DNA of 62,265 nucleotides, counting the filler. It is 7 parts of 7 records of this genome, joined end to end, with 100 filler letters (N's around TTAATTAATTAA, not from the genome) between each part and the next. Parts side by side here need not be neighbours in the genome. Positions count along the whole stretch, not along the records: positions 48,481 to 53,547 come from SRR31156797_23015; 6 more parts are not named here. One strand, given 5' to 3'. This document shows positions 1 through 62,265 of the stretch, one piece after another. The notes under the pieces were generated by a model. It was given only the letters and a program-made list of their open reading frames with translations. It searched no databases and was not told where the DNA came from. A program made the translations under genes and the position numbers. Position 1 is the first letter of the stretch. Each line of letters begins with the position of its first letter.

Positions 1-1
1 T

Positions 2-157
2 TTGTACATAGCTATGCTCTACCCATTTATCTCTGGCATAACTACCATATAGAATAACTGTATCTACTTTTCGAAATTTAGTTTCTATTAATTCAACAAT
101 TCGCTTTAATTCTTCCTGTTTGTGTTCAGGTAGAAATTCTGGTATTCCTGTTTTCAA
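2..157 (-). CDS. Nucleotidyltransferase (MNT) domain protein, probably an MNT-HEPN fusion; N-terminal fragment cut by the window edge
   Basis: Manual translation from TTG at 157 (GGAGG RBS at 166-170): MKTGIPEFLPEHKQEELKRIVELIETKFRKVDTVILYGSYARDKWVEHSYVQ; contains the MNT GSYAR motif. Not in the ORF track. Confidence 0.75.
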   Translation of the reverse strand, partial: MKTGIPEFLPEHKQEELKRIVELIETKFRKVDTVILYGSYARDKWVEHSYVQ

Positions 158-419
158 ATTTTGCACCTCCAAAATTGATAGAATAATATATATTATAGCA
201 TAAATCAAATGATGTTGAATGGTGTTATTTTTCGGAGTTTTGTAGGTTATAGTTAGAAATTTTAACTTTTTTTGCAACGAGAAAAAATAATCAGTGTTAT
301 ATACGTTCTAAAGAATCAAAAGTATGGTGAAAATTGATTAAAACCCAGAATATTTCCGCACAAAATGTCATTTTCCACTCAAAATAAAACCTCGTGTCAT
401 TTAGTGACGGTACTTTAGA

Positions 420-449
420 TTGACTCAGGAATTTATTTGATGATATAAT
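420..449 (+). promoter_or_regulatory. Sigma70-type promoter with extended -10
   Basis: TTGACT-N18-TATAAT, with TG one base before the -10 box; points toward the three-gene operon. Confidence 0.6.
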
Positions 450-745
450 TTATATAAATGTTGAAAAAATACGCAACTGTTTTGGAAAAAGTTGCGCGTT
501 ACATTCCATAGTGGAGTAATGGACGAAGGTTTGTGTCGTCTATAAATAAGTTAGGCTAAAGTTACCAGTCTACATATTGTATAAGTTAGATAACATACGG
601 GAATTCAGAGTGTAAATATGGTAACATAGTACGTAAGTAGAATTAATGTTTTTTATACCATGTGGGAGTGGTATAAGTGGGATAGCATCGCTATAATAGC
701 AATATTTTTTGTTGTACGAAAATTTCTAAACGTTAATGGAAAAGT

Positions 746-2254
746 GTGGTGTGGTTTATGTATGCAGAAATTATGAGAGCAGGAGAATCAAGACGTGATG
801 CTTCATCGAAAATTCGAGGATTTATATATCAAGATCTAATTGTGGTCGATTATCTTTTCTCAGATAAGAATGACTCCAGTCATTACATCGAATGGGTCGA
901 AGATATATTCATTGAAAATGAAACAAGTCTATGTCTAATTCAAGTTAAGTACTATCCACAGTCTTCAGTTAAGTTTGAAGATATTTATACTGATATGTTT
1001 TATCAATTTATAAAGTATAAGTTAGTTGGATCAGCTAAACAGGTAGAGTTTAAATGCTTACATTTTTCAAACTCTGAATTCGATGAAGAGGAGTGTAACA
1101 ATGTATTATCACAAAAGTTTACATATGAAAAAATCAATGAAAGTAATATCGATGAGATTTGGTCTAAGCATAATGAAATTCAAAATTTTGAGGGTAGGAA
1201 AAACTACTTGCTTTCATCACTTGGTTGTATTGAATTGCTGAGTGAGTTTAGCTTAACAGTAACTAAGTCATTAGATTTTGTGAATCTGAGACAGCAAATT
1301 GCAAGTAAAATTTATAATAGTATTCATGACTTAGGTTGCTTAGCGTTGCAAGATGAATCAAAAATCAAATCTATTCTATTAGCAAACGTAGTTGAGTTCA
1401 TACAGAATAAGTACTCAACTAATAGCAATAGTATAAATTATAGAGCTATTCAAAAAAATGAATTAATAACATATATAAACGATTTGATTAGTGGAATTGA
1501 AAATAAGCCTGAACTAGTCATCGGTGTATTCTTTGAAGCTGTTGATGAAATTTTAAATGAATTTATGGAAGCAAAAAGTGAGTATGATGATGCTATATTA
1601 TCGTGGTACAGAGATTTATACTTAGAAACAAAACATTTTTATAGTGATTTACTTAAATACAAAGACTATAGATTTCTCTTTATAAATACAGTATGTACAA
1701 ACAAGGATCATGATGGGCTAAATTCTGATCTTTACTCAAATCTTACCGTATTAGATGAGTGGAAGCTCTATCTCGAGAATAAGGAAAAGATTAAAATCCA
1801 TATAATATATATGTGGAAATTGTTGTTTAATGATAAATTTGGTGAAAATGTAATGTTGAAAGATCATATTGTTTTAAGTAACAAAACTCTAATGTTTAAA
1901 ATGGAAAGTGAGTCACGTAGTCCTATTTTTCTAAGCACTGAGGTTTATTCCAGCAGAAAAACACAAGATGTAATACAAACGATCTCGCGTGTAGAGCATA
2001 ACGAACCCAAACCTATTAAATGGTATATGGGGATCGGTGGTAACAATATGAAAGTACTTGATTACTCATATGAAGTTACAAATTTGAAGTCTGCATTAAA
2101 AGATGGGTATTATGAAGTGAATGATATAGATGATAACCAGTTTATTCTTGAGTGCATGGGGTGTTTGAAGTGTTCAATAATAGATAGTGATATGCAAATA
2201 AAAGAAGAAATGTGGAACAATATATGTTCCAGAACTTGTATATGGGGTGAATAG
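746..2254 (+). CDS. lmuA: Lamassu/ABC-3C effector with N-terminal Cap4/DUF4297-like PD-(D/E)xK nuclease
   Basis: N-terminal A-x4-GFxYQ motif (DASSKIRGFIYQD), then E-x2-ED and QVK; first gene upstream of a small protein and an SMC ATPase. True start may be ATG 758 or 773. Confidence 0.75.
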   Translation: MVWFMYAEIMRAGESRRDASSKIRGFIYQDLIVVDYLFSDKNDSSHYIEWVEDIFIENETSLCLIQVKYYPQSSVKFEDIYTDMFYQFIKYKLVGSAKQVEFKCLHFSNSEFDEEECNNVLSQKFTYEKINESNIDEIWSKHNEIQNFEGRKNYLLSSLGCIELLSEFSLTVTKSLDFVNLRQQIASKIYNSIHDLGCLALQDESKIKSILLANVVEFIQNKYSTNSNSINYRAIQKNELITYINDLISGIENKPELVIGVFFEAVDEILNEFMEAKSEYDDAILSWYRDLYLETKHFYSDLLKYKDYRFLFINTVCTNKDHDGLNSDLYSNLTVLDEWKLYLENKEKIKIHIIYMWKLLFNDKFGENVMLKDHIVLSNKTLMFKMESESRSPIFLSTEVYSSRKTQDVIQTISRVEHNEPKPIKWYMGIGGNNMKVLDYSYEVTNLKSALKDGYYEVNDIDDNQFILECMGCLKCSIIDSDMQIKEEMWNNICSRTCIWGE

Positions 2255-2861
2255 CATGTTGTTAAAAAAACTATTTGAAGATGATTATAAAGAGATTTTA
2301 GCTAACGATAACTTAGCCATTGATGAATTTGTAGAGAGAAATTCACAAAAACAATTAAAATATATTGCTCCAATTAGTTCAATTTACTTACACAAAAGCA
2401 ATAATGAAATGTTTCTGATACTTGACTGTAAAAAATCATCTAAGGAATTTATTGTAAAAAGTATTAGTGAGTGTGAGTCTAGAATTTTATCTTATGTGAA
2501 TTTTGGTTCAAAGTTAAATGAACACAAAAACTACTTAAAGTTCAATACAACTTTGATAGTTATGGCAAATAGGGATTTTGACTATACTTTAAAACTTGAA
2601 ATAGAAAAATCAAAAAGAATTTGTAGAAAAATTATTATAACAGTTGATGATACAGAGGAGATGACTGTAAGTGAAAAGGTTATGATTCCTTTTTGCTTTG
2701 AATTTAACGAAGGATTGGATATAGATTCTGAAACTGCACTTGTAGATCAACTAGAAAATCTTTACCCAGATGACGGTTCAATTCGAAATGCAATACTAAA
2801 AACTGGTGATTTATCTAAAGAGGAGTTCACTATGATAGTAAGGTGGTTAGAAAATGAGTAA
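2247..2861 (+). CDS. lmuC: ABC-three-component middle component (LmuC-like)
   Basis: 204 aa, overlaps both neighbours by 8 bp; EIEKSKRICRKIII resembles the motif I recall for middle components; mainly a positional call. Confidence 0.6.
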   Translation: MNSMLLKKLFEDDYKEILANDNLAIDEFVERNSQKQLKYIAPISSIYLHKSNNEMFLILDCKKSSKEFIVKSISECESRILSYVNFGSKLNEHKNYLKFNTTLIVMANRDFDYTLKLEIEKSKRICRKIIITVDDTEEMTVSEKVMIPFCFEFNEGLDIDSETALVDQLENLYPDDGSIRNAILKTGDLSKEEFTMIVRWLENE

Positions 2862-5283
2862 AAAGCTAATTAAGATAAAATCAGTTAAGCTAGTGAACTT
2901 TAAACTGTATGAAGATATTACTTTTGACTTTAATGGCAAAAACTTTATATTGGTATCAGGTTCTAACGGATTTGGAAAGTCAACAGTTCTAGATGCAATA
3001 GAATGGTGTATTACAGGAGAGATAAAAAGAATATCAAATAATTTCAAACGTCGTAACACCAATCAAATTGAGCAAAACAGAGCTGATAATAATAATGGAA
3101 TAATTAAGAATAAAAATGCAGGGAAAGAAGATATTATTAGCGTAACTATGGAAGTCATATTTGGTGATGATGTATTAACTGTAGAGCGAAGTCAAATTGA
3201 GGATAAATTAGATGCTAAGTCTAATTTTGAGTTTATCAGTGAAACTTCAGAGCAAAATAAAGATGAGTTGATTACAGCCTTTAGTACAAGTTCCTTTTAT
3301 AATTACAATGTATGTGATACATATAAAAACTATGAATTTTTAACTACCAATAGAAAAAACGTACTTGAAATGTTCAGAGAATTTATAAGGGAAAGGCCAG
3401 AAATTGAAATTGTAACAACTAATTTGAAAAACGTTGTAGAGAAGTTGAACGAGAAAAAACAAAGTAAGTCCAAATTATTAACTCCAGAGGCTGACATTAC
3501 AAACATTCAAAAGAAAATTCAGAATTTGAAATCAGATATTAAACTTTTGGATTATCCAAACTCAAAAATATATGATAGCGAGTCCACTAATTTGGACAAT
3601 CTAGATAAAAAAGAACTGTCAAATCAATTGTCAGTTTTGACGGAACATGCGTATAAGTTTGCATTAGTAAAAGTGCAAGGCAGAATAGAGTATTTACGAA
3701 CTCAAGAACTTATGACTCAATTAGATAAAAACATTGAACTTGTAAGAAGAAGTAGTGAGGAGCTTTATTTAGGATTTAATAGTAATTATCACCTTAACAA
3801 CTATGCATCAGAATTAAGGGAACAAATTGAACTACTGAAGGTAGAATATGATAAAATTGACAAGCTAAACAAAATTAAGTCAATTAATGAGTTTATTACT
3901 AATCATAAACTAAACTCTTCTAAACAGCTTCAAAATACTCTTTCAAACTTAGATGTATCTATCAAAGAATATAATTCACTTACAAAACAGATAGATGATA
4001 CGGATAAAGGAAATAAAATCATAAAAGTTCTAGCTGACATCGTTGCGAGTAAAGAAGAATTTTTAGCGTATCGTAATGAAGGTAACACTAGCTGTCCTGT
4101 ATGTGGTGAAGATTCAAGTTTTGAAAAGTTCGTTGAAATCAGTCAAATTGGATTAGAAGCAGAGAAATATTTGAGCAATAATAAATCAATATTAGCAAAC
4201 TTGAAAAGAGAGCAAAGAGATATTCAAGAAAAGAGCCAAGAAAGCAAATACCTAGTAAAACAAATTTTGAGGGAAATGATTGGTAAACTTATTGAGACGA
4301 AAGAAAAGGATTATGAAGTAGCGAAAGCGTTCTATTCAGAATTTAAGACTCTTTTCGAATTCGCTAATGTAAATAATATAGACATTAATACAGATATATT
4401 ATCCTCTTTAGTTAAGTCTAGAGAATCTGAAAAAAGCAAATGTGATAAGGTTCTCAAAACATTAGTTGAAAAGCAATTATTAGATAGTTTATTTGCACTT
4501 CTTAATTTTGAGACTGATTTTAACTATGATGAAATTAAGAGTATGCTTAAACTGGAAAGTGAGTTAGAACCATACATTAAAAATGCGATATCAATTGATG
4601 ATTTCCAATTTAAGTTGTATCAGGTGAAAAGAGCCTGTATTAAAGCTTTCTTGGATAATCATGAATTAACAGAGCTTGAAACAAATCATAGTAAAATGCT
4701 TGATGAAAACAGAAAAGTTAATGAGCAAACCATTATACTTGATAGACAAATTAGTAAGGCTAATGGAAAAATTAACGAGTTTGAGCGTCTAAGCAAGGAA
4801 TTGGAAAAAAAGGAACTAGAAAATGTTGGTCCTTTTCTCGAGGGTATATTTAGTAAGATTGTGAAACACTCTTCGATAAACGGAATAAGATTAACAAGAG
4901 ACAATTCTGTAAAAGGAGGAGGCATTGTTTTACAGGATAATGACAAGTCAAACTTAATGAACATTCTTAGTGAAGGGCAGTTAGGTGTTATGATGATGTC
5001 TTATTATTTTGCGAATATGTATAGAAGGAGAGAATCTAATAATATTAAGGTGTACATGATGGATGATGTAACAAATACATTAGATGACATTAACCTTTTA
5101 TCTTTCATTGACATGATAAAGTACATTCTGAGTGATGAAGAAAGAGTAATAGATCAGTTTTTTTTCTCTACTTGTGACGAAAACTTAGAACGTCTATTTA
5201 TACACAAACTAAAAAGTTTTAATATTCCAGGCTTAAGTGTGAAGTTCAATTCATTTGGTAAATACAAAAGTGAAAATATCTAG
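2854..5283 (+). CDS. lmuB: SMC/Rad50-like ABC ATPase (Lamassu LmuB)
   Basis: Walker A GSNGFGKST, long coiled coils, zinc hook CPVCG, signature LSEGQ, Walker B/D-loop YMMDDVTNTLDDIN. Confidence 0.85.
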   Translation: MSKKLIKIKSVKLVNFKLYEDITFDFNGKNFILVSGSNGFGKSTVLDAIEWCITGEIKRISNNFKRRNTNQIEQNRADNNNGIIKNKNAGKEDIISVTMEVIFGDDVLTVERSQIEDKLDAKSNFEFISETSEQNKDELITAFSTSSFYNYNVCDTYKNYEFLTTNRKNVLEMFREFIRERPEIEIVTTNLKNVVEKLNEKKQSKSKLLTPEADITNIQKKIQNLKSDIKLLDYPNSKIYDSESTNLDNLDKKELSNQLSVLTEHAYKFALVKVQGRIEYLRTQELMTQLDKNIELVRRSSEELYLGFNSNYHLNNYASELREQIELLKVEYDKIDKLNKIKSINEFITNHKLNSSKQLQNTLSNLDVSIKEYNSLTKQIDDTDKGNKIIKVLADIVASKEEFLAYRNEGNTSCPVCGEDSSFEKFVEISQIGLEAEKYLSNNKSILANLKREQRDIQEKSQESKYLVKQILREMIGKLIETKEKDYEVAKAFYSEFKTLFEFANVNNIDINTDILSSLVKSRESEKSKCDKVLKTLVEKQLLDSLFALLNFETDFNYDEIKSMLKLESELEPYIKNAISIDDFQFKLYQVKRACIKAFLDNHELTELETNHSKMLDENRKVNEQTIILDRQISKANGKINEFERLSKELEKKELENVGPFLEGIFSKIVKHSSINGIRLTRDNSVKGGGIVLQDNDKSNLMNILSEGQLGVMMMSYYFANMYRRRESNNIKVYMMDDVTNTLDDINLLSFIDMIKYILSDEERVIDQFFFSTCDENLERLFIHKLKSFNIPGLSVKFNSFGKYKSENI

Positions 5284-5306
5284 TTAATAAAGGACTGGAA
5301 ACCAAC

Positions 5307-5432
5307 GCCTAACATGTCAATTCCCAACATGCCCCTGTTATATCAAATAATAGGGGGGATTTAGCTAAAATGTTAAAATGAAATATACGATAAAAATAGA
5401 GGGTCACGTCAGGAATTGCAGGAACGTTATGC
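5307..5432 (+). other. attC-like recombination hairpin
   Basis: R''-like GCCTAAC (5307-5313) and R'-like GTTATGC (5426-5432); inner arms CAATTCCCAACATG / CACGTCAGGAATTG whose top-strand C.A mismatches become G.T pairs on the bottom strand. Confidence 0.55.
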
Positions 5433-5452
5433 AATTACGATTACACAACTAT

Positions 5453-5484
5453 AAAGGCTGATAACTCCCAGTTATCAGCCTTTT
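5453..5484. terminator. Intrinsic terminator, probably bidirectional
   Basis: AAAGGCTGATAACT-CCC-AGTTATCAGCCTTTT. Confidence 0.7.
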
Positions 5485-5507
5485 ATCTATTTAATCCATA
5501 TTACCAT

Positions 5508-5564
5508 GTACGGGCGTTATTTATAACGCTCAGCAGTAGGGGCAATTCATGAATTGCCCCTACT
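5508..5564. repeat. GTAG-type REP palindrome preceded by a degenerate copy
   Basis: Perfect 30-bp palindrome AGTAGGGGCAATTCATGAATTGCCCCTACT (5535-5564) at the contig end, preceded by GTACGGGCGTTATTTATAACGCTC. Confidence 0.6.
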
Positions 5565-5664
5565 NNNNNNNNNNNNNNNNNNNNNNNNNNNNNNNNNNNN
5601 NNNNNNNNTTAATTAATTAANNNNNNNNNNNNNNNNNNNNNNNNNNNNNNNNNNNNNNNNNNNN
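5565..5664. other. Artificial contig spacer (also 19475-19574, 27651-27750, 41577-41676, 48381-48480, 53548-53647)
   Basis: Identical N-run + TTAATTAATTAA (stops in all six frames) + N-run; base composition changes across several of the junctions. Confidence 0.98.
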
Positions 5665-5665
5665 C

Positions 5666-7744
5666 ACCATTATCGATACTATATTCATAAGGAGCAGTTC
5701 CTCCTGTAACGTTGGTAAAAGTAATTACACCATCGTTACCACCATTACATGAAACCATTGGATTTGGAACAGGGTTAAATGCTATTGCATCCGGCTCATC
5801 AACAACTGTTGGATCTGCCGGACTTTCGCATAAATTACCATCTCTAACAACAATATTATATGTACCTGCTGATAATCCCAAGAATGTATTGCTTGCCTGG
5901 AAAGTAGCACCATTATCGTTACTATATTCATATCCGGCACCTGAACCTCCAAGTACGTTGCTCACAACTATTTGTCCATCTGCTCCACCATTACAAGTTA
6001 CATCAGTAGGAGTAGCATCAAATGTAATTTGATCAGGAGCATCTAAATCAATTACTACAGGGTCACTTTCACAATTATTACCATCTCTTGCTACAATATT
6101 GTAACTACCCTCAGGCAATAAGAATGAATTTCCAGCCTGCCATGTGGCTCCACCATCACTACTATATTCATAAGGACCACCATCACCACCTATTACCGTT
6201 GTAACAGTGATAGTACCATTATCACCAAAACAAACTGGTTGAACAACATTTGTTGCAGTTATTTCAACTTGAGCAGGTTCGGTTAAAGTAACAGGATTTG
6301 CACCCCATATAGTCACACAATTATTTTGATCTCTTACTTGTACATTATAATCACCTGCAGGTAAATTTGTAAAGTTACCTCCATTAGGGAAATATGAAGT
6401 ACCGCCGTTTATAGAATAAAACCTTGTACCAAAGCCACCTGTTGAAGTAATCTGAATTTGACCATTACTATTTCCAAAGCAACCAGTTACATCAGTAGGA
6501 GTTACAGAATTTATAACCAACACAGGAGGTTCAACAATGGTTAACTGCCCATAATAGAATTCGCAACCATAATCGTCAGTAGCATAAATATCATAATCAT
6601 CACCATCTAATCCAGTAAATTCATATGAAAGATCAGAGGTAGTAAAGCTTGTAACTGTTCCAGCAACAACTGCTTCTATTCGATAAGTGTAAGGCGCTTG
6701 CCCGCCATTAACAAAAATTTCTATTGCACCATCTCCGGCTCCACCGCAAGATACTGCAGTAGTAGTTGCATTTGTTACAGTAAATACAGGCGCTTCTAAT
6801 ACTGTTAGTTTTGGAGTTTCAAGAATACCTGTAGGACATCCATTATCGTCTGTAATTTGGAAGGTATAACTTGTGGGCTCCAAATTTTCAAATACATTGT
6901 TTCCTGTTTGTACGATTGCACCACCTGCATCATAAGTATAAGGAGGTGTACCACCTGAAACATTTATTGTAATTCTACCATTATCGTCACCATTACAAAC
7001 TACGTGGTCAATTGTTGCTCCATCGTAAGTTAACTGTGTTGGCGCAGTAATCTCTACAGGGTTTCCACCCCATGCTGTTTCATCCACACCTTTTCTTGCT
7101 ACAACATTGTAAGATCCGGCAGAAAGTCCGAAGAATTCATTCGCAGCTTGCCAGGTTGTACCATTATCAATTGAATACTCATCTGCATCATCAACAATAA
7201 TCTCAATTATTCCATCATTGGTATTAAAACATGAGGCATTTGTGAGATTTACCGCTGTAAAAGTTGGTGCAGCTCTTGTTTCAACTTCATTATCTTTATC
7301 TGTAGTTGTTATATTTGGAGTTTGGGCGCTTAACTTCTCCTTATCAGAATCTGAACTATTTATATTAATGTGGTTATTCAAGTTACCACTTCCTTGTTCG
7401 ATTGATTTCTCAATCATTTGATCGGTGACCGTTTTTGATGTATTCAACTCACCGGATACGGTCAGCTTTACACCGTTATAGCCATCAATCTCTCCAGCCT
7501 CCCAGTGAAGGTTAGCTATTATAGTGTTTTCATTTAGTTGATTGGTTTGGTCAATACCATTATCCAGAATGACAACATTGTCATCCATTCCCGGTATTTT
7601 ACCGTTGGATTCAAAACTGTATTGATCCGTTGACCAGTGCCCGGGGTCTTCCCAGTTACCTGATCCATTCATCCAGTAATAATTCTCTGCGGCTAGTGTA
7701 CCTAAGAGAAACATTGAAATAATAAGTATAATTATGCGCCTCAT
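5666..7744 (-). CDS. SprB-repeat surface protein/adhesin, 3' truncated at contig end
   Basis: Signal peptide; repeated V(T/S)CxGxxDGxI...GGTxPYxY...DxNxC units typical of SprB repeats; Bacteroidota -7 box TATATTTG upstream on the minus strand. Confidence 0.85.
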
Positions 7745-7972
7745 AACTAAAAATTTATCTTGTTATCAATAGAAACTTCTTCATCATTGCAAATATAAAC
7801 CAAAATAAGGTTCAACTCTTTGTTAGCAAAATAGTTTTGACGACTCAACGGTATTGTCGGATAAAATCCATAATCGATATGATAACCGTTAACTTTATCA
7901 TAACTTTTTACTGATAATACGCATGAATAAAGGGTTACGTTGCTTTTTTAATCACTTCATATCGACGATTCA

Positions 7973-8719
7973 TCAAATAGACGAATCTTTCAAAATCTTT
8001 GACGAATAGATAAAATCTTTGATGATTTGATTATCCGTTTGAAGCAAATTGTCTTTAGAACCAACCCATTCAACCTGTCCATTTTGTATAAAAACTATTT
8101 TTTCTCCTATTCCTACCATTGAATTCAAATCGTGAGTATTTACGATGGTCGTCATATTGAACTCATGCGTTAGTTCCATAAGCAATTCATCAATTACAAC
8201 CGCCGTTTTTGGATCCAAACCACTATTGGGCTCATCACAAAATAAATACTTTGGATTCATGCTAATAGCACGGGCAATGGCCACCCGTTTTTGCATACCT
8301 CCACTAATTTCTGAAGGTAATAAATGATCTACGTCTTTTAGGTTTACCCTGTCAAGGCAAAACGCCACACGTTTCATTTTCTCTTTTTTACTATGATTCG
8401 TAAAAACATCGAGCGGAAACCGCACATTGTCGGCTACCGTATATGAATCAAATAATGCACTGCCTTGAAATAACATCCCCATCTCGCGGCGTACATTTTT
8501 TTGTTTTCGTTTATTTAATTTATGAAAATCTCTACCGTCATATAGCACACTTCCCTGATCAATATTGTGCAGCCCTACAATTGATTTTAGCAATACGGTT
8601 TTTCCTGATCCACTCTGACCAATAATCAAATTGGTTTTACCCTGCTCAAACTCCACCGTAACGGATTCGAGTACGGTTCTTCCGGCAAATTGCTTATGTA
8701 AATCTACAACGGTAATCAT
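7973..8719 (-). CDS. mlaF: Mla/Mce-type ABC transporter ATP-binding protein
   Basis: GQSGSGKT, LFQGSALFDS, ISGGMQKRVAIARA, DEPNSGLDP; overlaps mlaE by 4 bp. Confidence 0.9.
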   Translation of the reverse strand: MITVVDLHKQFAGRTVLESVTVEFEQGKTNLIIGQSGSGKTVLLKSIVGLHNIDQGSVLYDGRDFHKLNKRKQKNVRREMGMLFQGSALFDSYTVADNVRFPLDVFTNHSKKEKMKRVAFCLDRVNLKDVDHLLPSEISGGMQKRVAIARAISMNPKYLFCDEPNSGLDPKTAVVIDELLMELTHEFNMTTIVNTHDLNSMVGIGEKIVFIQNGQVEWVGSKDNLLQTDNQIIKDFIYSSKILKDSSI

Positions 8720-9456
8720 GCCAATAACAATTGCGTTAGAATGAGGTTAAAAACTAATATCAAAATACTACTAATGACCACAGCACGTGTACTCGCTTTA
8801 CCAACTTCCAATGCGCCACCTTTCACATGAAAGCCAAAATAGGCCGGTACGCTGGTATACAAAAATGCGAATACTACTGATTTTATCAGCGAATAAAAAA
8901 TATACCAGGGAATAAAAGCATAATGTAAACCATAAATATAATCGTGGGCTGTAAGAACACCCGTTCCAACAGATGCCAAAAACCCGCCAACCATTCCAAT
9001 AAACATGCTTATAACAGTCAAAAATGGAACGATAAAAACCATCCCAAATATCTTTGGCCTCACTAAAAATGCGGCAGAATTAATTCCCATTATTTCCAAC
9101 GCATCAATCTGCTCAGTTACACGCATTGTGCCCATTTCAGAAGCGATGTTTGACCCGACTTTACCAGCTAAAATTAAGGCTACAATGGTTGAAGAAAACT
9201 CCAACAACATTGAATCACGAGCAGTTAATCCAATTAGATATAAAGGAATTATAGGGCTTTCAAAGTTGTAAGCAGTTTGCAAAGTTACTACAGCTCCCAT
9301 AAAAAAACTGATAATCACCACAATACCTAACGATCCTATACCTAAGCTCCAGGCTTCTCTAAAGAAATTCCTGAAGTAGATAGAAAAGCGTTCCGGCTTA
9401 CCAAACACCTTGAAAATAAAACTACTATATCGACCAATATGAAAAAACAGCCCCAT
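8716..9456 (-). CDS. mlaE: MlaE family ABC permease
   Basis: AGKVGSNIASEMGTMRVTEQIDALEIMG and GGALEVGKASTRAVV motifs. Confidence 0.92.
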   Translation of the reverse strand: MGLFFHIGRYSSFIFKVFGKPERFSIYFRNFFREAWSLGIGSLGIVVIISFFMGAVVTLQTAYNFESPIIPLYLIGLTARDSMLLEFSSTIVALILAGKVGSNIASEMGTMRVTEQIDALEIMGINSAAFLVRPKIFGMVFIVPFLTVISMFIGMVGGFLASVGTGVLTAHDYIYGLHYAFIPWYIFYSLIKSVVFAFLYTSVPAYFGFHVKGGALEVGKASTRAVVISSILILVFNLILTQLLLA

Positions 9457-9628
9457 AAATCTATTCTATAACCTTGCAAAATACAAATTGATAAATTGCT
9501 GCGCAAATGTAAGGTTAAATTTAACAGGAAAGTAAAATAAGAAAATTGTGTTTATACTGTAAATACAAAAGATTCAATCTTGCGCCAAATAGATTTTTAA
9601 TATATTCGTAGCTTAATAAATCAACATA

Positions 9629-11749
9629 TTGAAAACAATACCATTAAAATACCGATTGCTCATTCTTTTTATAGGAATAGGTTTAAGTAGTATGCTGGCT
9701 GTGAGTATTTACTATTTTAAAATGAATGAGCAAGCCATCAACCAAAGAACCTTCGAGCAGCTAACTGCAATTCGTGTGCTTAAGCAAAGGCAATTGGAAT
9801 CATTTATTAACGACCGCAAAAACGAAACACACTTATTGGCCTCATCTTCTAACGCTAAAAATTTATCAATTGAGATACATAAAGCACAAAGAGACACTTT
9901 ACAAATTCAAAAATACCTGGCTGACATCTTGAATTTTGTGAACAATAGTCCGCATTACGATTATTTAATCTTAGGAAGCAGTGGCGATCTTTTAGTAAAT
10001 AAAATCTCTAAAAGTGATAGCCCAATAAGCTATGAGTTTAGAGATTCGGAATTAAACCTTGAACATTTATATAAAACGGTCAATCAAAAAAACTCAAAAT
10101 CATATGCCGGGATTTCTGATTTTAATCTTGAATTACAATCAGAAGATCCGGGAATGTATGTCGTAAGCAAAATACCAATATCAAATAAACTTGAAAGCTT
10201 CATTGCGCTGCGCATTTCTTTAAAAGCGATCAATGACATAATGCTGGAAGAATCAGCTGCCTCAGGGTTTGGGTTGAGCGGGGAATCATACCTTGTAGGT
10301 GAAGATTATTTAATGCGAAGCACCAGTAGGTTTAAGTCTAACAGTGTATTAAAAACTAAAGTAAAAACAAAAGCAAGTATAAATGCACAAGATGATATTA
10401 CCGGCACTGATATAGTTCAGGATTATCGGGATATTACAGTTTTCAGTGCATACGGACCTCTTTCTATACCAGAGCTAAAATGGTCCATATTGGCTGAAAT
10501 TGACTTTGATGAAGCCATGATACCACTTCATAGAAGTAGAAATGATATTTTGTATATTAGTTTACTTTTGGGAATCATCATCATTGGCCTATCATTTTTC
10601 TTTGCTTCACACATAATAGCACCAATACGGAAACTAAAAGATGCCACCCAGCAAATTGAAGAAGGAAACTACGATGTTAATATTCAGATTTCAACAAACG
10701 ACGAAGTTGGAAACCTGGTTGCTGCATTCAACAGCATGGCTAAAACAATTTTGAAACAAACCAGTGAATTGAAAGAAAGGGAAGAACGACTCACCCATTT
10801 TTATAATGCTACAATGGATGGCATATACCTGCATAAAAAAGGTAAAACTATACTGGTTAATAAGGCAATGGAGGAGCTTACAGGTTATAAAACCAAAGAG
10901 TTGATGAAAATGCAACTTGACCAGATTATTCTTCCAAAGGAAAGTGCAGATGAATCAAATCACGAAACTATTGCACAAAAAAAATCAGGAGAACGCATCC
11001 CGGTTGAAATCCAAAAAGGCACCATTGATTATAAAGGAGAAAAAATTGAAGCATGTGTAATTCGTGACATCACTAAACGCAAAAGTATTGAACGGGATTT
11101 GGAGAGAGAAAGGGAACAAAAACTTTCAGCCGTTTATGATGGACAAGAACAAGAGCGAAAAAGGATCAGCCAGGACTTGCATGATGGATTAGGACAAAAA
11201 ATGATTGCTTTGAAACTTTTTATGGAAAGTGCAGAACCAGAAAACAAAGCAGAAACAGAAAATACAATTCAAAAAATCAAAGCCGAACTGGATGATTTAA
11301 TCTCTGAAACCCGACAAATATCGACTGATATTATGCCACCAGTTTTGGTAGAGTTTGGTTTGGATAGAGCATTAAAACAACTTTGTAATAATGCTACATC
11401 CTCAGGTGGTACAACCATTATTTATGATGCTATTGGAAAAGATTTCCAATCTGATAATAAAACAATTACATACCTTTACCGCATAGCTCAGGAATCTATT
11501 TCGAATGCCCTCAAACATGGAAACTCAGATGAAATAAAAGTACAACTCATTGAAAGCAAAGAACATATTAGTCTTATGATTGAGGACAATGGAAAAGGAT
11601 TCAATATCAATAAAATTAAAGAAAAGAGTGGTAATGGAATTTACAATATGCGAGAACGAATTAAAATATTAAATGGTAAATTTGAGATCACTTCTGAAGA
11701 AAAATCAGGAACACTCATTAAAGTAAGAGTTCCTAAAAAACAGAGTTGA
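9629..11749 (+). CDS. Membrane sensor histidine kinase (Cache-like periplasmic region, HAMP, PAS, HisKA_3, HATPase)
   Basis: Two TM helices, HAMP (DEVGNLVAAFNSM), ERKRISQDLHDGLGQ H-box, ESISNALKH and EDNGKGF. Confidence 0.9.
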   Translation: MKTIPLKYRLLILFIGIGLSSMLAVSIYYFKMNEQAINQRTFEQLTAIRVLKQRQLESFINDRKNETHLLASSSNAKNLSIEIHKAQRDTLQIQKYLADILNFVNNSPHYDYLILGSSGDLLVNKISKSDSPISYEFRDSELNLEHLYKTVNQKNSKSYAGISDFNLELQSEDPGMYVVSKIPISNKLESFIALRISLKAINDIMLEESAASGFGLSGESYLVGEDYLMRSTSRFKSNSVLKTKVKTKASINAQDDITGTDIVQDYRDITVFSAYGPLSIPELKWSILAEIDFDEAMIPLHRSRNDILYISLLLGIIIIGLSFFFASHIIAPIRKLKDATQQIEEGNYDVNIQISTNDEVGNLVAAFNSMAKTILKQTSELKEREERLTHFYNATMDGIYLHKKGKTILVNKAMEELTGYKTKELMKMQLDQIILPKESADESNHETIAQKKSGERIPVEIQKGTIDYKGEKIEACVIRDITKRKSIERDLEREREQKLSAVYDGQEQERKRISQDLHDGLGQKMIALKLFMESAEPENKAETENTIQKIKAELDDLISETRQISTDIMPPVLVEFGLDRALKQLCNNATSSGGTTIIYDAIGKDFQSDNKTITYLYRIAQESISNALKHGNSDEIKVQLIESKEHISLMIEDNGKGFNINKIKEKSGNGIYNMRERIKILNGKFEITSEEKSGTLIKVRVPKKQS

Positions 11750-11750
11750 A

Positions 11751-12407
11751 ATGAATGCAATTAAAATAGCCATCATTGATGATCATCAGATAGTTAGAGA
11801 CGGGATAAAATCACTCCTTCAAAATGAAGCTGATATAGAAATTGTAGCAGAAGCAAAATGTGGAGATACTATCGATGAATTGATAGAAAAACATAAGCCT
11901 GAAGTTATTTTAATGGATATTTCTCTGCCCGGCAAATCAGGAATTGAATTATGCAGTCATGTAATGAAACACCACCAAGCAATACAAGTGCTCATACTTT
12001 CAATGTACATGAATGAAGAGTTTATATTAAATGCTATTAAAGCTGGAGCCAAAGGCTATTTGCCAAAAAACACATCAAAACCAGAATTGCTTGAAGCCAT
12101 TAAAACTGTAAACAAAGGAGAAGAATATTACAGCGAAAACATTTCCCAGATTATTCTTAAAAGCTATGTGAAAAACATTAAACAAGAACAAGAAAGTCAG
12201 GAATTAACAGAAACACTCAGCAAACGGGAACTTGAAATTCTAAAGCTTTTCGCCGAAGGACAGACCAACCAGGAAATAGCCGATAATCTTTTTATAAGTA
12301 TCCGCACAGTTGAATCACATAAAAGTCACATTATGCAGAAACTCAACTTAAAATCAAGTGTAGACCTGGTTAAATATGCCATTAAAAATAATATTGTTGA
12401 ATTATAA
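11751..12407 (+). CDS. NarL/LuxR family response regulator
   Basis: DDHQIVRDG, LMDISLP receiver; LSKRELEIL...TVESHKSHIMQKL LuxR HTH. Confidence 0.93.
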   Translation: MNAIKIAIIDDHQIVRDGIKSLLQNEADIEIVAEAKCGDTIDELIEKHKPEVILMDISLPGKSGIELCSHVMKHHQAIQVLILSMYMNEEFILNAIKAGAKGYLPKNTSKPELLEAIKTVNKGEEYYSENISQIILKSYVKNIKQEQESQELTETLSKRELEILKLFAEGQTNQEIADNLFISIRTVESHKSHIMQKLNLKSSVDLVKYAIKNNIVEL

Positions 12408-12636
12408 AAAAATCCTTTTTACGTGTTTTACGTAAAAAGAACAATCTGCAAATCCATACCACCCTCAACATAACTGTCTGATTTACCTAGGCATAACAAT
12501 ATTGCGAAAACCCAAGCCACGAGAACACTTCGTTAACAACTCTGTGATTTACGTATTTAAAATTCGGTACTGGCACTATTCTTTCAAACGATTGCGAAGA
12601 CTACATTTGACATGAATAATCACAAAAAATTATATC

Positions 12637-13458
12637 ATGTTGAAAAAACTATTTACACTATTAGCGATTGTTGGTTTAATAGGAACCATGAACCAGACAA
12701 TTGCCCAGGAAAACACAACTGAGGAATCAGGAATTTTTGATGTTGACTTAGGTGCAGACATTATGAGTCGTTACGTATGGCGTGGTACTCAATTTTCAAC
12801 TGCACCCGTTATTCAACCAGCATTTGAAGTAAGTGCCTTTGGCGTTACTCTTGGTGCTTGGGGTTCTTACTCATTTTTAGGAGTTGCTGATGGTGCTGAA
12901 GCTGATATCTACATTTCATATTCATTTATGGATGATATGTTTACAGCAACAGTAACAGATTATTTCTTCCCTGATGATAATACAGATCGCAACAAATATT
13001 TTAATTATGATGAAGACGAAACTGGTCATATTTTAGAAGGGACGTTGGCATTTAATGGAACAGAAAGCCTTCCACTTTCAGTATTAGTTGCCACCAATTT
13101 TTATGGTGCTGATGCTAAAAAAATAAATGATGATGAAACTGACCTTGAGAACTTCAATCAAGAAGATGGAATTCAATATTCGACTTATTGGGAAGCATCA
13201 TATGCATTTTCAGTAAAGGGTGTTGATATGAGTGCTTTTATTGGTGGTGTATTAAATAAACCAAAAGAAGCTGATGAAGATACATTTTATGTTGGAGAAA
13301 GTGGTTTCTATGGTCAAACAAGAGGTGTTTGTAATCTTGGAATCACTGGTTCAAAAGAATTAAAAGTAACTGAAAGCTATGCTATTCCTATTCAGGCTTC
13401 ATTCATTACTAATCCTATGAGTGGGGATGTGTTTATGGTATTCGGAATCTCATTCTAA
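12637..13458 (+). CDS. Putative outer-membrane beta-barrel (TorF-like porin)
   Basis: Signal peptide, SRYVWRG...PVIQP motif, C-terminal FGISF; directly upstream of amtB; TACATTTG -7 box at 12602. Confidence 0.7.
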   Translation: MLKKLFTLLAIVGLIGTMNQTIAQENTTEESGIFDVDLGADIMSRYVWRGTQFSTAPVIQPAFEVSAFGVTLGAWGSYSFLGVADGAEADIYISYSFMDDMFTATVTDYFFPDDNTDRNKYFNYDEDETGHILEGTLAFNGTESLPLSVLVATNFYGADAKKINDDETDLENFNQEDGIQYSTYWEASYAFSVKGVDMSAFIGGVLNKPKEADEDTFYVGESGFYGQTRGVCNLGITGSKELKVTESYAIPIQASFITNPMSGDVFMVFGISF

Positions 13459-13518
13459 GTAGAGTCCTCCTTTAAACAATTTAATAAAAAACTACTAACT
13501 AACTTAAAATAAAATATC

Positions 13519-14739
13519 ATGTTAAACACAGGTTCAACCGCCTTTATGATATTATGTACCAGTCTGGTTATGCTTATGACACCAGGACTTGCATTTTTCT
13601 ATGGCGGACTAGCAAGTAAAAGAAATATTCTAGGTATCATGGTACAAACATTTGTATCATTAGGTATCACAACTATTATGTGGGTAACTATTGGTTATTC
13701 ATTATGCTTTAGCGGTGGTGAAGGTGGTATTATCGGAAACTTAGACCTTGCGTTATTAAATGGCGTAGCTTTTAATGATATCTACAACCCGGGGTCAGGA
13801 CAGGAATTTCCAACGTTCATTTTCATTGCTTACCAGATGATGTTTGCAATCATAACACCGGCACTGATTACCGGAGCATTTGTAAACCGTATTACATTTA
13901 AATCATATCTTATTTTCCTTGTAGTTTGGCAAGTATTTGTTTACTATCCATTCGTACACATGGTATGGGGTGGTGGAATTTTAGCTGAGTGGGGCGTAAA
14001 AGACTTTGCAGGTGGTATCGTAGTACACGCTACAGCTGGTTTTGCAGCATTGGCTTCTGTAATTTATGTAGGAAAACGTCGCGATACAGCTTCACCTCCC
14101 AACAGTATTCCATTGGTAGCAATTGGTACTGCTCTATTATGGTTTGGGTGGTATGGATTTAATGCCGGAAGTGAATTAGCCGTAGACGAAATTACTACAT
14201 TAGCGTTCTTAAACACTGACGTTGCAGCTTCATTTGCAGCCATTACCTGGTTAGTAATTGAATGGTCACGCTTGAAAAAGCCAAAATTTGTTGGTCTTTT
14301 AACTGGGGCTGTAGCAGGTCTTGCTACCATTACACCAGCAGCTGGATTCGTACCTCTATGGGCAGCCATGGTTATTGGTATTGCAGCCGGTGGACTATGT
14401 TACCTTGCGGTAGAATTAAAAAACAAGCTTGGCTGGGATGATGCATTAGACGTATGGGGTGTTCACGGTATTGGTGGAACACTTGGAACTATTCTATTGG
14501 GTGTGTTTGCAGTAGAAGCTGTAGGTGGTACTTCAGGTCTTATTGAAGGTGATGTAAGTTTCTTCATGAAAGAACTTATTTCAGTTGTAATTGCAGCAAT
14601 ATATGCATTTGCCTTTACCTACGTAATGCTTATCATAATTAATACAATTACCAAAGTTAAAGTATCAGAACTAGAAGAAGACGAAGGACTCGATATGTCA
14701 CTCCACGGTGAGTCCGCCTATGATGAGGGAGCTTTATAG
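13519..14739 (+). CDS. amtB: Ammonium transporter
   Basis: LMTPGLAFFYGG, DFAGGIVVH, LWFGWYGFN, DDALDVWGVHG (both pore histidines present). Confidence 0.97.
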   Translation: MLNTGSTAFMILCTSLVMLMTPGLAFFYGGLASKRNILGIMVQTFVSLGITTIMWVTIGYSLCFSGGEGGIIGNLDLALLNGVAFNDIYNPGSGQEFPTFIFIAYQMMFAIITPALITGAFVNRITFKSYLIFLVVWQVFVYYPFVHMVWGGGILAEWGVKDFAGGIVVHATAGFAALASVIYVGKRRDTASPPNSIPLVAIGTALLWFGWYGFNAGSELAVDEITTLAFLNTDVAASFAAITWLVIEWSRLKKPKFVGLLTGAVAGLATITPAAGFVPLWAAMVIGIAAGGLCYLAVELKNKLGWDDALDVWGVHGIGGTLGTILLGVFAVEAVGGTSGLIEGDVSFFMKELISVVIAAIYAFAFTYVMLIIINTITKVKVSELEEDEGLDMSLHGESAYDEGAL

Positions 14740-14806
14740 GTTTCAACAACTAACCTGAATTATTTGGGTAATAATTAGGGTTTGTAATCTCTTAGGACGC
14801 AGTGAA

Positions 14807-14833
14807 GCGCATCGGAAACGGTGCGCTTTTTTT
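14807..14833 (+). terminator. Intrinsic terminator after amtB
   Basis: GCGCATCG-GAAA-CGGTGCGC followed by a T run. Confidence 0.75.
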
Positions 14834-14915
14834 ATAGCTTTAAATTCAAAAGGTTTTATATCAAAATGTTTTATATTTTTGAAATAAAAAATAACGTGAG
14901 TTAATATAAATAGTT

Positions 14916-16067
14916 ATGAGAAAATTATTTGTTATCATTCTGATTGGAATCTCCAATTTATTACCAGCTCAAATTGAAAACGAGATTAAGTCTTTTGTTG
15001 ATAGTACCAAGTTGATAGTTTTCAATGGCAGAGAACTATTGAATCAACAAATATTAAATGAAAATTATGAAAAGGCTGCTGAGGTGTACGATTACATTCA
15101 AACCAAAACTCAAAATAAAAGAATTAGTGCATTTTTGTATACTGAGTCTGTCTATATTCAAATATTATTGAGGAGGTGGAATTCACTGTCAGACATGCTC
15201 GAAAAATTTGGCAAAGAAAAATATTCTCAAGTGTACCAGGATATGCCTCCAGTCAGCAGATCTTTATATGATGGAATCATTAACAACTATAATGATATTG
15301 TTGCTGATTTAGATCAGGCTGCAATTAGTGAGGAAGACAAGGACTACTTAAAACTATTACTTTTGCTTATTAAAATAGATGTACCAAACGAATTGTATGC
15401 AAAAAAGTATAAAGCATTTAAAAAGACCTATCCGAATACAAAATATAAAAAAGCATTTAATTCATACTTACAAAAACCCGGTGGGCATTATGCGTTAGCA
15501 ATCTCTATGGGTGCATCTTCAATGATGCCTACAGGTAAAATTCAATCAAAATTCCAACAGGGCTGGGGTGCATATATGGCTGTTGATTTCAATATTGAGA
15601 AAATCTATGTTTCGCTTTTTTTAGCAGGTGGCGCTTTTCATGCAAAAGATGATTTTACCATAAGCGATGGTGAAGAACTTCTTTTTGAAAAAGATGATTA
15701 TTTAAATCACATAAGTGTAGGTGTGTCTATGGGGTATTTTCTAAAGAGATCAAAAAAATGGCATGTAACTCCATTCATAGGTTTTAATAACACTACAATT
15801 ACCAGTGACAAATATAACCCTGATGAAGACAAACCAGAAAATAACACCACACTATATAAGACCCCAGCTATGAGCGCCGGAATACATACCGAATTCAAAT
15901 TATGGGAGTATACGCCAAAATATCAATATTATGGAGCGCTACCAGGTTATTTCAGCTTGAAACTTGATATCTCCTATTTGAAAGGTCTTAGCTATAAACA
16001 CAACAATCTTACTGGTGATTATTTCATGGCCAATTTGGGTTTTGTAATTGGAATGGGTGACTTTTAA
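14916..16067 (+). CDS. Secreted hypothetical protein with probable C-terminal beta-barrel
   Basis: Signal peptide, helical N-half, beta-strand-like C-half ending in F. Confidence 0.6.
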   Translation: MRKLFVIILIGISNLLPAQIENEIKSFVDSTKLIVFNGRELLNQQILNENYEKAAEVYDYIQTKTQNKRISAFLYTESVYIQILLRRWNSLSDMLEKFGKEKYSQVYQDMPPVSRSLYDGIINNYNDIVADLDQAAISEEDKDYLKLLLLLIKIDVPNELYAKKYKAFKKTYPNTKYKKAFNSYLQKPGGHYALAISMGASSMMPTGKIQSKFQQGWGAYMAVDFNIEKIYVSLFLAGGAFHAKDDFTISDGEELLFEKDDYLNHISVGVSMGYFLKRSKKWHVTPFIGFNNTTITSDKYNPDEDKPENNTTLYKTPAMSAGIHTEFKLWEYTPKYQYYGALPGYFSLKLDISYLKGLSYKHNNLTGDYFMANLGFVIGMGDF

Positions 16068-16305
16068 ATAGTTTATATGTATTTATTGATGCAGCAATTA
16101 GCAGTCACTAATAAAAAATAATACTAACCGAGATTTGTCATTAGGAATTTGAAAAATATTATAAGACAACTGGAGTGAAACGGAGATCAACGCCAGCTAA
16201 TTTTGGGATCAAGAGGAGTACTTATTCTGAACAACCATCTAAAGATAAATCAAAAAAACTACTTCATTTTCAGAAATAGGTTTGCCAGAATTACAGCAAA
16301 TATAT

Positions 16306-17004
16306 TTATTGATAAATAAGTACAACCTCATCGGCCTTTATGGTATCTCCATTATCTGCAGCTACAACATCTCCCTTAAAAAACACTGAGTCTCCTTTTT
16401 CAATAAACTCCTTACTTGAAAAATTCAAAATAGGTCTATTCCGATATTTCTTCTTACGATATAATTCTACTTTATTAGGTAATAATCTACCCTTACCAAA
16501 TCCAAATTTGCACTTTCTAGTTCTTTTGTCTACTTTAAACAACTTTGAAACAACATACACACTATCGCATGTAAAACGCACCTGATAACCAAATAATTCT
16601 TCTCGATCACTATTGGTTATTGTACTTGAGTAATTTCTAAAAACCATCAGCCTGTCATCGCTCTTGGGTTCTATTTCTGGTTCTTCACTTTGCTGGCCTA
16701 TAGCTGTGATAAGTACAACACTTATTAACAAAGAGATTGCAACTGCAATTTTTGCCACCTTATTGGTTTTCAAACTGAGCCAATTGCTTTTGCCTTCATT
16801 AGAGGTTTTTGCTTGCTTCTCATCTTTAAAATCAAGCGCAGCATAAATTAAATTCAAGGTTGAGCTTCTGGGTGTAACCTCGCCAGATTCTATTCTTTGA
16901 AGTGTACGAACACTTAAATTACATTTTTCTACTAATTCTTCTTGCGTTAATTCTTTTGCTTTTCTTAATTCAGCAATTCGTATACCTAATTCCGGTTGAT
17001 TCAT
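16306..17004 (-). CDS. XRE HTH regulator with TM helix and C-terminal extracytoplasmic domain
   Basis: IAELRKAKELTQEELVEKCNLSVRTLQRIESG, followed by a hydrophobic helix. Confidence 0.8.
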   Translation of the reverse strand: MNQPELGIRIAELRKAKELTQEELVEKCNLSVRTLQRIESGEVTPRSSTLNLIYAALDFKDEKQAKTSNEGKSNWLSLKTNKVAKIAVAISLLISVVLITAIGQQSEEPEIEPKSDDRLMVFRNYSSTITNSDREELFGYQVRFTCDSVYVVSKLFKVDKRTRKCKFGFGKGRLLPNKVELYRKKKYRNRPILNFSSKEFIEKGDSVFFKGDVVAADNGDTIKADEVVLIYQ

Positions 17005-17177
17005 AGTCTGTTGTTTTTTTGATACAAGAATATGAATTTGTTAATAAAAGACACCTGTAATTATGCAACTTTTCACACGACTTTTCACACGACAACCACC
17101 CGACATCCTTGCAATACCCTCAATAACAATCACATAAAACACTCATGCATGATAAATTTAGAGTAAGAATTATTGAT

Positions 17178-17669
17178 TTAATCTATCCCTGCAAAATCAC
17201 TATAACCTTGCACATAAATATACTGAGCAGTTTCATTCCAAACAACAGTTGCAGAAACAGTTCTGTCATCACTTCCCCAATGAGTAATAGTTCCATCAAA
17301 TGTGTTTGTATAGCCAGCCTGTTCATATAAAAAAATCTGATTCCCGGTACCATCATCTACAGTAAGTCTATAAATGGCATAGTTTGAGTTTGGAATATTC
17401 AGAGTTAAAAATGCATGCTCTCCAGGAGCAATTGTTTCTCCAGTTGTTAATACATTTGAACTAAATTCTCCAGTTGGCTCGGGAATTTCTCCTCCGGCCT
17501 CTCCCATCACTAATATTCTAATGCCTGTTATTGTATATTCAGAACCAGCCTCGTTTTCAAATTTCACATAGAGAGTTTTGTTTTCAGGATCGTCTGATTC
17601 TTCATCACAACTAATTAAGATGAGTGCCATTAATGGAATAAATAACAATACTAATAATTTCAGATTCAT
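17178..17669 (-). CDS. Lipoprotein of unknown function
   Basis: Lipobox LISC followed by acidic DEESDD, like a Bacteroidota surface-export signal. Confidence 0.7.
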   Translation of the reverse strand: MNLKLLVLLFIPLMALILISCDEESDDPENKTLYVKFENEAGSEYTITGIRILVMGEAGGEIPEPTGEFSSNVLTTGETIAPGEHAFLTLNIPNSNYAIYRLTVDDGTGNQIFLYEQAGYTNTFDGTITHWGSDDRTVSATVVWNETAQYIYVQGYSDFAGID

Positions 17670-17725
17670 GATGTTAATATTTTAGTAATAAATATTTATT
17701 TACGTGAGTTTCTAAGATTTGGTTA

Positions 17726-19432
17726 TCATTTGGATTCAATAATTTCAATCGCCTTTTCCAACATCTCATCTCTCCCTGCCCTAATACCTTCAATTGTTGG
17801 TTTTATTTCTATGTCCGGGACAATGCCTACACGTTGCGTTTCTCTGCCATCCGGGTAATAAATGCCAATTCCACTGATCATTGTGCGAATTCCCCCGGGT
17901 AAAAAAATCTCAGATACGTTTCCATCTGCTCCTGCGGTAGTTGATCCTATTACAATTGCATTAGGAGCGGTTTGGTAAGCCATGGCATGAAACTCTGCCG
18001 AGCTTTGTGTATTTTCATTCACTAATATAATTACTTTGCCTTTGTAATAGTCTGGGTTGCGTTCGCCAACATATAAAGTTCTGGTGAATTTAAATAAGCC
18101 CGGTTCTTTATAAATCACATTTGAAATTTTAGTAAAAGGGGTTTTATTTGGCACCAATAACTCAGCAAATTTATACAATACAAAATCGCTTGGATAATTT
18201 CTTATATCAATTATTAGTCCTTTGGTATCTTTGAATTTAGGCCACAAATCATCTAATTCAATTTTCTTTATTATACCATTGTTTATATATGCTATATCAG
18301 GACGCACCTTTTTGAACATATCCTCATCTTTACTCTTTTTATTATTGAGTAGCTCTTTCATAGAATAAGTGGGCAAATCCATTTTCATATGTTTTCCATC
18401 CCTATCAATTTCTACATTGATTGATTTTCCAGTACTTCTCAAAATTTTACCTGATAAATTCCTCAGTTTTGTGGCATAATTGGAAGCAGGATTATATGGT
18501 AATTTCTCTTCTAAAATCTCGGGTATTGTTTTTCCGTCAACAGAAAAGATTATATCTCCAATTTTCAAAGGCATCTCAAACCCAACATGGGAATAATCTG
18601 TTACTACCAGCTTCTCCTCCACAAAGGAAAGCTTTACCGGAACCCTGTTTGATCCAAAATGATGCGTAAGTGTGGTATCCGGACCATAATATTGCGCATG
18701 TGTATCATGCACCTCGCCAATAAGCTTGACAAGAGCTAGTTTATATTCAATTTCGTTGCTTGCCTCAACCATTATTGGAATAAACTCTTCCATCACCTCT
18801 TTCCAGTCTTTTTCAATCAGATTTTTATACGGAAAATAGTATTGAATCATATTCCAATATCGAAACAAAGCCAATAAACGATAACCCACATCCGAATAGT
18901 TCATTGATTCATATTTGGCTTCATTTCTAAAAATTGGGTTGGCTACATTCAAATTGCCGCTAACATAATAGTGCCAGTATCCTCTTTTCGACTGCTTCAC
19001 GTCATTCAGTTTCGATTGCAAATCAGCACTAAACCCTGAACTATTTATCCATTCCATATCTGGCTTAATTTTTATTTCAACCTCATCGTGTTCTTCAGGT
19101 TCTGTCTCTATTTCAAATGCCCCTAAACTATTGATCCAGTTAGAAAGCACTTTATCTCTCTCTATTTCATCTTCGCAATCCAAAATTTCTGGCAGTATTT
19201 TAAAAAGCTCAAAGTCCCAGTTATACTCACCAGAAGCAACTTCAGGATGGTAGTATTTGAGAAAACCCCATACTAATCCGAGTATTTTTAAATTCTGGAC
19301 ATTTGTAGGTGATAAATTTTGAATTTCAATACCAGAGCCTTTTTCGAAATACTTATCATCTTTTGTTTTAAAATAATTACAAGAACTAAAAAGAAACAGA
19401 AAAGACAGAATGGTTACAATAGCTTTTTTCAT
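17726..19432 (-). CDS. S41 family peptidase (lipoprotein, PDZ)
   Basis: Lipobox FSSC; VWGFLKYYHP, IIDIRNYP, TQSSAE, GSTTAGADGN, GIVPDI. Confidence 0.9.
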   Translation of the reverse strand: MKKAIVTILSFLFLFSSCNYFKTKDDKYFEKGSGIEIQNLSPTNVQNLKILGLVWGFLKYYHPEVASGEYNWDFELFKILPEILDCEDEIERDKVLSNWINSLGAFEIETEPEEHDEVEIKIKPDMEWINSSGFSADLQSKLNDVKQSKRGYWHYYVSGNLNVANPIFRNEAKYESMNYSDVGYRLLALFRYWNMIQYYFPYKNLIEKDWKEVMEEFIPIMVEASNEIEYKLALVKLIGEVHDTHAQYYGPDTTLTHHFGSNRVPVKLSFVEEKLVVTDYSHVGFEMPLKIGDIIFSVDGKTIPEILEEKLPYNPASNYATKLRNLSGKILRSTGKSINVEIDRDGKHMKMDLPTYSMKELLNNKKSKDEDMFKKVRPDIAYINNGIIKKIELDDLWPKFKDTKGLIIDIRNYPSDFVLYKFAELLVPNKTPFTKISNVIYKEPGLFKFTRTLYVGERNPDYYKGKVIILVNENTQSSAEFHAMAYQTAPNAIVIGSTTAGADGNVSEIFLPGGIRTMISGIGIYYPDGRETQRVGIVPDIEIKPTIEGIRAGRDEMLEKAIEIIESK

Positions 19433-19574
19433 AGGATATAGGCTAATTAACGTGAGTTCGATGTAAATTATAAANNNNNNNNNNNNNNNNNNNNNNNNNN
19501 NNNNNNNNNNNNNNNNNNTTAATTAATTAANNNNNNNNNNNNNNNNNNNNNNNNNNNNNNNNNNNNNNNNNNNN

Positions 19575-19598
19575 GTTCAATTCCGATCGTTGGCTCCA
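19575..19598 (+). tRNA. 3' end of a tRNA (possibly Thr), truncated by contig start
   Basis: GTTCAATTCCGATCGTTGGCTCCA gives T-loop, 3' acceptor strand and CCA; the anticodon is not visible. Confidence 0.75.
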
Positions 19599-19609
19599 GT
19601 TAAAAAGTA

Positions 19610-19649
19610 AAGCCCCACAGTGCGTTAGAGCATTGTGGGGCTTTTTTTT
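19610..19649 (+). terminator. Intrinsic terminator after tRNA
   Basis: AAGCCCCACAGTGC...GCATTGTGGGGCTT followed by a T run. Confidence 0.8.
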
Positions 19650-19922
19650 GGGTGAAATGAGGTTTAAAGCGTGCGGATGATTTGCGTACAATCTAATGTT
19701 TTGCGTTGTTAAGCGATTGAATTTACCGAGATTATCTGCTGGTACCAACCATATGATCAGAAGGATTATATCTACCAGATAAAAGTCCAGGCTGCCTTTT
19801 ATCCACATTTTGAAGCGAGAGTTGAAAATTACATCTACAGCATTGGATTATTGCCAAATACGTTAGAAGCGTTTGTTGATGTCGATACGATCAACTGGAT
19901 CAGGACTTTATTGAAATTTGCT

Positions 19923-20023
19923 GCAACCAAAGTTGCTCTTGCAACTAAAGTTGCGAGACGTTTTTTTACGCAACAAAAGTAGCTCTTGCTCCGCCTTAAT
20001 AAACTTTTGTCAACAAAAGTTGC
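19923..20023. promoter_or_regulatory. Four palindromic GCAAC-N4-GTTGC boxes (probable activator sites)
   Basis: GCAACCAAAGTTGC 19923, GCAACTAAAGTTGC 19941, GCAACAAAAGTAGC 19970, TCAACAAAAGTTGC 20010. Confidence 0.65.
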
Positions 20024-20146
20024 TAAGAATACATTTATTCATGTCTGTAAATAATGTTTTCATCTGCGTTATATCGTTTTCATAATATGCTTAAATAAAA
20101 GAGTATTTGCTTTAGTTGCTAACGAAGTAAATTTATTAACCCCCTT

Positions 20147-20162
20147 TGGCACGTTCCTTTCA
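20147..20162 (+). promoter_or_regulatory. Probable sigma54 -24/-12 promoter
   Basis: TGGCACG-TTCC-TTTCA: consensus -24, one mismatch in -12. Confidence 0.55.
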
Positions 20163-20202
20163 ATAAGGAGCTTATCATATTCGCTTCAGGAGGTTTTTAT
20201 AT

Positions 20203-20856
20203 ATGTACGTCGGGCTTAAGATGTTGAAAGACTTCATGCCGCAGTTACCGGATACACTGGCGGAAGATGCTTCCATCCTTATGGATGACAACATGCTTTG
20301 GATGTTGCTCATCGTGGATGATGGGAAGCTGGTGGGTTATGTGCGCAAGGAGGATATCAGCGCGGCCATGCCCTCAACTATGACCGGACTGGATAAACAC
20401 GAAATCAACTATCTGCTCTCCAAGCTGACCCTTAAAAAGATTATGCGCACAGACATCACCACGGTCAGCCCTGAAACTGAAATCGAGGAAGCCGCAGTGG
20501 TCATGCGCCGCAAGAATCTGGCAGGACTCGCGGTGGTGGATGCTGAGAACAACCTTCTCGGTTACATCAACCGTAACGTCATTCTCGACGTGCTGGCCGA
20601 GGAAATGGGATTCGCGAAAGGCGGCTCCCGCATAGTTTTCGAGGTGGAGGATCGTCCCGGGGTGCTTAAGCATGTTTCAAGCCTCATTGATGAGCTTGGC
20701 TATTCCATAATTTCCACCGGAACATTCAATCACGATTCCCGGAGAATGGTAGTTATCCGAATTAATGCCGAGAACCCATCGTCCGTTGCCGCAGCCCTGC
20801 AGAAGAGCGGTTACGATGTCGTAGGACCGGAGGATTTCAGGGATGAATGGCAGTAG
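20203..20856 (+). CDS. CBS-pair + ACT domain protein (AcuB-like)
   Basis: Two CBS domains; ACT VEDRPGVLKHVSSLI; AGGAGG RBS. Confidence 0.88.
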   Translation: MYVGLKMLKDFMPQLPDTLAEDASILMDDNMLWMLLIVDDGKLVGYVRKEDISAAMPSTMTGLDKHEINYLLSKLTLKKIMRTDITTVSPETEIEEAAVVMRRKNLAGLAVVDAENNLLGYINRNVILDVLAEEMGFAKGGSRIVFEVEDRPGVLKHVSSLIDELGYSIISTGTFNHDSRRMVVIRINAENPSSVAAALQKSGYDVVGPEDFRDEWQ

Positions 20857-21679
20857 CCCCTTTTTCAAATCGGACTGTGAGCCGCTCCCCATGGGAGAAC
20901 CTATGCTCGAGGTCAAGGATGTAACTTTGACCTTCAAGGGCGTTGCCGCACTTTCAAGGGTTAATTGCGGTGTACGTAAGGGCAGTATTACCTCGCTCAT
21001 CGGGCCTAATGGTGCGGGCAAGACCAGTATGCTCAATTGTATTTCCGGGCGTTACTTTCCGGACAAGGGGTCCATCACCCTCAAGGGCGACGAGATGCTC
21101 GGAACTCCGGCCAACAAGCGTACCCATTTCGGCATGGCCCGCACCTTTCAGAATATAGCCCTGTTCCGAGGGCTTTCCGTGCTGGATAACCTTATGGTGG
21201 GGCGTCATTCACGTATTAATTACGGTATCTTGTCTTCGCTTCTCTATTTCGGCAAGGCCCGCAAGGAAGAGTCAGCGCACAGGCAGCGGGTGGAGGAAAT
21301 CATAGATTTCCTGGGGCTCTCTCCCTACCGCCACCAGGCCGCTGGACACCTGCCTTACGGGGTCCAGAAAAAGGTTGAATTGGGCCGCGCGCTGGCCGCA
21401 GAACCTGAACTGTTGCTCCTTGATGAGCCTATGGCGGGCATGAATCTCGAAGAAACCGAAGATATGGCCCGCTACATTCTCGATATCAATGAAGAATGGG
21501 GTATTTCCGTATTTCTGGTGGAACACGATATGGGGGTGGTCATGGATATTTCCGATCACGTGGTGGTGCTCGATTTCGGTCGCATCCTCGCCTGTGGGAC
21601 ACCTGACGAAGTACAGCAGAACAAGAAAGTTATCAGTGCCTACCTTGGAGACGAGGGTGGGCTTTATCAAGGAAGGTAA
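20843..21679 (+). CDS. LivG-like ABC ATP-binding protein
   Basis: GPNGAGKT, LPYGVQKKVELGRALA, VEHDM, AYLG. Confidence 0.9.
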   Translation: MNGSSPFFKSDCEPLPMGEPMLEVKDVTLTFKGVAALSRVNCGVRKGSITSLIGPNGAGKTSMLNCISGRYFPDKGSITLKGDEMLGTPANKRTHFGMARTFQNIALFRGLSVLDNLMVGRHSRINYGILSSLLYFGKARKEESAHRQRVEEIIDFLGLSPYRHQAAGHLPYGVQKKVELGRALAAEPELLLLDEPMAGMNLEETEDMARYILDINEEWGISVFLVEHDMGVVMDISDHVVVLDFGRILACGTPDEVQQNKKVISAYLGDEGGLYQGR

Positions 21680-21680
21680 A

Positions 21681-23585
21681 ATGAGCCGTCCATACAATAC
21701 AACACTTCCGGCACTGCTGATTAAAAACGGGCGTGAACGCGCAGTACGTACTGCCATGCGCGAGAAATATCTCGGCATCTGGCAGTCGTTTTCATATAAG
21801 CAGTACCTTGAAATAACATCCGAGTTCGCTGCGGGACTCAAAAGTTTGGGGTTCGGTAAAGGTGATGCCATTGTCATCATCGGCGACAACCGCCCGGAAT
21901 GGCTCTGGGCGCAACTGGCGATTCAGGGCATTGGCGGATATTCTGTGGGCCTTTATCAGGACTCTCCGGCGGATGAGATCGGCTATGTGTTCACTCTGTC
22001 TGAAGCGCGGCTCGTTGTTGCTGAGGATCAGGAGCAGGTGGACAAGATTCTGTCCATCCGTGATCAACTGCCTGACCTCAAATACATTATCTACCACGAT
22101 CCCAAAGGATTGGTGGATTATGATGAAGAAGGGCTCATGTCTTTTGATGAAATCCGCGAAATGAACAAAGAGCAGGCCGCTTCTTTCGAAGCATGGACCG
22201 CGGAAGTTTCAGCCGATGACGTGGCATTGATTGCTACCACATCCGGTTCAACCGGGCGTCCCAAGCTGGCCATGCTGACCCATGATAATCTTCTGTCCAT
22301 GGCTTGGAATCTCGGTGATTCTGATCCCAAGAAAGAATCCGACGAATTCGTCTCCTTCTTGCCGCTGGCATGGATGGGGGAGCAGATGATGGCTGTGGCT
22401 TCGGCACTGCTTTTCGGGTTCTGCGTGAACTTTCCTGAAGAGCCGGACACAGTGCAGGAAAACATTCGCGAGATTGGACCGCATCTCATTTTTTCGCCAC
22501 CCCGTGTGTGGGAAAATATGGCTGCCAAGGTCCGGGTGCGGATCATGGAAACCACTTCGCTCAAACGCTGGCTGTTCAACCTGCTGCTGCCGCTGGGCGT
22601 CAACTATGCGGATAAAGTTCTGCACGGGCAGACGCCATCAGCAATGGACAAGCTCGGTTACAAGCTGGCTGAGATCGGCCTCTTTCGGGCCTTGCGCGAT
22701 CGGCTCGGGTTCTCCCGTATTCGCAGTGCCTCCACCGGGGGCGCACCGCTGGGACCGGATACCTTTACTTTTTTTCATGCCCTTGGAATCAACCTGAAGC
22801 AAATCTACGGGCAGACCGAGGTTGCGGGAATTTCCTGTATCCACAAGGACGGCTGTGTAAGCTTTGATACTGTAGGTGAGCCTATCCCGGAAACAGAGAT
22901 CAAGATTTCCGATGAAGGCGAAGTGCTGACCAAAAGTCCGGCAGTCTTTAGAGGCTATCTTAAGAACGAAGAGGCCACAGCTGAAACCATTGAAGACGGC
23001 TGGCTTAAATCCGGTGACGCCGGATACTTCAAGGACAACGGACAACTGGTCATCATCGACCGCCTTTCCGATGTAATGACCCTTAAATCCGGCACTCGTT
23101 TTTCTCCGCAGTTCATCGAAAACAAAATCAAGTTTTCCACCTACGTGCAGGAAGCGGTGGTCATCGGGCAGGACCGTGACTACATCACCGCGATTATCTG
23201 TCTGGATAGCGACATTGCCGGACGCTGGGCTGAACAGCAGCAGCTGACCTACACCACCTATCAGGATCTGGCCTCCAATCCGCATCTTTATGACTTGATC
23301 AGTACAGAGGTGGCGGGCATCAACGAATCCCTCCATGACGGTTCTTCAGTTAAGCGTTTCGCCTTGCTTTTCAAGGAATTGGACGCTGACGACGGCGAAC
23401 TTACCCGTACCCGCAAGATCCGGCGCAAGATCATAAACGAACGCTACGGAGATCTCATCCACGCCCTCTATAATGGGGCCAAGGAGATCGACCTGACCGC
23501 GCGTATTAAATATCAGGACGGTTCGGAACGGACTATGTCCGGTCCCATTGCCATCCGTGAAATCAACACACAAGAGGCCCGCTAA
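21681..23585 (+). CDS. Long-chain-fatty-acid--CoA ligase-like AMP-binding enzyme
   Basis: TSGSTGRPK, YGQTE, SGDAG, GELTRTRKIRR; real start MSRPY at 21681 after GGAAGG. Confidence 0.9.
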   Translation: MSRPYNTTLPALLIKNGRERAVRTAMREKYLGIWQSFSYKQYLEITSEFAAGLKSLGFGKGDAIVIIGDNRPEWLWAQLAIQGIGGYSVGLYQDSPADEIGYVFTLSEARLVVAEDQEQVDKILSIRDQLPDLKYIIYHDPKGLVDYDEEGLMSFDEIREMNKEQAASFEAWTAEVSADDVALIATTSGSTGRPKLAMLTHDNLLSMAWNLGDSDPKKESDEFVSFLPLAWMGEQMMAVASALLFGFCVNFPEEPDTVQENIREIGPHLIFSPPRVWENMAAKVRVRIMETTSLKRWLFNLLLPLGVNYADKVLHGQTPSAMDKLGYKLAEIGLFRALRDRLGFSRIRSASTGGAPLGPDTFTFFHALGINLKQIYGQTEVAGISCIHKDGCVSFDTVGEPIPETEIKISDEGEVLTKSPAVFRGYLKNEEATAETIEDGWLKSGDAGYFKDNGQLVIIDRLSDVMTLKSGTRFSPQFIENKIKFSTYVQEAVVIGQDRDYITAIICLDSDIAGRWAEQQQLTYTTYQDLASNPHLYDLISTEVAGINESLHDGSSVKRFALLFKELDADDGELTRTRKIRRKIINERYGDLIHALYNGAKEIDLTARIKYQDGSERTMSGPIAIREINTQEAR

Positions 23586-24472
23586 TGGAATACTATCTCC
23601 AACTCATAATTAACGGCCTTGTGGTCGGGTCCATATACAGCCTTGTAGCCCTTGGTTTTGTCATTATCTTTAAGGCTACCAAAGTTGTTAACTTCGCGCA
23701 GGGAGAGATGGTCATGGCCGGAGCCTACATCTGCTTCGCGCTCACCGTGCAGTATCAGTTGCCTTTTCTGCTTTCCTTCCTGATAACGCTGGTTTTCTCA
23801 CTCATTCTGGGAATACTGGTGGAGAGGCTGGTTCTGCGGCCACTCATCGGCGAACCGATCATTTCGGTGGTTATGGTTACCATCGGACTGTCATCCATTC
23901 TTAAATCGCTGGTGCAGGTTTTCTGGGGAACCCAGATCAGGGTTTTCCCGCCTATCCTGCCGCAGGAGCCGATTATGGTTTTCGGCCTGCCTATTGCCCC
24001 GGTCTACATCGCGGCTTTTGTGCTCTGCCTGCTGCTGTTCGCGGTCTTTTCCTTGTTCTTCAAGTATTCCTCACTGGGCATCGCCATGCGCGCCACCGCT
24101 TTTGATCAGCAGGCCGCGCAGTCCATGGGCATCGGCATCAAGAACATCTTCGCCTTGTCATGGTGTATTGCGGCGGTGGTTTCCTCCATCGGGGGGATTA
24201 TCCTCGGCAACATCAACGGCATCAACTCCCAGCTCGGGCATCTGGGGCTTAAAGTCTTTCCAGCGGTCATCCTCGGCGGACTCGATTCCCTGCTCGGAGC
24301 GGCGCTGGGCGGACTCATCATCGGTGTGCTGGAGAACCTCAGCGAAGGACTTGCCCGCGACCTGCTGAACCTCGGCGGCTTCAAGGAAGTGGCATCCTTT
24401 GTGGTGCTGGTCATCATCCTCATGGTCAAGCCTTACGGGCTGTTCGGCACCAAAGAAATCGAGAGAGTGTAA
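23585..24472 (+). CDS. LivH-like ABC permease
   Basis: GSIYSLVALGF...VVNFAQGE, GIAMRATA, VILGG. Confidence 0.9.
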   Translation: MEYYLQLIINGLVVGSIYSLVALGFVIIFKATKVVNFAQGEMVMAGAYICFALTVQYQLPFLLSFLITLVFSLILGILVERLVLRPLIGEPIISVVMVTIGLSSILKSLVQVFWGTQIRVFPPILPQEPIMVFGLPIAPVYIAAFVLCLLLFAVFSLFFKYSSLGIAMRATAFDQQAAQSMGIGIKNIFALSWCIAAVVSSIGGIILGNINGINSQLGHLGLKVFPAVILGGLDSLLGAALGGLIIGVLENLSEGLARDLLNLGGFKEVASFVVLVIILMVKPYGLFGTKEIERV

Positions 24473-24473
24473 C

Positions 24474-25517
24474 ATGCAGAAATGCGGACTGTTTTTTACA
24501 ACATACAATAGCGAGGACCAGCTCTTTCCGTCCACGTTCCAGAAAACGTGTCTGGGGCTGTTCATGGCGGTCATGCTGGCTGCTCCCTACGTACTGGATT
24601 TCTACTACATATCGGTAATGAACCTGATCATGATCGCGGTTATCGGCGCAGTGTCTTTGAACCTGCTCACCGGGGTTTGCGGGCAGATGTCACTGGGGCA
24701 TGGAGCCTTTGTGGGAGTAGGGGCCTACGGTTGTGCCGTTCTGGCTTCTAAGGGGCTGCCTTTTCTGTTCTGTCTGCTCGGGGGCGGCTGTATGGCGGCA
24801 ATAGCCGGAATGATCTTCGGCATCCCGTCGTTACGGCTCAAGGGGATCTATCTTGCTATCTCCACCCTCGCAGCGCAGCTGATTCTAGAATATGTGTTCC
24901 TGCACTGGACCTCTTTCACCGGAGGAGCCAATGGCATGCCCGTTGATTCTCCGGAAATCTTCGGCTTCATGTTCGATACCGATGAGAAGATGTTCTACCT
25001 CATTTTCGCCATTACCACCCTGTGTGTGCTCGGCGTATCAAACATAGTGCGATCCCGTTCTGGACGCGCTTTCGTAGCCATTCGTGATTTTTATCAATCA
25101 GCGGAAAACGTGGGCGTGAACCTGTTCCAGTATAAATTGCAGGCTTTTGCCACCAGCTCATTCATGGCCGGTATCGCCGGAGGGCTTTGGGCTTACTACA
25201 CTATGTACATTACCCCGGAGCAGTTCTCCATCGGGCTATCCATCAGTTATCTGGCAATGATCATCATCGGCGGCATGGGGTCGGTGCTCGGCTCCATCTT
25301 CGGAGCAATATTCATCACCCTGCTGCCCGAAGTGCTCAATACCGCCACCTCTATGCTGGCAACCATTGCACCGGAAGCAAGTGCCATGGCCGCACCTCTC
25401 AAGGAAGGGGTGTTCGGGCTGACCCTGGTGTTTTTCCTGATCTTTGAGCCGGAAGGTTTGGTGCGCAAGTGGAAGCTGATCAAGGCCTACTGGAAACTGT
25501 ATCCATTTGCTTATTAA
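24474..25517 (+). CDS. LivM-like ABC permease
   Basis: LNLLTGVCGQMSLGH, LRLKGIYLAI, GRAFVAIRD; start moved to MQKCG at 24474. Confidence 0.9.
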   Translation: MQKCGLFFTTYNSEDQLFPSTFQKTCLGLFMAVMLAAPYVLDFYYISVMNLIMIAVIGAVSLNLLTGVCGQMSLGHGAFVGVGAYGCAVLASKGLPFLFCLLGGGCMAAIAGMIFGIPSLRLKGIYLAISTLAAQLILEYVFLHWTSFTGGANGMPVDSPEIFGFMFDTDEKMFYLIFAITTLCVLGVSNIVRSRSGRAFVAIRDFYQSAENVGVNLFQYKLQAFATSSFMAGIAGGLWAYYTMYITPEQFSIGLSISYLAMIIIGGMGSVLGSIFGAIFITLLPEVLNTATSMLATIAPEASAMAAPLKEGVFGLTLVFFLIFEPEGLVRKWKLIKAYWKLYPFAY

Positions 25518-25574
25518 ACAAAACGTGCAGGCAGCACTTTAAAATAATCCGTCATTCTTAGAGGAGAGAGAACA

Positions 25575-26738
25575 ATGATTAAGAGAATTTTGACCATAAC
25601 GGTCCTTATGGTAACTCTGCTGATAGGCTCAACAGCCTTTGCAACCCTGAAAGTCGGCGTACTGTCCGATCTTACCGGGCCAACTTCAAGTGTGGGTGTG
25701 CCTTACGCTAAGGGAGTTACGGACTGCATTGCTTACGTTAATGCCAATGGCGGTGTTAACGGAGAAGACATCAAGCTTATTCAGGTGGACTACGCCTATA
25801 ATGTGCAGCAGGCCCTTTCTGCATATAAGCGTTTTAAATCTCAGGGTATTGTTGCCTTGCAGGGGTGGGGGACAGGTGACACCGAAGCTCTGGTGCGCTT
25901 TGTCTCCCGTGATCGCATTCCTGTTTTTTCCGCTTCCTATTCCGCCCATTTCATGAACCCGAAGAAAGCTCCTTATAACTTTACCATAGCGCCTGATTAC
26001 TCAACTCAGGGGCGCGCCGGGCTGAAATACATCAAAGATAACTGGAAGGAATCACGTGCGCCGAAACTGTCTTTTGTTTACCCGGATAAGCCCTATGGTC
26101 ATGTGCCCCTCAAGGCTATGAAGGAATACGCAAAAGAGCTGGGATTTGAAATCACCGGTGATGAAGTTCTCGGACTGAAAGCCATGGATGCAACTCCGCA
26201 GTTGCTGGCTCTCAAGAAGCATAATCCCGATTTTGTCTGGGTTGGCGGAACCACGCCTTCCACCGCAGTGCTGATGAAAGATGCCAAGAAGCTTGGCTTC
26301 AACGGCAAATTCTTGGTCAACATCTGGGGTAATGATGAAAATCTGGCCAAGATGGCCGGTCCTGCTTGCGAGGGCAACTTCGGCATGCAGGCCGCAGCGG
26401 TTTACGGACAGGATGTTCCGGGAATGAAAGTTGTCGAGGAGCAGACTAAAGGTCAGCCCCAGATGACCCATTACCTGCGCGGCTTTGTATCCACTCTGGT
26501 GATGGTGGAAGGCATGAAGAAGGCCGCCGCCAATGGCAAGATTAGCGGTAAATCCATCAAGGAAGCACTGGAAACCATGCGTGACTACGATCCCATGGGA
26601 CTGGCCCCGGCAATCAGTTACTTTCCGGATGATCACCGTCCGAGCATGGCGATCAACGTCTGTACCGTAAAAGACGGTAAACTCGAATTTGTGGAAACAG
26701 TGACTTTGCCCCGTGACGCTAAGTGGTTGGGTAAATAG
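25575..26738 (+). CDS. Periplasmic substrate-binding protein (LivJ/K-like)
   Basis: Signal peptide, KVGVLSDLTGP, NANGGVNG. Confidence 0.9.
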   Translation: MIKRILTITVLMVTLLIGSTAFATLKVGVLSDLTGPTSSVGVPYAKGVTDCIAYVNANGGVNGEDIKLIQVDYAYNVQQALSAYKRFKSQGIVALQGWGTGDTEALVRFVSRDRIPVFSASYSAHFMNPKKAPYNFTIAPDYSTQGRAGLKYIKDNWKESRAPKLSFVYPDKPYGHVPLKAMKEYAKELGFEITGDEVLGLKAMDATPQLLALKKHNPDFVWVGGTTPSTAVLMKDAKKLGFNGKFLVNIWGNDENLAKMAGPACEGNFGMQAAAVYGQDVPGMKVVEEQTKGQPQMTHYLRGFVSTLVMVEGMKKAAANGKISGKSIKEALETMRDYDPMGLAPAISYFPDDHRPSMAINVCTVKDGKLEFVETVTLPRDAKWLGK

Positions 26739-26826
26739 GCTTCCATAGCAACGAACCGTATAAACGGATTTACATAAAGGCCGGGGGAATTCTGCGTTTC
26801 CCCGGCCGTACATCAAGGATTGATTT

Positions 26827-27624
26827 ATGAGTCTGCTGAACGTTCAAAACCTCGAAGTAGTCTACAACGATGTGGTGCTGGTGCTCAAAGGTTTGAGCCT
26901 CAATGTGGAGAAGGGGTCCATTACCACTCTTCTGGGCGCAAACGGAGCCGGGAAATCCACAACTCTCAAGGCTATTTCCGGTTTGCTGGAGGGCGAAGAT
27001 GGTAAAGCCACGTCCGGTACCATTCTTTACGAAGAGAAGCCGGTAAACATCCAGAGTCCGGAAAAGATGGTCCGCAAGGGAATATTTCAAGTCATGGAAG
27101 GCCGCCGCATTTTTGAGGACCTTAATGTTGAAGAAAACCTGCGCTGCGGGGCTTACACCCAGCCGGCCAAATACTTTTCGGACAACCTCGAAAAGGTCTA
27201 CACATATTTCCCGAGGCTTAAAGAACGACGCTCCCAGCTTGCGGGTTACATGTCCGGCGGCGAGCAACAGATGCTGGCCATCGGCCGTGCGGTAATGGCC
27301 AATCCGAAGCTGCTTTTGCTCGATGAACCGTCATTAGGTTTAGCTCCATTGCTGGTGGAAGAAATCTTCGACATCGTTAAGAAGATCAACAAACAGGAAG
27401 GCGTGACTGTGCTGCTGGTGGAACAGAATGCCCGTATGGCCCTGTCCTTGGCGGATTACGGCTATATTATGGAAAACGGCCGCATCGTTATGGACGGCAA
27501 GGGTGAAGAGTTGCTTCACAACCCGGATGTGCAGGAGTTTTATCTTGGACTGTCACATGGCGGGGAAAAAAGAAGCTACCGTGACGTAAAACACTACCGC
27601 CGCCGTAAGCGTTGGTTAGGTTAA
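26827..27624 (+). CDS. LivF-like ABC ATP-binding protein
   Basis: GANGAGKST, MSGGEQQM, DEPSLGLAP, VEQN; tail SYRDVKHYRRRKRWL. Confidence 0.9.
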   Translation: MSLLNVQNLEVVYNDVVLVLKGLSLNVEKGSITTLLGANGAGKSTTLKAISGLLEGEDGKATSGTILYEEKPVNIQSPEKMVRKGIFQVMEGRRIFEDLNVEENLRCGAYTQPAKYFSDNLEKVYTYFPRLKERRSQLAGYMSGGEQQMLAIGRAVMANPKLLLLDEPSLGLAPLLVEEIFDIVKKINKQEGVTVLLVEQNARMALSLADYGYIMENGRIVMDGKGEELLHNPDVQEFYLGLSHGGEKRSYRDVKHYRRRKRWLG

Positions 27625-27750
27625 GAATGCCTCCGGCGGCTTAAACCCTTNNNNNNNNNNNNNNNNNNNNNNNNNNNNNNNNNNNNNNNNNNNNTTAATT
27701 AATTAANNNNNNNNNNNNNNNNNNNNNNNNNNNNNNNNNNNNNNNNNNNN

Positions 27751-27820
27751 GTTTTTAACGGTTTTTAACGGTTTTTAACGATTCTTAACTATTCTTAACT
27801 ATTCTTAACGGTATTTAACG
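27751..27820 (+). repeat. 10-bp tandem repeat, 7 degenerate copies
   Basis: GTTTTTAACG x3, ATTCTTAACT x2, ATTCTTAACG, GTATTTAACG. Confidence 0.85.
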
Positions 27821-27970
27821 GAAAACCTGTTTGCCCGGGAAAAAGATTCCCGGCATAGTCAAAGCGGACTGAAAAATGTTTTCGTCCTTATTTATCGCAG
27901 TGGGGGAATTCCAAGGAACCCAAATCCGCCCCCTCCCATCTTGTCATGTTTTGAAAGAAAGGAAACAAAA

Positions 27971-28648
27971 ATGAAAAAAATCATCCAATTATTATGTTTA
28001 AGCAGCTTCGCGATCGTTGTTGTATTCCCGGTGACTGCACTGGCAGCCATCATGAACTTTACCATCGAAGGAACCTATGCAACCGGGCTCACCCCCCCGG
28101 GAGGTGCGGCATTATTCAATGCTGGCGACAAATTCACCATTCAAGGCAGCTTTGACACCAACCTGCACCCCGTATACACAAAAAAAAGCGGGATTGACTT
28201 CCCTATTTCAGACAGGCCCCATTTCGACTATTCAGCCATCACCGATTTAACCTTCACTAACATGCCGCTTGACCGAATAAACACCTATTATCCATCCGGG
28301 GACAACTGTTTTGAACCATACGACAACAAGAACGGATCAGCGATAATGGAACAGGACTATCTGACACAATATGGTTACAATTTTCACATGGTCAACAATT
28401 ACACCCTGCTGGATCTAACTCTAATGGAAGGCATTTATGGGGGGGCCAACGGTTATCTCCAATACAACTACCACCATGAGAAGCGACCCCAGGGGGCCGG
28501 GTATATCGATATCGTTGTCCATGATACAATCGATCTGAGTATCACCCGATTCGATGTAACGGATCCTTCCTCCCCCGTTCCAATCCCCACAACCCTTTTC
28601 CTGCTTGGTTCCGGGCTGGCCGGTCTTGCTGGAATCAAAAAGAGATAG
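27971..28648 (+). CDS. PEP-CTERM/VPLPA-CTERM-type exosortase-targeted surface protein
   Basis: Signal peptide from MKKIIQ; C-terminus PVPIPTTLFLLGSGLAGLAGIKKR. Confidence 0.85.
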   Translation: MKKIIQLLCLSSFAIVVVFPVTALAAIMNFTIEGTYATGLTPPGGAALFNAGDKFTIQGSFDTNLHPVYTKKSGIDFPISDRPHFDYSAITDLTFTNMPLDRINTYYPSGDNCFEPYDNKNGSAIMEQDYLTQYGYNFHMVNNYTLLDLTLMEGIYGGANGYLQYNYHHEKRPQGAGYIDIVVHDTIDLSITRFDVTDPSSPVPIPTTLFLLGSGLAGLAGIKKR

Positions 28649-28998
28649 AGGCTATCCCATAAACAATTCCAGGGCCGGCCCGGCCCATGCCGGTCCTGGA
28701 AAGCTTCTTACCCCAAAGCCGGTTCCAATTCGCTAAGTCTCCCGGATCATCGGGTGATACCGGTTCATCGAATTGTTTTATCGACTCTTTGCTCCGGTAA
28801 CTGCGGCAGGGGAAAAAATACTTCTGAAAGCAATCGTGGATAAATCATAAAAATTCCGTTTCCAATCTGTACATTTTCCAGAGGGATGATATATGCTTGT
28901 AATCTGACGGTCTTCCCTTGTATGGATCGGCTGAGTTTCCGGGAGGACACATGTGATTGTTAAATAAATATGGACGATGCAAACAGGGATAACGGGTT

Positions 28999-31900
28999 TT
29001 GAGGGAAAAGAAGCGGGTTCATCATAGATTTTTTCCAATAATCGGTGCAAACAATATACAACATGTCGCCCTGGCAATTGGTGTTTTTCTGCTCCTGTTT
29101 ACCGGTGTGTCTGCAAGCGCTTCCGCCAAACCGGAAAAGGTCATCCTGCAATTAAACTGGAAACATCAGTTCGAATATGCCGGATATTACGCGGCAAAGG
29201 AGAAAGGGTATTATGCCGGAGCAGGTCTGGCGGTTGAGTTCAGGGAGGGCCTTCCCCAATCAACTCCGGTGACGGAGGTTCTGGAGGGGCGGGCGGATTT
29301 CGGCATCTGGGTTTCCAGCCTGATCCTCGAGCGTCTCACCGGTAAGCCGGTGGTCATGCTTGCCAATTACTTCAAACACTCCCCCCTGGTTATTCTTGCA
29401 ACCCCTTCCATCCGCATGCCGTCCCAGCTTCTGGGGAAAAAGATCATGGGGGTTGTTGAAGATGGAGAAATCGCTGAAATTTCCTGGCTTCTGAAGGCCA
29501 ACGGCATTGGAAAAGACTCGGTGGAATGGATTCCCCAGACCCATGATCCCATGGCCATCGCAGATGGCAGGGCCGACGCCATGATGGCCTATATCACCAA
29601 TCAGACGTTTACATTGAATGAAAAAAGGATTTCCTATAATATTCTCGACCCTGCCAATTACGGGGCGGATTTTTACGGGGACAGCCTGTTCACTTCCGAG
29701 GATCAGGTGCGGGCATACCCCGGGAGAACCCGGAAATTTGTGGATGCCACCTCCCGGGGCTGGGCGTATGCCCTTGAACATCCTGACGAAATCATCGATC
29801 TGATCCTCGAAAAATATTCTACAAAAATTTCCAGGAAGAAGCTTGATTTTGAAGCCCGGGGCACCCGCGAACTGATTCAGCCCGATGTCTTTCCCGTGGG
29901 CTCCATTGATGAAGTGAGGATCAGGCGGATTGCGGACAAACTGGTTCAACTCGGGGTGGTGGACAAAGAATACGACCTTTCAGGATTTATCTACGGCTTA
30001 CCTGTCCGGTCCCCTGTGGCAGAGAGACTTGTCCCTCTGACTGAAGCGGAGAAACACTTTGTGGAAACCCGTCCTGTTATTCGTGTATCAAATGAATTCG
30101 ACTGGCCCCCCTTTGATTTTATGGTATCCGGTGAGCCCCGGGGCTTTGGCATTGAATTGATGAATATGATAGCGGCCCGGACCGGCCTTACCATTGAATA
30201 CGTGAACGGCTACACCTGGAATGAGCTGCTGACCATGTTTTTCAAGGGGGAAATAGATGTAATTCACTCCTTGAGCCGCACACCGGAACGGGAAGAAAAA
30301 GCCCTGTTTACCAGCCCCTACTATCACAGCAAAAACGTTCTGGTTCTAAGAAAGGATACGGCTGACATTCAGGACCTCAAGGATCTGGAAGGAAAAATTA
30401 TCGCCCTGCCCAGGGGATGGTCCTCCATTGTTTTTCTCAAGGAGAATTATCCGGACATTCATATCATTGAAGTGGAAAATTCCCGGCAGGCCCTGGAGTA
30501 TGTGGATCAGGGCAAGGTCCTTGCCACCATTGAGCAGGAAGGGATTGTTTCCTATTTCATCAATAAATTCGGTTTTCGGGACCTGAAACTCTCCAGCTGG
30601 TTGGAAGACGCGGTATTGCAGGATACCTCCTCCCTTCAAATCGCAGTTCTTAAAGAGAAGGCGGTGCTTCACGGCATTCTGGAAAAAGGCCTGGAAACGG
30701 TCACCCCCGGCGAGATGCTTGAACTGAGGAAAAAATGGCTCGGCAATGGCGAGGTCGATTCCAACCTGAAAGATGTGGGGCTCACCCTGTCCGAACGAAA
30801 CTGGCTGAAGCAAAAGGGCCGGATAACCTTTTGCATCTCCCCCGACAGAATGCCTTTTGAGGCATTATCAGGCAACCAGGTAACCGGTATGACATCCGAC
30901 TTTCTCAAATTGTTCAGCGAGCGCCTCGACGTTCCGTTTACCTTGTTGCCAACAGATTCCTGGGAGGAATCCCTGGAACAGGTCAGAACCGGGAAAGCCG
31001 ATATCCTGACCATCGCCAGCGTCTCACCCAAACGGATGCAGTTCCTGGACTTCACCCCCCCCTATATCAACTGCAGTGTCGGGATCATTGTCCGGGAGGA
31101 CTTTCCCTTTATTACCGGTATGGAAGATCTGGCCGGTATACGGGTCGGCATCATGAAGGATACGTTCATCTGGGATGTTATTCCCGGGAAATTTCCGGAA
31201 GTCAACTATGTTCCCGTAAAAAACCGGCGCCATTCCCTGCTTCAGGTTTCCGCCGGAAACCTGGATGCCGTTATCATGGATCTGCCAGTGGCCACAAACA
31301 ACATCCGGCAGCTGGGCCTGACCAATCTGAAGGTGGCCGGACACACAGCCGTTCTCAATGAAATGCGCATCGGCATTCGGAAGGATCATGTCCGCCTCCA
31401 TGAAATCATGGACAAACTTATTCGCTCTCTCTCCCAAAAAGAGGTGGACGCCGTTTACCAGAAATGGGCAACCATCCGGTTTGAAAGCGAGTTTGACCGG
31501 TCGTTCTTCGTCAAGGTGATCGGGGTTGCCCTCATTGCGGTGGTATTGATTTTTCTCTGGAACCGCAAACTCGTTCACATGAACCGCAGGATCTCCCTGG
31601 CCCATGCCGAAATCGAGGCCAAAAGCCTCCAACTTGAACGCATATCCATTACCGATGCCCTGACAGGACTCTTCAACCGGCGGCACCTGGAAGAAGCCTT
31701 CTCCGTTGAAGTCGAACGATCCCGCCGCTACGGACGGCCCCTGTCTGTTATGATCATCGATATTGATCATTTCAAGTCCATCAACGACACCCACGGCCAC
31801 CAGGCAGGCGACATAGTCCTGCGCCGGATCGCGGAAGTCCTTGATAGAAACAGCCGCGCATGCGATATCCTGGGACGCTGGGGCGGCGAGGAATTCATGC

Positions 31901-32133
31901 TTATCTGCCCGGAAACCAGCCCCAGGGGAACAATTGCCGTGGCTGAAAACCTTCGCCTTAAAATTCACGAAATCGTCTTTGAGACCGTGGGCACCCAGAC
32001 CGCAAGCTTTGGCGTGGCGACCCTCAAGGAGGATGATACCGGCGAATCGTTGATTCACCGGGCGGATAAAGCGCTCTACCGAGCCAAGGAGAAAGGCCGC
32101 GACCGTGTTGAAACCGAAAATCCCTCCCCATGA
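28999..32133 (+). CDS. Diguanylate cyclase with NMT1/THI5-like and two SBP_bac_3 sensor domains
   Basis: LQLNWKHQFEYAGYYAA, two PBP type 2 domains, TM helix, DALTGLFNRR, I-site RACD and GGEEF. Start uncertain. Confidence 0.92.
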   Translation: MREKKRVHHRFFPIIGANNIQHVALAIGVFLLLFTGVSASASAKPEKVILQLNWKHQFEYAGYYAAKEKGYYAGAGLAVEFREGLPQSTPVTEVLEGRADFGIWVSSLILERLTGKPVVMLANYFKHSPLVILATPSIRMPSQLLGKKIMGVVEDGEIAEISWLLKANGIGKDSVEWIPQTHDPMAIADGRADAMMAYITNQTFTLNEKRISYNILDPANYGADFYGDSLFTSEDQVRAYPGRTRKFVDATSRGWAYALEHPDEIIDLILEKYSTKISRKKLDFEARGTRELIQPDVFPVGSIDEVRIRRIADKLVQLGVVDKEYDLSGFIYGLPVRSPVAERLVPLTEAEKHFVETRPVIRVSNEFDWPPFDFMVSGEPRGFGIELMNMIAARTGLTIEYVNGYTWNELLTMFFKGEIDVIHSLSRTPEREEKALFTSPYYHSKNVLVLRKDTADIQDLKDLEGKIIALPRGWSSIVFLKENYPDIHIIEVENSRQALEYVDQGKVLATIEQEGIVSYFINKFGFRDLKLSSWLEDAVLQDTSSLQIAVLKEKAVLHGILEKGLETVTPGEMLELRKKWLGNGEVDSNLKDVGLTLSERNWLKQKGRITFCISPDRMPFEALSGNQVTGMTSDFLKLFSERLDVPFTLLPTDSWEESLEQVRTGKADILTIASVSPKRMQFLDFTPPYINCSVGIIVREDFPFITGMEDLAGIRVGIMKDTFIWDVIPGKFPEVNYVPVKNRRHSLLQVSAGNLDAVIMDLPVATNNIRQLGLTNLKVAGHTAVLNEMRIGIRKDHVRLHEIMDKLIRSLSQKEVDAVYQKWATIRFESEFDRSFFVKVIGVALIAVVLIFLWNRKLVHMNRRISLAHAEIEAKSLQLERISITDALTGLFNRRHLEEAFSVEVERSRRYGRPLSVMIIDIDHFKSINDTHGHQAGDIVLRRIAEVLDRNSRACDILGRWGGEEFMLICPETSPRGTIAVAENLRLKIHEIVFETVGTQTASFGVATLKEDDTGESLIHRADKALYRAKEKGRDRVETENPSP

Positions 32134-32375
32134 TAGTTGTCCGCTCCGGAAGGGAAACCGGTGAAAACAAATCCGATGGATAAATTCGCAAGAGAGCGAT
32201 AGGGCTTTATCGCCGAATTAAGAAAAATAAGTATTATCTTTAAGACTTATTTTTCTTAAAATCTATAAAAAATAATCCTATTTCCTATTTCCTCGCCCAC
32301 CCCATCTCATTTTTCATCTCAAAAAAACCTATCATTTTAAACCCTTAGACCATAAAAACACCCATCCCACCATAA

Positions 32376-32391
32376 CGGTCCATTTATTGCA
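32376..32391 (+). promoter_or_regulatory. Probable sigma54 promoter of the second PEP-CTERM-type gene
   Basis: CGGTCCATTTATTGCA (GG-N10-GC), about 50 bp upstream of the ATG. Confidence 0.5.
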
Positions 32392-32440
32392 GGCATATTG
32401 ATTTAAACCAACTTACAACCCATATTTTAAAGGAGGCGTT

Positions 32441-33037
32441 ATGAGCCTGTTGTCATCATTAAGATTTCCCACATTATTGTTGCTGCTGATGGTCCTTTCC
32501 ACATCATCTTATGCAACGACTGCTCCCCCCGTGACCATCACTGAATCATTTGACGGAAACGCTGTTGTAGAGTTTACCATAACAACAGAGTATGACAATA
32601 TTAGTGGATTTGCAGTGGGAAACAATTATGGTTTTGACTATGCCAAAGCAACCCTTAGCGGATGGAAAGGCGTTGTAGCGGTTAATAGTCCCACGGAGGG
32701 ATGGAAGGTACCCATTTTCACACCGGAGGAAGGCTCCGGGCTCCCAAGCGTTACATATGTAACTTTATCTGGTATGGGGTTTGGCCTTGACGATGTAACC
32801 GATTTTGACGGCTATAACCGTGCTTTTTTATTTTATAAGGACGGTCCAAACTTCCTTCCCGCGAATACCCCCACAGATGGCTTTTTTGGATTGGCTTTTG
32901 CCCCTGATTCAATCTTTGCCGCATTTGGAGAAGACGAAATATACACGGGTGAAACTTCAACGGTTCCGATCCCCGGATCGATCATACTCCTTTTTTCAGG
33001 CCTTGTCGGTTTGATTGGAACCCACCGAAAAAAATAA
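32441..33037 (+). CDS. PEP-CTERM/VPLPA-CTERM-type surface protein
   Basis: AGGAGG RBS, signal peptide, C-terminus VPIPGSIILLFSGLVGLIGTHRKK. Confidence 0.85.
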   Translation: MSLLSSLRFPTLLLLLMVLSTSSYATTAPPVTITESFDGNAVVEFTITTEYDNISGFAVGNNYGFDYAKATLSGWKGVVAVNSPTEGWKVPIFTPEEGSGLPSVTYVTLSGMGFGLDDVTDFDGYNRAFLFYKDGPNFLPANTPTDGFFGLAFAPDSIFAAFGEDEIYTGETSTVPIPGSIILLFSGLVGLIGTHRKK

Positions 33038-33158
33038 ATTCAAGATTATATAAAAAAACGGGGTCAAGCCTGCAGGCCTGACCCCGAAAAATAAAATGGA
33101 AAATAAATCCGTATTTTTTCTGTGAAATACTCCCCCCTGTAACGCCCCGCCCATAGGA

Positions 33159-35492
33159 TCAAAGCACTTCCACGGATATCCGGTCGATGGCTCCGCCCTG
33201 GTCCACCACAAGGATCTGGTATTGCCCCGGATGCCGGGGGCGAAAAGAAAAGGCTTTTCCCCTGCCTGCCATAACGGCGTTTTCAAACCAGTACCAGGGA
33301 CCATTGCCCCCCAGCACCCTGAGATCGATGCAGGGGTATTCACTGGCACTGTCCTTTTTGATGATCACCGCCTTATCCTCGAGTCCTTCAATTCTGACGG
33401 ATTCCTCAATCACGACCCCTCGGGAAGCCGGGTATGCCGGATGCAGGGGGGGGATGCGCGTTTCCCTTCTCCAGGCGGCGGGGAGCCAGCTTTCCAGGGC
33501 CACGGGCCAGAGGGTCAGGCGGGCTGGAATGGAGGACGGGCAGTTCACGCAGCCGTTGGGAATGCGGTATTTCCCGTCCGGGGTGGTTTGAATGGTAATC
33601 AAAGTGACGGCCGGACCTTGTTCCTCCCGGGTCGCGGTAAGGGTTGGGGGGGCGGTCCGGTCCAGGAGCCAGGCGGTCCTGGAATTCCCGCAGGTGCCGT
33701 CCAAGGGGATCTGCATTCCCCCGGGCCAGCAGATCTTTGCCCTGGTAACAGAGGCCGGCCTTGGGATACGGCCGTCGTGGCGGGGCAGCAGCTGAAAGGC
33801 GAGCTTCAACAGGGGGGTTGCCGTCTGTGCCCCGTAATGGCCGGGCACCGGGGTGCCGTCCGGGCGCCCCACCCACACCCCCACGGTATATTCCCGGTCC
33901 ACCCCCAGGGCCCAGGCATCCCTGAATCCATAACTGGTACCGGTTTTAACGGCAAACAGCCGGCCTGAATTCCTGATTTGCCCCCCCTCTTCCCCGAGCA
34001 GCATATCCTGGATGATCCACGCGGCACCCTCCGAAAGAAGGCGGGACTCCTCCACCGGTGCATCACGTGTGAGACGGGGTGCCACGGTTTTGCCGCCCCG
34101 GCCCAGGCAGGAATAAACGCCGGTCAGATCCTCCAGGCTGGCGGCAAACCCGCCCAGGGCCATGGAGAGATTGGGTGCGGCCCCGGGGGGAAGCTTGATC
34201 CGGAATCCGGCGTTAACCATTGCCGCATAAAAAAACCGGGGGTCCAGGTGATCCATCACCTGGACGGCCGGAATGTTCAATGACCTGGCCAGGGCTGAGG
34301 CACAGCTGACAGGACCGCTGAAACTGCGGTGAAAGTTAACGGGCTGGTAATCGCCGAAGCGAATGGGGACATCCATGAGCAGGCTCTGGGAACAGATGAG
34401 CCCCTGGTCCAGCGCCATGCCGTAGATGAAGGGTTTCACCGTGGACCCGGGCGAACGGAATGCCCGGACCATATCCACATGGCCGAACCGCTCCAGGTTC
34501 AGGAAATCCGCGGATCCCACATAGGCTTTAACCCCACCGTCATTATTTTTCATGGCCAGGACGGCGACGGATACATGGGGAGGCAGCCCTGCCGCATAAT
34601 CACGGACCAGCTGTTCCATGGCCTCCTGGAGAAAAATATCGATGGGGGTCTCCACCCTGGTGATCCCTTTGGGGACCTCCCTCTCCAAACGGCGGGAAAG
34701 TAGCGGAGCGGTCATATTCACTTTAACGGACCAGGCGATCACATGTTCCTGTTTTGCCTCTTCCACCACGGCCCGGGTCCAGATGCCAAAGCTGAGAAGC
34801 CGGTCAAGGCACTTGTTCCTGGCTTTTTCCGCCGCTTTTGGGAAACGGTCGGGCCGGAACCGGCTGGGGGACTGGGGCATGACAGCCAGGAGGGCTGCCT
34901 GGGCGTGGGTGAGTTCTTTTGCGCCATGGTCGAAGTAGGCGTAGCATGCCGCCTGAACCCCTTCGAAGGTCCCCCCGAACGGAGCGTGGTTGAGATAATA
35001 GGTCAGTATCTCCTCTTTGCTGTAATGGCACTCCAGCTGCAAGGCGGAAAAGAGTTGCTTCACCTTCCCGGGAATGGTCCGCGGAACCGGGCGCCTCAAA
35101 CGGGCCACCTGCATGGTGAGGGTCGACCCCCCGGAAATAATGGTACCGCTTTTTATCCACTGCCAGGCGGCACGCGCCATGGAAAAGGGATTTACGCCCG
35201 GATGATGGTAAAACCACCTGTCCTCGTATCCCAGGAGCGCCTCAACATACAGCGGGGAGACCTGATCCAGGGTAACGGGATAGCGCCAGATACCCTTTTC
35301 ATCTGAAAAAGCGCGCAGGGGAGTACCGTTTTCAGCCAGAATCACCCTTGTCCGGGTCCGGGGGACCAGATCCATTGGATAGAGCAAATCCAGCACCAGC
35401 CCCCCCGCCAACAGGACCGCCATGACGGAAATTATCCAGCCAAAAATTCTGGCCCGCCTCGATCCCGCGGCCTTTGGCCCGGTTGCTTCCAT
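33159..35492 (-). CDS. pbpC: Penicillin-binding protein 1C
   Basis: Transglycosylase EDRWFYHH, GGSTLTMQVARL; transpeptidase STVK, SLN, KTG; directly downstream of alpha-2-macroglobulin. Confidence 0.93.
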   Translation of the reverse strand: MEATGPKAAGSRRARIFGWIISVMAVLLAGGLVLDLLYPMDLVPRTRTRVILAENGTPLRAFSDEKGIWRYPVTLDQVSPLYVEALLGYEDRWFYHHPGVNPFSMARAAWQWIKSGTIISGGSTLTMQVARLRRPVPRTIPGKVKQLFSALQLECHYSKEEILTYYLNHAPFGGTFEGVQAACYAYFDHGAKELTHAQAALLAVMPQSPSRFRPDRFPKAAEKARNKCLDRLLSFGIWTRAVVEEAKQEHVIAWSVKVNMTAPLLSRRLEREVPKGITRVETPIDIFLQEAMEQLVRDYAAGLPPHVSVAVLAMKNNDGGVKAYVGSADFLNLERFGHVDMVRAFRSPGSTVKPFIYGMALDQGLICSQSLLMDVPIRFGDYQPVNFHRSFSGPVSCASALARSLNIPAVQVMDHLDPRFFYAAMVNAGFRIKLPPGAAPNLSMALGGFAASLEDLTGVYSCLGRGGKTVAPRLTRDAPVEESRLLSEGAAWIIQDMLLGEEGGQIRNSGRLFAVKTGTSYGFRDAWALGVDREYTVGVWVGRPDGTPVPGHYGAQTATPLLKLAFQLLPRHDGRIPRPASVTRAKICWPGGMQIPLDGTCGNSRTAWLLDRTAPPTLTATREEQGPAVTLITIQTTPDGKYRIPNGCVNCPSSIPARLTLWPVALESWLPAAWRRETRIPPLHPAYPASRGVVIEESVRIEGLEDKAVIIKKDSASEYPCIDLRVLGGNGPWYWFENAVMAGRGKAFSFRPRHPGQYQILVVDQGGAIDRISVEVL

Positions 35493-35497
35493 GGGTC

Positions 35498-38400
35498 CTA
35501 TTCCGTCACGGTCATGGTGGGAAGGTTAGCGCCCATGGCATGGCGGTAAGGCCGGTACATATCTTCCACATAGCTGCCGGGCATGGCGTACCTGCCGGGG
35601 GTGACGGCACGCACCAGGTAGAAAAGCCGGACCGGGGTCCCTTTTTCAAGAGATACGGCCGCCACATACCGGTCATCCCGGAACTCTTCATGCTTGACAG
35701 CGTCCCTGTCCATGATTTCAGCGACACTCCTGTTGTCCAGCCGGATCTCATCCATATTGATGCTTGAAAGCCCAAGGTTCCGGTTCTCGATCTCAACGCC
35801 GGCGCAAAGCAGATCAACCACCAGCCCGTCCGGTGTCCGCCGGTCGGCTTCCACCGTGAGCCCGACCAGCACCAGCTCACCTGATTTCAGAAAAGCCAGG
35901 GGCTTTTCCTTTCCGTCCATATCGTAGAAACGCCTGGTAATGGTCATCCCGTTGGAAACAGGCCGGGGCAGTTCAATGGGGTCCCCGGTCAGGCTGACAT
36001 TGGCGTAAAGGGTATCGGTGCCGGCCTTTATGGCTTGAAGCCCCCGGTACATTGAAAGGTCAAACAAGGAATTAAAATCCTTGCCGGACTCCAGGGACTG
36101 GGTGCCCTTATCCGTGATCAGGTCGGCACGCCAGGTGTCCCCCCCCTGTTTGTCAACAAGGACGGCGGTGCGGAAAAGGCAGATCCGCTCCTGGGTGGAA
36201 AGCCAGGTGCGCTCCCTCACGGCCCGGGCAAGCTCCTGCACCAGGACGTTATTTTCATCAAATCCGTGGACCATGGAAAGTTCGGCCATCCGGGCAATAT
36301 CCCGCAGGCCGGAACCGTATTCACCGTAATACCGGTGTTCGGGCCGCTCCCGTTCCAAAAGGGCTTTTTTGAAGGCCTTTTCAGCGTTTGCCCCGTCCCC
36401 GGTCATCTTAAAGGCGGCGGCCATGTACATCCAGCTCAAGCCGTCATCCCCGGTCTTACCGTCATATTCGGCAAAGAGACGGCGCAGGTCGCTCAGGCGG
36501 GCCTTGCCGTTCCGGGCAAGCACGTATCCCGCATAGCTTCGGAAGGCAAACCGGTAATGATCCGGGTCGTCACTCCAGTGACCGATACTTCCGGTACCGG
36601 TACTGCCCTTGAGGTATTTGCGCAGCCGTCCGTCGGCCTGGTCCAGGGCATCCCTGTCCACGGACATGCCGGTCTTCCGTGCTTCATGGAGGAACTCGGC
36701 GGCGTAAACCGTAAGCCACATGTCCTCCGGGCTGTCCGGGGACCACAACCCAAAGCTGCCATTGGACTTCTGGCGGTCAAGCACCCTGGCCACGGCTTTC
36801 TTCACCTGGGTCTTCCTGAATTCATCATCATATGGACGGCCGAACTGTTTCTCCACCCGGCCCGATAGATTCATCTCCCGGAGGCGCTCCGGGGATGCCA
36901 GCACCCATGGGAATCCGCAACTGGCGGATTGTTCCAGGCAGCCGTAGGGGTAATGGAGCAGGTATTCGAAATGACCGGCAAAATCAATGGGCGGACGATT
37001 GGAGAGGGTCATCTGCAGCCGGACGCTTTCAGGAACAAGGTCATCGGTTTCAAGCTCGGGTTGCCATTGGGTTCCGGGCCTGATGGCGGCAACGGTCTTC
37101 CGGGTCACGGACGGATAAGGAGGCCGCACCCCGATGCGCCATGTCCGGGTAATATCGATCGTCTCCCCGGCCATATCGCCGTCGGCGGTCAGATGCAGGG
37201 AGATCTCTCCCCGGCCCGAACCTTTCACGGCACGGATGGGATACCGCAGGGTGGTTTTCTCCTGGTCCGTCAGGGTAAGGACCTTTGAATCCGACCGGGA
37301 AAGAAGGGCCCCGTCCATGGTGACGGCAACGGTCAGTTCCCGGGCCGTGCCGCTCATGTTCCGGATATCAAGGGCAACGGTTGAATCGTCCCCCCGGGCC
37401 AAGAATCTTGGCATGGCAAGCTGGGTGACGATCTTATCGGCCACCTTGGTCTCCCTGTCCGCGCTGCCGAACTGTTCGTCGGCAAAGGCCATGACCATCC
37501 ACCGAACCCGCCCGTTGAAATCCGGGAGGTCAAAACCGGCGGTTACATGCCCGTTTTCATCCACCGGGAGGGGCTCTGAAAAGAAAGAAAGAATGCCCAC
37601 ATCGGATTTGGGTTTATCCCCTCCCCGGGCAAGCTGGCCGTCCGATTCGGTGAACCCGCCGCCGAACCGCTGGCGGGCGATCCGGGGCCCTATGTTGTCA
37701 ATGATCTGGCCGTAATTGTCGTATAGATCAGTGGTGTAACGGCGGGGACCGAAGAAATAGGATTCCCCGTCAGGCGTCTTGAACCGGGTGATGTTCAAGA
37801 TCCCCACATCCACCAGGGCCACAACCACCCGGGTATTGGCAGGCAACGGAGCTCCCTCCCCGGTAACACGGATGTCCGCGGTCACCAAGGTGTTGGGCTC
37901 GACACTGTCGGGAGCGTCAATGGCGACCCCCAGCCGCACATGTTCACGTTTCAGGGGCAGGTGGACCATACCAAAGGCCCGTGACGGTACGGGGGAGTTT
38001 TTCATATCCCCCGGGCGAATCACCATCACCGAGGCATAGAGGTCATGGCGGTTCCAGGAAGGATCGGTTGGAATTTCCACCACCGTACCTTCGGATTTGA
38101 CATCCACGTAGGCGGTGAAACAGACCTTTTCCGAACTCTCCACGGTCACCAGGGCCAGACCGTCCCGGGGAGGATTGACCCGAAGCATTGCAGTGTCTCC
38201 GGGCCTGTAGGTGGTTTTGTCAAACCCCAGGCTCACCTGATCCGGCTTCCGGGAGTTGCCGGAATCGGCGTTCCCCCACCAGGACCAGGCGGTTTTAAAA
38301 TCATAGGCGGTTCGTGTATCGCCGTCGGTGATCTCCACACGATAGCTGCCCCATTTGATGGGCAGGCTGATGGAGGCGACGTCTCCCTCCGGGGTGGAAA

Positions 38401-40369
38401 GGGATTTGGAAAACACCGTCACCGGTGTTTCGTTCCAGGCCCAGTGCCAGCCTCGGCTGTCCGTATGCCGCCAGTACCAGTTACGGTCCTGGCGGATCAG
38501 GCGGACCTGCAGGTCTTTGCCTGCCCGCCACCTGCCCTGCCCGTCCGCATATCCCACCTTGAAATCCACGGTGGTTCCCTCGTCCGGTTTCCCCTTGAAC
38601 TGGGGTTCGATTCCGATGAACCGCTCACCGTTGAGCAGGGTAAGCCGGGCCGTACGGGTAACGGGACGGCCGCCGGTTTCGTACACGCTGGCATTGACCC
38701 GAAGCCTGACCGGAGATTTCAGGTCGGACCAGGTGTTGTCCATGGCCAGGATTCCGGCACCCTCTTTGCCAAGGGTGATTTCATCAAAATCCCGGCGTTT
38801 ATTGGCGATTTCCTCCTGAACGTCCCCAAAGAAAAAGGTGGACCGTTCCTTAAAAGGATGGGGATCCACGGCGGCCGTAACAGACCCGTCCACCCTGTTT
38901 CCCGATGCCGGCGCACCGTACAGGTAGCTGGACTGAACCGGAACACTCACCTTTACCGGGGAGGCAAGGGGTTTTCGGATATCCCTCCGGCCCTCGAACA
39001 GGACAAGATCCAAACGTTCCGGCAAAAACTCTTCAACCTTAATGGAATACCGGACGGTGTTGGTATCGGCAAAGGTGAGTTTCAGGGTGTACTCGCCGGT
39101 CCGGCCGCTGGCGGATGTCTGGTGACGAAACTGGTAAAACCCCGTGTCCGAAGGCTGCAGCTGACCTGCGGCGGCCTTGCTCCCGTCGGGTTTGTAAAGG
39201 GTATAGGCCAGGGGCATACGGGGGGGCAGCTTTCCGTCAAAATCCCGGACCAGCATGTCCGCCTCCAGGCATTCCCCGGGGCGGTACAGCTTCCGCGGGC
39301 CCCAGGCATAAATCTGGTACTCCCCATGGACGGTCACGGCATTTTTAAGCCCTGAGATATCAAGGGCGTTACGATTCAGGGGAAGAAGGGAAAGCTGATC
39401 CCCAAGGGTGGCGATCAGGTGGTGCTGACCGGATTTGATCTGAAAGGAGACCCGTCCCAGCCCATCGGATTCCCCCCGGTCCATGACATTGCCATCCCCG
39501 TCGGTGACATCCACCTGGACATTCTTAAGGGGCTTGCCGGTGGAGATCTCCTGGGTATAAACGTCAAAGCTGTCTTTATACCTGCGGACATGGACCCCGA
39601 TGCCGGTCTGCATGAAAAAGGCGTGTTCATATTCGTACTCATAGCTGCCGGGTTGAGACATCACCGCCACATAGGCACCCGGTGCATTCAGGGAAGGGAT
39701 TTTCGAAAGATCGATATTGTAATCGGTGCGCTGGTTCTTCCTGGGATTCAGTTCAAACCGTCCGGTATGTACAAGCTTGCCTACCTTTTTAAGACGATTC
39801 AGCCTGTAAATGCTGTCTTTTCCGTTACGGCTGAGGGCATCGGCCATGCCCGGAATCTTTTTAAGATCGATCCGGAAGAAATCAATGGTAACCTCATCCA
39901 CATTCAGGGTGGTGACGGGCAGGTGCCTGGGGCCGGAACGGCTGATGATATGAGCACCCGAGGTGAAATGAACAGAGGGAGACAATTTAGCGGTCTTAAC
40001 CTCCCGGGTGCGGGGAAACTTGAGTTTCCGGCCGTTGATATCCTGAACGGCATTGGAAACCCTTACCGTGTATTTGACTTCAGGTGTCACAAAGGGAAAG
40101 ATGACCCTGGTGCGGTCCCCATTGAGAATCCAGTGATCGGAGGTCCCCCCTGAAAGGGTCAAATAATGATTTTCAATGTGCTCCTTATCAACGGGAACGG
40201 TGAAGCTGACAGCAATGGCGGGTGCGTTTTCATAAAGCACCTCCCTGATGGATGCCACATCAAAATCAGCACCCTTGTAATCCTCCTTTGCTTTTTCAAG
40301 ATCAAAAGCAAGGGCCGTGCCGGCAAACAGCAGCAGGCTGAGGATCAGGGACAGAAATGTTTTAAACAT
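35498..40369 (-). CDS. Bacterial alpha-2-macroglobulin
   Basis: Thioester motif YPYGCLEQ, YRPGE, VEEFLPER, LVRAVTPG; likely start MFKTF at 40369. Confidence 0.93.
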   Translation of the reverse strand: MFKTFLSLILSLLLFAGTALAFDLEKAKEDYKGADFDVASIREVLYENAPAIAVSFTVPVDKEHIENHYLTLSGGTSDHWILNGDRTRVIFPFVTPEVKYTVRVSNAVQDINGRKLKFPRTREVKTAKLSPSVHFTSGAHIISRSGPRHLPVTTLNVDEVTIDFFRIDLKKIPGMADALSRNGKDSIYRLNRLKKVGKLVHTGRFELNPRKNQRTDYNIDLSKIPSLNAPGAYVAVMSQPGSYEYEYEHAFFMQTGIGVHVRRYKDSFDVYTQEISTGKPLKNVQVDVTDGDGNVMDRGESDGLGRVSFQIKSGQHHLIATLGDQLSLLPLNRNALDISGLKNAVTVHGEYQIYAWGPRKLYRPGECLEADMLVRDFDGKLPPRMPLAYTLYKPDGSKAAAGQLQPSDTGFYQFRHQTSASGRTGEYTLKLTFADTNTVRYSIKVEEFLPERLDLVLFEGRRDIRKPLASPVKVSVPVQSSYLYGAPASGNRVDGSVTAAVDPHPFKERSTFFFGDVQEEIANKRRDFDEITLGKEGAGILAMDNTWSDLKSPVRLRVNASVYETGGRPVTRTARLTLLNGERFIGIEPQFKGKPDEGTTVDFKVGYADGQGRWRAGKDLQVRLIRQDRNWYWRHTDSRGWHWAWNETPVTVFSKSLSTPEGDVASISLPIKWGSYRVEITDGDTRTAYDFKTAWSWWGNADSGNSRKPDQVSLGFDKTTYRPGDTAMLRVNPPRDGLALVTVESSEKVCFTAYVDVKSEGTVVEIPTDPSWNRHDLYASVMVIRPGDMKNSPVPSRAFGMVHLPLKREHVRLGVAIDAPDSVEPNTLVTADIRVTGEGAPLPANTRVVVALVDVGILNITRFKTPDGESYFFGPRRYTTDLYDNYGQIIDNIGPRIARQRFGGGFTESDGQLARGGDKPKSDVGILSFFSEPLPVDENGHVTAGFDLPDFNGRVRWMVMAFADEQFGSADRETKVADKIVTQLAMPRFLARGDDSTVALDIRNMSGTARELTVAVTMDGALLSRSDSKVLTLTDQEKTTLRYPIRAVKGSGRGEISLHLTADGDMAGETIDITRTWRIGVRPPYPSVTRKTVAAIRPGTQWQPELETDDLVPESVRLQMTLSNRPPIDFAGHFEYLLHYPYGCLEQSASCGFPWVLASPERLREMNLSGRVEKQFGRPYDDEFRKTQVKKAVARVLDRQKSNGSFGLWSPDSPEDMWLTVYAAEFLHEARKTGMSVDRDALDQADGRLRKYLKGSTGTGSIGHWSDDPDHYRFAFRSYAGYVLARNGKARLSDLRRLFAEYDGKTGDDGLSWMYMAAAFKMTGDGANAEKAFKKALLERERPEHRYYGEYGSGLRDIARMAELSMVHGFDENNVLVQELARAVRERTWLSTQERICLFRTAVLVDKQGGDTWRADLITDKGTQSLESGKDFNSLFDLSMYRGLQAIKAGTDTLYANVSLTGDPIELPRPVSNGMTITRRFYDMDGKEKPLAFLKSGELVLVGLTVEADRRTPDGLVVDLLCAGVEIENRNLGLSSINMDEIRLDNRSVAEIMDRDAVKHEEFRDDRYVAAVSLEKGTPVRLFYLVRAVTPGRYAMPGSYVEDMYRPYRHAMGANLPTMTVTE

Positions 40370-40549
40370 GAAATTATCTCCTTGGGTATTGTTTCCCCCC
40401 ATGACAACGGATTCAACGGCAAGGGGGACCTCCTTATATAGAAGAACTTCCACGAAATCAACAAATTTTAATTACAATTGAAATCGCCGGTAAAAAGCGG
40501 CGCAGAAAAGGAGACGGAGTCAGGCCTGGCGGCCTGACCCCGGTTGATG

Positions 40550-41575
40550 CTATTTGTTCTTTAAAGAGGCTTTGATGAAATCCCTGAACAGCGGGTGGGG
40601 ATTCTCCGGACGGGACTTGAACTCCGGATGGAACTGGCAGGCCAGGAACCAGGGGTGCTCCTTGAGTTCCACGATCTCGACCAGGGATCCGTCAGGCGAG
40701 GTGCCGCTGATCACGAGACCCGCCTCCTCGAGCTCCTGCCGGTAGTCGTTGTTGAACTCCCACCGGTGGCGGTGACGCTCGGAAATGCTCTTCTCACCGT
40801 AGGCCTTCAGGGCAAAGGTATCCTCCATGAGGTCACAGGGATAGGCGCCGAGACGCATGGTGCCGCCCTTGTCCGAGGAAGCGTCCCGTTTCTCGATCTT
40901 CTTGCTCCGCTCGTCATACCACTCGGTCATGAGATAAATCACGGGATAGGGGGTACGGGTATCGAACTCGGTGCCGTGGGCATCTTCCATGCCGGCCACA
41001 TTCCTTGCAAATTCGATCACAGCCATGTGCATGCCGAGGCAGATGCCGAAGAAGGGCACCTTGTTTTCCCTGGCATAGGTGACGGCCAGGATCTTGCCCT
41101 CAACCCCCCTGGAACCGAATCCGCCGGGCACCAGGATGCCGTCGGCCTTTCCAAGGATCTCTTCATAGTTGTCCGAATGAAGGGTCGAGGAGTCCACGAA
41201 CATCAGCTCCACACTGGATTCGCTGGCGATGCCGCCATGGGTGAGGGCTTCGTTCAGGCTCTTGTAGGATTCGGTGAGGTCCACGTACTTTCCGACAATG
41301 GCGATGGTGACATGGGAGCGGGGATTCTTGAACTTATCCACCATGTCCCGCCAGTCGTCGAGCTGGGGAGACCTGGCCCAGATATTGAGCTTCTGAAGGA
41401 CCTTGTCTCCAAGCCCCTCCTTGTTGTAGACCAGGGGTACCTCGTAGATGCAATCCACATCCTTGGCCGTGAACACCGCGTCATCGTCGATGTTGCAGAA
41501 AAGCGCGATCTTTGACTTGATATCCGGGGAAAGATAACGGTCTGTCCGGCAAAGCAGGATATCCGGCTGGATGCC
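40550..41575 (-). CDS. pyrG: CTP synthase, 5' truncated at contig end
   Basis: [39 protein letters not shown]. Confidence 0.97.
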
Positions 41576-41678
41576 GNNNNNNNNNNNNNNNNNNNNNNNN
41601 NNNNNNNNNNNNNNNNNNNNTTAATTAATTAANNNNNNNNNNNNNNNNNNNNNNNNNNNNNNNNNNNNNNNNNNNNGG

Positions 41679-44600
41679 GGAATATATAAATTCATCTATT
41701 GAATTCAGAGCATCAACGGATGGCTCTAAATCGGAGAAAATATAATTATTTCCTGAAATGTTTAAATACAGCAAACTAGATTCTTCATTTATAATGGTAT
41801 TTTTTAATGCGCTGGTTTCAAAAGCTGTGGTAATTGGACCGCTAAGATTATTATTCGATAAATCGAGCCAAACCAATGAATCAAAATCAGCAAGAAATTG
41901 AGAAATATCGCCTTCCAAATTTAAACCTGAAAGATCGAGTTTTGTAATTTTCCCGTTTTCAAAGGTAACTCCAGACCAGTTATACACAGAATCGCCGGTC
42001 CAAATTTCCTGCAGTGGGGCAAAAGTGGTTCTCAGTTGCTCCAGAAATGTTGAGTCGGTGGAGTTATAAAATACTTTTGTTAGAATTGTTGCTGAAGTTA
42101 ACGTAAGATCGGGCAATAGAGAATTTGTAATTTCGCAATGGAAATTAGCTTCATTGTCATCCATCCATGCCGTTTTCGTAAATGTTTTTTCAGCACCACT
42201 TTGTAACGATATTCCATTTCTAAACCATTCAAAGTTGTCGTTCTCGTCGGCATTATAATTTTGGATGTTAAGAATCATTGTGTCGCCTAAAATATATTCG
42301 AGTGTATCTGCTTCTCCAACTCCGGGTTGAGGATTGTAATTAAAATCAGATTTAAAACTATTGTAATTATCCCATTTTGTAACTGGTGTTAAGTCTTTAA
42401 ATGTGAGCTTATTGTTGGTCAGCGAAATTGAACTTAAATTAACCAGGCTATCCAGTTTTGGAACTTCGCCTTCAAAATTTCCCGACGATAAGTCAATTAC
42501 TTTCAGTTCGGTTAATTTATTTAATTCTTCAGGAATTTTGCTTAAATTATTGTTGGGCATCTCAAAACCGGTAACATGGCCATCTTCAACGAGAATTCCA
42601 AACCATTCGTCAATTGAATGGAAGGTTGTGTCCAGCCAGTTTTCGCTGCTTATCCATTCCGGGCCGTTCGCATTATTATAAATCTCAACCAGAGTTAGGT
42701 ATTCAGAAACAGGTACGCCGGCACCGGAAATTGTTCCTTCAATTTTAACGTTGAAAGGTTTCGAAGATACAGATAACTCGGTTGCAATTGTATTTGTAAT
42801 TATACAATAATAAGTTCCGGCTGCCGATGAGTCGGCCTGTGAAATAAAAATTTGTTTTTCAGTTTCTGCAGGAAGTAAAACACTGTCTTTAAACCATTGG
42901 AAAACATCAGCTGTTCCTGGCGTATAATCAGGTATTTCAATGGTTAATTCATCGCCCCAGCTTACTGTTACTGAATCATTTCTTCCTACGTCGTATTGTG
43001 GTGAATAAACAAAACCATCTTCAAAAAGATTAAAACTACTCCAGTCGAAAACCGGTTCAATATTTACCGAAGTATATAAGTTCGAATCGATATAAAATTG
43101 TGTAATATCTGGTAGGTTTATCATTCTTAACGGGATTTCACCTTCCAGTAGATTATTACTAAAATTTATGGTTTCTAAATCAAACATTTTCCCGATATCG
43201 CTGGTGATTTCACCCGATAATTGATTTTTTGAAAGGTTTAAATGCTCCAGGTTATATAAATCATCAATCCAGGTAGGAATTGTTCCTGAAATATTGTTTG
43301 AATCGAGCCTTAGCGTTAATAATTCTGTTAACCCGGTTAGAGCTTCGGGTAAGGTTCCGGTAAGGTTATTACTTGTTAATTTAATTTTTGTTACATGCCC
43401 GTTTAAAATGGTAATACCGAACCAGTCTTCGACAGACACAGTAGTTGTATCGAGCCAGTTTGTATTGTTTTCCCAATTATCGCCATCTAAAGTATTGTAA
43501 AATTCTTTTAAAGCATTGTATTCCGAAATTGGTATTCCAGCGCCAGCTGTCGATTCACTAATATTTAGTGTTGTGTTTTTACTAAAAAGAATTAAATCAC
43601 CGGCCACCGGATTTGTGATTTTGCAATTGTATTTACCGGCATCGGAAAGTTGCAGATTAGTTAATTCCAAAGTGGCTTCTGTCTTTCCGATAAGTAATGT
43701 TCCGTTTTTGTACCACTGGTATTTATCCGATGGACCGGCGAAATAATTATCGATTGTTACAATTATATTTTCAGTAATACCTTTACTGATGGTTTTAGAA
43801 ATTCCAATTGAATCTTGCGGGGAGTATATAAAATCATTGAAATTGTTATAATTATCCCATGAAAAAATAGCTTCAATATCGTTAAATTGTAATTTATTTC
43901 CTCCTAAATATAAGGTATCCATTTCCAGTAAATCGGCCAGTTCATCAGGTATTTGCCGGTTATTTTCAACTGATAAACTTTTAGTATAATAAGAATTGAG
44001 TGATGATTCAAGGAGACCAAATTGATTGTTTCTAATGTTAATTTTAAAGGCATTCATTAAATTGGCTAATTCTTTTGGAAGCGGCCCCGTTATTTGATTG
44101 CCATCAACTAATAACCATCCAAGATTGACTAGATTGCCAATGCTTTCAGGTATAGTTCCACTTAAATTATTGTTTGATAATCCAAGGTATTCAAGATTAA
44201 TTAAATTTCCAATCGAATATGGAATTTCACCGATAAAGTTATTTTCCATTAGAGATAAATGTCGAAGTTTCTGTAGATTGCCTATTTCATCAGGAATTGG
44301 TCCTTCAAGTTGATTTGCTTCAAATGCTATTCTTTCCAGGTTTGTTAAATTACCGATTTCTGAAGATATACCTCCGCTCAATTTACATTCAGCAATACTT
44401 ATATCCCTTAAATTTGTTAATTCATAAAAGCCATCCGGAATTTCTCCACTTAATTCGTCGGTTACAATTTGTAAAATTTCCAATTGCGTTAAATCCTTAA
44501 TACTGTTTGGAATGCTGCCATTAAGATTATAGTTATTATATGCGTCAAAATTAATTTGGGTAACATGTCCATTTTCTACGGTAATTCCAAACCAATCATT

Positions 44601-47600
44601 TACTGTGTAATTGACCGTATCCAGCCAGTTTGTACTATTAGTCCAATTGTCTCCATTCGTTGAAGTATAAAAATCTTTTAATGCATTATATTCTGAAACT
44701 GGAATTCCGGCACCTTTTGGTTCAAGTACATAAGTTGTTTTGTAATTGCTGTATATTACGAGATTTGGAACTGCAGGATTAGTTATTTCCAGGTGATAAG
44801 TGCCCGAATCAGACTTTGAAACCGGAGATAATTCAATAAAGAAATTGGTTTCTCCTTCTATAGGAATTAGTTCTTTACACCATTGAAACTGGTCGTTTGC
44901 TGATAAAAACTCTTTTTCAACTTCAAAAGTAAAGTTTTCTCCAACAAATAAATCTGCATACTCTGTTGTATCTACCTTTTGTTGAGGTGCATAGAAAAAG
45001 TCATCAGAAAAATTTGAGTAATTTGATACAGAAAATGCAGGAATTAAATCTTCAAAAATTAATTGATTGTTTATCAACATCAGCGTGTCCAGGTTAACCA
45101 GCAAATCGGTTGCATTGAAATTGAATCCGGTTAATTTATTATCACGCATCTCAAGGCGCCGAAGATTTGGTAAAAGAATGTTTTCTTCGAATGCCGAATT
45201 CTGCAGATTATTATCATTTAATAAAACCTGGGTAACATGCCCGTTTTCAACGGTTACACCATACCAATCGGCAACAGAATATTCAGTAGTGTCGAGCCAA
45301 TTGGTATTGTCTGTCCATTCTTCTCCATTGGTTGAATAGTATAAATCTACAAGGCTGTTGTATTCAGATATAGGAACACCTGAACCTGCCGGGCCACAAT
45401 TGTCCGAATAACTTGCTTGCGCATCTTTGTACCAATGAATATAGTTTTGAGTTAAAGGCCAATCAACTTGAATGCAATACAGATTTGGATTATTTTCAAC
45501 ACGTAATGTAGATAACTGCCAGTTAGAGCTATTTTGTATATTTAAATATTCAAGTTCAGGATAACAGTATACACTAAACAAATTAAGATTATTTGAAAGA
45601 TCCAATATTTTGATATTTGTATTATTGGCATTGAAAACTGATAATGATTGGAAATCTTCAATACCTGTCACATCTGAGATATTTGAATCGTAAATAATAA
45701 CTGAATTTATCGTTCTAATGGCACATGTCGGGACAGAATCATTTAAGTCTCCATTGTCGTAGCCATTGTTAATTAAATACTGTTCAAAATTGTCATCCGG
45801 CACATATGTCATTTCCTGTTTGTATGATGAACAGTTTGTTGAATAGCCCGTAAAAGGATCTTTATACCAATTGCCATATTCATATGAAGAGTAAGGATCG
45901 TCAACTTCCACACATGTCAAATTTGGATTATCCCTGATATCCACGTACATATTATGGTTATTTCCATTTTGTAAATTTAAATTTATCAATTGATTACCTT
46001 CACCATGGAAAGTATACAGATTGGTATGGTGATAAATATCTAAGTTTGTGATCTGGTTATCAGCGCAATGTAGGTAACGAAGTTCAGAACAATTTGATAC
46101 ATCAATTTCTGTTAACTGATTATTCCTACAATTTATAAATGTTAGATTTATATTATAGCAAAGATTTAACGAACTTAAGTTGTTATATGCACAAATCAAA
46201 CGGGTTAATTCTTGATTATTGCTAAGGTCAAGCTCGGTAAGTTCATTTTCCCAGCAATAAAGTTCTTCCAACATCAAATTATTGCTTAAATCAAGTTCAC
46301 TTATATTATTTGAATCGCATTCTAATTTGAGTAGATTGGAAAAATTTTCAATACCTGTTAGATCAAAAATATTTTGACTGGTTATTTTAAGATAAGCAAC
46401 AGTATCGATAGCATTAGTGGGCACCGAATCATTCAATTCTCCTGAATCATAACCTAAATCTATTAATGCCTGTTCAAAATTATTATCGGGAATATAAGCC
46501 ATTTGTATACCGCAATCTGTCGAATATCCGGCTTGTTCATCAATGGACCAATTTGTATAACCCTCAGTGGCTGTTGGGTCGTCTACTGCAATACAAAAAA
46601 GGTTGGGATTATTGCGTAGATTCACAAACATCTTGTGATTGTTTCCATTCACAAGATCAACATAGCTAAGATTATTGTTGCTGGCATTCAAGACAGATAA
46701 TTTTGAGTTTATACTGAGGTCAAGCTCAGACAGGTTATTTGTTGAACAATTAAATTCTTCAAGTGAAGTATTGAAGTTTAAATTGATGTATGTTAATTGA
46801 TTATTAGAACAATCAAGATATGTTATACTAAGTATCTCTAAATTAAGTTTGCCTATGAAATTATTTGAACAAGCGAGAGTCTTAAGGGATGCAAAGTTTT
46901 CAATTCCTGTGAGATCGTGAATATTTCGATTGCTAACATTTATTACTTGTATGGTATCAATTGCTCTTGTTGGCACTGAATCATTCAATTCACCTGAATC
47001 AAATCCTAAATCAATTAATGCTTGTTCAAAATTGTCATCAGGAATATAAGTCATATGAGTAATACAATTTAGCGAATAACTTGCATGGTCATCCTTAGAC
47101 CAATTGGAATAGTTATTCGATAGAGCTGGATTGTCTACTTCAATGCAGAAAAGATTCGGATTATCTGAGGCGTCAACCCACATATCAGCATTGTTCCCGT
47201 TTTTAAGGTTAAGGGTAGTTAATTTATTTTGTTCACACCAAAGAAATGTCAGTTCAATATTCTTACTTACATCTAATTCTTCGATATCATTTATAAGGCA
47301 CCATAATTCTTGAAGTACAAGATTGGAATCGAGGTTGAGAGATGTCAGATTATTACCTGCACAATATATGTAAACTAATAATTTATTTTGACTTAAGTCC
47401 AAAGTAGTAAGCTGGTTGGCATTACAAGAGACACTTGTTAAATTCAAGTTATTTGAAACATCAAATTCTGTTAATTGGTTATAGTTAAAACTGACCTCTA
47501 TTAAATCACTATTTGCGGTTAAATCTACACTTGTAATATTATTAGTATTACAATTTAAATTTTCTAGGGAGGTAAATCCTTCAATACCAGTTAAGTCATT

Positions 47601-47804
47601 TATATTTTTGTTATTTAAATCAAGTTCCAAAATTGGTTCAATATTCACCGTAGGAACCGAATCATTCAACTCCCCTGAATCGTACCCTAAATCAATTAAG
47701 GCTTGTTCAAAATTATCATCTGGAACGTAGGTATTTTGAGAGAAAGATATATTACCAACTAATAAAAAAATACAAAGTGTAAAAAGAAGGTTTTTGATTT
47801 TCAT
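41679..47804 (-). CDS. Giant secreted leucine-rich-repeat / Ig-domain surface protein, 3' truncated
   Basis: Signal peptide; four Y(V/I)PD(D/N)NFEQ-capped LRR blocks; four G(V/I)P(I/V)SEY-capped modules with LRRs (some plant-like NxLSGxIP) and Ig domains (QWYKNG...DAGKYNC). Confidence 0.88.
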
Positions 47805-48026
47805 AACGATTTGGTTTGTGTTTGGCTCTTTATTTGAGGAAATTAACTTTTTATTATTTGGAACTAAAAATAATAAAAGTTAAGTGAATTGGGTTAACAT
47901 ATGTTGAATAAAATAAAATTGCCACTCGGTTTGAGTAGCTTCTTTTAAATCTTTCTTTTACCGTTTGATTACTTCAGAATGAAAAATTGTGAAGCTGGGT
48001 TAAAGAAGTTATAATTTCATTTAAAT

Positions 48027-48070
48027 AAAAAGGAAGGTGTTTATAAATTTTATAAACACCTTCCTTTTTT
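48027..48070. terminator. Intrinsic terminator after the RRM gene
   Basis: AAAAAGGAAGGTGTTTATAAA-T-TTTATAAACACCTTCCTTTTT perfect hairpin. Confidence 0.8.
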
Positions 48071-48089
48071 ATCTCTTATCTGTAGTGGT

Positions 48090-48380
48090 TTACCAACGGT
48101 TACCACCACCGCGATTGTCGTCTCTTCTGCCACCACCACGATTATCGTCTCTTCTGCCGCCGCCGCCACGGTTATAACCACCGCCGCCACCGCCACGGTT
48201 GTAACCACCACCGCCATAACCACCGCCACCGCGGTTGTCTCTGCGTGGTCGTTCTTCGCGAGGATTAGCCTCTTTTACAACAATCTCTTTGCCATCAACT
48301 TCGCTTTCGTTTAAAGCTGAAATAGCAGCTTTTGCCTCTTCGTCGTCTGACATTTCAACAAAACCAAAACCTTTTGAGTT
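48090..48380 (-). CDS. RRM RNA-binding protein with RGG/Gly-rich tail, 5' truncated
   Basis: RNP1 motif SKGFGFVEM upstream of the track's Met; Gly/Arg repeat tail. Confidence 0.92.
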
Positions 48381-48609
48381 NNNNNNNNNNNNNNNNNNNN
48401 NNNNNNNNNNNNNNNNNNNNNNNNTTAATTAATTAANNNNNNNNNNNNNNNNNNNNNNNNNNNNNNNNNNNNNNNNNNNNTTCTATAGTTTTACGATAAA
48501 ACTATAAATTCCTAATTATTACAGCACTATAAAGTTGCAATATTTTTGCCGTTCCGATGTATTCAACCTATTCAGAGGAACCCAAAGATCCTTTTCATTT
48601 ATTTGAAAG

Positions 48610-50664
48610 TTACTCATCATGCCCTTCTGTTTGTGTTCTCTTGCTGGCAGAAGCTAACGCTTTGAGCCCTTTTAGAACAAGATGTACGCACTCATCTACA
48701 AAAGGGGATTCCATTAATCGCTGATAATCGTCTGAATTAAGGCCGGAAGAATGTGCCAAGTCATCAACTGATATGCCCTCTAAAACTGTCTTAATCTTCG
48801 TGTAGTCGGCATTCTGATTCTCTTGTTTGGCTTTTTCCTGAAGTTCAAAATACCCGGCATTATTTGTAATCTGCCAGTGTTCGGTAATCGGTGAAGTAAT
48901 AGTCTTAGTTGTGATTGTTTTACAAATCTGGCCAACCACACCGCCGAAAGCACCAAGCAAAAAAATTGGCTTATTTTTTTCTATTGAAATAATTATCTCT
49001 TCGAGAACTCCCGGCATCTTTCCGTGATAACCCGCGAGTTTCCCACCGGCACATATGCGTGCATGAGATAACTCAATAGATTTCTCTCGCATCCGTGTAA
49101 GGCAACGGGACCAGACATATTTATTTTCCGTTCCACTTGGAGCTATGAAGACATTCTTATCGATGTCTTTTGCAATATCACTTGGAATATCATGCTCAAC
49201 AGATTTAATGATCCCATTGTACTTGGCTCTCCAAGCAACAATTTCTGGATCTGATGCATACAGAGGCCAAGCCAGATGATTCTCAACATGAATGTTATCG
49301 GTATTGAGACGGGTTTTTAATGCAATTGCCTCGTCGAGTATAAATTGCGTAAATCCATCTTTGCGAAGGTCTCCTCCATAAATAATTGTTCCGGCCCTCG
49401 CAAGAAGGTGTCTTGACAGATCTTGGGATAGTCTCTTCAGGTGATCAGCATGTAAATGCTGATCTGAATAATTACTGACAGGGTTATCAGAGATTGAAAT
49501 ACCTATTCTACAACTACCCAAAGTCCCATCTTCAGCTTTGCTCCACAAGGGGGTAAAAGCATCCACTTCATAATGAGAAAGCCAGTCTGCCTCCTCGGAG
49601 TAGAGCGAAGGTTCAGGGTAACAAATTTTTTGTTTCCCACTATTTTTTAGGTCGATTACCTGACGGATTTCGGGCGGCCTTGAAATTATGGCGCAATCAT
49701 TATCAACCCAATTTTGGCTTTGATAGTATTCGAGTGATTTTTGAGCATGCAAGTGGCGTATCGTTTCAAGAATGGTAGCAATTAAGATACGCAATATATC
49801 AGGCTCACTAATCGGAGTGTCCGGTGACACATGCACACAGGGAACATTAGAGCCTGCAGGGAAAACCCTGTCTTCAAAATCTTGAAGGCAGTCAACCGCT
49901 ATGATTGGCCGCTGATGTTGTTTAGCGCAAAGGACTTCTCTCTGACACCAATATCTGGAGGAATATGAGTCACTTCCTATCGCAACCAATGTGGATTCTT
50001 TTATGTGCTTAATAATTTCTTCGTCAAATCTGAAGCCCGGAGATATTTCAGTCGCATCGAAAAAGCGCGACATATTAGTATCATCGATGAATCTATAGAT
50101 TAATTCAGCATGGATGCGGCCAGTATTTCCAGCTTTTGCATGGCTTAAAAAAATATTTATTGACGAACACTTGCCAGGATCTTCTTCATTGATTTCAACA
50201 AAACCGTGCCTGTATACTTCATGAGCCATGGCCAGCACTGCCCGCTGCTCTCTCAAGTCCCCCAGCCATTCATACGATCTCAGAAAATTTAAATTTTTAA
50301 GACTGCCATCGCTTCCATGACTTAAACCATTTCTATCAATGGCTATTGGAACCGCCCGCAAAGTGTTCGATAGCGACAGTTGATCAATGTATAATTTCCA
50401 TGGCTCCCGCCCTAATGTATTTACACTTGTGAACACAAATACAATATCTTTTGCAGCCTGTTGTTCTGGCGAGTGTAATGGCGGCTGATCTGGGTTTTCT
50501 GAACTATAGAAAAATAGAGGCATGTTTAATCCACGAGAAAACGGGCGGTCGACATCACGCGCAAAGCTGGATCTGACAGTATCAAGAATAGTACCCACGG
50601 ACTCTTCATCTGCTGGATTCCAAATGAAATGTATGGCTAAGGGTGGGTTGTATTCTGTTGTCAT
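48610..50664 (-). CDS. TIR + SLOG (cluster 2-like) fusion protein
   Basis: Central TIR (IFLSHAK...SRYWCQREV, catalytic Glu); C-terminal SLOG (IGISIS, IIYGGDLR, LTRMRE, GKMPGVLEE, LGAFGG). Likely start MTTEY at 50664 (TGATG overlap). Confidence 0.85.
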   Translation of the reverse strand: MTTEYNPPLAIHFIWNPADEESVGTILDTVRSSFARDVDRPFSRGLNMPLFFYSSENPDQPPLHSPEQQAAKDIVFVFTSVNTLGREPWKLYIDQLSLSNTLRAVPIAIDRNGLSHGSDGSLKNLNFLRSYEWLGDLREQRAVLAMAHEVYRHGFVEINEEDPGKCSSINIFLSHAKAGNTGRIHAELIYRFIDDTNMSRFFDATEISPGFRFDEEIIKHIKESTLVAIGSDSYSSRYWCQREVLCAKQHQRPIIAVDCLQDFEDRVFPAGSNVPCVHVSPDTPISEPDILRILIATILETIRHLHAQKSLEYYQSQNWVDNDCAIISRPPEIRQVIDLKNSGKQKICYPEPSLYSEEADWLSHYEVDAFTPLWSKAEDGTLGSCRIGISISDNPVSNYSDQHLHADHLKRLSQDLSRHLLARAGTIIYGGDLRKDGFTQFILDEAIALKTRLNTDNIHVENHLAWPLYASDPEIVAWRAKYNGIIKSVEHDIPSDIAKDIDKNVFIAPSGTENKYVWSRCLTRMREKSIELSHARICAGGKLAGYHGKMPGVLEEIIISIEKNKPIFLLGAFGGVVGQICKTITTKTITSPITEHWQITNNAGYFELQEKAKQENQNADYTKIKTVLEGISVDDLAHSSGLNSDDYQRLMESPFVDECVHLVLKGLKALASASKRTQTEGHDE

Positions 50665-51215
50665 CAATGTGTTACCCCGCAAATTTGACATACGCCATTG
50701 TACTTCATCATATCCTGAGAGTTCTGGATTAGATGCGTCCGGGAAGTCCTGGCCTGATATGCATCTTCAATCCATATAGATAGCTCCTCTTTTAAACACG
50801 GATAAGCCCTGTATCGTGCATAACAATCCGACTCACTTTTTGCCCAATTCGCGTTCATGCGTGGGGGCAAATGCGCTGACGTTCCTTGGCTTGGCAAAAG
50901 GATTCCAATCAAGCCATTTGGAGTGTATTGCCCCTGACGCAGAGAGCTCTTTATCTCCCAGTCAACGTATCGTCGACTATGTGTGCAGCTTCCTATCAAA
51001 ACAATCGTCACAGTACTGTCACCAAGATATTTTTCCCTTATGCGCTGCATTACATAATCAGTGTTCGTGCTGTTGATAAAATCATCATTGTTGTTGGCTC
51101 CCAACACCTTGGGAATGAAAACGGTAGAGAACTCTTTAATAAAAGCATCTACCTCGTTCCGATCCCCCTTGTAATGAGAAATAAAAACCTTCCTTCTATT
51201 TGTACTTGATACCAT
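50664..51215 (-). CDS. thsB: ThsB-like TIR protein (MTH538/DUF1863)
   Basis: RKVFISHY, IREKYLGDSTVTIVLIG, RRYVDWEIKSSL, LPPR; start MVSST after GGAGGG. Confidence 0.88.
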   Translation of the reverse strand: MVSSTNRRKVFISHYKGDRNEVDAFIKEFSTVFIPKVLGANNNDDFINSTNTDYVMQRIREKYLGDSTVTIVLIGSCTHSRRYVDWEIKSSLRQGQYTPNGLIGILLPSQGTSAHLPPRMNANWAKSESDCYARYRAYPCLKEELSIWIEDAYQARTSRTHLIQNSQDMMKYNGVCQICGVTH

Positions 51216-51217
51216 TG

Positions 51218-51841
51218 TCAGTCCCTCCAATGTGTTTGAGCTTCGGTTCTATTATTTGAAAAGCTGTCTCGGCCGTTTGTTGGTAAATATGTTTTGCGTC
51301 GCTGAAATGCATCATGAATCCATTGGCGCAAATCATTTGGAAAAGTCGGCCAGGTATATATTTTGGCGAATCCGCATTTAATATTATCGTTCAGCCGTGG
51401 AGGAATTGTATATGGATTATAGACGCTGCCATTTTCTGTATATTTTAAAACAGATGCATTCATTCCGTATGGCAGCTGCGCCGAATAGGTAGGGAGCAAC
51501 AACCCCAATAAGCCGGTTCTTGAATTATTCTTTGTGTCACGAATGCCTGAGGCTATTTCCCAGTCCACATGCTTTCTGCGCCAAGTTCCTTGCCCGATAA
51601 GCACAAGTGTTATGGTGGCATCAGAAATAAAATCATCACGAATCAACTGGCGGATACGTTCTGTGGGTAAATAGGGGTTAATATCACCATCCCCGACAGA
51701 CCTTGAAACGAACCCGTTAGATTGTTCGCCCCATTGAGTTTCAAGATGCTTTTTGTAGTAATCATCTGCATGATGAAAGCTTATGAACGTCTTGTGTTTG
51801 GGGGTTATATTGTTATTGTAAAAATTGTAAAAGCTCATCAA
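51218..51841 (-). CDS. thsB: ThsB-like TIR protein (MTH538/DUF1863)
   Basis: HKTFISFHH, IRDDFISDATITLVLIG, RKHVDWEIASG, IPPRL. Confidence 0.88.
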   Translation of the reverse strand: MMSFYNFYNNNITPKHKTFISFHHADDYYKKHLETQWGEQSNGFVSRSVGDGDINPYLPTERIRQLIRDDFISDATITLVLIGQGTWRRKHVDWEIASGIRDTKNNSRTGLLGLLLPTYSAQLPYGMNASVLKYTENGSVYNPYTIPPRLNDNIKCGFAKIYTWPTFPNDLRQWIHDAFQRRKTYLPTNGRDSFSNNRTEAQTHWRD

Positions 51842-52359
51842 TAACTTTTTTGACCCAGTGATTTCATTATGGTAGATTCAAAGTTCCGGGCGTTATTCAC
51901 CGAAGCTGATCTCTGCGAGAAGTCCTCAAGCCCAATGCTTTTTTCTAACAGTAGAGACTGTCTTTTGTATTCCCTTGCAAAAACATCTATATCGTTATCA
52001 AACCTCAGCCGAGGCCATTCAAGAAGGTATTCCGGCAATGTTTCCTGCCGGTTATAAACAGGTGGATCTGGCAGAGGTGTAAAGCTCGAAATAACCCGGG
52101 GCATTTCTCGTGCAGTGCCTATTTCAAAAGGCACCCACCATGACCCCTTTGTGTTTTCTGTGATAACAGCAAGCAATGTGTCGCATTTGCGCAGTCTGTC
52201 GACCAGTAACGGAGTGAGGCTGGATTTTCCCCGATTATTTCCAAGCTCCTTATCCATATCATCGATATAACAGGTAATATCGTGGGTGCGGTTAAGTCGC
52301 CAAAATACCTTTTTGGCTAATTCATCGTCTTTGGTTGTATGCGATATAAATATTGGCAT
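51838..52359 (-). CDS. Stand-alone TIR domain protein
   Basis: PIFISH, CYIDD, CDTLLAVIT, SWWVPFEIG (catalytic Glu), LPEYL. Confidence 0.85.
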   Translation of the reverse strand: MPIFISHTTKDDELAKKVFWRLNRTHDITCYIDDMDKELGNNRGKSSLTPLLVDRLRKCDTLLAVITENTKGSWWVPFEIGTAREMPRVISSFTPLPDPPVYNRQETLPEYLLEWPRLRFDNDIDVFAREYKRQSLLLEKSIGLEDFSQRSASVNNARNFESTIMKSLGQKSY

Positions 52360-52370
52360 TGAATCACTCC

Positions 52371-52604
52371 TTACTTTTTATCCTTAGGAGGGCACGGGTC
52401 GTTTCCGTAACTATTGCCAGCCCGGATTTTTCCGTCCACACCATGAATTTTGGTGTCCGACTTTTGGTTTCTGGCGATGTTTTCAGCCTTTTCAATAGCC
52501 TGTGCCTGCGTGCGAGTGACCTTGGTCGCCTTGCTGTTATTTTCTCCCTTAACCGCCCAACCATCGGGATGTTTTACAACGTGTTGATTTTTACCTTTAG
52601 CCAT
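52371..52604 (-). CDS. DUF2188 family small protein
   Basis: HVVKHPDGWAVKGE...TQAQAIEKA...IHGVDGKIR...SYGNDP is the DUF2188 pattern; GGAGG RBS. Confidence 0.85.
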   Translation of the reverse strand: MAKGKNQHVVKHPDGWAVKGENNSKATKVTRTQAQAIEKAENIARNQKSDTKIHGVDGKIRAGNSYGNDPCPPKDKK

Positions 52605-52848
52605 GACTACGCCTCCATGTATTGGTTAACGATTTTTTTAAAGTAATCAATATGTTTAATTGCACCCATAATACAAAATTTAACTAAAGATTCTCCAATA
52701 TGCAATATACACACCACAGCCTATTTATCTATGGATGCAATTGCAGTATCATTTGTTAGGGTCAATTTCTGTTTATGATATGCCAAATTTTGTAACATTA
52801 ACGTACCATTTCCATTGGGATTTCCTTACCCTATGATTGATCAAAATG

Positions 52849-53043
52849 TTATCCAGACTTCGAACGTAGACTATCAGCATAACAGGCCAAAGCCAGTTCA
52901 ATTATCTGCCCAAAAGATGAAGGAGTTCCGGCCTGTATGCTGGCATCACGAAGACGGTTTAGTTCATTATAGGCGTTACCACTGATGATTGCTGATATTT
53001 GTTTTTTGCCGTCTTTTTTTGTTTTTTGGGGTTCTTTGCCCAA
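52849..53043 (-). CDS. Possible ribbon-helix-helix DNA-binding protein
   Basis: Strand KQISAII, helix NAYNELNRLRDA, helix SFGQIIELALACY; TTG start lies inside an inverted repeat. Confidence 0.4.
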   Translation of the reverse strand: MGKEPQKTKKDGKKQISAIISGNAYNELNRLRDASIQAGTPSSFGQIIELALACYADSLRSKSG

Positions 53044-53223
53044 CCCCCCGAAATGTCCGACAAGGTATTTTTTATACTATAACATGCTGATATTATTAGT
53101 TCTCATGCATAATTTGCAACCCAGCATTGAACAAACAAAGAAAAAAACGAATTTTAAATCTTTCATTAATTTAATAGGTTAAATGTGCTACCGGACTTTT
53201 CGGGGGGTTGGGCAAAGAACCCC
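53028..53223. mobile_element. Pair of Tn3-like terminal inverted repeats (MITE-like remnant)
   Basis: GGGGTTCTTTGCCCAACCCCCCGAAATGTCCG at 53028 and inverse CGGACTTTTCGGGGGGTTGGGCAAAGAACCCC ending 53223 (one mismatch); no target-site duplication seen. Confidence 0.55.
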
Positions 53224-53379
53224 ATGTTACAAAAAATAGCAAGCAAATAATGAAAAAACAATACAAAATCAATATGTTATAATGAATGGGGAACGGGAAT
53301 TTTAATTGTCGTTGAGGGGAAAAAATAATTGTCGTTGATCAGGTTCCTCTGTTTCTCGGAAGTTTTGAAAGAGCGGTTT

Positions 53380-53514
53380 ATGGAATACCCCCACATCCCA
53401 CAGCATTTCAGCAAAGAAAAACTCTTTGAACATTTTACTTTAACCCAAAATGAAAAATATAATCTGAAACAATGGCGAAAAGAACAAAATATACTTGGCC
53501 TTCCGATTCAGTGA
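53380..53514 (+). pseudogene. Tn3-family transposase N-terminal (DUF4158-like) fragment
   Basis: LFEHFTLTQNEKYNLKQWRKEQNILG resembles the HFTL...R...NRLGFA motif of Tn3 TnpA N-termini; stops after 44 aa. Confidence 0.55.
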
Positions 53515-53647
53515 ATATTTTATTCCGGTGCCATTCTAATTTTCGGANNNNNNNNNNNNNNNNNNNNNNNNNNNNNNNNNNNNNNNNNNNNTTAATTAAT
53601 TAANNNNNNNNNNNNNNNNNNNNNNNNNNNNNNNNNNNNNNNNNNNN

Positions 53648-54086
53648 TCTGTTTGGTCATGGAAGACATCTCTTCCAGAGAAGACGAGGTTTCCTCGATG
53701 GCGGCGGCTTGTTCGGATGCTCCTTCAGCCAGTTGTTGGCTGGCGGAAGAAATTTCATCCGATGCGGAAGAAACCTGTTCCGCCGATTCATTAAGACCGC
53801 CGATCCCATGGTTCAGCGGTTTGATCAGATGTCTGGTCATCAGCCCCAGGTTCAGAACAAAAACACCGATGCCGACGGGTAATGCCCAGGCGGTCATTGT
53901 CAAACTGTAGACCCCACCCAGCTTGTTCCATACGTAAATGGTCAGGATTAAAAGGGTGATTCCCGGAACCAAACCGGTCAAGAGTTTCGTGCTCAAATTT
54001 TTCCCCATGAAAAGAAAAAAGATCACACTGGCGATTGCCGCCCCAGCCACACCAACGCAAGCCACAAACAAAATTTCAGAAAACAT
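53648..54086 (-). CDS. Methyl-accepting chemotaxis protein, 3' truncated
   Basis: Three TM helices then SASQQLAEGASEQAAAIEETSSSLEEM. Confidence 0.88.
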
Positions 54087-54181
54087 TATGCCTTAACCTC
54101 CTTTTTTTGATGAGCCATTGACGAAAGTGATGGATCTTGTCTATATGTTGTATCCAAATGGCCGAAGCCGCCAAAAAAAAC

Positions 54182-54925
54182 CTATCTTGTGAGTTTTTCC
54201 TCCTTTCTTTTGACCAGCACGAGCCATGCCCCTTTTGGATCGTGGAGGGGCGAAAATAAGGCTTCCACCCCGATTTTCTCCTGGTTCCGATTTTTGAAAT
54301 AGATGGGAAATGTGCCGGAAGATTCGGGTTTATTCAATTCCAGCATTCGGAATTCATGAAGCAAAAACGCCAAGGAGTCCCGGTGGATCAATTCCTCTAC
54401 ACCCATTCCAAGAATTTCATGCACCTCGAGACCGCACAACTCCGCCCCGCCTCTGTTCCCTCCCAAAAAGTAAAAGTCCTTATACACAAAGGCAGGGATG
54501 GCGATCTGGTGGACTATCTGTATCCTCGGCAGATGTATCTTACGGAAATAGCCGCACTCGTGGCACTCCTTTGAGCAACCTGAAATTCCAAGACCTCTAC
54601 CGATGAAGCAGAGGCTCATACGTTTTTGGAAAATCAGACATTCTTTGCATCCATCCCCGTGGGGTGTTTCCCGGAAATAGTCCCAACAATGTCGGATGGT
54701 TTTGAAAACCCTGGCATGGGGGTCTTCGAAATAGAGTCCCTCGGGGACATCCCTTCCGGTTGATTCCAGATAGAATTTCAAATCCTTTATGGGTATGGCA
54801 TACTTTTTTCCCACCCTTTGTGCGTGAATCTTCCCGGATCGACACCAATACCCAACGGTGTTCCGGTTAACGCCGCATAGGTTTGCAACCTGCTGAACAG
54901 ATAAGCTTTTGTTGATTGGATTCAT
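54182..54925 (-). CDS. Excisionase-type HTH + Cys-rich + PAS-like regulator
   Basis: LSVQQVANLCGVNRNTVGYWCRSGKI HTH; seven-Cys cluster beginning CWDY; PAS-like C-terminus (ELCGLEVHEILG...LIH). Confidence 0.75.
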   Translation of the reverse strand: MNPINKSLSVQQVANLCGVNRNTVGYWCRSGKIHAQRVGKKYAIPIKDLKFYLESTGRDVPEGLYFEDPHARVFKTIRHCWDYFRETPHGDGCKECLIFQKRMSLCFIGRGLGISGCSKECHECGYFRKIHLPRIQIVHQIAIPAFVYKDFYFLGGNRGGAELCGLEVHEILGMGVEELIHRDSLAFLLHEFRMLELNKPESSGTFPIYFKNRNQEKIGVEALFSPLHDPKGAWLVLVKRKEEKLTR

Positions 54926-55170
54926 GTTTTGATTTGCCCTCCGTGTAAATCGTATCGGCCATTTTGCTCAAAAACTTTAATCAAAAAGTGATTTTTGAAA
55001 AGAAAAACGATCAATTTGAGCAAAAGACGTCACGGATGAGGTGTGAAGGATGCTTCAGTGGATGATGTTTTGACTCAGGTTTTCCGGGATGCTATGGTGA
55101 AAATAATCTGCATGGTATCCCGTTTTTTTGGAAGGCTGTGCCCACAACAGGTGAAAGAGTCTCCTGACCC

Positions 55171-56082
55171 GTGTCAAAAACATTGCCAAAAAAAACAAAA
55201 ACAGGCTCCGGATTGCTGCCCCATGCTTTGCTGCTGGTGCCGCCCCTGTGCTGGGGGGGGAACGCGGTGCTGGCGCGTGGGGTGGTGGATGTGGTCCCCC
55301 CTATTAGCCTGGCTTTCTGGCGGTGGGTTGCAGCGCTTGCCATTCTGCTCCCATTCACTTTCCGCCAGGTGAAGCGGGATTGGAAAATGGCCATGGCTTC
55401 CTGGCAATGGCTGCTGGTCCTCTCCTTTTTAGGGGTCTCCTGTTTCAATACAATGTTGTATACGGCGGCCCACACCACCACCGCCATCAATGTTTCACTG
55501 ATGCAGACCGCCATGCCGGCGATGATAATCCTCATATCGTGGGTTGTTTTCCAGGAGAAAATTTCATACGTCCAGTTGATGGGGGTCATGGTCTCCATGG
55601 CGGGAGCGTGCCTCATCGTGGTCCGTGGCCGGTTGCAGATTCTGCTGACCATGGAACTGGTGGAAGGTGATGTTCTGATGCTTTTTGCCGTGTTCATTTA
55701 TGCGCTTTATTCGGCGCTATTCAGAAAACGCCCGTCCATCCACCCCCTGAGTCTGCTGGTATTGACCTTCGGTTGGGGCGCCCTGATGCTGTTGCCCCTC
55801 TATATCTGGGAAGTGGTGGTGGTGGGGCCATTTTCCGTCAGCCTTGCTGCCCTCATGAGCATTTTGTACGTGGCGGTTTTTCCGTCCATTGTCGCTTATT
55901 TCTGCTGGAACCGGGGCATTGAACTGATCGGGGCCAATCGGGCTGGATTGTTCATGTATCTCATCCCGGTATTTGCTTCGGTGATGGCCATCCTTTTCCT
56001 GGGAGAGACGCTGTACCTGTATCATGGGATGGGCATGGCATTGATTCTTGTGGGGATGGTGATATTCAACCGCAGGGGCTGA
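55171..56082 (+). CDS. DMT/EamA family transporter
   Basis: About ten TM helices, two EamA repeats (WGGNAV, PISLAFWRW, LFLGETL). Confidence 0.9.
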   Translation: MSKTLPKKTKTGSGLLPHALLLVPPLCWGGNAVLARGVVDVVPPISLAFWRWVAALAILLPFTFRQVKRDWKMAMASWQWLLVLSFLGVSCFNTMLYTAAHTTTAINVSLMQTAMPAMIILISWVVFQEKISYVQLMGVMVSMAGACLIVVRGRLQILLTMELVEGDVLMLFAVFIYALYSALFRKRPSIHPLSLLVLTFGWGALMLLPLYIWEVVVVGPFSVSLAALMSILYVAVFPSIVAYFCWNRGIELIGANRAGLFMYLIPVFASVMAILFLGETLYLYHGMGMALILVGMVIFNRRG

Positions 56083-56156
56083 GCCGGTTTTTCCAAAACC
56101 GATCCGCCTCAGCCCCGAAAGGTTGTTGAAAGGTTAATCAAAAGGCCGTCTTGGGT

Positions 56157-57287
56157 TTATTCAATCACGTGGATATTCTTCTTGGCACACATGGTCTTGA
56201 GGACCTTCGGCCATACGGTGGCGCTGACTTCCCCCAGATGCGCCTTTTTGAGCAATGACATGAAGGTTCGGGATTGCCCGATGCCGCCGCCGATGCTCAG
56301 CGGGATGTCATTGTTCAGAACCGCCTGGTGGTAGGGCATTTCAAGGAAATCCATCTGGTTGGTAATTTCAAGCTGTTGCTTCAATGTCTCGGCGTTGACG
56401 CGGACCCCCATGGAGGTCAGCTCGTGACGGCGCTTTGTGACCGGGTTCCAGAGCAGAATGTCGCCGTTCAAGCCGTGCATGGGCCGACCATCCTCGCTCG
56501 TGGTTTCCGTGGCCCAGTCGTCGTAATCCGCGGCCCGCATTTCGTGGGGGTATCCGTCTGCAAGGGTCCAGCCGATGCCGTAAATAAAGATGGCTTTGAA
56601 TTCTTTGACGATTTCCGTCTCCCGCTGCTTGCGCGGCATGTCGGGATATCGGGCCAGGATGTCTTCGGCGTGCATGAAGGTGAGTTTTTCAGGCATGTCC
56701 ACGTATTTATCGGTTTTGAGCTGGGGGAAAATGCCTTGGAGATGGATTTCCGCTCCTTTCAGGACTTTCCATATTTTTTCAACCACAGTTTTTAGGAGTT
56801 GCAGGTTTCGCTGATCTTCGGTAATGGCCAGTTCCCAGTCCCACTGGTCCACATAGGCGCTGTGATCATGATCCAGGAAATAATCCTTCCTTATGGCGCG
56901 CATATCCGTAATGAGCCCTTCGCCTATTTTCATGCCGAACTGTTTCAGCGCCACCCGTTTCCATTTGGTAGCGGCCTGAACCACCTGGGCATCAATGGGG
57001 TTTTTATCGTGATCATTGGAGATATGAAACCCGATGGGGGTCCTGGAACCGTCCCGATCCAGATAATCATTTACCCCGCTGTCCACATCAACGATGAGGG
57101 GAACGGTCACCCGTATGAGATTCAATTCCTTGCACAGGTTTTCCTCGATGTAGTCTTTGGCAGCATAAAGGGCAAGTTGCGTTTCCCTGGGGTTCAGCAA
57201 AGAGGTATAGTCATCAGGTAAAATACTTTCGAGCTCATCATAATTGCCGATGCCGGGACCGGCCAGATCCGCTTTCTTGTCTTCCAT
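56157..57287 (-). CDS. asnA: Aspartate--ammonia ligase
   Basis: KWKR, HSAYVDQWDWE, RAADYDDW, LNGDI, SIGGGIGQSR, HLGEV. Confidence 0.93.
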   Translation of the reverse strand: MEDKKADLAGPGIGNYDELESILPDDYTSLLNPRETQLALYAAKDYIEENLCKELNLIRVTVPLIVDVDSGVNDYLDRDGSRTPIGFHISNDHDKNPIDAQVVQAATKWKRVALKQFGMKIGEGLITDMRAIRKDYFLDHDHSAYVDQWDWELAITEDQRNLQLLKTVVEKIWKVLKGAEIHLQGIFPQLKTDKYVDMPEKLTFMHAEDILARYPDMPRKQRETEIVKEFKAIFIYGIGWTLADGYPHEMRAADYDDWATETTSEDGRPMHGLNGDILLWNPVTKRRHELTSMGVRVNAETLKQQLEITNQMDFLEMPYHQAVLNNDIPLSIGGGIGQSRTFMSLLKKAHLGEVSATVWPKVLKTMCAKKNIHVIE

Positions 57288-57389
57288 CGATTTTCTCCTG
57301 TCTCAAGTTTTTTGGATGATGTTTCGAAGGGCAATATCACTAAATGACAAATTCGTCAATCCGTTAAAAAAACGCTTGGGTTGGAAACA

Positions 57390-58271
57390 TCATGAAGCAA
57401 GATGGAAACACCCTTGTTCGCCATGGACCATCCCTTTTTTTTCAAGCCATTGCAGGTGTTTTTTCATCATGGCACGTTCGGAGACGGAAAGGTCCCAGCC
57501 GGAGAGAATCCTCGGCGGGCCATAAATGATGCCGTGCTCCGTGACGGCTTCCAGGGTTTTTGGGGCATGGGCCAGAAATTCCAGAAGCTTTTCCTCGCGG
57601 TCATGGATTACCTTTGCATATCGGCGGATGTGTTCGGGGTTGCCTTCATGAATCCCCCGGCCATGGCTCGAAAGGTATACATCCGCATCAATGCGGGCCA
57701 GACCTTCCAGGGAATTAAGGGTATCTTCAATGCTGGAGTTTATATCGCCGTAATAGGGACCGGCTTTTACCAGGTCCAGATCCGCCGTAAAGAGAACCCG
57801 CTCTTCGGGAAAATGAAAGGCGCAGTGCCCGGGCGTATGGCCCGGGGTATGAATGACCCGGCAACGGGTGGTACCGAAGATCAGTTCGTCCCCGTTTTTT
57901 AAGAGGCGATCCGGGTCACGGGCTTCATAGTGGCACGATTCGGCGATAAATTTGCGCCAGCGGTTTCGTTCGGAAGGTGTGGGATCGTAGCAGTCAATGA
58001 GGTTGTCGATATCCCTGAACATGGGGGCATCGGCTTCATGGACCCACAGTTGCGCTTCGGGAAAGAGGTAATTGTAGATGAAATGGTCCTCATGACCATG
58101 ACTGTTAATGAGGATGCGAACGGGATTTTTACGGTTTAATGTTTTGAGAATATCTTTTTTGCTGGCAGGGTCAAGAAATGCTCCCCGGTCATCATCGATG
58201 AAAAGGGTGTGGCAATGGGGATATTTGCCGCCACGAATGAATTTGAGAGGACCTCTTTCAAAATCAAACAT
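57390..58271 (-). CDS. MBL-fold metallo-hydrolase
   Basis: SHGHEDH, HTPGHTPGH, ADLD, SSHG. Confidence 0.88.
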   Translation of the reverse strand: MFDFERGPLKFIRGGKYPHCHTLFIDDDRGAFLDPASKKDILKTLNRKNPVRILINSHGHEDHFIYNYLFPEAQLWVHEADAPMFRDIDNLIDCYDPTPSERNRWRKFIAESCHYEARDPDRLLKNGDELIFGTTRCRVIHTPGHTPGHCAFHFPEERVLFTADLDLVKAGPYYGDINSSIEDTLNSLEGLARIDADVYLSSHGRGIHEGNPEHIRRYAKVIHDREEKLLEFLAHAPKTLEAVTEHGIIYGPPRILSGWDLSVSERAMMKKHLQWLEKKGMVHGEQGCFHLAS

Positions 58272-58357
58272 TCACAAGTTTCCCGGGGGATTCCTTTTTT
58301 TGATGCACCACTTTGGTTTCAGGGCCGGAGATTTAAAATCTTCAGCCCTGAAAGATG

Positions 58358-58510
58358 CTATTTTTTATCTATGATATCAATTGGTTTAGGTTGTTTGTCG
58401 CCGACCTGGCAACTATTGCTCATTCATGTGGAAATGCCCATTTTGGGCAGAATATAGGCCTGTAACAGAACCCATACGGCAATGACCCCTAAAATAATCC
58501 AGATACTCAT
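58358..58510 (-). CDS. Candidate 50-aa membrane-anchored selenoprotein (Sec at UGA 58424-58426)
   Basis: MSIWIILGVIAVWVLLQAYILPKMGIST-U-MSNSCQVGDKQPKPIDIIDKK then TAG; SECIS-like hairpin GTTGCC-AGGTC-GGCGAC starts 10 nt after the UGA. Confidence 0.7.
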
Positions 58511-58604
58511 GTCTTTCCCTTTTTTTTGAGTGTTTGAGGTTTCCATCGGTTTGTATTTCCTTATTGTGAGCGGTTGCAGCGCACGGCTGCATTGATCATC
58601 CGGC

Positions 58605-58823
58605 TCACGAAAAACCGCCACCGGGCGAGCATGAACCGGAAGCCTGAGCACCACCCGGATCCAGGCTTGAGCCGGACCCGGCGGATGAAAAGACGGACAA
58701 TTGTTTTTCGCTTTCATTTCCCCCGCAGGTAGGGCAAGGACCCTTGTCTTCTCCGTTTGAACGAAAGCAGAGGGCTTCATAAAGATTTCCGCATTTTTTA
58801 CATTTGAATTCATATATGGGCAT
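58605..58823 (-). CDS. FmdB-family zinc-ribbon protein, possibly extended by Sec to 58596
   Basis: MPIYEFKCKKCG...CPTCG; GGGAGG RBS; ends CSPGGGFS-TGA-GCC-GGA-TGA. Confidence 0.88.
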   Translation of the reverse strand: MPIYEFKCKKCGNLYEALCFRSNGEDKGPCPTCGGNESEKQLSVFSSAGSGSSLDPGGAQASGSCSPGGGFS

Positions 58824-58951
58824 GGTTTTCCTCCCCGAATATGTCGATTATCTGAGACTAAAGAGTCCTAAACAAGAAAAAGGTTACTGTATATTTTTTA
58901 TTCCCAATCAAAATAATTCATATTTCGCAATCCGCAATCCGAATCCCGAAA

Positions 58952-59728
58952 TTAAACAATGGCGACCGGGCGAACCCATCCAGCGCTGGCATTTTTGATT
59001 TTAACCGGAAAACAGCACACCTTAAAACCGAAGGGTCGGGGAATGGCGGAAAGGTTGGCCATCTTTTCCATGTGGCAGTATCCGGTTTCAATGCCGGCAA
59101 AATGGGCTTCCCAGATGACGCCCGCATCATTTGTTTCCATGAATTCTTTTGCCAGAAAGGGGAGGGGCCTGTCCCAGCTCCAGGCGTCAATACCCACAAG
59201 CCTGATACCCTTTCCCGTGAGAAACAACGTGCTTTCCCTGTCCATGCCGGCACCCCTTGTGAGATATTTTTCGGTTCCCCATGCGTCATCGGCACCGGTT
59301 TGGATCAATACGATGTCAAGGGGTTTCAGATTATAGCCGATTCGGGCCAGTTCTTCCTGAACATCCTTTGCGGTAATTCTGTCGCCGTCGGTCTTGTGGC
59401 GGAAATCAAGGAGGACGCCGTCGTTGAAACACCATTCCAGGGGGATTTGGTCAATGGTCAATGCCGCCTTGCCCCGGTCCATGGTGGGGTGGTAGTGGTA
59501 AGGCGCATCCAGGTGGGTCCCCGAATGGGTGGTCAGGGTGATGTTCTCCAGGGCCCAGCCAAGCCCGCGGGGGAGGTCCTTTCGCTCCAGGCCGGGAAAA
59601 AACCGCTCCATCTGTGTGGCGCCCGCCTTGTGGTCCACATATTCCACTTGCGGAACCATCATGGGTGGGTCGCTGGGAAGATCCGGCTCAATGCTGATGC
59701 TCAGGTCAATGAATTGAGTTTGGTCCAT
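58952..59728 (-). CDS. Cyclase / kynurenine formamidase-like metal hydrolase
   Basis: FIDLS, HSGTHLDAPYH, VGIDAWSWD, CHMEKMANL; start MDQTQ after AGGAGG. Confidence 0.9.
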   Translation of the reverse strand: MDQTQFIDLSISIEPDLPSDPPMMVPQVEYVDHKAGATQMERFFPGLERKDLPRGLGWALENITLTTHSGTHLDAPYHYHPTMDRGKAALTIDQIPLEWCFNDGVLLDFRHKTDGDRITAKDVQEELARIGYNLKPLDIVLIQTGADDAWGTEKYLTRGAGMDRESTLFLTGKGIRLVGIDAWSWDRPLPFLAKEFMETNDAGVIWEAHFAGIETGYCHMEKMANLSAIPRPFGFKVCCFPVKIKNASAGWVRPVAIV

Positions 59729-59914
59729 GAAACCTCCTGTTTGTGGGTGGGAAAAATTTTTTGAATCTGGCACTTTTGACCCTGAATATGCTATAAGGCG
59801 GATGTTTCCGGTTCAGTATGAACGAAAACCCCTCTCAAATGTACCAAAAGAATATATAATATGCGCTTTCAAGTCAAGATTGGACAGGAGGATACGTCGC
59901 CCATGAGAGGTCAT

Positions 59915-60133
59915 ATGAAATATGCCATGCGGGTTTTGATGAACGGTGCAAAAGCCGCTGTTGTTGCCCTTTCCATCCTGGGGATGACCGTACCCCTCAT
60001 ATCCTGTGCGGATCTTCGAGAAGAGTTTGATCCCTCCCAATGGCATTACAGCCCGGTTCCCGATGCACCGCCCTCATGGGAAGAGGATTACGGTCGTCCG
60101 GATATGCGCAGTGGAGAAGAACCCTTTCAATAG
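59915..60133 (+). CDS. Small lipoprotein
   Basis: GAGAGG RBS, hydrophobic leader with lipobox LISC. Confidence 0.55.
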   Translation: MKYAMRVLMNGAKAAVVALSILGMTVPLISCADLREEFDPSQWHYSPVPDAPPSWEEDYGRPDMRSGEEPFQ

Positions 60134-60149
60134 TGGGTGTGGAGATTTG

Positions 60150-60932
60150 ATGCCCTTTTCGGCGACCAAACCGTATTCGAGGCTGGGTATTCTGCTCCTG
60201 GTTGTCTTTTTGGTTTTGGGGCAGGGATGCGCAAAGGCTTCCAGAAAGCCGGTTCGGCCGGTTACCCCAACCGAAACGATCCCCGCACTGACCGCTTACA
60301 CGGTTCAGGTGGGTGCTTTTCGGGTCCTGGACAACGCCGTAACCCTCACCCAATCTCTCGCAAAACGGGGTATGGATGCCTACTATTTTCGGACAAAACG
60401 GGGTTTGTTCAAGGTCCGTTTCGGCGATTTTTTTTCCTGGGTTGAGGCCCGCAGACATGCCGGTCATCTGGTTCGTGCCGGCGTCATTGATGATTATTAT
60501 GTGGTACCGCCCACCGCCCATGCGGTTGCACGCAATAAAGAAGAACCCGCACACCATGGGCTCAGAAATGAAATTGTGGCAACGGCCCACAGATTTGTCG
60601 GTCTTCCCTATCGGTGGGGAGGGACTTCGGCAAAGAGGGGATTTGACTGTAGCGGGTTGGTCAAGGCCGTCTATCATCTGAACGGCATTTCCCTGCCGCG
60701 TACCTCAAAGGAGCAGTATCGGGTCGGCAAATCCCTCCCTCAAAATGATCTCGCTGAAGGAGACCTGGTTTTTTTTGATATCACCGGAAATAATCGGGTC
60801 TCCCATGTGGGTATTTACGTGGGGGACGGGAAATTTATCCATGCACCCGGACGGGGGAAGACCATTCGCACGGATTCCCTTTCCAACACCTATTACGCGC
60901 CCCGCTACAAAGGGGGGCGGAGTTGCCTCTGA
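60150..60932 (+). CDS. SPOR + NlpC/P60 peptidoglycan endopeptidase (lipoprotein)
   Basis: YTVQVGAF SPOR domain; PYRWGG, GFDCSG, LPRTS, HVGIY, FIHA. Confidence 0.9.
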   Translation: MPFSATKPYSRLGILLLVVFLVLGQGCAKASRKPVRPVTPTETIPALTAYTVQVGAFRVLDNAVTLTQSLAKRGMDAYYFRTKRGLFKVRFGDFFSWVEARRHAGHLVRAGVIDDYYVVPPTAHAVARNKEEPAHHGLRNEIVATAHRFVGLPYRWGGTSAKRGFDCSGLVKAVYHLNGISLPRTSKEQYRVGKSLPQNDLAEGDLVFFDITGNNRVSHVGIYVGDGKFIHAPGRGKTIRTDSLSNTYYAPRYKGGRSCL

Positions 60933-60985
60933 TCAACGCGTCTCACTGACCGGCTGTTAAAGACGGTCTCAGTGTTCCAAAGCAT

Positions 60986-62122
60986 ATGATTCCGCTGAAA
61001 CGAAACGCCATGTACCGGTTCCTGATGGTGCTGACCATTAGTTCCACCGTGGGCTTGCAGGCCTGGATGACCCTGTTTAACAATTTCGCCGTGGAACAGG
61101 TGAACCTGAGCGGCGAACAGGTGGGAATGATTCAGTCGGTGCGGGAGATCCCCGGTTTTCTGACGCTTTTGGCGGTTTTTGTCATGATGATCATAAAGGA
61201 GCATCGGCTTTCCGCCATTTCAATCCTCTTTTTGGGGACAGGTCTTGCCCTTACGGGACTTTTTCCTTCCTATGCCGGGTTGATGGTTACCACCGTGGTG
61301 ATGAGTTTCGGGTTTCACTATTACGAGACCACCAACCAGTCCCTGACGCTTCAGTATTTTGATCAGCACACCAGCCCCATGGTTTTTGGAAAACTGCGCA
61401 GCATCGCAGCCGCATCCAATATCGGCATCGGTATCCTCATTTTTATCATTTCCAGCTTTCTGGATTTCAAGTCTATCTACCTGGTCATCGGCGGATTGGT
61501 CGTGGCGGCCGGCATGTGGGCTTTTACTCGGAATCCCGTGAACAAAAACATCGTTCCCCAGCACAAAAAAATGATCTTTCGCAAAAAGTACTGGCTCTAT
61601 TATTTCCTCACCTTCATGGCCGGCGCCAGGCGGCAGATTTTCATGGCTTTTGCGGTGTTGTTGCTGGTCAGGAAGTTCGGGTTTACGGTGCAGGAAGTAA
61701 CCGTTCTGTTTGTCGTCAATAATCTTATTAATTACTTTCTAAGTCCAATGGTGGGGAGATGTATCATCCGCTTTGGGGAGAGGAAAGTTCTGTCGCTTGA
61801 ATATTTCAGCTTGATTTTTATTTTTCTGGCCTATGCGGCCGTCGATTCCAAGATGCTGGTTTCCCTCCTTTACATACTGGATCATATCTTTTTCAATTTT
61901 GCCATTGCCATCAACACCTATTTCCAGAAAATTGCCGATCCTCAGGATATTGCATCGAGCATGTCCGTCGGATTTACCATCAATCACATTGCCGCAGTGG
62001 TGCTGCCCGCAGTTGGTGGTATGCTTTGGCTGGTGGACTATCGGATTCCATTCATTGCCGGTGCCGGGATGAGTCTGATCTCATTGACTTTGGTTCAAAT
62101 GATTCGAATACCGGCCAAATGA
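60986..62122 (+). CDS. MFS transporter
   Basis: About 12 TM helices; SVREIPGFL, GARRQIF, FTINHIAAV. Confidence 0.85.
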   Translation: MIPLKRNAMYRFLMVLTISSTVGLQAWMTLFNNFAVEQVNLSGEQVGMIQSVREIPGFLTLLAVFVMMIIKEHRLSAISILFLGTGLALTGLFPSYAGLMVTTVVMSFGFHYYETTNQSLTLQYFDQHTSPMVFGKLRSIAAASNIGIGILIFIISSFLDFKSIYLVIGGLVVAAGMWAFTRNPVNKNIVPQHKKMIFRKKYWLYYFLTFMAGARRQIFMAFAVLLLVRKFGFTVQEVTVLFVVNNLINYFLSPMVGRCIIRFGERKVLSLEYFSLIFIFLAYAAVDSKMLVSLLYILDHIFFNFAIAINTYFQKIADPQDIASSMSVGFTINHIAAVVLPAVGGMLWLVDYRIPFIAGAGMSLISLTLVQMIRIPAK

Positions 62123-62265
62123 TCGAATGCCGTCTATTTCATTCACTCCATTGTTTTTAAGAAAGAAAAAAACAGCCCCAATTTCAACCAACCGATCAAT
62201 TCCGAAACTCTCAAAGAAGTAAGGATTCGCACTTTGTATGAAGCGTTCGAAAAAGAAATCATCAA

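Follow-up and report, generated by a model that had tools for sequence, protein, structure and literature searches.

We identified a five-gene cassette that has about an even chance of being a self-contained Thoeris-like abortive-infection system of the type III kind, with both its signal makers and its effector drawn from TIR and SLOG parts. The window, i.e., the whole stretch of DNA analyzed (62,265 nt), consists of several contigs joined by N44-TTAATTAATTAA-N44 spacers, and the cassette contig covers only 48481–53547 (5067 bp, with N spacers on either side). A sequence-only reading had proposed a coupled, co-oriented DUF2188-TIR-TIR-TIR-(TIR-SLOG) gene set of Thoeris-like character. The coordinates and Pfam domains agree with this gene set, and the likeness to Thoeris was borne out by the domains, the alignment of the g2 product with ThsB, and the ThsA-like fold of the SLOG domain.

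Genes of the cassette

Five intact ORFs lie co-oriented on the minus strand in the order g5-g4-g3-g2-g1, encoding a DUF2188 protein, three stand-alone TIR proteins, and a TIR-SLOG protein. g5 (52371–52604, minus strand) encodes a small, basic protein of 77 aa (DUF2188, Pfam E = 3e-21) that corresponds to the PADLOC candidate PDC-S16 (E = 3.5e-35). g4 (51838–52359, minus strand; 173 aa) carries a TIR_2 domain (Pfam E = 1.3e-9) and aligned with the solved TIR 8BTN_B (E = 6e-5), whereas g3 (51218–51841, minus strand; 207 aa) and g2 (50664–51215, minus strand; 183 aa from its ATG) carry ThsB_TIR domains (Pfam E = 7e-16 and 2e-16, respectively). g1 (48610–50664, minus strand) encodes 684 aa with an N-terminal alpha/beta domain, a TIR domain, and a SLOG cluster 2 domain, and we propose it as both the receptor of the signal and the effector. 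The genes are tightly joined: g5 and g4 are separated by an 11-bp gap, with GGAG ahead of g4; g4 and g3 overlap in TTGATG, where either TTG and TGA have 4 nt in common or TGA and ATG have 1 nt in common; g3 and g2 are 2 bp apart (51216–51217); and g2 and g1 meet in TGATG (50662–50666). Earlier, the last two junctions and the g4/g3 overlap had been read correctly, except that the letters of the overlap had been given as ATGA. The start of g1 was assigned to the ATG overlapping the g2 stop; the longest ORF runs from 50691, yet homologues start at about residue 10.

As proposed earlier, the catalytic Glu was kept in all four TIR domains: at least 95% conservation was found for E87 of g2 (32 distinct sequences), E95 of g3 (20), and E79 of g4 (14; in WVPFEIG), and E243 of g1 was invariant (38/38 sequences, and 75/75 in a set reaching about 24% identity). 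Furthermore, g2 aligned with the solved Thoeris ThsB (6LHY, 9B7D) across the RYEI/DWEI motif, with its Glu matching that of ThsB; the ThsB substitution E85Q, at the aligned position, abolishes defence according to the part available of a preprint (Ofir 2021). g2 was the most conserved partner of g1 and lay directly upstream of it in 40 of the 88 loci compared. Its residues C77, H79, C176, C179, and H183 were invariant, mean column identity was 71% in alignment A3 (22 sequences), and g2 held 67–73% identity where g1 dropped to 41–57%. Judged from these alignments, such conservation is unlike that of a fast-evolving phage sensor and counts against the Thoeris-like reading.

The TIR-SLOG protein and its relation to Thoeris

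Searches with g1 returned 860 homologues at E ≤ 1e-3, and 2262 representatives at the same threshold among 50%-identity clusters; its predicted structure had a pLDDT of 81.1 and a pTM of 0.85. The N-terminal domain (residues 1–165; 50170–50664, minus strand) corresponds to the region of about 170 aa previously left unassigned, and indeed it had no Pfam match and no Foldseek match at E ≤ 1e-3. Its model (pLDDT 86.5) adopts a flavodoxin/TIR-like fold, with the RPS4/RRS1 TIR (Z = 10.4, rmsd 3.2, 132 aligned), Cat1 (9.6), and AbTir and PdTIR (both 9.0) scoring in the range of receiver, vWA, and LacI folds (8.5–9.1) or above. Comparison with g1's own TIR by hhalign gave a probability of 0.1%. The domain is weakly constrained: among 75 sequences, P49 was the sole invariant residue, and W89 was at least 90% conserved.

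The TIR domain (residues ~167–305; 49750–50166, minus strand; TIR_2, Pfam E = 1.3e-6) carries E243 in WCQRE, and F172, S174, D203, and W239 were likewise invariant in 75/75 sequences. Its fold matches, namely MilB (Z = 11.8), the RPS4 TIR (10.5), BcTIR (10.5), the SARM1 TIR (10.2), and EcThsB (9.8), were tied among themselves and with GTPase folds.

The SLOG domain (residues ~383–672; 48649–49518, minus strand; PF18163, E = 8.7e-62) holds the proposed ligand pocket. By sequence it belongs to cluster 2, whereas the ThsA SLOG belongs to the STALD family, and g1 reached only 14.1 bits against the ThsA-type STALD model (cut-off 24). Its closest solved fold was nevertheless the BcThsA SLOG with 3'cADPR (Z = 15.1, rmsd 3.0, 185/196 residues aligned; Foldseek E = 5.5e-6), partly by default because no cluster-2 structure seems to be solved; a PDB profile search found none. 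S390, G431, M525, R526, G541, G552, E556, G571, G574, and G575 were invariant in 75/75 sequences, a set in which the pocket glycines and acidic residues were invariant. With an invariant TIR active site, an invariant SLOG pocket, and ThsA with 3'cADPR as the nearest fold, the TIR-SLOG protein is, as previously suggested, the best candidate for effector and receptor.

The roles of the two domains could be reversed, with SLOG as the catalytic effector, a LOG-like hydrolase of nucleotides or ADPR derivatives, and TIR as a signal maker or amplifier instead of the killing domain. The ThcA model of type III Thoeris consists of a lone SLOG protein, so SLOG alone can be the output there; TIR and SLOG also occur in split form on Klebsiella and Pseudomonas plasmids. 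In addition, LOG and PpnN-type enzymes were among the SLOG fold matches (Z = 9.8–11.6), and P551-G552 and E555-E556, which were invariant or nearly so in 75 sequences and presumably resemble the LOG motif, could signal catalysis instead of binding. However, the nearest solved fold is the non-catalytic, ligand-binding ThsA SLOG, which scored above LOG (Z = 15.1 vs 11.6), and the g1 TIR retains a complete and invariant active-site set, as expected of an enzyme. We thus consider the reversed arrangement unlikely.

Among described systems, type III Thoeris comes closest; it combines several TIRs with a SLOG effector protein according to the portion accessible of a preprint (Yirmiya 2025). The cassette resembles it without matching it. 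None of the five proteins reached the curated Thoeris models. g1 scored 20.9 bits against NCBIfam ThcB4 (cut-off 220), with no match to ThcA (NCBIfam) and none to PADLOC ThsA at E ≤ 0.1, so that no exact match to a described subtype removes its novelty. Distant family members gave weak NCBIfam matches to ThcB4 in the TIR half (33–43 bits) and to ThcA in the SLOG half (19–23 bits). The ThcA model is a stand-alone SLOG of 184 positions with no other domain. The earlier suggestion of a described multi-TIR subtype thus held in that such a subtype exists, but not at the level of the curated models.

Related loci and nucleotide-metabolism genes

The recurring core of related loci was one or more stand-alone TIRs plus TIR-SLOG: at least one stand-alone TIR gene was near g1 in 70 of the 88 loci, and their number varied from one to four around a constant g1. 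This pattern fits the multi-sensor idea put forward before, and it fits Thoeris, for which multiple ThsB per locus and a multi-sensor idea have been described (Ofir 2021 preprint, in the part available). g3 (at ≥ 50% identity) and g4 each occurred in 15/88 loci, and g5 in 14/88. No SIR2, membrane, or caspase effector was found in the annotated genome loci L001–L007 or in 18 selected metagenome loci, nor was a classical effector found in four plasmid loci of relatives at 27–29% identity, which held only extra TIRs beside a fused or split TIR-SLOG. We found no functional study of the TIR-SLOG family in the literature searched.

The wider family is also linked to nucleotide-modification genes, a feature that the sequence-only reading had not mentioned. 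Genes for Nmad2, MazG_C, UDG-like, thymidylate-synthase-like (TS-like), 5-hmdU DNA kinase (HMUDK), and dCTP-deaminase-like (DCD-like) proteins were near g1 in 46 of the 88 loci (Nmad2 in 40, MazG_C in 26, UDG-like in 24, and HMUDK, TS-like, or DCD-like in 16). The plain Thoeris model leaves this link unexplained. The TIR-fold and SLOG domains could instead be directed at (deoxy)nucleotides and not at NAD+, by N-glycosidic cleavage or sensing of normal or modified pyrimidine nucleotides, in pool manipulation or base-modification chemistry, with the hsd-embedded cassette being a trimmed version. Consistent with this, gene order was shuffled yet co-occurrence retained (L038, L059, L025, L027, and L013), and the hybrid locus L013 places g5-g4-g3 with HMUDK, TS-like, ThsB', and Nmad2 genes ahead of a g1 89% identical to that of the window. 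MilB, the top fold match of the g1 TIR, is a hydroxymethyl-CMP N-glycosidase, and TIR, DrHyd, and SLOG have been placed in one clade of nucleotide-processing domains (PMC9503650, in the section available). On the other hand, no nucleotide-metabolism genes were found in the window cassette or its clade, nor in the plasmid relatives; Nmad2 occurred without TIR-SLOG in 5/5 independently sampled loci; the MilB match is tied with true TIRs and GTPase folds; and the ThsB' partner of the wider family fits a canonical ThsB model at full length (PADLOC, E = 3.6e-65). A nucleotide-directed function therefore seems improbable, if not negligibly so.

Type I restriction-modification setting and proposed mechanism

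Related loci carry the cassette within a type I restriction-modification (R-M) operon, between hsdS and hsdR. Its junctions with these two genes either overlap or span 2 nt (the stop of g1 runs into the start of hsdR), and the hsd operon and cassette recur at 81–92% protein identity across organisms of several phyla. The window retains traces of both genes. An hsdR remnant (48584–48620, minus strand; translation and BLASTN) has its ATG 11 nt inside the g1 end and comprises 10 codons, MMSNFQINEK, that match the start of hsdR in L004 exactly; an hsdS remnant (52605–52635, minus strand; BLASTN border and hsdS C-termini) comprises the last 8 codons, IVNQYMEA, and the stop, 2 nt before the g5 ATG. 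Likeness to the hsd loci ends at about 48584, where L001 and L007 go on into full hsdR, and the conserved hsdS stretch just upstream of IVNQYMEA is missing; a relative from run X4 diverges from the window at exactly 48584 and exactly 52635. The previous argument that no effector lies on the contig is void, because the window consists of joined contigs and the cassette contig is only 5 kb long, stopping 129 bp beyond g1, with hsdS and hsdR remnants at the edges of a cassette native to type I R-M operons.

An independently assembled contig from run X1 (4773 nt, depth ~212x) covers 48481–53253 with 1 letter different. Within the DNA replacing hsdS, a repeat search found two inverted repeats (53015–53236; 45 nt each, 89% complementary, 132 nt apart) that start with GGGG, as Tn3-family ends do, and runs X1 and X2 showed additional contigs and raised depth there. 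From its letters, this pair has the appearance of a miniature element bounded by ends of the transposon type. A 61-aa ORF (53329–53514, plus strand) with a weak likeness to the N-terminal part of Tn3-family transposases (DUF4158, Pfam E = 2.3e-4, 21.5 bits, under the 27.4 cut-off) is a weak lead.

The cassette might be wired to its host operon as PrrC is, latent while Hsd is intact and fired by phage anti-restriction. PrrC is embedded almost only in type I R-M (10.1101/2024.01.29.577857, as far as available); hsdR lay at most two genes downstream of g1 in 21 of the 88 loci and any hsd gene nearby in 26; the junctions with hsdS and hsdR are tight, and the unusual conservation of g2 might be expected of a protein that partners a conserved host complex. 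However, 62/88 loci had no nearby hsd gene, loci above ~80% identity probably represent a single element that spread recently and should not be counted as independent, and the window copy keeps five intact genes outside the operon. Moreover, the same hsd operons hold other, unrelated inserts (Bro-N, KilA-N, and RhuM-Fic), so the hsdS/hsdR site seems to accept cargo in general. A guard role is accordingly very unlikely. We rather read the cassette as cargo of a type I R-M operon that moves horizontally, with translational coupling at either end; the window copy appears to have been excised with ~30-bp flanks and now lies beside the transposon-like repeats.

It is hardly probable that the genes are stacked separate units (e.g., a DUF2188-g4 pair and g3-g2-g1) or decaying cargo with the relocated window copy silent: subsets occur alone (g3-g2-g1 in L006, ThsB-g4-g1 in L005, and, with g5 missing, g4-g3-g2-g1 in L058), copies are broken by an IS within g4 (L002) or a split g1 (L004 and L015–L017), and the window copy lacks its native upstream operon, with no excess of sites in a promoter scan (14 found vs 13.7 expected), but all five genes are joined by overlaps or gaps of at most 11 bp, the ORFs are intact on a contig well covered in run X1, and the full set recurred in 10/88 loci at 88–96% identity. 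The Yirmiya 2025 preprint, in the part available, names DUF2188 as a putative effector accompanying TIRs, a listing absent from the sequence-only reading. Across 19 independent DUF2188 loci, however, varied defence genes adjoined and only one had a TIR neighbour; g5 is a generic defence-island accessory and not a TIR-specific partner, and is presumably not the effector.

In the Thoeris-like system that we favor, any phage defence would, we infer, run from an NAD-derived signal through SLOG sensing to a TIR NADase output. g2, g3, and g4 would sense infection and turn NAD+ into an ADP-ribose-derived signal, with g5 as a small accessory outside this path. The signal would be bound by the SLOG domain of g1 and would activate g1's own TIR, probably via oligomerisation, and the weakly constrained N-terminal domain may serve assembly or autoinhibition. 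The activated TIR would then act as the NAD+-consuming effector, replacing the SIR2 domain of ThsA.

The five-gene cassette and its contig

We confirmed five intact minus-strand genes at 48610-52604, where a sequence-only reading had proposed a five-gene operon; the cassette is real and intact. It consists of g5 (52371-52604, 77 aa, DUF2188), g4 (51838-52359, 173 aa, TIR_2), g3 (51218-51841, 207 aa) and g2 (50664-51215, 183 aa), both assigned to ThsB_TIR (E about 1e-16 each), and g1 (48610-50664, 684 aa), in which approximately 170 residues precede TIR_2 and SLOG cluster 2 domains (all Pfam). The junctions between these genes are as first read, except that the overlap of g4 and g3 reads TTGATG and not ATGA. 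Screening with PADLOC models, proposed in that reading as a check, returned ThsB-like for g2-g4, PDC-S16 for g5 (E 3.5e-35) and weak PDC-M50B matches for g2 and g3, but for ThsA no PADLOC model matched g1. Pfam searches found no SIR2 domain in the cassette, and the scan for promoters and terminators gave no excess over shuffles.

Six N44-TTAATTAATTAA-N44 spacers (5565-5664, 19475-19574, 27651-27750, 41577-41676, 48381-48480 and 53548-53647) divide the window (1-62265) into seven contigs, with G+C from about 0.29 to 0.61. Given these joins and this spread in G+C, genes on either side of a spacer are unlinked and may stem from different organisms. The whole cassette sits on one 5067-bp contig (48481-53547), and no hsd (type I R-M) or nucleotide-module genes were found on the window's other contigs. 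The neighbouring contig encodes, on its minus strand, a 2059-aa repetitive leucine-rich-repeat-like surface protein running into the contig end (41625-47804) and a small glycine-rich RNA-binding-type protein (48090-48353), both unrelated to the cassette.

Of hsdR the window copy retains 10 codons from the start, and of hsdS 8 codons from the end, and it is divergent beyond them; the strongly conserved hsdS stretch directly upstream is missing. In sequencing run X1, possibly the source sample, a separately assembled 4773-nt contig (~212x depth) crosses both junctions. Run X4 contains a relative (90-95% alike) that departs from the window sequence exactly at 48584 and 52635. Beyond 52635, by-eye translation of the X4 relative gives the conserved hsdS C-terminal motif. 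Because the hsdS and hsdR remnants and the contigs of X1 and X4 agree, we conclude that the window copy was excised, with ~30-bp flanks, from an hsd operon. The cassette is now beside 45-nt inverted repeats and a weak Tn3-type transposase start. The repeats (53015-53059 and 53192-53236) are 89% complementary, lie 132 nt apart and start with GGGG, and the pair resembles a miniature transposon-derived element; extra contigs and raised depth at 53015-53236 in runs X1 and X2 suggest a multi-copy repeat.

The sequence-only reading had emphasized that no effector lies on this contig. That absence is not evidence by itself, because the copy was excised from a larger hsd setting of which the contig is a fragment, and the puzzle of a missing effector arose partly from the truncated contig. 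For the biochemical roles, which we propose from sequence, we give roughly even credence to a self-contained Thoeris-like system: the stand-alone TIRs g2-g4 would produce an NAD-derived signal, the SLOG of g1 would sense it, and the TIR domain of g1 would give the response after that sensing.

Conserved residues and predicted folds

g1 scored 209.5 bits against PF18163 (cut-off 25.3; E 8.7e-62), covering profile positions 2-264 of 264, and TIR_2 was located at residues 180-268 of the 693-aa g1 ORF, N-terminal to the SLOG. Atlas clusters labelled "SLOG cluster2/TIR" scored 0.97 with g1. It is a full-length member of the SLOG cluster 2 (PF18163) TIR fusion family, and the STALD model reached 14.1 bits on it versus a cut-off of 24. 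Neither the g1 profile nor g5 or g3 matched anything in sequence searches of solved structures.

The earlier observation that all four TIRs keep the catalytic Glu was upheld by conservation. Counting g1 residues from the ATG at 50664, E243 was invariant in 38/38 close homologues and, together with F172, S174, D203 and W239, in all 75 g1 sequences, down to ~24% identity. Conservation of the Glu reached at least 95% in g2 (32 distinct sequences), g3 (20) and g4 (14). The g2 residue aligned with the Glu of the solved Thoeris ThsB (6LHY), and the available part of one preprint reports that ThsB E85Q abolishes defence (Ofir 2021 preprint). Additionally, g2 holds 67-73% identity where g1 falls to 41-57%. 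Its residues C77, H79, C131, C176, C179 and H183 are invariant or nearly so, with a C-terminal C-x-x-C-x-x-x-H, and this Cys/His set may form a metal site, an unusual feature among ThsB-type TIRs.

In the SLOG of g1, S390, G431, M525, R526, G541, G552, E556, G571, G574 and G575 were invariant in 75/75 sequences. The g1 model (pLDDT 81.1, pTM 0.85) placed residues 383-672 closest to the BcThsA SLOG with 3'cADPR (Z 15.1, rmsd 3.0, 185/196 residues aligned), followed by TM1055, SeThsA, DprA, TRPM2 and LOG enzymes (11.6-13.3). A SLOG acting as the catalytic output would sit with the LOG enzymes on this list, and the top match is a SLOG with 3'cADPR; we consider such an output unlikely. Residues 167-305 matched TIRs at Z 9.8-10.5, and their best fold match was MilB, a hydroxymethyl-CMP N-glycosidase (Z 11.8), with GTPase folds tied.

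The N-terminal 165 residues of g1, folded alone, gave a pLDDT of 86.5. TIRs topped their fold list (Z 10.4, 9.6, 9.0) with flavodoxin-like folds close behind (8.5-9.1), and the best TIR match by Foldseek (E 8e-3) was not significant. Only one residue of the domain is invariant across 75 sequences. A duplicated TIR seems unlikely, as hhalign against g1's own TIR gave a probability of 0.1% and the domain has no Pfam family. It is probably a non-catalytic alpha/beta domain, which may be TIR-derived.

DUF2188 is among the putative effectors listed in the accessible part of the Yirmiya 2025 preprint. Our neighbour survey covered 19 DUF2188 loci in 17/301 genomes, where diverse defence genes lay alongside: GmrSD, helicases, SIR2-like DUF4917, SMODS, a DNA methylase and a pPIWI-associated nuclease. 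The cassette of genome G002 itself was the one case with a TIR neighbour, and one locus lies between hsdS and hsdR but has no TIR. DUF2188 is a general defence-island accessory, and on this survey we rejected it as the dedicated effector.

The wider family, nucleotide-linked genes and R-M embedding

Among the candidates scored, 860 g1 homologues were found at E <= 1e-3, and at the same threshold a set clustered at 50% identity contained 2262 cluster representatives (428 at E <= 1e-30). We compared 88 loci, 8 from genomes and 80 from metagenomes; the counts include near-duplicate loci and short contigs, and the ORF caller undercounts small genes. A g2-type TIR was immediately upstream of g1 in 40/88 loci, and any stand-alone TIR from five modelled families was near g1 in 70/88. 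In loci whose g1 is 41-62% identical, the usual partners are a ThsB-type TIR, ThsB' (full-length match to a PADLOC ThsB model, E 3.6e-65), coupled to Nmad2, and a downstream MazG/MazG_C protein coupled to a UDG-superfamily protein; further loci add a thymidylate-synthase-like (TS-like), 5-hmdU DNA kinase (HMUDK) or dCTP-deaminase-like (DCD-like) gene. Near g1 we counted Nmad2 in 40/88 loci, ThsB' in 38/88, MazG_C in 26/88, UDG-like genes in 24/88 and HMUDK, TS-like or DCD-like genes in 16/88, with any nucleotide-module gene in 46/88.

When Nmad2 was sampled independently (5/301 genomes), 0/5 loci had a TIR-SLOG neighbour, and four plasmids with full-length relatives at 27-29% identity carried only extra TIR proteins beside the fused or split TIR-SLOG. 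Because Nmad2 occurs without TIR-SLOG and these plasmid relatives carry only TIR and TIR-SLOG proteins, the minimal recurring core is one or more stand-alone TIRs plus TIR-SLOG, to which the nucleotide genes are a frequent yet dispensable addition. Nucleotide-directed chemistry by the cassette, a reading that the MilB match and the 46 loci would suit and that meets a core free of nucleotide genes, appears improbable to us. A further reading would make TIR-SLOG cassettes not passive cargo but a nucleotide-surveillance arm complementing type I restriction, with N-glycosidase-type TIR-fold and SLOG domains that sense or destroy modified pyrimidine nucleotides (hydroxymethyl-dU/dC type) produced by phages whose DNA, being modified, evades restriction. 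If true, it would explain both the precise hsdS-hsdR embedding and the association, across the family, with genes of the thymidylate-synthase-like, 5-hmdU-kinase, MazG, dCTP-deaminase-like, UDG-like and Nmad2 kinds; we hold it to be quite unlikely.

Some distant relatives split g1 into an N-domain and TIR gene and an adjacent SLOG-alone gene: L093 5977-7982 (Klebsiella plasmid pKpnB199), L115 5968-8012 (P. veronii plasmid) and L092 1905-3955 (viral contig). This split layout is the arrangement suggested by ThcB4 and ThcA, the NCBIfam models of type III Thoeris TIR and SLOG proteins.

HsdR (1067-1105 aa) and then a YgjP-type peptidase come directly after g1 in 6 of the first 8 loci, and ahead of g1 lie hsdM, variable genes (Bro-N, KilA-N, RhuM-Fic) and hsdS. 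The g1 stop and the hsdR start share an 11-nt overlap, and 2 nt separate the end of hsdS from g5. Across the 88 loci, hsdR was at most two genes downstream of g1 in 21, with 74 having any downstream ORF, and the co-oriented order hsdM, hsdS, cassette, hsdR, YgjP was found in L002, L004-L007, L009-L012, L015-L017 and L055-L056. Since hsdR and hsdM are about as conserved (83-96%) as the cassette, the operon and its cargo move as a unit. "Sharp borders" in L001 were dropped, since that locus continues into hsdR. The nesting between hsd genes recalls PrrC, which is an anticodon nuclease of unrelated sequence; a PrrC-like guarding of the R-M complex is, in our view, highly unlikely.

Requiring >= 50% identity and >= 60% length of every gene, we found the complete five-gene set in 10/88 loci, at 88-96% identity. 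Stacked or decaying units, a reading that this recurring set speaks against, seem very improbable. The genome loci are labelled Proteiniphilum, Desulfospira, Trichloromonas, spirochete endosymbiont, Marinicella, Desulfosarcina, Ca. Loosdrechtia and actinomycete MAG; they presumably span at least five phyla, with the assignments of short MAG contigs being uncertain. Viral contigs yielded a single distant g1 locus (28% identity), so there is no sign of a mainly phage-borne family. The present analysis established both the five-gene form nested in R-M operons and its spread across phyla.

Individual loci varied in several respects. In L002 (7273-8563), an ISAZ013-type transposase is inserted within g4, inactivating the copy, and an extra Fic gene lies between g1 and hsdR. 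In L004 (6301-8372) and L015-L017, g1 is split into two ORFs and the copies are inactivated. In L002, L004, L006 and L015-L017, the hsd operons also vary at a second slot, located between hsdM and hsdS and occupied by Bro-N, KilA-N, RhuM-Fic or 23S-rRNA-IVP genes.

A midpoint-rooted FastTree phylogeny of 78 sequences (the window's g1 and 77 locus g1 of >= 600 aa) placed the hsd-embedded multi-TIR form as one derived clade. Nested in or beside it were L013 and L014, the loci with kinase, synthase, ThsB' and Nmad2 genes. L013, whose TIR-SLOG is 89% identical to the window's g1, is a hybrid operon in the order hsdS, g5 (DUF2188), g4 (TIR2), g3 (ThsB), HMUDK, TS-like, ThsB', Nmad2, g1. Modules have therefore clearly been exchanged, recently, between the two context types. 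In L014 (7286-12072), the g1 homologue (76% identity), with its kinase, synthase, ThsB' and Nmad2, is directly upstream of BrxA, BrxB and BrxC, a BREX neighbourhood in place of type I R-M.

Relation to Thoeris and significance

Type III Thoeris (NCBIfam models ThcA, NF058525, and ThcB4, NF058526) was reportedly described by van den Berg et al. 2024 (Cell Host & Microbe 32:1427). The available part of the Yirmiya 2025 preprint presents it as an anti-phage system of several TIR proteins and a SLOG protein, with no other effector domain and an uncharacterised signal. As far as that description goes, the cassette is alike in having several separate TIR proteins (g2, g3, g4) in one operon and a SLOG-domain protein (g1) as the non-sensor component. 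It differs in that ThcA is modelled as a stand-alone protein of 184 positions, SLOG only, whereas g1 fuses TIR, SLOG and N-domain, and in that the cassette includes DUF2188 and is embedded in type I R-M.

The suspicion that the operon might match a described multi-TIR Thoeris subtype thus held for architecture but not for curated cut-offs. ThcB4 (375 positions) scored 20.9 bits on g1 against a cut-off of 220 (NCBIfam), ThcA (cut-off 110 bits) had no match to g1 at E <= 0.1, and the type III NCBIfam models had none among g2-g4. Distant g1 relatives scored 33-43 bits with their TIR halves against ThcB4 and 19-23 bits with their SLOG halves against ThcA. In genomes G001-G003, ThcB4 gave sub-threshold matches only, on the g1 homologues themselves; at E <= 1e-20 it was found in 0/401 genomes in the class of G001, and it had no match in 14 control genomes. 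From these weak scores, the window system is therefore not a type III member by curated models. Compared by description and models only, it resembles type III Thoeris in architecture and lies outside it by those models.

Type I Thoeris shares with the cassette a putative TIR signal maker whose Glu is conserved, as in the alignment of g2 to solved ThsB, and, from the modelled Z of 15.1 to the BcThsA SLOG with 3'cADPR, probably a SLOG receptor fold. However, ThsA is SIR2-SLOG, whereas g1 has TIR in the place of SIR2, and the SLOG of ThsA is STALD, whereas that of g1 is cluster 2 (PF18163) by sequence. SLOG clusters were reportedly defined in computational work by Burroughs et al. 2015, along with nucleotide-centric conflict systems. 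Such systems (PF18163, PF18180) resemble the cassette in pairing TIR with SLOG-cluster-2/3 proteins, g1 being a full-length PF18163 member. In Thoeris, one SLOG protein goes with several divergent TIR genes, according to the available part of the Ofir 2021 preprint, and the cassette has the same pairing. TIR-SLOG antiviral systems are mentioned in the accessible portion of PMC9503650.

The embedding of defence genes in type I R-M operons appears as a principle in the part available of preprint 10.1101/2024.01.29.577857, in whose main text DUF2188, SLOG and the present cassette have 0 occurrences each. Hence, a multi-TIR plus SLOG Thoeris type and R-M embedding as a principle are already known. 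In the literature searched, we found no paper that describes or tests the TIR plus SLOG-cluster-2 family, the way it is embedded in R-M operons or its link to Nmad2 and MazG, although preprint supplements may list the family.

TIR signalling occurs in the immunity of bacteria, plants and animals alike. According to the available part of the Yirmiya 2025 preprint, it is not yet known which signal and which output are used by systems made solely of TIR and SLOG (type III-like). The g1 family is large, with a stable three-domain architecture, and the cassette is compact, intact, highly conserved and directly clonable. If the fused TIR-SLOG is indeed a ligand-gated TIR NADase, the self-contained Thoeris-like system would amount to a minimal Thoeris, with sensing, signalling and killing all done by one fold. 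The close nesting in mobile type I R-M operons and the association of the wider family with enzymes of DNA-base modification offer testable leads on how abortive-infection modules may be layered onto restriction and nucleotide metabolism.
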